Assembly (NCBI GenBank): GCA_951406725.2
Contig: OX597824.1
Span: 28,210,001 to 28,274,000, forward strand
Reading direction: 5' to 3'
DNA length: 64,000 bases
From: Octopus vulgaris
Taxonomy: Eukaryota
A program made the position numbers and the translations under genes. The notes under the pieces were generated by a model that worked only from the letters and a program-made list of their open reading frames with translations, did not search any database and had not been told where the DNA came from. This document shows, in pieces, positions 1 to 64,000 of the stretch (position 1 is its first letter; each line of letters starts with the position of its first letter).

Positions 1-187
1 AAAGAGAAAACACAACAACGTGAGGATGTGGAACAAGTATAGTGTTTTTGGACGGCCAGGAAAGGAAAGGATGAAGGAGGATTTAACGTTTCTAGCCAAG
101 CTCTTCGTCAGAAACATAGAAAAAGGAAAGGTCCAAGGAAGGGCAGACGGAGAAAGAAATTCGTCAACGATACACACGTGGTCACAC
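1..187 (-). mobile_element. HHR-bearing non-coding element (family H1), cut by window edge; Penelope-like terminal repeat/retrozyme-like
   Basis: Reverse complement aligns by eye with 9645-9800 and 9232-9400; contains hammerhead motif. Confidence 0.7.
81..115 (-). ncRNA. Minimal type I hammerhead ribozyme motif
   Basis: Minus strand GTTT-CTGACGA-A-GAGC-ttg-GCTA-GAAA-CG-TT-AAAT: canonical CUGANGA/GAAA core, stem II with one mismatch, palindromic AACGTT at stem III. Confidence 0.65.
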
Positions 188-644
188 ACACACATACAAA
201 CAATTCACATTATTACATTTAATGATCATCAAACCTTTGAAACAGCTGTAAAGGATGATTCATATTCTCCTCTCTGTCTTGTCTGAGCGGTTCTTCATGT
301 TCCGGTCTTTTCGTTTTCATCTGTATCATTACAAAATGATTTTTTCATATATATCCTCTCTGTGAAGAACGGCTATGAACTCTCGCTTTCCGCTTCCTGA
401 TTTTCCTGTTGTTCTGCTAAATTGAATTTATAACATCTTTTGTATAATCAATTTATAAATGCGTTCAACAACATGTTGTCCATCTTTTATTTTATTATAC
501 TATCATTAGCTTGACCAGTACATGGCTTATAGGAAACATTTGTTTGCCTGTATCCCGTCTCCTATCGCTTAACTTTGAATTTTCACAGCATTTGGTCTAT
601 TCTGAGCAGTAATTATTGTCTATATCTATTATAGGCCTTATCTA

Positions 645-733
645 TTATATATATATATATATATATGCATTCATGTATATGTATATATATATGTGTGTAT
701 GTGTGTGTGTGTGTGTGTATATATATACATTCA

Positions 734-765
<32 letters not shown>

Positions 766-958
766 GACATATGAAGAGAGAAAGAAAGGGAGTGTGAAAG
801 AGAGAGTGAGAGAAAAGAGTGAGATAGATAGATAGATAGATAGACATATATATGTGTAAATGTATATATATATATATATATATGTATGTGTATGTATACG
901 TATATACATATATACACATACATGTATGTGCATATATGTGTATGCATAGAAGTGTATG

Positions 959-1005
<47 letters not shown>

Positions 1006-1030
1006 TTGTATGTATGTGTGTGTGCGTGCG
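645..1030. repeat. Compound (TA)n/(TG)n/(TAGA)n microsatellite
   Basis: Directly visible; explains the YIYI/LSIY ORFs. Confidence 0.95.
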
Positions 1031-2546
1031 TATAAGTATATGAGGTTGGAGGTTTGTATGTAGGTATATTATGAACATGTACAGACGCCCGCATGCGGAT
1101 ATCGATAACCAGTAGAAATGAGAATTAAATATATAAAGTATAATTGCTTATAGATGTAATTATTGCAAATATCAATATCTAACATATATGAGATAGAAAT
1201 ATATATATACGTTGTCAAAAATACACATAACTACGGAGAGAGAGAGTGTGTGTGAGAGAGAGAGAGAGAGAGTGAGTGAGAATGAGAGAGAGCGAGAGAG
1301 ACAGACATGCAGACGGACAGACAGATAGACAGAGACAGAGAGACATGCATTGATAATTCCGATAGCAATTAAGGATAAATTCACATGTTGCTGCAGCGAA
1401 CCACATACAAACGCAAAAGTCTATATTGATATGGAATCGCTCCATCTCTCGCTAATACGATTTATGCTCAATTATTTACAATAAATATATTATTAACAGA
1501 ACTTTTGATATTGGTCATTGATGACCTCCTAAACACGCTGATAGATTACTATCGAACGTTGATTCACTTTACAATGATTTTTGCGGACTCGTCAAAAGAA
1601 GAGAAATGTTCGGTTTTAAATATATTAATGCTGCTTACTCATTTAGCAGAATGTTTCCAATCTCGTTAAGGATGTGTAATGAGCACCATAAGCTGTCAGT
1701 GTTGTGGGTGTTATCTTGACTAATAGCCCTTGGATTTGGTACTGACTAAAATGAGGTGTATATACACATATTGATTATTTGTAGTGTAGTGAATTGAATT
1801 ATTTGAATTACACGTTCAGGTTATGTATACGACTTTGTTATCGAGACTAGATGTATTTACTAGACATTTCATCAAAGACAAACAACATGTCCATTAGTAC
1901 CCATATTTTACATTCACTTCTTCAGAAAACTGTATTTCAATCAGAACTGGAAAGCACTTGTAATGCTACTGCTCGGGTTTATGATCAGAAGACAGGGCCT
2001 TGACGTCACAGGATTCTGTGGTAGTAGGCACCTCACCTGGGATGCCAAATATTGTAACATCTCCAGAGGCAACTTGGCGTTGTCAACTACCAGCCCAGGT
2101 TCCACTGTTCATCAGGCTGAGGAAAACAAACTCTCAAGGTATTGATCACTCACCAACAATTTATGGCTAAGCTTGTGACATTTGAGCCCGCCAACATTCT
2201 TCCCCCACCCCCCACCAGACCATATCCCTGTTCACCGCTATCAGGATGGAGTTTGCTGTCCACAAGGGCAAGACCTGTGAGTGAAAATGGCTGTCCGAGC
2301 ACATCTCGTTTCCCATCCCCTGGGGCAACGCGTTTTCTGTTTTGTTTGTTGGTGCCATGAGAAATGTCATTCAATGACTTTATCAAAGAGTTTAATGACA
2401 TCTGCTTAACTGTGCATAAAACTATATCATAACAGCGTTTGATAAACTGCTGACATTTCATAAAAGGCAGGTGCATGATAACTCCGTTAGCACCCAAACC
2501 AATCAGCCGTTTCTTCATAAAACTCTATTTCTCAATCTGTGTATCT

Positions 2547-2776
2547 GTTTCTTTATTACCCACAAGGGACTAAATATAGAGGGGACAAACAAGTACAGAC
2601 AAACGGATTAAGTCGATTACATCGACTCCAGTGCGTAACTGGTACTTAATTTATCGACCCCGAAAGGATGAAAGGCAAAGGCGACCTCGGCGAAATTTGA
2701 ACTCAGAACGTAACGGCAGACGAAATACGGCTACGCATTTCGCCCGGCGTGCTAACATTTCTGCCAGCTCGCCGCC
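2547..2776 (-). mobile_element. tRNA-derived SINE family A
   Basis: Minus-strand head GGCGGCGAGCTGGCAG (A-box-like), GAGTTCAAAT B box, core TTTGCCTTTCATCCTTTCGGGGTCGATAAATTAAGTACCAG; more than 15 copies in window. Confidence 0.9.
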
Positions 2777-3228
2777 TTCTGTTTCTGAATCGGTGTATCG
2801 CTTGGCGACAAGCATGTTCGGGAAATCACCCGTGAAACAGCAGCTCTTCTGATTGCGTAATGTCTATCTGATTCAACTGGCCCAGGTTCAAAGTTTGTCG
2901 TTCTTGTCCTGATCAGTACATTGTATTTAAACAGTAATATTTATAGAATCAGTAAGGAGTCTTCCGCCTTATTAAAACACATAAACACGACACATTTTCG
3001 CCGTTGTTCTATTCTGCTGTGTCCACCTCCAAGCTTCAGCACACATTATTTCGTCAAATATTTACTCCATAGAATTTCTACTCCCCGGCATTTCATTCCA
3101 TATAAATTTATTTTTCTCTTGTCACTTTAACCTACAAACTTCGTCTGAGAAGTCGTTAGGTTAAGCGTCAACAGAATCGTTCCCACAGCTGGAGGACGGA
3201 AGGAAAAGGTTATGATCAGAGCCAACAA

Positions 3229-3618
3229 TCTCTTTTACTTGTTTCAGTCATTATACTGCAGCCATGCTGAAGCACCAGGGGGTCGATTTGCTCGACCCCA
3301 GGACTTATTCTTTGTAAGCCTAGTACTTATTCTATCGGTCTCTTTTGCCGAACCGCTAAGTTACGGGGACGTAAACACACCAGCATCGGTTGTCAAGCGA
3401 TGTTGGGGAGACAAACACAGACACACAAACACACACACATAGATATACATATATACGACGGGCTTCTTTCAGTTTCCGCCTACCAAATCCACCCACAAGG
3501 CTTTGGTCGGCACGTGACTATAGTACAAGACGCTTGACCAAGGTGTCACGCACTGGGACTGAACCCGGAACCATGTGGTTGGTAAGCAAGCTATTTACCA
3601 CACAGCCATTCCTGCGCC
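3229..3618 (-). mobile_element. tRNA-derived SINE family B (CORE-like)
   Basis: Reverse complement of 8174-8580; A box TGGCTGTGTGG, B box GGTTCAGTCCC. Confidence 0.9.
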
Positions 3619-4325
3619 TCTTAACTATTCTAAAGCGACAGTGATATATTTCCTATATTTTCCCGACCAGAAGTGACTCCGACTTCCCTGTTAGATTACA
3701 CTTTGAATCATTCTCTTACACTTCTTCAACGTCCTTTCCGCAAAACTCCGCTATCGAAATTCTTCATTTATTCCATTTCACACGCTAAGATTTCCTGCAT
3801 AATTAACAAATAATTATTTTGATTTATCACTTTACACATTACAAAATCCATTAGATTGGGGTATGTTTTGTTTTATGCATTTAATGTTTTTTAAATTTCT
3901 ATTTTCTTTTAGCGTTTATTTTTTTCCGTACATTTTGGCAAATAAAAAGTTAATTCTTTTTCATCAAGATTTCCATTCCAATTAAAACCTACACACACAA
4001 TTTCAGTCTCTGCTGTTTTAATAGAACTAAATGTGTCTGACAGATAACAGAAAGCACTTTATATTGGAGATTTAGATGGACAAATAAAAATTACATGGTT
4101 GATTCATTATTATTACTAGATATTTTATTTTGTTTTGCTTTTTTTCTAAGACATCGCACGGAACGTCTTATTTTAATTACTATGATTGAGTAGAACACCT
4201 TATATAGTTGTAAACGCCCGACAAATTATCTGTGCGACAAGGTTTCGATGCTGCTTCGGTAGTCCTATTTCATTTACTCGGCAAAAGGAGACACCGCACA
4301 TGCAACTTAATAATATTCATAAAGG

Positions 4326-5142
4326 TTTCAATTTTTTGCCACAAGGGCAGCTTGTACGCAACGCTTGTACGCAACGCTTGTACGCAACGCTTGTACGCAA
4401 CGCTTGTATGCAAATAAGTACGCAACTGGTACTTATATAATCGAACCCGAAAGGATGAAAGGCAAAGTCGACCTCGGCGGAATTTGAACTCAGAACGTAA
4501 CCGCAGACGAAATACGGCTACGCATACCACGCCCGTCGAAATGCGTAGCCGTATTTTGTCTGCCGTTATGTTCTGTGTTCAAATTCCGCCGAGGTCGATT
4601 TGCCTTTCATTCTTTTGTACCAGTTACGCTCTGGGGTCGATGTAATCGACTAAATCCCTTTGTCTGTCCTTGATTGTCCCCTCTGTGTTTAGACTCTTGT
4701 GGGTAGTAAAGAAATATGTACTTATTTAATCGAACCCCAAAGGATGAAAGGCAAAGTCGACCTCGGCGGAAATCATTATGATCTGAGTTCAAATTCCGCC
4801 CAGGTCGACTTTGCCTTTCATCTTTTCGGGATCGATGAATTATGTACCACTTGCGTACTGGTGTTGATCTAATCTACTGCCCCCGCCTCCCCCAAAATGT
4901 CGGGCCTTGTACCTAGAGTAGAAAAGAATAATAATAATGACGATGATTTCAAAAGTTTAGTCAACAATTTCGAGAGAGGTGGTAAGTCGATTACGCCGAT
5001 GCCAGGGCTCAACTGCTACCGACTTTATCGACAAAGAAGGGATAGAAAGACAAAAGTCGACATCGGCAGAATTTGAACCCAGAATGTAAAGACTGGCGAA
5101 ATGGTAATAAGCATTTTGCCTGGCGATCTAACGACCCTGCCA
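4326..5142. mobile_element. Cluster of SINE family A fragments in alternating orientation
   Basis: Minus copy ~4420-4530, plus 4538-4715, minus 4720-4772, plus 4783-4928, minus 4945-5142. Confidence 0.85.
4350..4413. repeat. 13-bp minisatellite (GCTTGTACGCAAC) x ~5
   Basis: Four perfect units plus one variant; unit resembles the adjacent SINE segment GTACGCAAC. Confidence 0.95.
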
Positions 5143-5681
5143 AAGAACTTGTAAATGTTACGCTTATAAATTTGCTCCTAAATACTTGTTGAAGTCAAAT
5201 ATTAATAAAGATTAATAAAATAAATGAATCACACTCAATTTAAACTGTCTCAGTTGTTAAAAATGGGATTAGTTACATTGGATTCCTTGCATAAACCATT
5301 AAAATTGGATTGCACAATTTAAATCTAATTGTGCATCCCCATACATAAATAAGCCGAAATCAGATGCAAATTGCGACTATAAGGGTGAGTATGCAGCTGA
5401 AATTCAGTAAAGAAAATTTTTAAATGTCTGAGTGCAACCTTTTGTTTAAAATAGGCAACTTTTATAGACACAGAGATAAATAACTGAAGTTTCTAAAGTA
5501 CTAAATATATCATTTCTAATTTTGGCACAAGGCCAGGAATTTTGAGGGGATGGACCAAGTTGATTACTTTGACCCCACATCTTGACGGGTACCCCAATAT
5601 TTTATCGACGCTAATGCACACACTCAGGCATATAAATATATACATACACAGAAATGCACATACAATAACCTGGTTAAATTA

Positions 5682-6093
5682 TTTCTTTATTGCCCACAAG
5701 AGCTAAACATAGAGGGGACAAAAAAGGACAGACAAACAGATTAAGTAGATTATATCGACCCCTGTGCGTAACAGGTACTTAATTCATCGACCCCGAAGGG
5801 ATGAAATGCAAAGTCGACCTCGGCGGAGTTTGCACTCAGAACGTAACGGCAGACGAAATACCTATTTCTTTTTTACCCACAAGTGGCTAAACATACAGGG
5901 GACGAACAAGGTCAGACATAGGTATTTAATCGATTACATCGACCTCAGTGTGTAGCTGGTACTCATGTAATCGCCCCCGAAAGGATGAAAGTCAAAGTCG
6001 ACCTCGGCGGAATATGAACTCAGAACGTAACGGCAGACGAAATACCGCGAAGCATTTCGCCCGACGTGCTAACGATTCTGCCAGCTGGCCGCC
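5682..6093 (-). mobile_element. SINE family A, dimeric
   Basis: Two tandem core+tail units behind one complete head. Confidence 0.9.
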
Positions 6094-6339
6094 TTCAACC
6101 AGGTTAAATTATATCCGGTTGTGGAGCCTCGAACGAAAATATGTCGTGCTTTGGAAATTAGCTGCCCTCTGGATACCAATGTAGTTAGAAAAGTACAGAA
6201 GGCTAGATCTATGGATCATCTATCGAAAATAGGTTTTCAGTTTTACAAGAAGATATAAACAAACCTGCTGTACGTGTGTTTTCGAGGAGATGATGCATCT
6301 CTTTAATCCATACGTTAGAAATGATAGTGAAATCACCGT

Positions 6340-6647
6340 GATCACCGAGACCGACTAGGCTATCAAATGTTGCTACACGTCGCTGGTCACAATGCGCTTC
6401 GCATTGTTTTAGCCTTCAACTGACACCACACCGCTGGCTAAGCGAACAGGCTAACAGAAGAAAGAGAGAAATGAGAGAAAGTTGTGGCGAAAGAGTACAG
6501 TAGGGATCGCCACCACCCTCTGCTGGAACCTCGTGGAGCTTTAGGTGTTTTCGCTCAATAAACACTCACAACGCCCGGTCTGGGAATCGAAACCGCGATC
6601 CTACGACAGCGAGTCCGCTGCCGTAACCATTGGGCCATTGCGCCTCC
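6340..6647 (-). mobile_element. tRNA-derived SINE family C
   Basis: Minus head GGAGGCGCAATGGCCCAATGGTTA...GGTTTCGATTCC (A/B boxes); second copy 61110-61351. Confidence 0.85.
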
Positions 6648-6739
6648 AGGATAGTGAAATATGTGGCTATAAAGATTCACAAAACCTTCTGAAGTTTTAT
6701 GTGATGATGACCAAAACAAGATGCTTTCCTTTGCCACCT

Positions 6740-7200
6740 TGATGCCAAGCAGGTGTCCGGTCAACAATAACTGTAAACTAAGAAGAGAAAAAGAATACAT
6801 TTATACATAAATATTCTTGAGAATTTCATACACTGGGAAATTATACCAGCATTATGTAATGTTATCAGTGAAAGGATATGTTGAAATAAACACCATTAAA
6901 TATCTCAGATGATGAGAAAGTCACTATAATTTGGACAAAACACAGAAGGGAATTTAAGTAGATACTATGAAAAAGAAATAGTGACATCTGCGACCATTAG
7001 GCACTGAAAATCTTTATAAGACAATCGCTGATAAAAATAGAGAATCTATAAAATTAGAAAGAACTGAAAACATTGATGTGCAAATTACGGGGAACTGAAA
7101 CGTGGAATTGTCTCAATAATAGGTACTTTATGAAGTATTAAAGATTTAGATATAGTTATAACCCAAATCGAGATCTTCCGTATATCAAAAACATACTGAA
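6740..7200 (+). pseudogene. Highly decayed C-terminal fragment of probable R4/Dong-type non-LTR retrotransposon
   Basis: Broken-frame peptides GCPV-like, KEYIY, IHWEI, QHY, EKVTIIW, IIGTL in the order expected for the CCHC/REL-endonuclease region; ends at (TAA)n. Confidence 0.4.
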
Positions 7201-7213
7201 ATATATAAGTAAC

Positions 7214-7270
<57 letters not shown>

Positions 7271-7777
7271 GATCTTAACTGATTGGAAGTGTTATCATGT
7301 ACATTGTTTTGTCTTGGTATAAAAGATGGGCTACAGCAAATATTCTGCTCAATACCACAGATTTGCTTGTCAGTTGTTTGACCTTAACCAGTTGAGCATG
7401 TCCCTTAGTGGCTGACGGTATGTGCATCTCTGATCACGAGCAGAAGTAGTGGGTAGCGTCATAGCCATGTGTTGAGAGGGATTCTTTGGGGTTTGAATAA
7501 TTCACCTCTGGAAACATGGGTGGTTCTTTCAACATCCATAAACAACCCTTATTCAGGGACCTTTTGAGCGGGATGGGCTACTCAACCTGAAGAAAATTCT
7601 AACTGGGCCCCACCTGCAAGGTCATGTGCTGTTTATCTTGATATGAGATCACCATGTCGCGCACATATGGTTGTGATGCAAGTGTACCCTTATCAGACGG
7701 GTAGGCATGATGGGTATATTGGGCTTCGTATATTTTACCCCAGTGTCACTTTGATGGCATGCACTGCTCTCTCACTC

Positions 7778-7809
<32 letters not shown>

Positions 7810-8015
7810 CAACAACAGCAACAACAGCAACAACAACAGCAACAACAACAACAACAATACTAATAATCCCCATGTTGCGCACATATGGTTGTGATGCATG
7901 TGCCTTGTGTACCCTTATCAGACGGGAGGTCATAATGAGTATACTGGGCTTCCTATATATTAGCCCAGTGTCACTTTGATGGCATGCACTGCTCTCTCTC
8001 ACTCAATAATAATAA
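7271..8015 (+). mobile_element. (TAA)n-flanked non-coding retroelement 3' end plus a second shorter copy
   Basis: 7271-7777 lies between (TAA)n tracts; 7868-8003 repeats its last ~130 bp and again ends GCACTGCTCTCTCACTC(AAT)n. Confidence 0.7.
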
Positions 8016-8173
8016 TAATGATAATAAAGCTGAAATGACAGTGAAAGTGTCCGTGTGTTTATTGACAAAATGACCACACACAAATATGACAATGTCTTTT
8101 TCAAGACACAATTTCATGTCAAGAATTTTACAAAACCAATACATAAACATACATACATACATACATACATATA

Positions 8174-8580
8174 GGCGCAGGAGTGGCTGTGTGGTAAGTA
8201 GCTTGTTTACCAACCACATGGTTCCGGGTTCAGTCCCACTGCGTGGCACCTTGGGCAAGTGTCTTCTACTATAGCCTCGGGCCGACCAAAGCCTTGTGAG
8301 TGGATTTCGTAGACGGAAACTGAAAGAAGCCCGTCGCATATATGTACATATATATATGCGTGCGTGTGTTTGTGTGTCTGTGTTTGTCCCCCTAGCATTG
8401 CTTGGCAACCGATTCTGGTGTGTTTATGTCCCCGTTTCTTAGCGGTTCGGCAAAAGACACCGATAGAATAAGTACTGGGCTTACAAAAGGATAAGTCCCG
8501 GGGTCGATTTGTTCGATTAAAAGGCGGTGCTCCAGCATGGCCGCAGTCAAATGACTGAAACAAGTAAAAGAGTAAAGAGT
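8174..8580 (+). mobile_element. SINE family B, full length
   Basis: GGCGCAGGAGTGGCTGTGTGGTAAG head, GGTTCAGTCCC B box, CORE-like ACCTTGGGCAAGTG, internal microsatellite, tail GGCGGTGCTCCAGCATGGCCGCAG...CTGAAACAAGTAAAAGAG. Confidence 0.92.
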
Positions 8581-8594
8581 ATACATACATACAT

Positions 8595-8859
8595 AATATC
8601 AAAGAGCATGGAGACTTGTAAATGCACATCCATATAATTCATGCTATAGTTATATACAGCATATTATAATGGCCTGCACGTGTTTCCACTGCAGTGGCTA
8701 CTTACAGTTGCAGACGCAACCTTGCAGTATTTTCGGTGCAGCTTCTTCAGTGTCTGTCCACTTGGTCTTCTTGGAAGTGAACTGGTTGAAGTAAATTTTT
8801 GTTAGCATAACTATGGAATGTATTTTATGAATGTACAAGTCTCCATACTATTTGCTACT
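8595..8859 (-). mobile_element. Short element with ~50-bp imperfect inverted arms and a decayed HHR (8711-8756)
   Basis: AGCATGGAGACTTGTA (8605) vs TACAAGTCTCCATACT (~8834); minus CAGACA-CTGAAGA-agctgcacc-GAAA...CGTCTG. Confidence 0.5.
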
Positions 8860-9120
8860 ATTAATATTAATATATACTCGAGGTGACCTTTACTGCTCAG
8901 CGTAGGACACCTGGATATACCAGAGTGACTAACAACTAATTGTAAACGCAGACGGTGGATACTGTTTCGGTGTGGTTAACCGTCAACTGAAACTCAACTG
9001 AGAACCAACGCGGTATCGCCCGGATAATATATCCCTCCAAACTCACTTTTATATACACACACAAACACAGACACACACACGCACACACACACAAACACAC
9101 AAACACACACACACATCTAT

Positions 9121-9185
<65 letters not shown>

Positions 9186-9273
9186 CATCTATCCATCTAT
9201 CTCTCGTTCTCTCTCTCTATATATATATATGTTTTCCTCTGTCTTCCCTTCTCTTGATCTTTCCTTCTCCTAT

Positions 9274-9308
9274 GTTTCCGACGAAGAGCTCCGCTCGAAA
9301 CGTTAAGC
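9274..9308 (+). ncRNA. Minimal type I hammerhead motif (CCGACGA core)
   Basis: GTTT-CCGACGA-A-GAGC-tcc-GCTC-GAAA-CG-TT-AAGC. Confidence 0.65.
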
Positions 9309-9716
9309 CCTCCTTCTTTCCTTCTTTCCTGAGCGTCCAATAATACTATATTTGTTCCACGTCCTCGCGTTGTTGTGTTTTTTTGTGCTTTCTTGTTTGG
9401 ATTAACTTTATATACCGCACGCTCACACGGACCCCGGCCCTCTGAGTGCCTTGGATACCAATTCCTGGATTTTTACACCTACGGATTACTGTACGCCACT
9501 GAATTCATGATTGGAGTACGCCACTGAATTCATGATTGGAAATCAAAAAAATTTGTCCACTTTTTCCTCGTCCTTTTTTACCTTTCCTCTTCTACTTCCA
9601 TTTTTCGACTTGTGTCACCACCACTTACACCTACACAGACATTCACTGACCTTGTGTGTACCGTTGGCGATTTTTTTTCCTCTGTCTTCCCTTCTCTGGA
9701 TCTTTCCTTTTCCTAT

Positions 9717-9751
9717 GTTTCCGACGAAGAGCTCCGCTCGAAACGTTAAAC
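9717..9751 (+). ncRNA. Minimal type I hammerhead motif (CCGACGA core)
   Basis: GTTT-CCGACGA-A-GAGC-tcc-GCTC-GAAA-CG-TT-AAAC; perfect 4-bp stems I and II. Confidence 0.7.
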
Positions 9752-9902
9752 CCTCCTCCTTTCTTTCTTTCCTTCTTTCCTGAGCGTCCAATAATACTAT
9801 ATTTGTTTTTTGTGCTTTCTTGTTTGGATTAACTTTATATATATATATATATAAGCAAAAATAAATCTCTGAGCGAGGTATAAACAGTAGCTGCAACACA
9901 TC

Positions 9903-10245
9903 GTGAAGTATATTTGCCACTTAAAGTTGGCTAACCCCTAAGGGTGGATGCTAATGTAGTTTGTAGCCCCAGGAGGACACCTCCTCCAGCTGGCTATAGA
10001 CACACTTTCTGTGCCCTATCAGTATTTGCAAAGGGAAGCCATCCTTTTCGTCTTCCGACTCAGAAACTCGAGTCCGTGTGTATCATAAGTTGAAGACGGG
10101 AAGGATGGCTTACCTTTGCAAATACTGATAGGGTACGGAAAGTGTGTGTATAGCCAGCTGGAGGAGGTGTCCTCCTGGGACTACAAGCTACAGTAGCATC
10201 CACCCTTAGGGGGTTGGCCATATTTAAATGGCAAATATACTTCAC
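9903..10245. repeat. Long imperfect inverted repeat (~158-bp arms, ~27-bp spacer)
   Basis: 9903-10060 is the reverse complement of 10088-10245 with scattered mismatches; followed by (TA)n. Confidence 0.9.
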
Positions 10246-11129
10246 TATATATATATATCTTGCGGGTGAGCTGTGGAGGGAGATAGAGAGAGAGGCGGAG
10301 ACAGAGACAGAGAAAAAGAGAGATTCAGACAGTGTTAATGTGCTCAAAATACGGTCGCCGTATGTTGCCGAAAATAGCATCAATATGTGTAATCAATTAA
10401 CAAAAAAAAGACACATTTGAAATATTTCTTGCTAATAAATGATTAGTGAGTGAAGAAATCAGATGACTATGGTCATTAAAAAGTAGTGCAGCTAACATCA
10501 CCGGCGACATTTATAGGGAAATTTTGTCTCTAAATCCACCGAAGAAGCCATTACGCTTACAGATCATAGTCTGTTGAAGGTATTAACATAAATATTTAAT
10601 CAGACTTGTAAACGCTATTGTTAGTAACATGAGCAAGTGATTGAAAGAGTTCTGAAACGAAACTTATTATATTCAGTATAGTAGGACTTTCGAAATGTTT
10701 CTAGATAAAAGCTAAAAAGCTTTTAGTCTGATCATATTCTATATTGATAAGGTATGTTTGAATTACTCTAGCTTTTATAGGCTGCAGATGATACGGTGTT
10801 TCAGCACACACTACATCACGATTTTTTCATGTTTTCACACGCATTTGTACATATGCGAAACACCCTCTCCCCCTCCCAGTCTTTTTTTTTCTCTTTCTTC
10901 CTTTCTTTTTTACGCTGTATGTACCTCTTTCGAAACACATAAATATTTTGTATATGTGCGTATGCTTGTGCGAACCGACGCATTAGTGTATGCCAAAAAA
11001 AATATATATATATATATACTCATATATAATGTGTGTTTATCTCTGTGAGTGCGTGTGCAATACATGCGACTGTCAGGTTTTGTTGGCGTTTAAAAACACG
11101 ATTCACTCAATATCAATGTACACACACAC

Positions 11130-11130
<1 letters not shown>

Positions 11131-11226
<96 letters not shown>

Positions 11227-11284
11227 TTATATTTATATATATATGTGTAGTATATATATATATATATATACACTATACATATAT

Positions 11285-11374
<90 letters not shown>

Positions 11375-11418
11375 TTATATATATATGTGTAGTATATATG
11401 TATATATATATATACACT

Positions 11419-11470
<52 letters not shown>
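11131..11470. repeat. (TA)n array with a duplicated internal compound unit
   Basis: TTTATATTTATATATATATGTGTAGTATA...CACTATACAT occurs twice (~11226 and ~11368). Confidence 0.9.
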
Positions 11471-11472
<2 letters not shown>

Positions 11473-12144
11473 TTATACATTTGTACTCGCACAACGAAAA
11501 ATATTTTCACGACAGAAAGCAGCTGCCCACTTTCATTAATTATATTTAACTATTGACGGTACCCCCATCCACTATTCTAAATTTTCAATTGTTTCTCAAT
11601 GTATATTTGTTTCAATATTCTAATTATATATATATATATAATTTTTTTTTTAATACAATAGACCTACAACTGTGATACAAATTATATTTTTTTACGTTCT
11701 TGAACAATTTTTTTGTTGTCTCTGCTCACATACATTTGCAAGAAAAAATGAGGGGGAAAAAAGCTTTAATGTAATTACGAGAATAGTAGGTCGCAGTGCG
11801 CTGGCATTCGTTGTAACATAACTCACGTAAATACAAAATCGAAATATATTTGATGCGTTGCCATAAACAGATGATGTCGTTTTGGTGACCAGAAAGAACA
11901 GACAGAGGAATTAAATGTCTTACAATATTTTTGATACGTGCATTTAGATTTAGAGCATAATTCTCAGTAATGTCTAGTTTCCCTTGAATTTTAATATGTA
12001 TGGGATTGGTGGATGACGGTGACATGCTGGCAGAATCGTTAGCACGAAGTGCTTCATGCTTCGTAGCATTTCGTTTGTCTATGTTTGTTTGTTTTTTTTA
12101 ATATATATCTTAGTTCAAATTCCGTCAAGAGCGATTTTGAATTA

Positions 12145-12455
12145 GGCGGCGAGCTGGCAGAAACGTTAGCACGCCGGGCGGAATGCGTAACCGTATTTCG
12201 TCTGCCGCTACGTTCTGAGTTCAAATTCCGCCGAGGTCGACTTTGCCTGTCATCCTTTCGGGGTCGATAAATTAAGTACCAGTTACGCACTGTGGTCGAT
12301 ATAATCGACACAATCCGTTTGTCTGTCCTTGTTTGTCGTCTCTGTGTTTAGCCCCTTGTGGGTAGTAAAGAAATAGGTATTCCTTCTGCTGTTACGTTGT
12401 AAGTTTAAATTCCGCCGAGGTCGACTTTGCCTTTCATCCTTTCGGGGTGGATAAA
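12145..12455 (+). mobile_element. SINE family A (1.5 units)
   Basis: Matches family A; decayed head upstream at ~12015-12135. Confidence 0.9.
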
Positions 12456-14146
12456 CAAGGAGGTACATAAACCAATATAACTTGTCAAGCGTTACGTGGG
12501 GTGAGGGACAAACGCACATTGGCATTTATATAAATATAAGCATATTCTTTTGTTTCTTGCAGTTGCTAAAGTCATTTGGTTTCGTTCATGCTGGGGCAAC
12601 GCCTTGTAGAATTATTAGTCGAATCAATCTACCCTACTTCTTAGCTTAATTTTAAAACTTGTAACTTATTTAAACCTGTAGCTATATTACAGGGACGTAG
12701 ACGCACTAACAGCGGTTGTCAAGCGGTAGTGGAGGACAAACGTAAGCACACACACATAGTATGTGATACTGGCTCAATGTGCCACGAAGTAAATCTCAAA
12801 GTGGATGAATATGGCGGGGAAGCAAACCGCTTACTATGCAAGTCCGCCAGTGCCTATATGTGTATATAAGGCGAGAATCTACATATTTTGCATTCACAGA
12901 ATTTATTCAGAAAAAGGTAGGCCCACTCGGGGCTGTAGTAGTAGGCACCCAAAGTACTGCCGATGCGATTGAAGCCGAACTAACGTGATTAAATAGCCTG
13001 CTAGTAGAAATAAATATAAAATCAAAAGCTTATAGATACATGTACGAAGCCACAGTTTAAGAAACTCACTTCGGTACTACATAGACTTAGGCTCTGTTTG
13101 ACATTATTCCAATGTAGAGGGGTATCTGATACCATATCCTCAGATTTATCAAGAGCATTTGATGAAATTTGCTGAGAGGAAATTATATAGCAATCAGTCA
13201 GATGGCCAGCTTCAATTTTTGCTTTTGCAGGCTTGGTCTGTTATTCGATTTTCCACGTCCATTTCTCCTCTAGTTTATATTGCGTTTAAGGTTGCTGTGA
13301 GTAGCGATAACCAGGAAAGCGTTTTAATAGATTAGATATCGAGCAGGAGCAATTATATACTAAGCACTTTAAGTTCTCCGAAATCAAATTCAAATAAAAC
13401 TGAATATGAAATGAGCAAAGAAGAAGCCAAAGAAATTATTGAATTTCCGTCAGCGAATAACAAAATGAAGTCGATGAATAAAAATACTGTAGTATGAAAT
13501 ACGGTTATGTATCTTGATAATTGATGAACTATGAAGTTACATGTCGAACAATCCTTCAGAGATGAAATATAAAATGTACTGAGATTTCTACATTTCTTTC
13601 ACAGAATAGTACACTACATGAAATGCAATTTATTAATGCCTTCCACGTGTTTTAACAAACGGATTTCGTTTTGTGGTAACAATGTTTTTTACAGCGGTCA
13701 GATACACAATCTGCATTAACTAATTCAATATTGAAAATCCATGTGTTTAGGCTATCAATATTCGTGTATGGAAATCTAAGTGCTTGGCAGAACAGATAAA
13801 ATTATCTTTACGAAGCCATTTGATTTGCAAGAAAATGCAGTAAAACATCGTAAAATTGCATCTTCCTGTTCTAAAACCATAAGAATATGTTGTACAAATT
13901 TGTCACGGATATAAAATAAAAGTATACTGTGGTCGAGGTTTGGAAAAAAAAAATTGATCGATCATATGTTTCATCATGGAAGCAGACCTGGGTTAAAGAG
14001 CCCAAGTACGATCACCACAACCACCATCACCATCATCACGTCCATCACAACGACCACCACTTCCACTATCACCACGTCCGACAACAAAAACACCAGCTCC
14101 CTGCAGAGCTAATTGCCGATTACAAATACCTGATTATTTTTTGTGG

Positions 14147-14205
<59 letters not shown>

Positions 14206-14821
14206 ATATTTATATACCTGTGAAGGGCATAGTGTCATTAATCTTTGTCGTGCCTATTACGGAAAGAACATAATCGATTAACCGGAGCAGATGATATAAT
14301 AACAGTGGAAATGGTCATTTCTATCACTTTCATTTACTCACATGTGCATTCATATAAATTTCAATGGTAAGATTTTGGAACCAGTTCAATAATGAATCGC
14401 ATTACGAGAAAGCAATTTATATCACCAGTTTAATGCAGAAAAAGAAATTTATACCTACTTAGACACATATGCAAACACACATATATATAACATGCATATA
14501 ACACATACATATAACACATGCAAATACACAGAGATATATGCATCTCTAGCTCCCTCTCTGCCTTTCTTTGTTTCTCTGTTTGTATATATATTTTTCGGAG
14601 ATTTGCGGTCCTTGATAATGCATATGTCTTCATTAATCTGCGTTAACTACAACATTAGAGCATTTTAGCTCTTATTTCTAGCAATGTAGGTGTTTCGTAA
14701 CACTATTCACATTTAGTGATAAATACAATTCGCGGTTTGGGCGAAAAATTGCAAGCTGGTGTCTATATTGATTTTGCATATATATAAATATATATACATG
14801 TATGTTCATGCCTATGTGTGA

Positions 14822-14949
<128 letters not shown>

Positions 14950-15287
14950 TGTTTCAGTCATGATGTTACGACCATGGTGAGGCAGTGCTTTGAAGAAATT
15001 TTAGAATCGCTATGTTACGGTGTTGCAAACACACCAACACACACGTACATTCACACACGCATACAGTTACATAAACAGTCTGAATAAAATACAGAATACA
15101 GGTATGGTATTCAATTCTTTATAAAAGATACTCGGCAATTTAGTCACAAGATTACGTAACTGCCGCTGAAACATGTTTTACTTCGTTAAAGTATCTTACC
15201 AGCTTTCAGCCATAGCGGATCTGGCGGAATCAACAGCACATATATTCTCTTTTTTACTCATGCTGTCTCTCTCCATATAAATATGAC

Positions 15288-15335
<48 letters not shown>

Positions 15336-15596
15336 CCTTTTAAAGCCTAGCCACGCTCATGGGCCCGGTTTCCCGGTTTCAATATGGCGATTGTGTTCCT
15401 CAAAAATTAAGTAAAAAAAAACAGGAAAAATAATCCATAATCTTTGTCCGGTATCAGATCGACCCCAATCATGAGACCAAACATCCCTAAAATTTTCATC
15501 CGAATCCAGCGGAGGGGGTAATAAAATGACCATCCTGAAATATTACATTACATATATATATATATATGTGTGTGTTTGTGTGTGTGTGTGTCTATA

Positions 15597-15641
<45 letters not shown>

Positions 15642-15803
15642 CTTGGACATGCACCTTGGACATGCACCTCGGAGAGGAAATCTCTAGGTACAATCACATA
15701 GTCTTTATATATGTACGTACATATATAAGGTAAGTAAATTGTTTATTTGAATAGATTTTCAGGAGTTCCACAATTATCTTTTACATACAAGTATACGCAC
15801 ACG

Positions 15804-15842
<39 letters not shown>

Positions 15843-16074
15843 ATATATTGCACTTAAGTTACCTCATCTTGAAGAATAACAAATTTCACACATGCCATAC
15901 TATATTCCTCCGTCTCGGATTCCATTTCTCATTGATAGAAACCTCCCTGTAATCCATTTCCCAGAGACACTAACAATACATTTTACTACTTAGAACAAAG
16001 CTTACGAAACTACGTCATACAGTCATACATCCATTATTTTACTAATCCCGGCGCCCTTTCTTACGTCAAAGAAG

Positions 16075-16143
<69 letters not shown>
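16075..16143. repeat. (ATT)n microsatellite
   Basis: Directly visible. Confidence 0.95.
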
Positions 16144-16335
16144 GTATAATGGGTTCTTGTCAATTTGGGAATATCATTCCTCTTTCCATTATCATTTACC
16201 ACTTTTATTTATTCTCGTACTAATGGTTTTGTTATTTGTTGGTTTGTATTTGCTTCCTGGATGACAATACACGCACACGCACACACACACACACACACAA
16301 ACACACAATACACACATATGTATGTACCTGTGTAC

Positions 16336-16391
<56 letters not shown>

Positions 16392-16489
16392 CCTGTATAT
16401 ATATATGTATGTATATATATATATATACCTGTATATATATGCGTATATGTATATATATATAAGTATATATATGTATATATATATATCTA

Positions 16490-16547
<58 letters not shown>

Positions 16548-16548
16548 C

Positions 16549-16643
<95 letters not shown>

Positions 16644-17694
16644 CGGTATATGTATTTATTTATTTACTTATTTATATTCTAGATGTACTTTCAGCTAATG
16701 GAATACACGTGTTCAGATAAAAGCAATTGAAATCAATATGCTAAAGCAAAACGTGTTTAGTTGCCGATAAATGAGATTTCGTTGTTATATATTTATGTTT
16801 ATATTGCCTTAGTTAATATATTTATTTATGTATTTACTTATTTGTTTATTTATTTATTTATTTAGTTGCTTTGATTGCTTTTCTCAGTGACAGATTCATT
16901 TATAAATATGTCCACAATTATAGAGCAGAAATTAGCGGAAAATGCCATTTCCAAAAATTCTACAATGCCTTTGTTTTGCTCCTCTCTATGAAGGAATTAT
17001 AAGCATTATTTCACATTATGTCCTATCCAAAACAAAGCAACGGATCTTTACACAAACACACACAAACACACACATCTCTCATTCACACACATACACATTA
17101 GTAATAATTATTGTAGGAAAGCGGACTCTATAGAACAGTAGATAATAGTTATTTTGGCAAAAATCAACCTCTTGATACTCTGAGTTTCACATGTGCTTGG
17201 GTATGATCTCCTGAGAAGGTACGACTGTGATTGTCTATTTGTTTAGAAATTTGACTATGCTCTGCTGGAAAAATGATTCCAAGTGTTTAATCGGACAATC
17301 TGTTGCCAGGTCTGGTGCATATACACCCATACGGTCTAGTCGAAAGACTATGTTTTTTGTTTTCCTTTTTGTTATATACTCTTCCAGAATGACACGAGCG
17401 TACGTAATCGTGTAGTTGAAGCAGCAACGTGGCGATACGTTTCGATTGATTTTAAGTTATAAAGTGCTTCTTTTTTCCTTACTGTACAATCTACACCAAA
17501 AAGGACTTTCCCTGGACGAAATACCGTAGCCTAAAACCGTTTAAACAAAGCACATGCATTATATAACTTCAATAATATTTATTTTATTAGAGTTACTGCT
17601 AACTCCACATGAGATTTTGCTTTATGTGCGAGATGGACTTGGACATCCGTAGATATGTTTTACCATATTTGCTTATACATTAGATCAGCAGGTA

Positions 17695-17854
17695 TATTGT
17701 TGTGTCTGGGGAGAGTCATGTACTTTAGTGCCTTATTATTCAAATTTATTTTTCCTAAATGTTTTCATTGCGTCTTGCAACCTTTTCAATAGTCGTTGAG
17801 TGTGTTAAATAATAAGGCACTACAAGAAATTACTCTCCCCAGCCACAACACAAT
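17695..17854. repeat. Imperfect inverted repeat (~50-bp arms)
   Basis: TTGTGTCTGGGGAGAGT...TAGTGCCTTATTATT vs AATAATAAGGCACTA...ACTCTCCCCAGCCACAA. Confidence 0.8.
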
Positions 17855-17917
17855 ATGCTTCAACACACAGATTCACATTAAGAATCTTGCAAACCAAATT
17901 CCAAAACTAAGTATATA

Positions 17918-17983
<66 letters not shown>

Positions 17984-18515
17984 CAGCGTGTGATAGGTAA
18001 ATTGTCATCATTTAATACTTTTGATATGGCGCATGCGCATTGTTTGTTTCCTATTTTGTCGACTAAGATTCAGAAAGAGTTCGAACATTCTAATGGTGAT
18101 TCCGAAGGTGTCTGCATTGATCACTTGTGATATCGGCGTTATGCCTCCATTCATCTTCCCACACGGCCTCAGGCTCAACTCAGAGGCCTATATCAAGTGC
18201 CTCGAAGATCTTATGTCTGGAAACAGGACTCTGCACCATGCCACACAATCAGGAGAAGCCAATCATGGACGTCAGAAGATATTTGCGACAACATCATTCC
18301 TAACATCACGCCATCCACCTCCCCAGTGTTGTAGGAGATTCCGAAGTCGTCTAGTGACCGTGGTTGAGACCAATGGTGATTTTATTGAATAATTTTACTC
18401 TTTAGTATTTCAAGATATTTTTATGTAATTTTGGTAATTATATCTGTTAAAATGAGATGTCACTGTTATTTTCATTTTTGCGTAATTTAGACAACAATTT
18501 ATTCATCGTACCCCG
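17984..18515 (+). mobile_element. Internally deleted Tc1/mariner-superfamily transposon, maT (DD37D)-like
   Basis: TA flanks; imperfect TIRs (CAGCGTGTGATAGGTAAATTGT / ACAATTTATTCATCGTACCCCG); peptides VMPPFIFPHGLRLNSEAYIKCLE, QDSAPCHT (shifted frame), CRRFRSRLVTVVETNGDFIE*. Confidence 0.75.
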
Positions 18516-18867
18516 TAAATGTATGTATGTATTATGATGTATGTATGTATGTTGGTATGTATGTATATAGTTCAAGTATTCGATAAATAGAACACAAAAA
18601 AGTGAAAATATTGACAGAAATATAACAAACGGCAAATTTCATAAACCCATGCAACACGACAAATTCTTAGCTGACTTCTCATCAGTCAAAGCGGCCATCA
18701 TGGTTTTGCGTATTTAACACTGATTCCATTCCATCTTTGCGGTGCCATGTATGTATGTATGTATGTATGTACGTAAATATGTTCTAGCGATAGGTGATAT
18801 TTATCCCCGTTTAAACGTGGGTGTTGTTAGAACAAACTATACTGCGGTATATTATATGTATGTATGA

Positions 18868-18899
<32 letters not shown>

Positions 18900-18975
18900 A
18901 TATATATACATACATATATATATGTATATATATATGCATATATACGGATACACATATATATACATAGATATAATC

Positions 18976-19007
<32 letters not shown>

Positions 19008-19365
19008 ACGTGGGCATATATATGTATGCCTGTATAAATACGTATATAACACGTATATGTATAAATGAATTTTGGCTCTCTCTGTGAATATATACCAGAT
19101 ATTTTGATAGAATCGTAATATTCATATAGTTGAAAGAGTATATAGATATTCACTCGTGAATATATACTCACGGCCCCACATATACACACATATTACACGC
19201 ACGTCCGAGGATTGTGTGTATGTGTGTGTGTATGTGTGTGTCTGTGTGCAGCGCGCTTTAACGGAGCTTCCGTCCACCGGATTGCACAGTCAGCGAATTA
19301 ATCTACCTAGAGTGCTCCTGAGTGCGAGAATGCATCATAAACAACCATGTGTGACGTCATAAACA

Positions 19366-19449
<84 letters not shown>

Positions 19450-19854
19450 ATATATATATATTTATTTACAATCATTTAAGGAATGAGTAAGTGCTTTCCC
19501 TCCCTGCGTGTGACATATCAATTTATTTTCTTTTTACTTTCTCCTCGTGCACACTGAAGTAATGAACAATGAAACATCCATTTTGATTGCCCTAATTCAT
19601 TCACATCGTTTCCTAAGTCAAATATTTGCATGGCACTGTATATCTACACACACACACACACATACCCGCATACATACCCACGCACGCATACATACATACA
19701 TACATACATACAAACACACATACATACACACACGCACACACACAAACAAACACACACATATCCACAAACGCACGCCCACACATATACACACAAACAAATA
19801 TACACATATGCAAACACACTCGCACTAACGCACAGTCATATACACAAACCTATA

Positions 19855-19890
<36 letters not shown>

Positions 19891-19909
19891 TGTGTGTATC
19901 TATCAATCC

Positions 19910-20024
<115 letters not shown>

Positions 20025-20049
20025 TATACGTATATATATATATATATAT

Positions 20050-20133
<84 letters not shown>

Positions 20134-20869
20134 GTATATATACATACGTACATGTACGTGCCTACATAAATATATGTATTTATACATGCATATATGGGTA
20201 CAGGACGTAAAAAAAACGTGAACAAATGAGAAGCGAGAACATAAAAAAGAAAAGCATGGAAAACAAACTTTTTTTCGATCAACGAATGAAACAAATAGAG
20301 AAACGTGACAAGCAGCATTAAGAATATTCCCTTCATCTGTTGCCCCCTGTTTTATCTACTCCCCGTTTCGATGGTAGGGACAAGACGTAACTTCGTTAAA
20401 ACAGTCATTCCTGCAAAGCAAATTAAAGTTTGGGATTCTTTGCGGAGTGTTAAAGCAGTAACAAAACAGGACAGTAAGGATAAAACAGCAAAAACAAACG
20501 GTGCGGGCTGTTAAGATTTAACGGGGTAAAGTGGTGAACGCTGGAAAAACCAGCTCTGAGAAAATTACATCTTTTCTTTAAGAAGTAAGTGGAATAAAGA
20601 AAGATAGATAGCAGTTGGTCACGTTTGAGCAACGAGAGAGTCAAGGAGGAAGGGTGAGATAGAAAGAAAGAGAGGGATCGGTGAAGGGGAGAGGGAATGA
20701 ATTAGAGAAATTTTGGGAGAAACAAACCGACAGGAAAAAGAACAAGAGAGAGACATATAATAGAGATAGGTTGTACAGTACGCATCGCAATTATTAAGAT
20801 AATATATATATATATTTATGCAAATATATAAACATGCATGTACACGCATAGTGACATTTGGTCTGTCTA

Positions 20870-21240
20870 TACGGTCTGTATTCATATTCCGCCTAGGTCG
20901 ACCATGCTCTTCATCTTTTAGGGGTCGATAAAATAAGTACCAGTCGAGCACTGCGTTCGAATATAATCCACTTACGCCTCCCCCGAATTTGTTGGTCTTG
21001 TAACATAATTTGAAACCAGTTATTAGTATTATTGTTGTTGTTGTTAGGGCGGTGAGCTGACAGTATCATTAAGACGCCGGGCGAAATGCTTAGCGATATC
21101 TGGTATGTCGCTACATTCTGTGTTCAAATCCCGCCGAAGTCGTCTTTGTTTTTCATCGTTTCGGGGTCGAAATATCAAGTACCAGTCAAGTACCGGTCTC
21201 GATGTGATGTAGTTTTTTCCATCCCTAAAATTTAAGGCCT
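20870..21240 (+). mobile_element. Two diverged SINE family A copies
   Basis: Core motif at ~20885-20945 and 21048-21190. Confidence 0.8.
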
Positions 21241-21252
21241 ATAGCCGAAAAG

Positions 21253-21265
21253 ATTATTATTATTA

Positions 21266-21306
<41 letters not shown>

Positions 21307-21513
21307 GTTATTGTTGTTGCTGTTGTTATTATTATTATTATTATCATCATTATTATTATTATTATTATTGTTGTTGTTGTTGTTATTGTTGTTGTTATTG
21401 TTGTTGTCGTCGTTGATGCTGCTGCTGCTGCTCTTGTTGTTATTGTTGATGCTGCTGCTCTTGTTGTTACCGTTGATGCTGCTGCTGCTCTTGCTGTTGT
21501 TTTGTTGTTGTTG
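21253..21513. repeat. Compound (ATT)/(GTT)/(GCT) trinucleotide array
   Basis: Directly visible. Confidence 0.95.
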
Positions 21514-22400
21514 TCGATATTTTCCTCATTTTTCATCTCGAATCTTACCAATTGTGACATTCATGCTAAATCTCACCATTTCATATTTGTTTCAATTTTT
21601 AATTTATATTTCTATTTTATTGGAGCTTCACTATTTTCCTTTCTACTATTTTTTGTTTTATGATTATTTACCCCCTTATTAATGCTTTTGGTATTTGAAA
21701 GATTTTATTTTTTTATTCCAGTTGTATAGATTTTCCTTCTTTTATTTCCCTGTCTATTCTCTCCAACATGGACTTTTACCTTCCCTAAATAATCATTTTC
21801 CCTGCTCTTCCTCTCGTCCTTTGTTTTGTTCATTTGTATTGTTGATGTTGTTACTATTATATTCTTTTCTCAATATTATTTTGTCTGTTTCTCATTCTTG
21901 ATAATCTTCCTGTGGTTTCGTATCATTTTACCAATTACTTGTTTGTAATTTTCCTCCATTTTCTATCCTATTTATCTTGATTTTCTCCCTTTATTCTGCA
22001 ATATAATATATTTTTTTCCCTTCCATCTACACAACTTCCCTTTAATCTTAATCTATTTTCATTACTTATTTCTTCATCTATTTTTTTTCAACTTATCTTT
22101 CTCTTGCTCGCCTTAATTATTTAACGCTAATTTATTATTATTTTCTCGACATTTTCCAGCTTTTTCTTCGAGTGCATCGACCTTTTTTGTCTAGTCTTTC
22201 AATCTTTCAGTAATATTAATCATTCTTCTCCTTTTGTATCCTTTCTTCATCCATTCGTAAATTACGTGAATGAATAATGTATCAGATGGTCGAGCATAAT
22301 GTTGCCATCTTATTTTCTTATTTTTGTAAGTGAGTTTAATTTTTCTACAAAGTACAGACCAATGTTTGTGTGTGTGTGAGTGTGTGTGTATGTGAGTGTT

Positions 22401-22443
<43 letters not shown>

Positions 22444-22589
22444 ACGCGTGAAAGAGAAAGAATATATATATATATATAGATATATATACAAGTGCATGTT
22501 CCCAGAAGACATTAACTTGCTCTCTGACACACAAAATGGCTTTCACACGGGATGAAAGTACCCTACACATCTGAAAAATTATAAGTTGG

Positions 22590-23801
22590 TGGTGAAACAG
22601 TTAATGAATCGCTCAACGTGGAAGTGGTATTTCTGGATTTTGCAATGACCTTACATAAGATTCATGACAGGGTTATATGTCACAAGCTAGAGAGACTCGG
22701 CATAGTTAGAAACCTAGGTGAGTGGTTACCAAACTTATTAAAAACTACAGAAGCCTGGCTGTTTCAGCCAATGAACCGCTCTCAAAGGGGGAACTAGTAG
22801 CTATTAGAGTACCTTAGGGAACTGATTTGGGGTCCACAGTTACAAATACAGCTGCACCTTCTAGCTATGCCGATGATAGAGAAAAAATAGAACAAGGAGT
22901 TAAAGATACTTTCGATGTTAATTTTTTGCAGAAAGACCTCGATACAATACATAGTTGCGTCACAGAAAACCTCATGCAGTTTGATGAAAAATATTCCAAG
23001 CCCTCCGTTATCAGAAACTTTGAGGTAACATAACGTGACAACGACACTATAGCTAAAAAGGAGCGGTAATATCTGAGTCAAATACAATGCAGGATCTGGG
23101 GATATACATGAGCTACGACGCCTCGTTTTAAGTCCATATCATTGCGACGGAGGCAATGTGCATGCGAATGCCCGGATTAATTTAGAAAAGTTTCAGAACA
23201 AAGGACCAGGAAACTATACTGGAGAACATTTGTCCTTAGCCATCTGGAAAAGTGCTCTCAAACCTGATCGATCAGCTACACTACCCAGTTTGCATCAATG
23301 TAACAGTTGGGCAAAGGCGAGACGAGAGAGATACGCAGTTATATACAAATGGGAGATAACTAGAAGGCTTGACACCAAACTTTGCCATCGAACGTAATAC
23401 CAGCCTTGAAACTAGACCTCACTCCATTGTTCAAAAATTCCTATGCATCCTAGAAAGAGAACCAGGTGTGGCAATAGCGTGGGATTTCAAAGATTTATAG
23501 CTATTTATGCTCTTGTCAAAAATTTGAAAGATCGGTATAAGGTTGGGGTTGATATTTTCAAGTAACAACTTGACTTTCTGGTGAGCAAAGACCAATGTGA
23601 ACCAACATCACAACAGGAACTTCAAAAGACGGCAACAGTATGAAACTCCCTCGTTCATCAAAAGTCAATCACAACAGTTCAAGCATGAAAGAAGCGATAA
23701 TACTGACAGTACCCTAGTATTATCACACACACACGCACAACAACAACAACATAAACACACACACAGACGCGCACGCACACACACGGGCGCATATATATAT
23801 G

Positions 23802-23859
<58 letters not shown>

Positions 23860-23915
23860 ATGGCGGTGCCCCAGCATGGCCATAGCTCGTGAGCTGAAAC
23901 TAGATAAAAAAATTA
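22590..23915 (+). pseudogene. 5'-truncated, decayed CR1/L2-group LINE (RT domain and 3' end)
   Basis: Peptides NVEVVFLDFA..KIHDRVICHKLERLGIVRNLGEWL, RVP*GTDLG, SYADD, LQKDLDTI..ENLMQF, RRERYAVIYKW with stops and frameshifts; tail GGCGGTGCCCCAGCATGGCC...GCTGAAACTAG at ~23862-23902 after a microsatellite. Confidence 0.85.
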
Positions 23916-24614
23916 AATAAATATAAAATATATATATGTATGTATGTATATATAGGATTTCCTAGTATTGTGGTTGGTCCTATACAAGCCATCACGAGAG
24001 AAAATAAATCCTTTCTGTTAGTGGACTAACGACAAAGATATTGCCTGTTAGGCCTTATATATCGAAACCAACGGAAGAATCCATTATAATTGTATTGTGT
24101 ATAGTTTTTCCGTACAAAATTCCAATCCCAAACAGAACCATGCTGTTGCTCTCTGGTTTGCCATACAGTCATGTTTTTACCTATATAAATCGAGAGAAGT
24201 AAGAATTTGAAAATACTCCATTACGAAATAAAAGCACATTCTTACGTTGTATGATAATTTTATTTCTTCTATTTCCGCACGTCAGTTGAAATAATACCAC
24301 GAAAACCTTAATTACAATACACGACACCTATACAGGAAATAACCTCATTACTTTATAGAACGAAATAATCATGCAATGTTTTGTGTCTTTTGTATTTCGT
24401 CTTTACTAAAGCCTGAATAACAGATTTAAAACCTCTTTTGTCTCGTCTATATACTGTATTAAAGACCTTGAAGATTTAAAGTGAAGAGATAGTCACGTTT
24501 TTGTTTCAAACCGTGAAATAAGATAGAAAAATAACAAGATCAGCATTCAGCGCAAGAGCGAGTAAGAAAGGAATAAATAACACATATATGTGCATATAAG
24601 GTGAATAAGAAACA

Positions 24615-24670
<56 letters not shown>

Positions 24671-24907
24671 TCACCAGCAGCAGCACCACCACCACCACTA
24701 TTACTACCACTACTGTCACCAGCACTACCATCACCACCACAACCACCACCACCACCACCACAACCACCACCACCACTACTATCACTACTACTACTACTAC
24801 TACTACTAATAATAATAATAATAATAATAGTAATAATAATAATGATAATAATAATGATAATAATAATAATAATAATAATAATGATGATAATAATAATAAT
24901 AATAATG

Positions 24908-25004
<97 letters not shown>

Positions 25005-25163
25005 TAATAATAATGATAATAATAATAATAATAATAATGATGATAATAATAATAATACAACTACTTCAAATACCCCCATCACCATCATCATTACTGCAAC
25101 TACTACCGCTACGATTACTACTTCAAATACCCCCGTCACCATCATCATTACGGCTACTACTAT

Positions 25164-25210
<47 letters not shown>

Positions 25211-25215
25211 ACAAG
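24615..25215. repeat. Compound (ACT)/(ACC)/(AAT) trinucleotide array
   Basis: Directly visible; source of poly-T/N/L/V/Y/I ORFs. Confidence 0.95.
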
Positions 25216-25794
25216 AACAACAACAAAGATAATATGTTGGGCGTATATTAAATAACAATAATGATTTTTAAATAATAATAATAAGAAGAAGAAGAAGAAG
25301 AAGAAGAAGAGGAGGAGGTGGAGGAGGGGATGAAGGGCAGGTGGAGGTGGAGGCGGAGGAGAAAATACAACAACATCAGCGATGCTTCAACATCGCTGTT
25401 AACAAGAAAAGAAAGCAACACCAGCGTGAATGCAAACACACGACAGTATCAAAACTAGTAATGAAACTGAATATCAATTAAAGCCGAAATATACACATGA
25501 TGAAAAGACATAAAAGTAAAAAATAGAGTAATAATTTAGCTTAACCAATGATAGTAAAATGAACAAACTATGGAGAATAATGAATAAAATATAATAATAT
25601 AATTAAATACAAATTCGGGATAAAATAGTAATAATAAGAACGGAACAATGCGCTGATTATTTTTGGCAAGAAATAATTGTGTATTATAATATGTAATTTA
25701 TGAAATTATAATGGAGTAATGAGAAAAATCGACTGAAAAGGCGCTTTGTATGCATACATTCATGCAGAGATAATTTAGTTATAGATGTCAAAAA

Positions 25795-26375
25795 GGCGGC
25801 GAGCTGGCAGAAACGTTAGCACGCCGGGCGAAATGCGTAGCCGTATTTCGTCTGCCGTTACGTTCTGAGTTCAAATCCCGCCGTGGTCGACTTTGCCTTT
25901 CATTCTTTCGGGGTCGATAAATTAAGTACCAGTTACGCACTGGTGTCGATGTAATCGACTTAATACCTATGTCTGTCCTTGTTTGTCCCCTCTGTGTTTA
26001 GCCCCTTGTGGGTAATAAAGAAATACGTATTTCGTCTGCCGTTACGTTCTGAGTTCAAATTCCGCCGAGGTCGACTTTGTCTTTCATTCTTTCGGGGTCG
26101 ATAAATTAAGTAGCAGTTACGCACTGGGGTCGAAATATAATCGACTTAATCCGTTTGTCTGTCCTTGTCTGTCATCTCTGTGTTTAGCCCCTTGTGAGTA
26201 GTAAAGAAATAGGTATTTCGCCTGTCTTTAGGTTATGAGTTCAAATTCCGCCGTGGTCCACTTTGGCTTTCATCCTTTCGGGGTCGATTAATGAAGTACT
26301 AGTTGCGTACTGCAGTCGATCTAATCCACTGGCTCCCTACCTCTAAATTTCGAGCCTTGCGCCTGGAGTAGAAAA
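25795..26375 (+). mobile_element. SINE family A, trimeric
   Basis: One complete head then three B-box+core units (~25860, ~26045, ~26230); last unit has a different tail. Confidence 0.9.
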
Positions 26376-26439
26376 GTTATAGAATTCAAATATACGAAGA
26401 ACTCACAACGCAGCATATCTTTTATCCGGTATCTTTTAT

Positions 26440-26720
26440 CTCTTATTAGTTTCAGCTCCAGAGATGTGGCCTCGTTGGGGCATCGCTGTTATCTTTTCTC
26501 CACTTTACTACTCGTGTGATAAGTGACACTTGGTGAATGAGGGAATTTGATGTTGTTACCCACATCTGCGTTATGTGCTGGGAGGTAGGTTCAACCGGAA
26601 CTCTTGACAGGAGAAGATCCAGTCCTATTTTGAAAACCCCTGTAATCATTCCATGTAAGTCTCTTGAACTTTTTCAGAGGATATTCAAGAGCTGTGAATG
26701 AAACGATTATCGGTGTATGA
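26440..26720 (-). pseudogene. 3' end of CR1/L2-group LINE
   Basis: GVFKIGLDLLLSRVPVEPT...SNSLIHQ C-terminal motif; tail GATGCCCCAACGAGGCCACA...AGCTGAAACTAA like 23862-23902. Confidence 0.75.
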
Positions 26721-26959
26721 TTATATTTAAATGGGGGAATTCTTAAGAAGTAAATAGGTGCAGGTGTGGTGATGTGGTTCGATATTTTCTTCCCAACCAC
26801 ATTACTCCTAGTTCATTTCTTCTACAGGGTTTCTTGGGTAAGTATCTTCTACTTCAGCATCGAGCCAACCAACAATGTCTGGTCAAGGGAAACTGAACAA
26901 GACCGTCACGCGGACGCACGCATAAACAGACATACACGTACACTCACGTACATATATAT

Positions 26960-27365
26960 AGGTGTATGTCTATATCTAAGCTTGTGCATCTTTGCGTTTG
27001 TGATTGTCTCGCACCGTTTGATAACCGGTGTCGGTTTGTTTACATCCTTGTGGCACAGCGATCCATTAAAACATACTGATTGTACGAGGCCTTTAAAAAG
27101 AGAGTATTGGAGTCAATTTGTTCGACTAGTATGTCAAGGTTGTGCTTCAAGATTGCCGCAGTCCAATGACTGAAGCAAGACAAAAAAAAACTATAAAGGA
27201 ATATATTTACTTGCTTCAAGCCTTATATTGCAAACATAATGGGACAGGGCCTCAAAAGATTCAAGTCGAACAAATCGATCCCCGTAATTATATTTTAAAA
27301 CCTAGTGCGGGGACGTACACACTAACACCGCTGGTCAAGCGATGGTGAGGTACAAACGGACACGG

Positions 27366-27407
<42 letters not shown>

Positions 27408-27600
27408 GCGTGCGCACAAACACGTGCACAAACACACGCACACACATACACATTTGTTTCCGTCTACGAAATGCAATCAGGTTTTGGTCAGCACGAGATT
27501 ATAGTAGAAAACACTTGCTCATGGTAGAGCGCTGTGAAACTGAACATGGAACGACGTGGTTGAGGAACAAGCCTCTTGCCCCACAGCCACACCTGCGCCA
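26960..27600. mobile_element. Two diverged SINE family B copies, tail to tail
   Basis: Plus 3' half 26960-27185; minus copy 27205-27599 ending CACAGCCACACCTGCGCC. Confidence 0.75.
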
Positions 27601-28441
27601 ATTATCTTATATAATTCACATATGCTAATAAAGAAATATATATATATCACATGCAAAAGTACAATACTAGTAGTCATTTGCTTAACATTACGTTAAGAGC
27701 GCCATGTATAATTTTGTCATTGTTCCCATGAGTCTTCAATCAGAAACACCAATAGATGTTTACACAAATATAATGTGATAAGGAATAAAACGATTCTAGC
27801 CGCCTGTGCTTAAGATATCAAAATTAGTGCATCTAATTAGAGAGGGCATCCCTTGAGAAAGTACTCCAGTAAAATGAGTGGAGCTTGTTGATTAGATTGT
27901 ACCTGAAATTCTTAGGTGAAACATTGCCATTTATTGTGTCATGCTTATTCGTTCTGGGAATTATGTTCAGAGTACGCTTTGGTGTAGAACAATAAGCCAT
28001 ATCCGTGTTAATTCAATAGACGTGCAATTGAATTGGTTCAACTATAGGATGCTCATCGTCGTAAACATCGAAGGATTTTTCATTGCAGTATAATATCTAA
28101 TTAGTTACGTGAGCATCATGGAAGCATGTAAAAATAAAATGCATATTATCAGTATATATATATATATATATATAACTATAGATACTACATATATATTAAT
28201 AATATAGTTAGTTTATATAATGGTTGTGTGTATACTTGAACTATTTCCTATTTTTGATTCCAATATTTATAGCTTGTACTAGCTTTGTGTATATTAATTA
28301 AGGTTTTTAGTATAAATTGCTTAATGTGTATTAGAGTTTATTTGGATGTTTATTAAATGAATATATTAATTAATAATTTGATTTAATGTAAAAAGTTTAA
28401 GGTGTTGTATTTAATTTTCAATTAATGTATATTTTGTATCT

Positions 28442-28473
<32 letters not shown>

Positions 28474-28559
28474 TTTATTTATTCTAAGAATATATTTGTA
28501 TTTTACAAGGTTATTTATGTATATTCATTAATTAATTATTTTATTATTGTAGTCATCTT

Positions 28560-28666
28560 TAACCTGATGAGTGGTTATCTTTATATTGAAGTGATTTTTT
28601 TACTACTACTACTAATATTTTTACTATAATCATTTCTTAAATATAGCCAGGAAACACGTGTCGTTA
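28560..28666 (+). ncRNA. Type I hammerhead motif with extended stem II
   Basis: TAAC-CTGATGA-GTGGTTAT...ATAGCCAG-GAAA-CACGTG-TC-GTTA; palindromic ACACGTGT at stem III; closing pair of stem II mismatched (G-G). Confidence 0.7.
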
Positions 28667-28850
28667 TTATACCAAATATATACGTTTTATTTATTATTTT
28701 GCACATTACTTAATCATCGTTCTATGTTTTATCTTATATTTAATATTTCTATAATATGTAATTTTCTAGATGGTGTAATTTTTCATTATTGAATTGATAA
28801 AGGATGTTTTTTTCTAATTTATATATATTCGCACACACACACATATATAT

Positions 28851-28906
<56 letters not shown>

Positions 28907-28977
28907 TTTTTTGTGAAATTTGATTTAGAATTTATAAATTGAAGTTTTCCTGCAAGTTTGGAATACTATTCCCTCAT

Positions 28978-29072
<95 letters not shown>

Positions 29073-29175
29073 GTGTGTGTGCGTGTGTGTGCATGTATGA
29101 ATGAATGTACGTATGTATGTAGGTATATAAGACAAATGAAAGACAGAAGGTGGATTATACGATAATTAATTATTA

Positions 29176-29278
29176 ATCACAATTGTTTCGACACATTTAG
29201 CATCGATCACTCATGGGTGGGACACTCAACAACTGGTTCAGGGACCTCCAGTGGTGCAGATGTACCTCGTCCGGTGAT
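29176..29278 (-). ncRNA. Decayed hammerhead motif
   Basis: Minus ATCAC-CGGACGA-GGTACAT...ATGTGTC-GAAA-CAATT-GTGAT; non-canonical core position 4. Confidence 0.4.
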
Positions 29279-29305
29279 ATATACATATATATATATGTAT
29301 GTATG

Positions 29306-29340
<35 letters not shown>

Positions 29341-29363
29341 ATATCTATCTATCTATCTATATA

Positions 29364-30346
29364 GTTATCAGTAATAATAAAAGGGTGAAATTAATTAATT
29401 AGGGATAATTATCAATTACACCAAGTAGATTTCGGTATGTAAAAGCCCCATTCGAGGAAAATTTAAGTAATACTAAGTAATTAAGGGTTTAGCAACGAAT
29501 TGCCTCACCAACACACCGAATTTAGAAATAGCAGTCAAAGAGATATAGCTATTCCTTCTACTAAAAGGGGGATCTCAGTAAAAACACAGCACTTAAAAGG
29601 CAAACACAGACAGGTAAGAAAGAAAGAATGAAATGACGGCAATCCATCATGCAATTTTAAGTTACCTACGGACGTACGTTTCGAGATCAAGTTTTAGGAT
29701 ATCATAAGAATTAGAAAATTCTACTTTACCCATACTTCTTCTCTCATCGGCGCAGGATACTACAATTGTGAATAATTGTATATTAAATTTTGAGATACTA
29801 GAATGCGTCATCTCAACTCAGTGTCAGAGCGAGCCAAAGCATGACCAGTACCACGAAATTCAAAGTTTGAATGAAAGTTTGTGTCACCAGCCCCCTTCCA
29901 CCCGCGTGTAGCCAAGACAAAATGCTGTGGTCACTTACTGGGATAAAATATGGTTATCAGTAATAATAAAAGGGTGAAATTAATTAATTAGGGATAATTA
30001 TCAATTACACCAAGTAGATTTCGGTATGTAAAAGCCCCATTCGAGGAAAATTTAAGTAATACTAAGTAATTAAGGGTTTAGCAACGAATTGCCTCACCAA
30101 CACACCGAATTTAGAAATAGCAGTCAAAGAGATATAGCTATTCCTTCTACTAAAAGGGGGATCTCAGTAAAAACACAGCACTTAAAAGGCAAACACAGAC
30201 AGGTAAGAAAGAAAGAATGAAATGACGGCAATCCAAGGTAACTTAAAATTGCATGATGGATTGCCGTCATTTCATTCTTTCTTTCTTACCTGTCTGTGTT
30301 TGCCTTTTACTGAGATCCCCTTTTAGTAGAAGGAATAGCTATATCT
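29364..30346 (-). mobile_element. HHR element H2: 283-bp direct repeats (period 589) plus terminal inverted segment
   Basis: 29364-29646 = 29953-30235 (identical by eye); 30236-30346 is reverse complement of ~29541-29667 with a 15-bp deletion; flanked by TA/TATC tracts. Confidence 0.9.
29665..29756 (-). ncRNA. Type I hammerhead motif (CCGATGA core)
   Basis: Minus CCTGCG-CCGATGA-GAGA...TCTC-GAAA-CGTACG-TC-CGTAGG: 6-bp stem I, 4-bp stem II base, palindrome ACGTACGT, GUC site. Confidence 0.75.
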
Positions 30347-30402
30347 ATCTATCTATATATATATATATATATATATATAAACAACCATGCGTGACATCAT
30401 AA

Positions 30403-30446
<44 letters not shown>

Positions 30447-30575
30447 TAAAAAGAATTCCAACCTTGTCTGATTTTCACGTTTTATTTACAATCTTATAAT
30501 GATATATTATAAGATAATATATTATAATTGAATAAAATAAAATGAAATAGTAGAATGTTAAATATTCATTCTGAT

Positions 30576-30620
30576 TGAACTAGTACTTTCATGCATTGAA
30601 TTCTGCAATCTTCGGGTTCA
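30576..30620 (-). ncRNA. Minimal type I hammerhead motif (mirror copy)
   Basis: Exact reverse complement of 31206-31250. Confidence 0.7.
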
Positions 30621-31205
30621 TGTAGTAGTGTTGACAGTCATGCTTCACAATTTTTGACTGTAGCAAGATGAGTGATTCTGTGCTATAAATACAGCTGGGT
30701 AGGCTCCAGAGTGCTAGGTTTTGCAAACTGTATTCTGACCAATCAGTGTGTAGTATCACTCAATTACTTAAGCTGATTGGTTGGTTGAGCTGATTGGTTT
30801 AGGCATCACGCTTTGTTGGACAGGTCAAGAGTCCTGTATCTTGACCCTGGCCGAAGCAACAATAATTAAGGTGCTGACAATGATGATGATGACAATTGAA
30901 ATATAAAAATATAAAAATCTCTGACAAAGGATATTTACAACATTTCTAAAAATAACCCAACAATTGCTGCTTCGGCCAGGGTCAAGATACAGGACTCTTG
31001 ACCTGTCCAACAAAGCGTGATGCCTAAACCAATCAGCTCAACCAACCAATCAGCTTAAGTAATTGAGTGATACTACACACTGATTGGTCAGAATACAGTT
31101 TGCAAAACCTAGCACTCTGGAGCCTACCCAGCTGTATTTATAGCACAGAATCACTCATCTTGCTACAGTCAAAAATTGTGAAGCATGACTGTCAACACTA
31201 CTACA

Positions 31206-31250
31206 TGAACCCGAAGATTGCAGAATTCAATGCATGAAAGTACTAGTTCA
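31206..31250 (+). ncRNA. Minimal type I hammerhead motif (CCGAAGA core)
   Basis: TGAAC-CCGAAGA-T-TGCA-gaattcaa-TGCA-T-GAAA-GTAC-TA-GTTCA: 5-bp stem I, 1-bp stem III capped by palindromic GTAC. Confidence 0.7.
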
Positions 31251-31412
31251 ATCAGAATGAATATTTAACATTCTACTATTTCATTTTATTTTATTCAATT
31301 ATAATATATTATCTTATAATATATCATTATAAGATTGTAAATAAAACGTGAAAATCAGACAAGGTTGGAATTCTTTTTATTAATATATTCTTCTATACAC
31401 AATCACACACAC

Positions 31413-31450
<38 letters not shown>

Positions 31451-31530
31451 TCAGGCAATTCCATAACTTTTGTCCGATTTTACCTTTTTTAAAATTGAAC
31501 AAAATTCAATAGGATTTTAGAATGTCTAAA
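31451..31530 (+). mobile_element. Orphan left end of the mariner family seen at 58528
   Basis: TA-TCAGGCAATTCCATAACTTTTGTCCGATTTTACC...AATAGGATTTTAGAATGTCTAAA aligns with 58528-58607. Confidence 0.8.
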
Positions 31531-31532
31531 CA

Positions 31533-32363
31533 AGGGCAAAAGAAAAAAGATTTCTATCCCAATATGCTGAGAAAAAACTTTAAATCGTCAATCAGCACAT
31601 TATAATATACATTCACTATGAATACACGTCGTGCTGAAATCGAGGAAGGTAAGCTAACAGAATTGACGATTTAAAGTCTTTTCTTAGCATATTGGCATAG
31701 AAATCTTTTTTCTTTTGCCTTAGTTTATAATTGTTTATAATTTTCACTTTTAAAGGTACTTTAATATGCTGTCACTTTGATGAAATATTTTTTGGGGAAA
31801 AAATTTATCCTATATTAGAAGTAAATTTATTACCATTCACTTCGGGACTGCTAACCACCGAAAGGTGTGGTTCATGAGCAGTCACACGTGTGCTGAGGTT
31901 TGCTAAAGGATTTTGCATTTAGATATAACTGGGATACTTATGTGTACTCCTATCTCTTGCTTCTGCATTTTTTCACGTGTGCTGTACGTATGTCATGTAT
32001 TTCTTATCGTATTCTTCCACAGAAGAGGGAAAATCCGCGGGATGAATCCCGAAATTGATTCAATACAGAGATAACGAATTAAAAAAAAGTCTGTTAGCTT
32101 GACTTCCTCGATTTCAGCACGACATGTATTCATGGTGAATGTATATTATAATGTGGTGATTGACGATTTAAAGTCTATTCTCAGCATATTCGCATAAAAG
32201 TCTTCTTTTCTTTTGCTCTTATTTATAATTGTTTAGAATTTTCATCTTTAAATGTATTATATGTTTCCACTTTGATGAAATATGTTTTGGGAAAAAGTTT
32301 TATCCTATATTAGAAGTAAATTTATCACCATTCACTTCGGGACTGGTAAGTTGTGGTTCATGA
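31533..32363 (+). mobile_element. HHR element H4: inverted segment + ~200-bp direct repeats (period ~497) with decayed HHR (~32009-32068)
   Basis: 31533-31660 is reverse complement of ~32090-32220; 31662-31877 repeats at 32159-32363; CAGAAGA-GGGA...TCCC-GAAA at 32020-32054. Confidence 0.8.
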
Positions 32364-32475
32364 TAGATAGATATACATACATATACATACACACCCACAT
32401 ATACATGTATGTGTAGGTGTGTATATGCACATACATATATACATCCATACATATATATATTTTTATATATACATA

Positions 32476-32512
<37 letters not shown>

Positions 32513-33107
32513 GGATCGTCTCTCCCTGAATATAAATAATAACCTCGTTAACTGTTTTACATTCGCTATCTTCACAAGAGCTTTTTCGTTCATTTACATA
32601 GGAATGTATTGAGCCACACATTTAGACAGAAAATTCCTCTGCATTTGCAACACTGGAAGCATTTTGCAACGCTCGAAGTACCGTTAGCGCGTTGCACAAA
32701 ACGCATATCGGCAATCCCTTCGTTTTTTTTACGTTCTGAATTCAAATCCCGCCGAGAATGACTTTGCATTTACCTGCCATCCTTTCGGAGCTGATAAAAT
32801 AAGGTCTCCTTGAGCAATGGTGCCGATAGTAATCACCCTACGCCATCCCCTACACAAATTACTGACCTTGTACCAAAATTTGAAACCGCCATGTGAGCCA
32901 TTGGAGCATATTGTAATGCACAACAAACATCTTAATCTAGATAAGCTAACGGTTGTCGATTACATTACCATCTTATATGGAATTCTACAAGTAATTAGGT
33001 AATTAACAAAGGAAGCTTTATCCGACTCATTAATCAACAGACAGATACCATAGATATTAGATATATTAAGAAAGTAAAAGTTAATAACAGTTGTAAGCAT
33101 AGATCTA

Positions 33108-33172
33108 GTTTATTTCCTGATGAGAAATCATTTAGACTTAGTAATTATTATTACGAAGCTATTATAATAAAC
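33108..33172 (+). ncRNA. Decayed hammerhead motif
   Basis: GTTTATTTC-CTGATGA-GAAAT...ATTAC-GAAG-CTAT-TA-TAATAAAC; GAAA is GAAG. Confidence 0.35.
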
Positions 33173-33254
33173 AATCTCTTTAAAGCAGCCTTCTATTATT
33201 TACACAGCTGTACTAAATTTCTTAAACGCAATAATAATGTACCAAATATTGTTT

Positions 33255-33860
33255 TCAAAATTTGGCACATGGCCAGCAATTCCAGAGGAGAGAGATAAAT
33301 CAATTACATCTTACCCCAGTGTCCAACTGGTACTTTTTTTCATCGACCCTGAAAGGATGAAAGGCACAGTCGACTTCGGCGAAAGTTGAACTCAGAACGT
33401 AAAAATGGATGAAATGCCGTAACGATTCTGCCAACTCATCGCCAATGGTGTGCCCCCAAATATTCTTTTTTATTCTAGCCACAAGGCCCAAAATTTGTGG
33501 GTAGGGGGCAAGTCTATTACGTCGACCCTAGAATGTAACTGGTACGTAATTTATCGACCCCAAAATGATGAAAGACAAAGTCAACCACTGCGGAATTTGA
33601 ACTCAGAACGCAAAAGGAGATGTGCCTCGGAGGGTAACTTTCTAGGTGAAAAACCATGGTCAGTCATGACCGGAGGGGGTATCAAATATATATATACAAC
33701 AGGCTTCTTTCAGTTTCTGTCTACCATATCCAGTCTGAATGTTTGGTCTGCTCGAGGCTATAGCTGAAGAGACTTGCCTAAGATCCAACGGATTGAGACT
33801 GAACCCGGTGGCATGTGGTTGGAAACAAATTTTCTTACCCCACTACTACGCCTGCGCCTA
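33255..33860. mobile_element. Cluster of SINE A (two minus copies), SINE D tail and SINE B (minus) fragments
   Basis: Family-diagnostic motifs at 33340-33400, 33540-33610, 33628-33676, 33700-33858. Confidence 0.75.
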
Positions 33861-34456
33861 TATCAAAAACTTTTCTACTGATTTTCGAGATTAAATACTT
33901 GCTCCAATTTTTCACATAAGGCCGGGAATTTTAAAGCATCTACTCGAAGGATTATCTCTTTGAAAAGCGAGCCTGTCAACACTGGTATCCGTTCAAAAAA
34001 TTAATCGTTAACACCATCAAAATTTTAGAAGCTAGGTGTAGTTATTTTTAGGTGCAGTACAGTACTTGATTAGTGACATAATTTTATTTTTGACTGTTTG
34101 ATATGAAACAATATCGACCACAGTAGGATAGGAAATCAGAACGAGAATTGACATAAATAAAGGCCGAAAATAATTCTGTTCCAATCCTCTACTTATTTTG
34201 CCAGCAACAGTCATTGAACAAATTATAATCATTCTGTCTGCCATTGGAACGAGGTCTGAAATTTTGTTACTTGGGAGTGGGATTGACGATTAAATCGACT
34301 GGGGCATTTCATTGGTACATTGTTTCATTCACACCAAAAATATGAAAGGCAAAGTCGACTTTGGCGGAATTGAATTCAGAAGGCAAAGAGTCGATAGAAA
34401 TACCGTTAAGTATTTTCATTGACATTCTAAATGTTCTCATAGCACGTTGCCTACTA

Positions 34457-35004
34457 TTGGGTTGTCCGGAAAGTTCATGCCGATTTTTAAAGGAAAGAAA
34501 AAGGTAAAAAAATACATGACATTACATTTTTTATCATCCAAATATGAAACATTTTGTTGCACAATGCGTCTCCATCTTTCCTTTAACAGGAAAATACCCT
34601 CTTCCCAGAATTGGAGTGGTTTTATGGCAAAGAATTCATCAAGGTATCTTTTTACACCATTCAAGAAATTGAAATTTTTACCATTAAGATTATTCTGCAG
34701 AGACCGGAATAAATGGAAATCCGAAGGAGCAATATCTGGTGAAGTGTAGAGTAACACATTCCAGCCGAGCAGCAGCAATTTTTTTTTGTCAAGTGCCGAA
34801 AATGAACTTTCTTATCTTCCATTTTAAAGGGTTACAGATTTAACACAGGTTATCGGAACATAAACTTACTTCCACGAAAATATAGTTTAAACTGTGCTCT
34901 AAATGGAGGTGAAATCAAATCCTATTTTATGGACTCGACCATGTTCTAAAATAAGTCGAAATATAAGCTACTGTAAATCGGCACAAACTTTCCGGACAAC
35001 CCAA
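34457..35004 (-). mobile_element. Internally deleted mariner (548 bp)
   Basis: TA flanks; TIRs TTGGGTTGTCCGGAAAGTT..TGCCGATTT at both ends; C-terminal transposase SPDIAPSDFHLFRSLQNNLNGKNF...FWEEGI..L.ERW. Confidence 0.92.
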
Positions 35005-35014
35005 TAATATGACA

Positions 35015-35208
35015 AGGGCTGCAATTTAGAGGGGAAGATAAAGCGATTACATCTATCCCAGTGCTCAACCGTTACATAATCTATCGACCCCGAATAGAAT
35101 AAAAGCAAAGTCGACAACAGCGCGGTTTGAATTCAGAGACGGAAGAGCCGTAAAAAATACGTCTAAGCATTTTGGCCGGCATGGTAACGAATCTACCAAC
35201 TCGCCGCC
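35015..35208 (-). mobile_element. Diverged SINE family A
   Basis: Ends CCAACTCGCCGCC; core motif present. Confidence 0.75.
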
Positions 35209-35495
35209 TTAAATAATATGAATAAGTTAAAATAACAAGGGAAACAACAAACAGTAACGAATTCATGTATATGAAATAATGTTAATAATGTAAACTGAAA
35301 ACAGGATGCTTGAACAAAAGAAAAATTTGTTTGGCATTCATATGCGAAGTAATATAACCTAGTGATATATTTATTTTTCTCTCCCTAAACGCTACTCTGT
35401 AAGAATCCATTCATTGTTAAAAGCACCACCTCCCTCTCTTCCATATCCATACACAGTCACACACAGAGAGACAGATAAATACAAGCATATATATA

Positions 35496-35531
<36 letters not shown>

Positions 35532-35752
35532 TGTATGTATGTATGTATGTATGTATGTATGTATGTGTATGTATGTATGTGTGAGTGTGTGTTTGCATAC
35601 ATGAGACAAAAGTAAAATTCTTTATTGCCATTTGTAAATTATTTCAAATGATTCTCTAATGTTACGGCCACGCATAGATAAAAACAGTTATATGGAAGAA
35701 GCAGAAGAAACGAAATGAAATATAATGAAGGGAAAATAAATAAGAGAAAATA

Positions 35753-35833
<81 letters not shown>

Positions 35834-36880
35834 TATATATTCTATCAAAATGTTTTGTTAAAATAAATGTATATGGCAAAAAAAATAATAATAATAAATA
35901 ATAAAGGCAGATAAAAAATTAATACAAATGGTGTATAAATAAAAATAATTTAAAAATATTATTTAAAAGAAAAACGACAACGAAAATAAATGCTACAATG
36001 TCACAATAGGAAAAATGTTATCTCTGTAAACTAAAAGGTTAATGTACATTTATCTATATGACTGTATATATAAACAATATATGCATACACATAATATATA
36101 TGATATACACATCAGGGTATATATATATATATGCATATATATGTATATATGTATGTTTGTATGTGATGACGTTTTTTTATAGGAATGAATTTACTGTTCA
36201 AGCGCTATGGTGGGACACTAAATTTTCGTGATGTTAAGTAAAGCTTTTAACAGACATATTGTTCCATGCTATTTTCACGATTTTAATGATGTAAATGTGT
36301 ATGTATGTGCATCATGTACATATTCTACATAAGATTCTTTTAGTACGTATACATATTTCAATATATGGATGTCTAGTTGTTTTTATCCATATACATATAA
36401 TTGTTATATATATATATATATATATATATGCATATACACATAAGAATGCATGGATATACGCAAAAATAATTAAATATGTATATGAGGTATACCCAAATGC
36501 AAAGATATATATTTTTTCATTTTATATTTTATCATTATGTACAAATATTAAAGTTATGTGTTTATCGGTTTGTATATAATAGAAGTTTTCCATTATGATC
36601 GCTAATATACGTGAGAGTGCGTGTGTGTTTCTGAGTATGTTTGTGTCTGTGTGTAATTGCGCGTGTGTGACTGCATCTGCTTGCGAATATGCGCTGTGTT
36701 TTAAACATGAATGCAGGCCATTTGCATAGATAAAGCTGTATATGAGTACATGTACATAAATATGTATATACTTATGCAAGTTCGTATGCCTGTGCATGTG
36801 TATGTACCAATGTTTGTGAGTGTAGGTTTGCATCAAATTCTTTATCCATCTAGCTATCTATCAATCCCTCTATCTATCAA

Positions 36881-36923
<43 letters not shown>

Positions 36924-37219
36924 CTCTCTCTCTCTCTCTCTCTATATACATATATATATATACACATACCACTTTAGAATAGCAAACACTTAAGTATAAA
37001 TGTGCATGCAAGCCTGTACGTATATATTTGTGTGTGTGTGTGTGTGTTTCTGTGCATGTGTTTCTGTGTGTAAGATGTATATTAAAATTCATATAAAGTT
37101 ATATATAGGTACGTAGATAGATACGTCAATATATATGCTTAAAAACATGCATATAAATTCATATAAACACATGGATGTATGTGTGTGCGCATATATGTGT
37201 GTACGTGTGCATAGCGAAA

Positions 37220-37271
<52 letters not shown>

Positions 37272-37313
37272 TATACATATATATACATATATACAGAAAT
37301 AGAGCTAGCTAGC

Positions 37314-37580
<267 letters not shown>

Positions 37581-38162
37581 ATGAATTTTCAAATTAGGCT
37601 AAACTTAACAATTCCGCATGCATCTTTCGCAAAATATAATTCTATCAAATATTATAAAATTTCACCAACAAACAATAAGTAGGGCATTCCTTTCCATTCA
37701 CGAGAAGAAGAAATCGAAAAAATATCTAACAATTTAATATTTTTTTCTCTATATTAAGAACTGCATCATATCAGACATTCTTTTACATTCAAGTATGTAT
37801 CAATCACTCATTCATGCGCTAATTTATGAAATCCTTCTTCCATCGTATCATTGATTCAATTATACTTCTCTTCAGAGAAAGGACATGAGGAGAAATTTCT
37901 CGTTGATATTATTGAAGTTGCCCTGGCTAGGCGTACACCAGCAGAATTTTTAGGAGTTTTACAATGTCTTTGGCAAATCAGGTGAATCAATATATACATA
38001 CATACATACATACATACATACATACATACATACACACACACATACAAGCATACATGTGTATGTGTGTGTAAGTATGAGTGTGTGTTTATGTCGTTGTTGT
38101 GAAATAAAAGTGGACTACGATATATATAAACACACGCTCATACACAAACTTTCACACACCTA

Positions 38163-38205
<43 letters not shown>

Positions 38206-38269
38206 TTGCATATGTATATATTGAGAGAGGCAGACAGCGAGAGCGAGAGAGATCTATGTATGTATACAT

Positions 38270-38412
38270 AGGCGTGGCTGTGTGGTAAAAAAGCTAAGTT
38301 CACAATCACATGGTTATATGTTCTTCTTGTGCATGAATCTTCAACTATAGCCTCGGGCCGACCAAAGCCTTGTGAGTGGATTTAGTAGACGGAAACTGAA
38401 AGATTCCCGTCG
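38270..38412 (+). mobile_element. SINE family B 5' part
   Basis: GGCGTGGCTGTGTGGTAA...CTATAGCCTCGGGCCGACCAAAGCCTTGTGAGTGG. Confidence 0.8.
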
Positions 38413-38852
38413 TATTTATAATCTTGTATCCCTGCTCTAAGGCTTTATATCCACACACGCCAACTTGATTTAATTCGTCCTTAGTCGAAAGACACCCGTT
38501 GTTATGTCCTAATATTTGTATTTGTGAAACTTTCTCCGTTTTTTCCGCCCTTGTTTTCGTATTAATTCGCTGCTTTCTTTCAAGGAATCTAATGCTCTTA
38601 GCTTATTTTTTCGCTGGGGCTGGTCAGTTCGGAGCAATCTCGAGTATAACCAGCCGAAATTACAAACATAATCTGGAACTTGACTGCGGAAAGAAAACTC
38701 TGAATGACCCGTCGTTGCTTTCTTTGTATCGTCTATCTAGATGTTTTGTTGTCCCTTTCTTGTATTACCTAACTTGTCTGAATTCTTCTACTAAAACGGA
38801 GGTGTTCCAGCACAGCCACAGACAAAATGATTGAAACGAGTAAAATATTAAA

Positions 38853-38921
<69 letters not shown>

Positions 38922-39062
38922 ACAGACGGAGATATGTATGTATATATTTATAAATACACACATATACACATGCACGCGCGCACACACACACATATACCTA
39001 TTCGAAACGCTAACCGTTTTCTACAACGAATTCTTTATACTTTCGCCATATTTGATAAAGAT

Positions 39063-39123
39063 TTTGTCTGATGAAACATATATTGATTATATGAAAATGT
39101 CTTAAGAAACGGAATGTCACAAA
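39063..39123 (+). ncRNA. Type I hammerhead motif, canonical core
   Basis: TTTGT-CTGATGA-aacat...atgtcttaa-GAAA-C-ggaat-G-TC-ACAAA: 5-bp stem I, GUC site; stem II weak. Confidence 0.55.
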
Positions 39124-40079
39124 TCTTTTGGTAAGAAGTTTTCGTATGTTGTAAACTCTGTCGCTGTTTACAGATTTTCAGACACACGTGTTGTTTGTTA
39201 ATCTATTTAGAGGAATTTGTTTTTAGTAGTGGTATTAAGTATTTCCGATTTAGTCTTGGATTTAGATTTCTTATCATGTATTACCCGTTTGCTTTTTCAC
39301 TGTTTCCGTCTTTTCTTCGGAAAATAGGAAATATTATAAATTTTTCATTTACACATATGTCGAAGTGTTCCGTACATTGAACATTGAACATTTCTAAGTG
39401 ATGAATCTTTTATTGCTTCTTATATATCCTAACCCGTAGCAATAATTTAACTCACGTTTGGTTCATGTAACTATCACTGCATTGTCTCTATGTAATGCAT
39501 TAAATGTTCTCTTTTGGTTGTTTTGCAATTCATATCTGAACTAAGCATTGTTTACTTCCCTTTCTTAAAATCTTTGCTTTGCCTTGTTCAATTACTTCAC
39601 ACGCCCCACAACGAACTTTCTGTATTTTATTAACTGCATTATTTCTCATTCTGATGTGTGAATTTTGCCACTGTTAAGAATTGTTTAATATTCCGTGGCT
39701 GTCTTTGGCAGTTGATAATTCATGATTTTTTGGGGGGAGGAATTTTATAAGAGATGAAAAATTTGAGGGAATCGTTTCGACGACTATAAGCTGTTACGGT
39801 TTCATAATGCCAATTCTAAGCATTTGTTTTAGCTTCGTAGCTAGATTTTATTTTACTCGAGGAGCCTGTATCAACATTTCCATACTACACCTCATCCGTT
39901 CAACGTTAATAATTCTTTTCATGGCTAACCATCCTCATTTGATGATGATAGCCTTCGTTAATTTCCTCTTAACGAGTTCGCTGTCCATCACTTATGGCTT
40001 ATGACGAGATTAGTTTCTGATCTGTTGTAGATAAGACGTATAATCAGCATCCTACTTACACGATTTCCATACGATCCAA

Positions 40080-40290
40080 GGCGGTGAGCTGGTAGAAACG
40101 TTAGCACGCCGGGCGAAATGCTTAGAGGTATTTCGTCTGTCTTTTATGTTCTGAGTCCAAATTACGCCGAGGTCAACTTTGCCTTTCATCCTTCCGGGGT
40201 CTATAAATTAAGTAGCAGTTGCGTACTGGAATTCATGTAATCGACTGGACCCTCCCCCAAAATTTCGGACCTTGTGCCTAGAGTAGAAAA
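40080..40290 (+). mobile_element. SINE family A monomer with second tail type
   Basis: Head, core and tail CCTTGTGCCTAGAGTAGAAAAG. Confidence 0.88.
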
Positions 40291-41509
40291 GGATATTCAT
40301 ACGACCTCATTAAAGCACTTTCGCTCTTTGGTGTCAAAGAGCAAACGTGCTACCGATGCAACATGCTTGTTTTACGTCGGAGAAATTGTAGAACGACGTC
40401 TTCGGCAAGGCTGTTCGAGCATCGATAATGCTTTCGCGAATATGTTGGTTACAACCTCTCTCTAATATATCACTTTCTGTTGTAACTTGTTTGCTATATT
40501 AGTCTACGAGCAAAACGCCCCCGGTCCAACGTACGGTGCTGAGTTGTCAAATATTTAAACCGAATTTTCTCAAAACAACTTGTCCGACCGTCCCATAGGC
40601 CTCCCCTTTGAGAAACACTGATTTAACCTAAATTTGAGACATCTGCAAAAGAAGAAATAAAGATAGATGTTTTTCTATTCCAAAGAAAAACGACTTCCCA
40701 CGGCGTTAGCGATCGCATTCTCACCTGGAATTGATTTTTGAAATGTTTTCAAGACTTATACACACTCTGATAACATCGGTATCTACAAATCAAATTTGAG
40801 CGCAATCGGATGGAGGATGCTCGAGATCCTAGAAGCCGCACACACAAACAGACACAAACAAATACACACAGACCCAACGGATTTTATATAAGAGATATAT
40901 TACAAAAAGCTTTATGGAGAGGGGCCCATTGTTGATGGGTCACCAGCAACAAGTTCTCTAAATTTTGTCGTAAGTTTTATCTAAAGACAACGACTGATTT
41001 AACTTCTAACAACTAGGATGCTGGCTATACGTCTTATCCACGGCAGATCAGAAACTAGCCTCATCATCAGTAAGATATGATAGTTAATGCTTTCTCATAC
41101 TTCCTTTATGTTTTGGCTTTCCGTGTTGAACTTCATACATACTTCATACAATTTCCGAATTTGCAAAGCTCCAATGACATTATCGTTAATCCAAAAAAAA
41201 AAAAGACAAAAACAGCAAAGAACAAAGAAAAGCAGAAACATAAACAGAGAAAAAGAAAACGAATAGATATACCCCGCCAAACGGAGAAACAACTGCATGG
41301 AGCGACAGAGCATCACACACACACACCAGCCTTCTCGCACGAATTATCATGATACACTAAACTGGATTTTTTCTTTCGATTTTTTTTTTTTTTTGCTAGC
41401 TCTAGCCGCAGAGACTATGGACATGTTTAAACACTCCACTGTCGTCACCTTCACATAATCGCATAATATTTACTGCAGGGCAACTTTCCATTCTCTGCCA
41501 TCAGTGGAG

Positions 41510-41591
41510 TAATAATAATAATAATAACAATACTAATAACAACAATAACGAAAAACAACAAGACAACAGCTACAACAGCAACAGCAATAGC

Positions 41592-41635
<44 letters not shown>

Positions 41636-41687
41636 TAATAATAATAACAATAATAAAAAATAATAGTAGTAGTACCAGTAGTAGTAA

Positions 41688-41769
<82 letters not shown>

Positions 41770-41836
41770 TGTTGTTGTTCTAGTAATAGCTATAGTAATA
41801 ATGATAATAATGATAATATTAATAATAATAGTGATG

Positions 41837-41898
<62 letters not shown>

Positions 41899-41905
41899 TA
41901 ATAAT
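41510..41905. repeat. Compound (AAT)/(AAC)/(AGT) array
   Basis: Directly visible. Confidence 0.95.
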
Positions 41906-42477
41906 GGTAGTAAATCGGACAATAAAACACCATTCCATTAAGCACTCTAATGTTATTAATCTTTCTTTTCCCTCCTTTTCTTCTTCCTTAGTGGTTTCCA
42001 TTTATTTCTATTATCGAAATTATTGTTATTGTATTGTTGTTATTATTATTATTATGGTTGTTGTTGTTTCAATATATTATTCTTACTTCCTATTCTCTAT
42101 ATTCTGCTATATTTTACCACTTCGTTTTCTCTCGTTTTGTTCTTCTTTGTCTTTACATTTTTATATTTTTTGTTTCTTGTATTTTTTTTTACTATTTCCC
42201 TGATTCCCAGACACACACACCCTCACCTTTATAACGGTTTCATGCTTCTAAATGACGATAATGTTGATGATGATGATGACGAGGAGGACGAGAAAGAGAA
42301 GGAGGTGGATGAAGATGGTGAGGAGGAGAAGCAAGAAGAAGATATGGAGTAAAGGAGATGCCAATATCCTTCTCTCTTTTATTTCCAATCCTTTCAAAAT
42401 ATCTACACCTCTCTATCTTTTCCATGTGTCATACCATACACGCAGACGTCCACCACATACACGGGCACACAAGACAC

Positions 42478-42522
<45 letters not shown>

Positions 42523-42662
42523 AGAGAGTGATAATGTGTGTATGTATGTATGTATCTATCTATCTATCTATTTACATTTATATATATATATATACACACA
42601 CATATATATATACATATTTTTGTATATATATATATATATGTTTATATACAATCTGTGTCTTT

Positions 42663-42772
<110 letters not shown>

Positions 42773-43389
42773 CATATATATATATATACTTATATATATA
42801 TATATATATAGTATATTACGCTGCACGTATTACGTATCATCTTTCTCTTTGCTATTCTGTTGATTGCTACCTTCTTCCCCTCTTTTGCCTTCATTCTCAC
42901 ACATGCGGCCGCAAATGTGCATGCCACTCTCCTCCATTTTATATATCACCCTTTTACTCCTTGTCTTTCTTTCTTTCTGTCTGTCTTTCTTCCTCCCTCT
43001 CTCTCCTTCTCTCTCTCTACCCTCTATGTCAGTTTATTTCTCTTTACAACAGACACACACACAGAAACACCGTCTCTTTTTCCTTCCCTAACTTACTTCC
43101 CCGACGGAGTAATCTGCTATAAATCTGCTCGGTGTGACCAAGGTGATTGACTAAGTCACTTAACATTATGAGAAATTGGACGGCAGCAAAAATTGTCTCC
43201 CGAGAGTTGAGCGAGAATTCAGCGTGATTGAACGTGATATAAAAATGTACCAAGTAATAGTGGTTATTGAAAATGGAGCCGAACGAAAACTGACAGATGC
43301 AGCAGCATAAAAAAAAAAAGGTGATACTAACAAAAACAACACTTCACTTCAACAATAACATTACTCCCGCTAATACTTCAATAAAAAGA

Positions 43390-43447
<58 letters not shown>

Positions 43448-43479
43448 ACACCACCACCACCACTACCACCACCACCACC

Positions 43480-43513
<34 letters not shown>

Positions 43514-43586
43514 ATAATAATAATAATAATAATAATAACATTAATAACAATAATAACAATAATAATACTAATAGTAGTTGTAGTCG

Positions 43587-43670
<84 letters not shown>
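43390..43670. repeat. Compound (ACT)/(ACC)/(AAT)/(CGT)/(AGT) array
   Basis: Directly visible. Confidence 0.95.
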
Positions 43671-46279
43671 AAATAAGAAGAATAAAATATCGATGGCAGT
43701 AAAAATAAATGCAAAAATTGTCTTCCGTATATTTGGAACTAAAAGCAAAAAAAAAAAAAGAAAAGAAAATGAATCACCGGAAGGCAAAAGAACAAAACAA
43801 GAAAAGAAAAATTAAATATACCCTCCCAAAAATACATGCAATCTGAAAATATACACAAATGTCAACCGCGTTAGCAGCGTTACTAAGAAAAATAACAACA
43901 AGGGTGATGATGGTGATGATGATGATGATGATTTTCTTTTCTTTTATTGCCTCTTAGGTGACGCATGATGAGGCAATATTACAAAGGCAGGTTGCAAACG
44001 TGTGGTGGTTTACACTGAAATCGGTTGATGAGTACAAAAAAGAATAAGATTTTATACACAGTATACAGGTCTATATTTTAGCCTTTTACGGCTAATCAAA
44101 GAGACCTGCACATGAAGAAATATCTGAGTACAAATCATAAGTCCACAGTCGTAACTCTGTTCCTGTACATTGACGCGTAGTTTTTCCTATCGAACTTTGA
44201 ACGACTCAGTCACCTGTATTTCAAAACGTTCATTTTAATGACAACCCAATGTTCTATTTTCACTGTCATCCTCCTCCGTTCCTAGGTTTATTTAAAAAAA
44301 CCGAGAAGAGGTTTGTCTAAAAGGAAAATGTCTCTTTTGACTGCTACATTTTTTTTTCTCCATCGAATTTCTTTCTACATTGCTAGCAATTAACAGAACA
44401 GCCTGTGCTTCTGATCAAAGGAATATGACGATCTAAATTTTGCTATGGGCTCAGGTGAGACTGCGCTCCGTCATAACGCAGCAACAGCTGTCCGACGTGA
44501 CTTTGGACATAACTTTTCTGTCTACATCTCAGACAGGGATTCGTGTTGCAAAATTAATAGAATATCTCACTATCAACACCTCAACCTTGATGCCTTTCCA
44601 GTTATCCTTTTCTAATTTCATCACTTGCATATATACTTTCTAACTTAGATTCTGTATTGCAATTTTTTGATATATCTGGTTGATTTTACACCAATCGATT
44701 TTACATCTAGTGATTATCACTGTTACCAGTTTCAACCGTCAATGGGATCTTAAATAATCTGCTAAGCCTGTTGCCTCAGGATTTAAACACAAAGCTTTCA
44801 TAGACAGGGACACACAGTGTCTGTACATTGTATATCCAGTTCGATCACATGATGCATGAGATAAAAATAACTGCCATCCTATATAATGACGATCCGATGA
44901 ACTAAATTTGATTTCTGCCCCTATCTATTGATTTCTACCCATATCTGCATGGTTCCATGTGACTATCCCATGTCTAGCCGAATGCATTAAGTAAATCTAG
45001 TGGCTTATGGTTAGATAGCTACTAGTTGAAACTAACAATTCAAGATTTTTGCAAGGCATTCATAATACCCTCGATCATGTGCCTAAATTTCACGTTATTA
45101 GTATGCATCTCAAACTCTGTCCTAGTTTTTCCACTACTACTAAATAAAACGGCGTTAGGAAAACTGCTTCTATACACCAGAAGGAATCTGACCACCAAAT
45201 GGCTAATAATAGAGTGACGGCTGCTTGCCTGAAGGCATCGTTCTAGCTGTTGAACACGTCGAGCGTTATTTTCCTAAACTAAGTTGATTCATATTTCATG
45301 AAGAAATCTTTCATAAACAACACAGTCGTTCCGAAGAGAGGCGTGAGACAGTGCTTCGGAGTCAACGCTCTCTTTGTGTTCTGAAGGTGGTGAGCAGATG
45401 ACCTTGCTTCCAAGCCAACACCACGCTATATATATTTCTAAAACCTACATCTGCTCACAGATATCGTTGCGTTGCGATGTCCTTTTAAGGAAGAATTGTG
45501 AAGAGTGCTTACTCATAACTTTGATATTGAGGATTAAATTACCAATGGATACAACTTATTGCAAATAACACAGTGTAAACATGAAAACCTACCGGATCTT
45601 ATAAAAATTATACAATTGCGTTAAAGACATAGTCTTTCTTAGCAGTGATAAATGCAGCAATAAAACCAACAACGTTTCCTCAGTAGTCTTCGGAGCACAT
45701 TTTGAAGAATAACAACAAACGTGAGAAAACAACCTCTCATAGAGAATGTCTAAATAATAAACTTAAATATGATTAGCCTTGAATGTTGTTATTTTATATA
45801 TATACATGTTACTTTAGCTAATATTAAAACCCTCCGTGAATGTCGATATATTTTTGTATATTTAGAAGTGTGATATATCATAGAAGAAAGGGTAAAAAAA
45901 TATCCGTAGTATTAAGCTTTTTTCATATATATATAAAAAAACTACTTTGGAAAATAGTTTTTAAGGGAGATAAATGGTCAGTCTTCTGTGAAGGCATGTA
46001 AGTATTTTACTTACAGAAGATAAAAAATACAAACAGAATCCCCGTAAAAAACATTTATAAACAAAGTAATGGCATCAGTTAGAGAATATAATAAATAGGG
46101 AAGAGAGAACATGGAATGAAATCATTCAGAAAGATGATAGAAGAGACGAAATATTGGCAAATATAGAATGATGAATAATGATAGAAATAGCTAAGATTTA
46201 GCAACGAACCAAAAGAATACACCCTTCATTTTCTTGCTACATACCTACATACACACATATATGCATATGTATATATATG

Positions 46280-46363
<84 letters not shown>

Positions 46364-47164
46364 AATATATATATATATATATGTATATATGTATATATAT
46401 ATGTATATATAGTGTGGTGGGGGATATATATATATATATAGGTAGATAGATGTAATGTCATTTGTATTTTTTTTCAATATTACTTGAATTAACAAGAAAA
46501 AACGGTCTTATCGATGTGTTTTATGTGGGATGTGTGTTGTGGATTGTTTTTTATGTTTGGAATAATTTACAGACGATGAAGCAGAAATAAATGAGCATTT
46601 TCGACACCTTCAATACAGATACAAAGCTGCTAAAACCTCTGGAGAGATTTTACTGAAAGAACAGTACAGAAAATAGTTTTCAGGCTGCAGTAAGGGTATA
46701 CTTGACCTCACAGTCTCTTCAGGGTCCAGCCAGTCTATCCTGTTCAATTGCAACCACGACGGCCTAGTCGATCTACAAGGGTTTGGCCTGTCAGATGTTC
46801 TAATCTCCATAGAAATGCTTGAAAACCAAACAGTCAATATAGAATATTGCGCTTAGCATGTGTACTGGTTCAGCGAAGTAATCGACTGAAATGAAACGAT
46901 CGGCGACACGTCGTCTTCTTTGAACGCATAACTCTTTGCATTAACGACATGCATCTCACAAAGTTGTCTCTGATATCTTCAGCAGTTTATTCAATTCAAT
47001 GTAGAGTGTCAGTGTCAAGAGCTTTAATTTCATTGAGTTGTATTTGTCTTCAAATAAACAACAAAAGTCTCAAGACAAACAATATCCAATGTGGTTTGTT
47101 GCAACGAACGATAGCAGGGGCCAGCAAAGCTTACATTCAGTTGTACAATAATAAGTGTGTGTAA

Positions 47165-47775
47165 GGCGGCGAGCTGGCAGAAACGTTAGCACGCCGGGCG
47201 AAACGCGTAGCCGTATTTCGTCTGACGTTACGTTCTGAGTTCAAATTCCGTCGAGGTCGACTTTGCCTTTCATTCTTTGGGGTCGATAAAATAAGTACCA
47301 GTTACGCACTGGGGTTGATATAATCGACTTAATCCGTTTGTCTGTCCTTGTTTGTCCCCTCTATGTTTAGCCCCTTCTGGGCAATAAAGAAATAAGAAAC
47401 GTTAGCACGCCGACCGAAATGCTTAGCAGTATTTTGTCTGCCGCTACTTTCTGAGTTGAAATTCTGCCGAGGTCGACTTTGCTCTTTCATCCTTTCGGGA
47501 TCGATAAATTAAATGCCAGATACACACTGGGGTCGATATAATCGACTTAATCCGTCTGTCCGTCCTTGTTTGTCTCCTCTGTGTTTAGCCCCTTGTGGGT
47601 AGTAAAGAAATAGGTATTTCGTCTATCTTTATGTTCTGAGTTCAAATTCCGCAGAGGTTCACTTTGCCTTACCTTCTTTCGAGGTCCAAAGAGTAAGTAA
47701 CAGCCGCGTAGCGGCTTCGATCTTATCGAATTGCACCCTCCCCCTAAATTTCGGGCCTTGTGCCTAGAGTAGAAA
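47165..47775 (+). mobile_element. SINE family A, trimeric
   Basis: Same layout as 25795-26375. Confidence 0.9.
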
Positions 47776-48149
47776 TGAATAATAATTATGTGTGAAATCT
47801 CGCAAATATCTACTTGATCTTCACCTCACACTAGTAAAATTCAAATCAGGTAAAATATCCTAACAACAAAAACACCTGTCGGTTTGTGTTATCAGCGTAG
47901 ATAACGCCAAGAAAGCACAAGCATTGATGATGCCTTCCGCCTATCCTTTTTTTTTTTTGATGAGGTCTTGGCTTTCAATGAATTTAAGTCTATGTGTAAG
48001 GGAAGTATGCCACTACAGGGCCTCAAGAGAAAAGGATCAAGTGTATCGTGTATTAATTATAAAGATAATACAAATTCAAATTCTTAGATATGAAGCGTAA
48101 GAGACAATATCCTACTATACAAGAATTACATATATATATATATATATAT

Positions 48150-48345
48150 AATTATGATAAAGGGTTTCTGTGCAACAAGTTGCTTAAACCACATACCGAA
48201 AATATTAAAAATGGCAGTCAAAAGGCTACTATTACTATTACTACAAAAATAAGTCTCCGCAAACAACAGCCCTTGTAACTCATACCGAAATTACTACTAG
48301 ATGAAATTTATTGATTTTATTAAATTAATTATATTTCACCCTTTA

Positions 48346-48350
<5 letters not shown>
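48150..48350 (+). mobile_element. TA-embedded fragment related to the end of element H2
   Basis: Reverse complement AAAGGGTGAAAT..AATTAATT...TTTCGGTATG resembles 29378-29440. Confidence 0.5.
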
Positions 48351-48416
<66 letters not shown>

Positions 48417-48532
48417 GTAGTTGAATTAATTATCCAAGTATGGATAATACGGTTAACCGATACCCGGGTAGCAAATTCCGAGAATAAAGGAATTTTGTTA
48501 AAACGTCGTTCAACTCCATTCTTTCATTTATT

Positions 48533-48605
<73 letters not shown>

Positions 48606-48608
<3 letters not shown>

Positions 48609-49030
48609 GAAGTCGGCCGTATGCTAGAAACAGATCATCAACGATCAAACTACAAGGAAATTCTCTAGAGGAAAAATCCAGCGAAACACCGGAACCAAAT
48701 TTAGCGGGCAGGACAGATGAAAATTTATATAAAAAACAGAATTAAATGCATACCTCGGTTTCGGCCTTTAACAAAAGAATTACTTACGTAATTCAAATGT
48801 CCGTGCTTCTTCAGTGCATTCGTTCATTGTAATGTAAACTGAAAAACTAACCCCAGCTTTCCGTGCCTTGATCATTGATGATCTTTTCTAGCATACGGCC
48901 GACTTCCTAGCAGTAAGCCCTGCCAATATACACATATATTAGAATTTTCGCTGACTTCTCAGATTTTTTGTATGCTGGACTACTGGTTTAAATTGATATT
49001 AAAATTGATATTAATTTATCTCCCTCATTA

Positions 49031-49035
<5 letters not shown>
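48606..49035 (-). mobile_element. HHR element H5 with 42-bp inverted repeat
   Basis: 48606-48648 vs 48868-48909 inverted; (TA)n on both sides. Confidence 0.8.
48745..48820 (-). ncRNA. Type I hammerhead motif, canonical core
   Basis: Minus AATGCA-CTGAAGA-...GAATTAC-gtaa-GTAATTC...-GAAA-CCGAGG-TA-TGCATT: 6-bp stem I, near-palindromic stem III loop. Confidence 0.72.
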
Positions 49036-49091
<56 letters not shown>

Positions 49092-49098
<7 letters not shown>

Positions 49099-49290
49099 AG
49101 GGGTGCTGAAAATTTCAAAGGGTTTGAGCATGGGTTTGAGCATATGAGGGTTAGTTAATTATGATTTTACCCGACATATTCTCCTCTCAAATACAATCAC
49201 TTTTTGCTGTGATCCTTCAGATATTCTAAGCCTTGTAAAAGAACCCGGAAGGGTTGTTCCCAACCAGGCGTTTCGCGACACTCTTAAAGA
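49092..49290 (-). mobile_element. Probable mariner-derived terminal fragment
   Basis: TIR-like GGGGTGCTGAAAA; minus-strand LRGEYVG* resembling a mariner C-terminus. Confidence 0.45.
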
Positions 49291-49326
49291 CAGGAACATA
49301 CATATATACTTATACTTATGCATACA

Positions 49327-49378
<52 letters not shown>

Positions 49379-49460
49379 GGGAGAAATCACAAAAAAAAGA
49401 CGAAGACAGGTGGTATAGACGACAAACCGATGTATTAGTATAACGTTCGGGGGTGAAAAT

Positions 49461-49496
49461 CTTTAGCGTTTCGAGCCTACGCTCTGCCACAGAAAG
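49461..49496 (-). ncRNA. Decayed minimal hammerhead in short TA-flanked element (49378-49505)
   Basis: Minus CTTT-CTGTGGC-A-GAGC-gtag-GCTC-GAAA-CGC-T-AAAG: stems intact, 5' core mutated; same GAGC/GCTC stem as H1. Confidence 0.5.
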
Positions 49497-49554
49497 GAAC
49501 ACAGATATATACGTACAGGCGCACATACATAAATATATAGAGAGAGATAGAAGA

Positions 49555-49783
49555 GGCGGCGAGCTGGCAGAACCTTTAGCACGCCGGGCGAAATGCGTAG
49601 CCGTATTTCGTCTGCCGTTACGTTCTGAGTTCAAATTTCGCCGAGGTCGACTTTGCCTTTCCTCCTTTCGGGGTCGATAAATTAAATACTAGTTACGCAC
49701 TGGCGTCGATGTAATCAACTTAATCCCTTTGTAAGTCCTTGTTTGTCCCCTCTATGTGTAGCCCCTTGTGGGCAGTAAAGAAA
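49555..49783 (+). mobile_element. SINE family A monomer
   Basis: Near consensus. Confidence 0.9.
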
Positions 49784-50226
49784 TATATATATATATATAT
49801 ATAGATAGAAAGTTATACAGATAGAGAGAAAGAGAGAGAGAAAGAGAGAGACGTATATGTATGTATACATGCATGTATAGGTATATGTATATAATTATGT
49901 AGGCTTTATATAAACATATTTATATATGAAATTGAAAAGCTATAAGACATAATTCTTATTGCGAAAAGGTTTCCGCTTTTGCTAATGTGTAAATTTAATT
50001 CGGAACAGCTAAACCTTCCCAGCTGAATATGTTTAAACTATAGGGTGCTTTATTTTTGGCTACAACCAGTGACGGCAATACACAATAGAGGAGTAATTAT
50101 TTGGTTTCTAGAATTAAATATTTCAGAGATTTTCATAACTCGGAGAACGTTTAGTTAAAATTTAGCAATGATTAATGTCTCTTCGACATTTGTAATATAA
50201 TAAAGTGCCAAGCGTTATAACTACGC

Positions 50227-50261
<35 letters not shown>

Positions 50262-50645
50262 CACACTCCCACACTCTCACACACACACAAATACACATTC
50301 ATACACAGCCATACACTCACACATACATTCACACACACACACACTAACTCACACAAACTCACACCCACAAAATCACACACACACAGACTTACACATACAT
50401 AGATATAAAGTGTATATGTGCAGATATGCATTCATGTTTGTGTGTATGTCTGTGTGTATGAATGCATTGGTACCTATATGTATATATATGTGTGTGTGTG
50501 TATGTGTGTGTGAAAGCATAAAAATATACGCGCCCAAGCGTATACATATGCATATATGTACATATATGCGGGTATATGTTTGCCAAATATTTTCTACCTA
50601 TTTCTTTGTATGTAGATGTGTGTATTTGCTTGTGTGCGTGCGCAT

Positions 50646-50699
<54 letters not shown>

Positions 50700-50889
50700 A
50701 TGAATACATGAAGTTTTATTCGTATTCAATCCGCTATATATCTATACATTTCTGAAAGTGAAAGTAGAAAGCATATACACAAACACGTATACATACACTG
50801 GCGAATATGTGTATACATATCTATGCGAATGTACCTATATGGTAGCCAAATATCCTCTGGTTTGTGTGTGTATTTGTGTGTGTATTTGC

Positions 50890-50930
<41 letters not shown>

Positions 50931-51491
50931 CAGGCAGGAAGACATAAATACACATTAATTAGGTTGTTGGCATCCTCAGAATCGAAACTCATGCTGCAAT
51001 ATCGTTATTTGTTCAGTTGTTTTATTGATCAATAGCATAAGTTCGGCTTGTTAATTAGTTCTCAATACAAACGGAAAGAGCAAAGCAATTGAATTGAAGT
51101 TTCTTTATCGCTGCAGATTTATTCAAAACCTTTTCAAACACTCACACACACACACTCCCAAACGCGCCCCCTCTCCCCTTTCTCTCCTTCTCTCATTCTC
51201 TCTCCCGTACGCATACACTTTCTCTTCCTTCCGTACACTCAGATACTCACGCCCGCGCACTGACAATCACGTTAGTGAAGTGAGCGATAGAGAGACAGTG
51301 TCAGAGAAGAAGAGATAGTGTTTGACGGGAAAGCCAAGTAGACAAATTATTAGAATACCTTCATAACAGTAAGTGTATGTGAGATTGTTTGTGCGGGCGC
51401 ACATGCTTTGTGTCTGTGTCTGCGTGCGTGTCTATGTATGATTTTGTCTGTGTGCGCGTGAGCGTTTATATATATATATATATATATATAC

Positions 51492-52260
<769 letters not shown>

Positions 52261-52821
52261 CCGATATCTATCAATGGTCTTGCCTTCCGATACCTTTGTG
52301 GAGACAGACTTGCATCTTAGATTAAATGCATAAAACTATAGAATGATGGTGATATATATACCTGTAGCATTTGGCGACGTTCATTATCGTTTCTTATTTA
52401 ATGTTCCAAATTACAATATTAGCCACAGTCAACATGGTAAAAGAAATCACCGACCAATTTCTGTTCATTTGTCCTTGATCCTGTCTCCAATAACCAGCTT
52501 CACAAGATTAATTTGTGCTAATTTTCAAGATGAATTACATCGATGTCGTATACTTTCAACAGAGGGTCGTTTTCGCTTCAGCAATGTTAAACTGAGACGT
52601 AAGCACATGCGACTGAGAACGTATGGCTCATGAGGAGAAGAGCAAAAACACACTCATCTACATACACACACACACACACACACGCACTCACACACACACA
52701 CATACACATACATACATAGATATATACATACATACATACATACCTATACATACATATATATACACACACACATATATATATATGTATATATATGTATATG
52801 TATGTGTGTGTGTATATATAT

Positions 52822-52880
<59 letters not shown>

Positions 52881-52907
52881 ATATATATGTATGTATGTAT
52901 ATATATA

Positions 52908-52958
<51 letters not shown>

Positions 52959-53859
52959 TTATAAATATAAATTAATAATTTTAAATTTTTAACTTTAAAT
53001 TTAAATAATTAAAATTTTGAATTTTATATTTTATATATTTTGTATTTTATATTAATTAATTTTATTTCTATGTTTTGGTTTATGTTTTTCACTGTTTGAT
53101 TTGCCTAATAGTGGTTTTATCTCTAATTTAATTTATATATATATACATATATATATATGGATGTAAGGTCCAGGGATTGAGGTGTAGGAAGAAAGTTAGC
53201 TTCGAGCAATCCGCAGTGAATATAAAAAACAACTTTCAGGAACAATAATGATTTATTGAAACGGAAGGTTGTGGTTTTTATTTTTCCTTTATTGAAGCTT
53301 AAAAAAGTTCTTTTTATATTCCTCGGTAGGCAACCAGGGTTGCCGACTGTGCGAAAGAGAATACAAGAGTTACGGAATGGAGTATGGGAAAACCGGGTTA
53401 CACTTTTCTGACAGCGAGTGGAACCTCAGAAGTTATTGAATCCAAGTGAGTTGTATACAGCCGGCTATTATTCAGGGTCAAATATATTTTCATTAGATTA
53501 AAGGCTAATTTGTCGCAATATAGTACATTTTGCCGCAAAGATACTATCAGAATGTCTGGAGGGCACAGTTTGTGAGTGGTACATAAATGAGGAGAGAAAT
53601 ATGTAACAGCAGAAGGTACGAAAGGAGAGAAAGGAAAATCAATAAATAAATGAAATAAAATAAAATATAGGGAAGTGAAAGAAGAGAGAAATTAGAAGGG
53701 TCGGTGGTAGATAATATAGTAGTTTTGGCTTAATCACAGACTTCAACACATTGTAGGGAACGGAATTTGTCTCTATATGTCACATTGTAAATTGCAGCTT
53801 TCCACTAGAATTCGTTTATCTTTTACGGCTGCTGAAGTGTTATAAAAGAGGCGGATGAA

Positions 53860-54075
53860 TGCAGATCAGTGATTAGGTTCTTATAGTTGAAAAGTCGTAC
53901 AGCAAAAAAGACATTCGATGAGATGTAAGAAGCTTATGGTGACGATGCACCATCATACAACGTAGTCAAGCACTGGCATCGCAAGTTCAAATGCGGTCGG
54001 ACAGCGGTGCAAACTGCTATTTCTGGACAACCACATTTCGCCATTGATGACGACACCATCTATGAAGTGGAAGCC
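53860..54075 (+). pseudogene. Mariner transposase N-terminal fragment (irritans-like)
   Basis: RSVIRFL*LKSRTAKKTFDEM*EAYGDDAPSYNVVKHWHRKFKCGRT..SGQP; two stops. Confidence 0.75.
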
Positions 54076-54942
54076 GAATAGAAAAGAATCAAATACTGTC
54101 GGATGTTTTTGAATTTTCTTAGATATACCATGTTTATTTTTCTCCACCAATCAGTTGATTAGATTCCGGGTGACAAATATTGTTGCATTTACACAAAAAG
54201 AAATGCAAAATACATATCGCAATAATATTACCCACGACCATAAGAATTCATGTCAGTATTACTGTCGTTTTCAACTCTTCAAGAAACATACCCCATACTT
54301 TATCGCGATTTTGTGGGATGGCGGTGTGAATGAGCGTTTCACTTTCAGGTCTTCTTCCCGCTAATATGCAGCATTACTTTTATGCAATGGTTTTTGCTGC
54401 TGTTGCTTATCAGGTGCTGTTAGAAGAACTATATGATAATAAAAAGCTGTATGCACTTGTCTATATTATTGTTTGTGTCGTGGGGAAGTTTCGAGGATTT
54501 GGGGAGGGTTCATTCCTTCTGTTCTCTTTGTACACAATGTTTAGGCAAACCAACAACCCACTATTTGCTTTCATTCTTGTTTACAAGATTATTCGCTCTG
54601 AATCAAGCCAATTTGGTTCCCTCAGTCTCTCCTATCATATTTCATTTGAAAATATATTTAAAGTCCTTCTTTTGAAACGTAATATTTTATACCGGTGTTC
54701 TATTATTGAGTTTCTACCAGGCGACCTTCTATTATATTGGTCGCTTACAGCAATAATAAAATTTCCGGGTTGTTGCGTATGTTTTACAGTCGATGTTAGT
54801 ACATTATTATTTCTTATCTATATTTTGCCTAGAAGTATTCTGTTAGAAATCTCTCATTTGTTCCATATATAACACGAGGATGGATCTATATCTTTATGTA
54901 TATGCAGATAGATTCAAATAACAATAATATATTTTATCCTTG

Positions 54943-55400
54943 AGGCAGCAAACTGCCAGAATCGTTAAGGCGGCAAACTGGCAGAATCGTTAGCACGGCG
55001 GGCGAAATGCTTAGCGGCATTTCGTCTGTCTTTATGTTCTGCGTTGAAATTCCGCCGATGTCGACTTTGCTTTTCATTCTTTCGGAGTCGATAAATTAAG
55101 TACCAGTTATGCACTGGGGTCGATGTAATCGACTTAATCCCTTTGTCTGTCCTTGTTTGTCCCCTCAATGTTTATCCCCTTGTGGGCAATAAAGAAATAA
55201 GAATCATTACTGCGTCGGGAAATATACTAGCGGTATTTCTTTCGTTTTTACGTTGGGAGATCCATTATCACCGGGTTCGAATTTGCCCTCCATCCTTTCG
55301 ATGATGATAAAATAAGTACCAATTGATCATTGGCTTCAACATAATACTCTCGCCCCTTCCCTCGAAATCAATAGTCCTGCGCCAAAATTTGAAACCAACA
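54943..55400 (+). mobile_element. SINE family A with duplicated head and a second older unit
   Basis: GGCAGCAAACTGCCAGAATCGTTA then GGCGGCAAACTGGCAGAATCGTTA; second core ~55270-55320. Confidence 0.85.
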
Positions 55401-56536
55401 TATTGATATTGGCATAATCGTTTGAATGTAATGAGCGATGGTTTGTTGCTTGAAAATTAATTATACTCGACACATGGTAAAAAGCAAAAGTTGCATAAAA
55501 AATAAAAAAACATTCCATGTTGAAATTGAAGACACTCGGTACATTTATATTAGAGACACTCTACTTATTGAATTGTAAAGATTATTAGCTTTTCTTGTAA
55601 AAACAAACAATTCATAAACACACAAATTTTCGAACTTACTGATGCGTTTACGGAAAGAGAGAAAGGTGAAAGCGAGCGAAAAGGAAGTGGTGTGAGGCAA
55701 ATTTAATTTCAGTAGCTTGAAAATAAATAATTACATAAAGAAATGTTAATTAACACTTTTATAAATGATAGTAATGAATCCAAAGTTTATTTAACTGTAA
55801 CATTCGACAATTTATTCTAAATAACTCATCGATGTTGAGTTGGCGTAGGCGGAAAATTTCATTTAAAAAATTTTTAGAAATAATTTGATGAACAAATAAT
55901 GTAAAACATTCTTATCCGTGCAAATACCGAAAATTATCTCGTATTCTTGGGATATAATACCAGGGATGAGCAGTTTAAGACTAAATTGCAGTAAGTTACA
56001 AAAAAGGAATTATGTGGGGCGATTCGGTTTCATTCTGCCTTCTTTTAATTATATCTCATTGCTAAACAAAACCATGAAAGATGTTGTTTTGTCCTTCGTC
56101 TGTTATTAATTACAAATATGTAGCTATCATTCAAGTGTGGGCCATGTATCTATATGTTATCTTGTTTTGACATATACATTGGTAAAACTCCTTCAAATCA
56201 GACTAGTCTCCCAGAAAAAAAAGGCATATATGAGTGGCTAAGAAGCTCCGTTTGGTAACAGAGTACCAGGTTTAAGCAAGTACTGGGATCGAATCGTTCG
56301 ACTAAACTTCAAGGCTCAGTGGCTCAGTATAGTGACAGCCAAATGAAAGAAACATGTAAACAATAAAAGAGTATATATATATATATAATTTAAATATAGG
56401 ATAAGATATTTATAAGAATTTATCAAGTAGTTAGCATGAAAAACCTCATAAGGGGAAAATTTATTATTAATTCCCTATAAATGAATTTATGTATAGTAAT
56501 GTATCTATCTATATATATATATATATAGATAGATAC

Positions 56537-56612
<76 letters not shown>

Positions 56613-56853
56613 GTAGACACAGAGAGAGGGGGCGGAAAACCCATATAAACAGGTATATCTACATGGGAGTTCAGAAGCATACCTACCTATACATTTATTA
56701 ATATATATGTATGTATATATACATATGTATATGTAAATATACATATATATATATATGTATGTATGTATAGATACATATGTATATGTAAATATATATATAT
56801 ATGTATGTATGTATGTATATATACATATGCATATATATATATATATATATATA

Positions 56854-56884
<31 letters not shown>

Positions 56885-58016
56885 ATGTTTATATATATAT
56901 ATATATATATATACACTCTAATAATCTCGAGTTCTTTTACGTTATTTGCCATCTATCAAAGAAGAATTGAATGAGAGAGAGAGAAACAGAGACAGAGACT
57001 TAGAAAAGAAGTTTTTGAATATAGACATATGTATAGATACACCAGAGATTGACATTGCATCTTCTAGTTAATTATGTCACGTTTAGCAATTACTGAGATA
57101 AGTAAGAAAGTTACATTTAGTCGAAGTAACAACAATACGTTGACCATTCAGCGGTCATCCATGTTCAGTAGCGACGGTTTCCGATTTACTCTCCCTTTCT
57201 AAGAATGTTTATAAAGAAAGTCAGTATACTTTGTGATATTTAGGGCAGCATTTTATTGCACATATATCAGTAATGTCAGACATTTTGTAGGGAAGCTACC
57301 GCCGCCAATCTTAACTGGGAAATAAAACGTGTAAAAAGCGGGTCGCTGTAGTCGACGTCATCATCGTTATTATCATCGCGGTTTTTCATTAAGATCTGTA
57401 GAGCTTTTTATTGAAACCACGTACTTCTATAGGATAATACAATACCGAACACCAGGGGTGTAACAAATAAAGAGAGAAAGAAAATCGTGTAGAATTGAAT
57501 TAGTTTACATCAGGCATCAATATAATGAGCGTCCACATTATATGTTTGCCATCAAACAGAATATTATTTAAGAAACTCTTTTAACGTAGAAGTCAATGGT
57601 CATGCACTTAGCAACATGTAGAAATGTTTGTTAAAATGAACCTTGTGAATGAAATGTCACTGACCAATTTTAAATATCTAGAGAATTACGTGTGGTTGAA
57701 AGGGGCGTTACAGTTGGTAATCTTCCATAGAATAACTAGATGTGACATTATTCATGCTAACGCACACACACACGCACACACACACACACACACACAAGCA
57801 CGGGTACACACATATACATATATTTGTACACATACAAATCGTATTATATTCACATCTGTATTCAGAGTTCAAGTTTCGTGCCGGCTTGATTCTGTCCTTA
57901 ATCCCTCCTGGGGTCGATAAAAGACGTACCATTTGAAGAATGGGGAGAAAGTGTTACCCAAAATTGTTACCCAAAACTGCTGGCCGCGTGCCAACATTTC
58001 ATAGCCTCATAAATAT

Positions 58017-58058
<42 letters not shown>

Positions 58059-58084
58059 AAGTTTATATTTATGCTTGTATATCT

Positions 58085-58290
58085 TTGTGTCTGTTTGTCT
58101 CCTCACCATCGCTTGACAATCAATATTGGTTTGTTTACATCCCCATAACTTAGCGGTCTGGCAAAGTGAGATGAAGGAATAAGTACTAAGCTTACAAATA
58201 ATAAGTCCTGGGATCGATTTCTTCAACTGAAAAATCCCTTAGGTCGATGCTCCAGTATGTACGCAGTCAACCAATAGAAACAAGTAAAAT
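58085..58290 (+). mobile_element. SINE family B 3' half
   Basis: Aligns with 8375-8570. Confidence 0.75.
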
Positions 58291-58527
58291 ATTGAAACAA
58301 TATGATTTATGGAAATGTACATATTGTTGCGTACGTACGTATAGATCCGTGCGTGAGCTGAAATGAAATAAAGAAAATTGGGTTACTGCTGAACAAATAC
58401 ACAAAGCAGATCGATTTTCGTTTTCCATTTCGCAATACCATCATTGAAGGAATGGTGATTATTTTATAGAACAGAATTATGGGTCCAAGGAAGGGACTAA
58501 TGATCTGTAGATAGAAGGCAATTTCTA

Positions 58528-59787
58528 TCAGGTCATCCCATAAGTTCGGTCCGATTTCACCTTTTTAAAAATTGAATGAAATTTAATAGGATTTTAGGAT
58601 GTCTAAAGGAATTCAAAATTATTTTTATGCATTGGTGTACATTTAATCTAGTTAAATATTATTTTACAGAATAATAGAATTAAAATTTCGTTGATTAAAA
58701 CCCTTTCTAACATGGAAGCATCCTTAAGTGCAAAAAAGGAAATTCTGCAGCCGAAGCGATTCGAAACTTACACTCAGTTTATGGGAAAGAATGCTTGAAT
58801 GAAAGCACTTGCAGAGGATGGTCTGCAAAATTCAAAAGTGTAGATTTCAGCCTTGAAGATGAAGCGCGAATAGGACATCCATTTGAGTTTGCTGATAACC
58901 TCCTTGAGGCATTACTTGTAGAAAATCCTGCATTATCAGTAGAAGAATTGGCTATAGAGCTTACTTCAAACCATACAACTGTTCATCGTCATCTTCAACA
59001 ACTTGGAAAGGTTCCTAAACTTGGGAAATTGGTGCCTCATAAATTGTCCGAAAGCAACCGCCAATCACTAGTTGACATCTGCTCTTTTTTCCATTCTCGC
59101 GAAAACATTTCACCGTTTTTGGTTAGACTCGTGACTGGTGACAAAAAATGGATCTTCTATCGAAATGTTAAACGTTGCAAACAATGGCTTGGTAAAAGGG
59201 AAAAAGCTCAACCACAAACGAAAAGGGAACTTCATGGAAAAAAGGTTCTTCTCTCTATCTGGTGGAATTGCAAAGGAGTAATTCCCTTTGAATTGTTACT
59301 ACCTAATGCAACAATCAATGTTCAAGTCTACTGTCAGCAATTAGAGCATTTGAACCAAGGTTTGAAGAAAAAAAACCCAGCTTTAGTGAATCAAAGAGAA
59401 GTGTTATTTCATCAGGACAATGCGCGACCCCACACTGCAAAGATCACATCACAGAAGATCGAAGAGCTTGGTTGGGAAAAAATTCCTCCTCCACCTTATT
59501 CTCCCGACCTTACTCCTTCAGACTACCATTTGTTTCGTAGTTTACAGAATCATTTGGGGGACATAATTTTCGCAAGCCAGGAGGAGGTCGAAACTGACAT
59601 TTCAGAGTTCTTCGCTTTGAAACCAAAAGAGTTTTACATTGATGGGATTAAAAAGCTTGTAAATAGATGTAAGGAAGTTATAGATAATCATGAAAACCAC
59701 ATTGATGATTAAATTTCAAATAAGTATAACATTTGATCACTTGTTTTCTGTATTCAAAATTCGTGCAGAACTTATGGCATGACCCGA
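58528..59787 (+). mobile_element. Near full-length mariner (1260 bp)
   Basis: TA flanks (58526-27, 59788-89); ~30-bp imperfect TIRs TCAGGTCATCCCATAAGTTC / GAACTTATGGCATGACCCGA. Confidence 0.95.
58712..59712 (+). pseudogene. Mariner DD34D transposase; long open frame but ATG (58712) out of frame
   Basis: ORF 58795-59712: LVPHKL (WVPHEL), VTGDKKW, HQDNARPH, YSPDLTPSDYHLF; frame extends upstream as KKGNSAAEAIRNL with no in-frame ATG. Confidence 0.9.
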
Positions 59788-59839
59788 TACATAAACATTT
59801 TGGGAACAGAATAAAGTAAATGAAGGGCATATTATCATC

Positions 59840-59959
<120 letters not shown>

Positions 59960-60402
59960 GACACACACTCATAAACACATACAAACATACACACACACAC
60001 CTATGGTGGATTCTCCCGTCCGTTTCGGCGTATGAAGACCTAGCATGCTACATTTTCTTTTGTCAGCGATAATACTTATGTCGAATATGAGATTTAACCC
60101 TCACCAACAATTTGCAAAGAAGCCCGCAAGGTGTTGTAAGTATGAGTATTACAGATCAGTGCAGGCGGTATCTTTGCAGCCTCTTTTCCCGTTTTCCTTG
60201 CTTCTTGTTAATGCTTGTTGAAACAAAGTCTTTTATACCATTTTGACAGACGATTTCCATTTTGTTCCGTCTAAGGTGGTTCAAAGCTGTTACGAGTTAT
60301 ATTGACTGCCGAGATTTTACTCATCCGCTTGTCATTTTATCAGCCATGAGTCGTCAACAGCCATGCAACAATATGTGCATATGTATATATATATATATAT
60401 AC

Positions 60403-60705
60403 GAGCTTACGATCGTGAGGTTGTGAGCTCGAATCCCGGACCGGGCTGCGTGTTGTGTTCTTGAGCAAGGCACTTTATTTCACGTTGCTCCAGTTCACTC
60501 AACTGTAGAAATGAGTTGCGACGTCACTGGTGCCAAGCTGTATCGACCTTTGTCTTTCCCTTGGATAACACTGGTGGCGTGGAGAGGGGAGGCTGGTATG
60601 CATGGGCGACTGCTGGTCTTCCATAAACAACCTTGCCCGGACTTGTGTCTAGGAGGGTAACTTTCTAGGTGCAATCCCATGGTCATTCATGACCGAAGGT
60701 CTTTA
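60403..60705 (+). mobile_element. tRNA-derived SINE family D, 5'-truncated
   Basis: B-box-like GCTCGAATCCC, then GTGTTCTTGAGCAAGGCACTTTA; tail shared with 33628-33676. Confidence 0.75.
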
Positions 60706-60706
60706 C

Positions 60707-60780
<74 letters not shown>

Positions 60781-60809
60781 GCGTGTGTGTGTGGCTGTGT
60801 ATGTGCGTA

Positions 60810-61351
60810 TGTGTCTCTCTCTTTGTGTGCGTTTATGTTTGTATTTGTCCTCCACCACCGCTTGAAAACCGGTGGTGCTTACGTGCCCGTAACATAGTGG
60901 CTCGGCAAAGGAGTCCGATAGAACAAGGACTAGGCTTCAAATAATAAGTCCTAGGGTCGTTTTGTTCTACTAAAACCCTTGAAAGTGTTGCCCCAGTATG
61001 ATGGCCGCAGTTAAATGGCTACTAAAAGGAGAGAATGAATGAATACATATATATATGTGTGTGTGTGTGTGTGTTTGTATGTATATATAATTAAGGGTAG
61101 ACGGGGAGATAGAGCGTAACACAGAGCCTGACAAGGCTGGCCCTTTGAAATACAGAATACAGGTACAACAGAAACAGGGAGAAAGAGTGAGAGAAAGAGT
61201 ACAGCAGCGTTCGCCACCCACCCCACTGCCGGAGCAACGTGAAGCATTAGGTGTTTTCGCTCAATAAACACTCATAGCGCCCGGTCAGGGGATCGAAACC
61301 CCGATCCTACGGCCGCGCGTCCGCTGACCTAACCACCTGGCCAGTGCGCTT
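60810..61351. mobile_element. SINE B 3' half (plus, 60810-61030) and SINE C (minus, 61110-61351)
   Basis: Align with 8375-8570 and 6470-6647. Confidence 0.8.
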
Positions 61352-61728
61352 ACACATGTACGTATATATATGTATATGAAATGTATATATGTAAATGTAT
61401 ACGCATATGAAAACGGTTTTGTCTCATCAAAGATTTCTCTACATGATGTTTTCCTAATGTTCTTCAAGGAAGAAATTTTCAAAAGTAAGAGTGTTTGAAT
61501 ATTGATGATGTAAAATTTTAAATTTAATATTTGAATTTAAATATCTATGTTAAGAAAAAATATGATATAAAATGTTTTAAGATGACACAATCAAATGGAA
61601 GAATTAAACATAAACGCGTTAAAATCTACATTATATGAGTGTATAAACATTTGAATTAGAAAGGTTAGATTGTTTCTTTAAATGGTGGATTCTGCTTGCT
61701 ATGGTTTTAACGGCATAATGATCCATAC

Positions 61729-61772
<44 letters not shown>

Positions 61773-61912
61773 GTGTCTGTGTATTTATTATGTATTATGC
61801 CGTTATATATAGTGTGTGTTGGTGTGCGTGTATATTTTTGTGTGTGCGAGTGTGCGTATTTATGCGTGTATGTATATATATATTTGTATCTATATATGTA
61901 TGTATGCACACA

Positions 61913-61948
<36 letters not shown>

Positions 61949-61997
61949 AATATATATATACATTCATATTACTGGATTTATCAAGTCATGGGTATAG

Positions 61998-62032
<35 letters not shown>

Positions 62033-62108
62033 TATATTTATACATACATACATATATATATGTACATCCATATATACACACATATATGTGTTTGTGTGTG
62101 TAGCTTAC

Positions 62109-62240
<132 letters not shown>

Positions 62241-64000
62241 TTATTTTATGATTGAGTATTATTATGAATGGAGCGAATGAATAAATAATGCCAGCTGTTA
62301 TGATTAAATGAGGTTAATATCAACTGTAGTTAAGAATTTCAGCTACATAAAAACATGCTTTTAAATGCGGGTGGAGTTAAAGAACATTAAAGTGTTAATG
62401 CATAATGCATCAAGCAATTTAATCTCACCTGCTGTGACTTTTCGATCTTAAATACATTTGACATTGCTCTTGCCACACACAGACAAGCGAACAGAAACAC
62501 TCCGGAGAAAGATACGCAATGCAGAACACATAGTGGTATATAATTATATCTATGTATAATTTTGAATCTGTGAATTTTGAATGTATATTAATGTGTACAA
62601 ATGTGTATGTATTTGTGTCTTTGTTTGTATCTGAAAGCATGACTGCGTATGATAGTGTCATAATATAGACCTGTCGTAGATGTAAACGCATATAATTATA
62701 CGTGTACAAATATGCACACACGGATACGTATAGTGTACACATGTAGATACAATTATATTTTTGTGTAATTTTGCATCTGTAAATTATGAATGCATAGTTA
62801 TGTGGTGCGTTTTTCTACGTATATGTACGATGGTGTCTATAAGTGTATGCATACCTCTGTCTATTAGGATAGCAATATACCTCAGATGGATTAAACAGCT
62901 ATATATTTGTTCATATGCTATACTTCGCTTTAGTGAAGTCATTTAACCATAAACTATTGCAGTTGACCGATTTTACCCTCTAGTCTTTTACTCGTCAGAT
63001 AATCTGGGCGATCTTATTTTCGAAATAACTTAGCTACTGTTGTTTCTGTTTTGTGTTTGTCTTCTTTATTTCGCTTTACTTTTCTTCCATGCGTTTTCTT
63101 TCGTTTTCCATTTTCTGCTTTTCCTTTCTTAACTATGGTGAATTGGCCTTCGACGTTACTTTGAAAGCTAATGTCTTTAACGCCTTTTCTTCTATATCTA
63201 TCGTTTAACAGTCACTTGATATTACAATGATTCAATAACCCGTCCTCTCGGTAAAGCACACCCTTAAATCCTTGAAAACAAATGTATACATTTTTCGTGT
63301 AGTACGGCCGGTGTATGCAAAGTTTCGACAACCAATAATCGCATTGAAAGAATTGTTAATTCATAAATTATTTTAATACTTAAAAGCTATTTTCAGGCGG
63401 ACGTAATAATTTCAGTTTTATTTTTGCGTTGCTGGTAATAGATTCCGTTTAATAGAATGCTGTTTTTGAGCACAGGTTAACTTACCGATATCTTCTAATC
63501 TCAAAAGTAGCACTGCAAATCTTTGAATAAATTTTGAAGAAGACGCCTTGGTCGATTTGTTCATTTCCAATATTCCTTCGAGAGATGTAAGTTTTAAGAC
63601 TATTTCAGGTAGCATGCTACTTTATCAAGATTCATTTGCTGATTCTCCCTGCATTAGTTTCATTATTATTGAGATGTGCTGTAAATACGCCTTCTGATCT
63701 ATGCAAGTAAAGTAAGGGTTTTGAGCGGTAAAGTTACCATACGTTCATTAGGGAGTTGGTTGAATTCATCTTCTCTGATAAAATCAGTCAGTTTTCCGGC
63801 ATTTACTTTGAGTGGACTTAACATAAATGTTACACAAAACGTATAATCTACTTAAAATATGTCCCTTCTATATCAGAGAATTATATCAAATTATAACAAC
63901 ACACACACACACACATACATACACACACAAACACATACAAACACACACACATACAAAAACATGCACACACAAATACACATACATACACACATGTGTAACC

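What the first reader, a model, noticed from the sequence alone, without database searches (positions are those of the whole stretch)
29364..30346. Inversion breakpoint lies 3 nt from the predicted ribozyme cleavage site
Seen: predicted cleavage on the minus strand after GUC is between 29671 and 29670, giving a product starting CGTAGGTAAC; the inverted segment at 30236 starts AGGTAAC (equivalent to 29667). Direct repeats are identical by eye with period 589 and no TA run at the internal junction. Established: PLE insertions often show partial tandem plus inverted 5' segments. Inference: the template RNA end was made by self-cleavage, and the insert covers ~1.5 rounds of a 589-nt unit, compatible with a circular or multimeric template; recent insertion.
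Basis: partly seen in the sequence, partly recalled or inferred. Interest (0 to 1): 0.8.

Follow-up and report, generated by a model that had tools for sequence, protein, structure and literature searches.

The report
Ribozyme-cut retroelement inserted from both ends
This is a young copy of a small, protein-free jumping element carrying a predicted self-cutting RNA; across many copies the insertions stop unusually often at the predicted cut and almost always use two different fixed end sites, which likely records how this class of elements copies itself into genomes.

Summary
The insert belongs to a young, ORF-less tandem family with hundreds of copies in (TA)n, i.e. a non-LTR retrozyme probably moved by Penelope-like elements (PLEs).

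In 117 loci, 18 of 189 passes stop in the first 8 nt after the cut (2.7 expected; best of 589 windows) and none in the 13 nt before it; 171 read through. A held-out subfamily repeats this weakly (4 vs 0.7-1.3); a sister family does not (4 vs 2.2).

The two outer ends fall at two fixed sites, A and B, one of each in 117 of 122 insertions. The arms share variants and often stop together, pointing to both target strands being primed on one RNA.

Ordered unit variants and second-pass stops favour partly cleaved linear multimers over monomer circles. The core variant U4C is family-wide. No RNA evidence; the mobilising element was not identified.

The parts
29286..29363 (.). left target microsatellite (TATC)n(TA)n
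29364..30235 (-). main arm, 1.48 units, phase r25 to r307 (r1 = 29670); ends at site B
29364..29952 (-). one 589-nt unit, 37% GC, no ORF
29364..29646 (.). direct repeat copy 1 (283 nt), identical to 29953-30235
29953..30235 (.). direct repeat copy 2
29665..29756 (-). type I hammerhead: stem I 29756-29751 with 29670-29665; core CCGAUGA 29750-29744 (U4C); stem II 29743-29740 with 29686-29683 around a long extension; GAAA 29682-29679; short palindromic stem III; GUC 29673-29671
29670..29671 (-). predicted cleavage site (r1); family hot spot of 5' stops at r1-8
29380..29562 (-). region conserved about 78% with the sister family (r109-291); likely the cis-element bound by the RT
   Evidence: z -2.8
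29461..29474 (-). end site A (r197-210), family hot spot; not used as an end in this copy
29359..29374 (-). end site B (r297-312), used by this copy, with ATAT microhomology to the flank
30236..30346 (+). inverted arm r4 to r130 with 15-nt and 1-nt deletions; outer end at a non-standard site by TATATCT microhomology
30347..30381 (.). right target microsatellite

Best explanation
The insert is a young copy of an ORF-less 589-nt tandem element with a predicted hammerhead ribozyme (a non-LTR retrozyme), likely inserted by a Penelope-like RT-endonuclease that primed both strands of a (TA)n target on one linear, likely multimeric RNA whose 5' end was probably made by ribozyme cleavage. Steps: (1) tandem copies are transcribed as multimers (inferred). 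(2) A weak hammerhead cuts roughly one junction in ten, leaving some templates starting at r1 with uncut ribozymes inside (inferred from stop statistics). (3) Both target strands prime internally, normally one at site A (r~201) and one at site B (r~305) (the end pattern is shown; priming is inferred). (4) The two cDNAs run toward the RNA 5' end, with B usually trailing A, and are joined head-to-head by microhomology or templated repair (the offsets are shown; the process is inferred). In this copy the B arm copied 1.5 units and stopped at r25; the second arm stopped at r4.
For: Family: 2216 candidates, 40 scored, 95-100% identity for nearly all listed matches; 648 exact hits of one 26-mer; arrays to 10.4 units; 116 of 117 main-arm ends in TA-type repeats. 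Stops: 18 of 189 passes in r1-8 vs 2.7 expected, p 7e-10, best of 589 windows; 0 in r577-589. By locus 15 vs 3.6 under the local rate, p 5e-6, with no shared flanks. Three copies begin exactly at r1. First-pass 14 of 116, second-pass 4 of 43. Held-out 594-nt subfamily: 4 stops vs 0.7-1.3, p 0.005-0.044. A/B pairing: 60 of 63, 44 of 46, 13 of 13. Arms differ by 0.50% vs 1.93% between loci. B stops 0-40 nt behind A in 23 of 54 pairs and ahead in 2. The same derived variant sits at the same unit rank in both arms in L053, L042 and L036. Stem I: 4 of 6 pairs show double changes across three families. In vitro, a PLE protein initiates internally at two sites, extends both strands and is predicted to dimerise (PMC11167929).
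Against: Sister family 2 (94 loci; core mostly canonical in the few cores read) shows 4 stops in r1-12 vs 2.2 expected, p 0.19; 40 of 43 read through; offsets 11 vs 6, p 0.33. Seven of the 18 stops are at r7-8, the edge of a predicted helix. U4C lowers activity in vitro (PMC3088659, passage). Ribozyme mutants did not affect insertion by PAc in vitro (PMC11167929). No raw RNA reads were available. No sequence link to any autonomous PLE examined. The focal second arm does not start at site A. About half of A/B pairs are not coupled in stop position.
Confidence: 0.68

Rival explanations
1. Rolling-circle reverse transcription of a ligated 589-nt circular monomer makes the tandem arrays; stops at r1 come from unligated monomers.
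For: About 90% read-through with perfect junctions (275 exact genomic hits across the site). Homogeneous arrays carry private variants in every unit (L040 4/4; L042 5/5; L053 5/5). Animal retrozymes form circles in vivo (PMC7229834).
Against: Second-pass stops at r1-8 (4 of 43) and this insert need a free end after more than one unit. Ordered non-identical units are shared by both arms (L053, L042, L036). Period-2 and period-3 variant patterns and interior spread (L034, L047, L048, L051) show that long arrays are not simple circle copies.
Confidence: 0.17
2. Stops at r1-8 are RT stalls at stem I, or fold-back at the AT-rich r7-18 quasi-palindrome; the ribozyme plays no part in making template ends.
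For: r1-6 are predicted to be paired (0.93-0.99) and 7 of 18 stops lie at r7-8; family 2 lacks a significant excess; the core is U4C.
Against: 10 stops lie in r1-4 vs 1.3 expected, three exactly at r1, none just upstream. Predicted pairing does not correlate with stop rate (rho -0.03).
Confidence: 0.1
3. Inversions arise by self-priming of an antisense template or by cDNA snap-back (model of PMC3846280), not by priming of both target strands.
For: Near-symmetric fold-back junctions with 0-30 nt loops in 30 of 70 simple inversions. An antisense-template hairpin would also leave the A arm longer.
Against: An antisense template cannot explain stops at the sense-strand cut. Snap-back of the B cDNA predicts the opposite offset (23 vs 2). 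Snap-back of the A cDNA cannot supply r202-305 in sub-unit inserts. Many arms differ in length by hundreds of nt.
Confidence: 0.05

Closest known systems
Metazoan non-LTR retrozymes (PMC7229834; bioRxiv 10.64898/2026.07.22.740005)
   Same: ORF-less tandem units, one type I hammerhead per unit, GC below 50%, dispersed monomers to multimers, coexisting PLEs.
   Different: 589 nt is above the 150-450 bp typical range (within the 51-972 bp of the preprint); family-wide U4C core and long stem II extension; insertion anatomy favours linear multimers rather than the proposed circles; expression and circles not shown here.
EN+ Penelope-like elements, Neptune type (PMC8557442; PMC3846280; PMC11167929)
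   Same: Partial tandem plus inverted 5' copy, microsatellite targeting, two internal end sites with a 'tail' at one end only, hammerhead upstream of the end sites.
   Different: No RT or endonuclease; the tail is about 100 nt rather than 30-40; no nucleotide homology with the autonomous families examined.
Non-autonomous Chlamys elements such as MRC1 (PMC8557442, passage)
   Same: Non-autonomous, head-to-tail multicopy insertions with pseudo-LTRs.
   Different: Most Chlamys elements lack a canonical hammerhead; they have 3' similarity to autonomous partners, not found here.
L1 twin priming (recalled; named only in a search listing)
   Same: A second target strand primes internally on the same RNA and gives a 5' inversion.
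   Different: Here both priming sites are fixed and internal, the arms overlap as a duplication, and there is no poly(A).

Membership tests
non-LTR retrozyme | [quoted passage not shown] | tested here: met
   arrays to 10.4 units; core present in about 160 units read
non-LTR retrozyme | no protein coding, no LTR architecture | tested here: met
   six-frame translation with no long ORF; tandem architecture; PBS/PPT not searched
non-LTR retrozyme | self-cleavage of the RNA | tested here: inconclusive
   indirect only: stop excess, covariation; U4C core; no assay possible
non-LTR retrozyme | expressed as linear and circular monomers | not testable with these tools
   only assembled contigs of runs guessed to be RNA; the genomic tandem already contains the would-be circle junction
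type I hammerhead ribozyme | CUGANGA / GAAA / NUH core with three stems | tested here: inconclusive
   all met except U4 (C in 156 of 159 units); no Rfam hit; related subfamilies carry canonical or U3-A8 cores
PLE-mobilised element | partial tandem, inverted 5' copy, tail at one end, microsatellite target | tested here: met
   80 of 117 loci inverted; A/B pairing; 116 of 117 in TA-type repeats
PLE-mobilised element | sequence homology to the pLTR of an autonomous PLE | tested here: not met
   none in 30 + 14 GIY-YIG loci (two overlap) and 5 loci of the neighbouring PLE; only 150 of 6136 GIY-YIG candidates were scored, so the partner may be unsampled
autonomous PLE | RT plus GIY-YIG ORF | tested here: not met

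The most novel reading that the evidence does not exclude
These insertions are a genomic record of the PLE mechanism: a dimeric RT-endonuclease primes both target strands at two fixed sites on one RNA, producing the inverted arm and the one-sided tail in a single event. A deliberately weak hammerhead trims multimeric transcripts to set template 5' ends while leaving more-than-unit templates, so circles are not the main intermediate.
Probability: 0.4. Interest if true: 0.75.

Novelty: new member of a known kind. Interest (0 to 1): 0.56.

Why it matters
The role of hammerheads in endonuclease-bearing PLEs is called unclear (PMC8557442) and lacking in vivo evidence (PMC4209133), and the ribozyme was dispensable in the one in vitro system (PMC11167929). 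The origin of the inverted repeats and the one-sided tail is also unsettled. Hundreds of near-identical copies give a genomic readout of template ends, and a short RNA with defined sites A, B and r1 makes double priming and the circle-versus-multimer question directly testable.

Tried and rejected
Rfam: no hit at gathering level in the window; at E up to 10 mostly hairpin-type chance matches on the fold-back, no hammerhead.

RNA evidence: no RNA holder listed. Four runs were laid, all as contigs. A contig of X1 crosses the 589-nt junction, but genomic tandems contain the same junction, so this says nothing about circles or expression.

U4C as a defect of this copy: rejected, it is family-wide.

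Breakpoint clusters at r45-51 and r281-287 seen in the first 40 loci did not stand out in the full hazard scan.

Ligation scar at r1: 4 of 142 discordant bases, in only 2 loci and at a CpG; not accepted.

Partner search: PF26215 is not in the library. Two young Neptune-type PLEs share no sequence with the unit. Hits in L167 and L186 are separate insertions of sister families. The sequence upstream in L329 is single-copy.

One search used a mis-registered structure and was discarded; one search is the corrected one. One search had a wrongly placed row and was not used.

Earlier findings of this scan: nothing. The paper on dimeric PLE hammerhead variants was not held.

Full report
OBSERVATION. 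The window is G000:C11:28210001-28274000 in a 2.8-Gb genome. I number the unit from the first base after the predicted cut: r1 = 29670, r307 = 29364, r308 = 29952. On the ribozyme strand the insert reads: (TA)n flank, inverted arm r130 to r4, main arm r25 through one whole unit to r307, (TA)n(GATA)n flank. The hammerhead has a CCGAUGA core, a long stem II extension and a short palindromic stem III. Rfam does not detect it. Its reality as a conserved structure rests on three related families with different stem I sequences: in a 6-row alignment (2 rows cut short at the 3' end), 4 of 6 stem I pairs show double changes and 90% of cells pair, against 14-41% in slid controls. The first stem II pair is broken in families 2 and 3.

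FAMILY. A DNA search gave 2216 candidates, 40 scored. Exact patterns gave 160, 648, 275, 262 and 1216 genome-wide hits (the last includes a related subfamily). I parsed 117 loci: 40 top-scoring ones (biased to long arrays) and 77 chosen by pattern order along the first chromosomes. Of 216 segments, 8 under 30 nt were dropped. 116 of 117 main arms end in a TA-type microsatellite, 80 of 117 loci have an inverted arm, and the longest arm has 10.4 units. U4C is present in 156 of 159 units. No long ORF exists. This fits the non-LTR retrozymes described in PMC7229834 (parts 2-4 of 6 read) and the preprint 10.64898/2026.07.22.740005 (parts 1-3 of 5 read; supplements not seen).

IS THE BREAKPOINT TIED TO THE CUT? 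Treating each segment as one cDNA run, 18 of 189 passes stop in r1-8 against 2.7 expected (p 7e-10, best of 589 windows), none stop in r577-589, and 171 read through. In the 77 pattern-chosen loci it is 12 vs 1.6. Counting one per locus against the higher local rate of r9-190, it is 15 vs 3.6 (p 5e-6), and the flanks are unrelated. Positions: r1 x3, r2 x2, r3 x3, r4 x2, r6, r7 x4, r8 x3. Both arm types and both first and second passes contribute (14 of 116; 4 of 43; 0 of 30 later passes), so it is not a preferred length. Predicted pairing does not predict stops (rho -0.03).

Replication is mixed. A held-out 594-nt subfamily (84% identical, mostly canonical core; 39 loci fetched, 3 segmental duplicates dropped) gave 4 stops against 0.7-1.3 expected depending on background (p 0.005-0.044). 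Sister family 2 (591 nt; 100 loci, 6 duplicates dropped; older, with noisier ends) gave 4 in r1-12 against 2.2 (p 0.19). So cleaved ends are likely real but a minority, and most breakpoints are unrelated to the cut. From the background rate, I estimate about 80% that this particular r4 stop reflects a cleaved end.

TWO FIXED END SITES. Outer ends cluster at A (r185-215) and B (r285-320): 112 of 117 main-arm ends and 67 of 80 inverted-arm ends. Among inverted loci with both ends at a hot spot, one A plus one B occurs in 60 of 63 (family 1), 44 of 46 (family 2) and 13 of 13 (held-out), 117 of 122 in all. It is 16 of 16 in loci chosen by a pattern upstream of both sites, where AA would have been visible. 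Opposite arms differ by 0.50%, tandem units by 0.39%, and different loci by 1.93%. In 54 two-arm A/B loci, B stops 0-40 nt behind A in 23 and ahead in 2; family 2 gives 11 vs 6 of 39, not significant. The focal offset is +21. This fits two primers on one RNA with B trailing, and it matches the in vitro behaviour of the anole PLE: two internal start sites bounding the tail, both strands extended, predicted dimer (PMC11167929, parts 1-2 of 4 read; its Fig. S2 was not seen and may bear on this). The one-sided tail itself is known descriptively (PMC8557442, PMC3846280; passages).

CIRCLE OR MULTIMER? For circles: high read-through, and arrays whose private variants are in every unit (L040, L042, L053). 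Against: a circle has no end at r1, yet this insert and four second-pass stops combine more than one unit with an r1-8 end. A derived variant sits at the same unit rank in both arms in L053 (8-nt insertion seen in no other locus), L042 (a CpG) and L036 (a homopolymer), the last two being weak. L034, L047, L048 and L051 show periodic or interior variants, suggesting multimeric templates or later local duplication. Precise jumps between linear monomers, gene conversion between arms and assembly error are not excluded. Sequencing runs could not decide.

PARTNER. The genome holds at least two young Neptune-type PLEs with RT and GIY-YIG (clade assignment from the recalled Zn-finger linker). One lies immediately right of this insert and has a minimal hammerhead-like motif with the same U4C-type core. 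Neither shares sequence with the unit, so the mobiliser is inferred from architecture only.

NOVELTY. The element is a new member of a known class. I found no paper mapping insertion stops to the ribozyme cut, or showing A/B pairing, in searches; the library lacks most subscription papers. PMC4209133 (passages and part 2 of 4) and PMC7229834 propose circles as templates; PMC3846280 (passages) proposes antisense self-priming; PMC3088659 (passages) notes that U4C lowers activity in vitro yet suffices for a viroid in vivo. Shown here: anatomy, copy statistics, end pairing, variant sharing. Inferred: cleavage, priming, template form, mobiliser. Interest 0.56.

Noticed in passing
window 30429-31397; L410-L415: Inverted termini (435-nt arms, 99%) of a very young Neptune-type PLE, apparently autonomous: 1184 candidates, top 40 about 100% identical, 4271-nt tandem period, upstream ORF plus RT-GIY-YIG; a tail of about 27 nt at one end only; minimal hammerhead-like CCGAAGA..GAAA GUA motif.
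   Followed up: partly
L190-L199 (e.g. L192:1967-6894): Second young two-ORF Neptune-type PLE with many intact 781-aa frames; a degenerate U3-A8 hammerhead-like motif about 70 nt before its end.
   Followed up: partly
L210-L309 (591 nt), L310-L339 (about 555 nt), L370-L408 (594 nt): Three related retrozyme families with canonical, U3-A8 and CUGAAGA cores; 1760 and 1745 candidates for the first two; a natural series for comparing core activity with insertion anatomy.
   Followed up: partly
window 48750-48820 (minus strand): Another hammerhead motif with canonical CUGAAGA core and a 6-bp stem I; its element was not examined.
   Followed up: no
window 31527-32349: Older partial tandem (spacing about 496, 82-90% identical) with an inverted segment, PLE-like in layout.
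   Followed up: no
L047, L048, L034: Private variants recur with a period of 3 or 2 units inside arrays: either local multi-unit duplication or oligomeric (possibly circular) templates.
   Followed up: partly
L163, L167, L168, L197, L201: Further unrelated hammerhead motifs with long stem II extensions in flanks picked for other reasons, suggesting many such families in this genome.
   Followed up: no
window 30130-30346: The fold-back forms a hairpin of about 90 bp that scores below threshold against miRNA models; such loci could yield double-stranded RNA if transcribed.
   Followed up: no
L402-L405 (G000:C1 near 216.17-216.19 Mb): One insertion present three to four times through a local segmental duplication.
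   Followed up: partly
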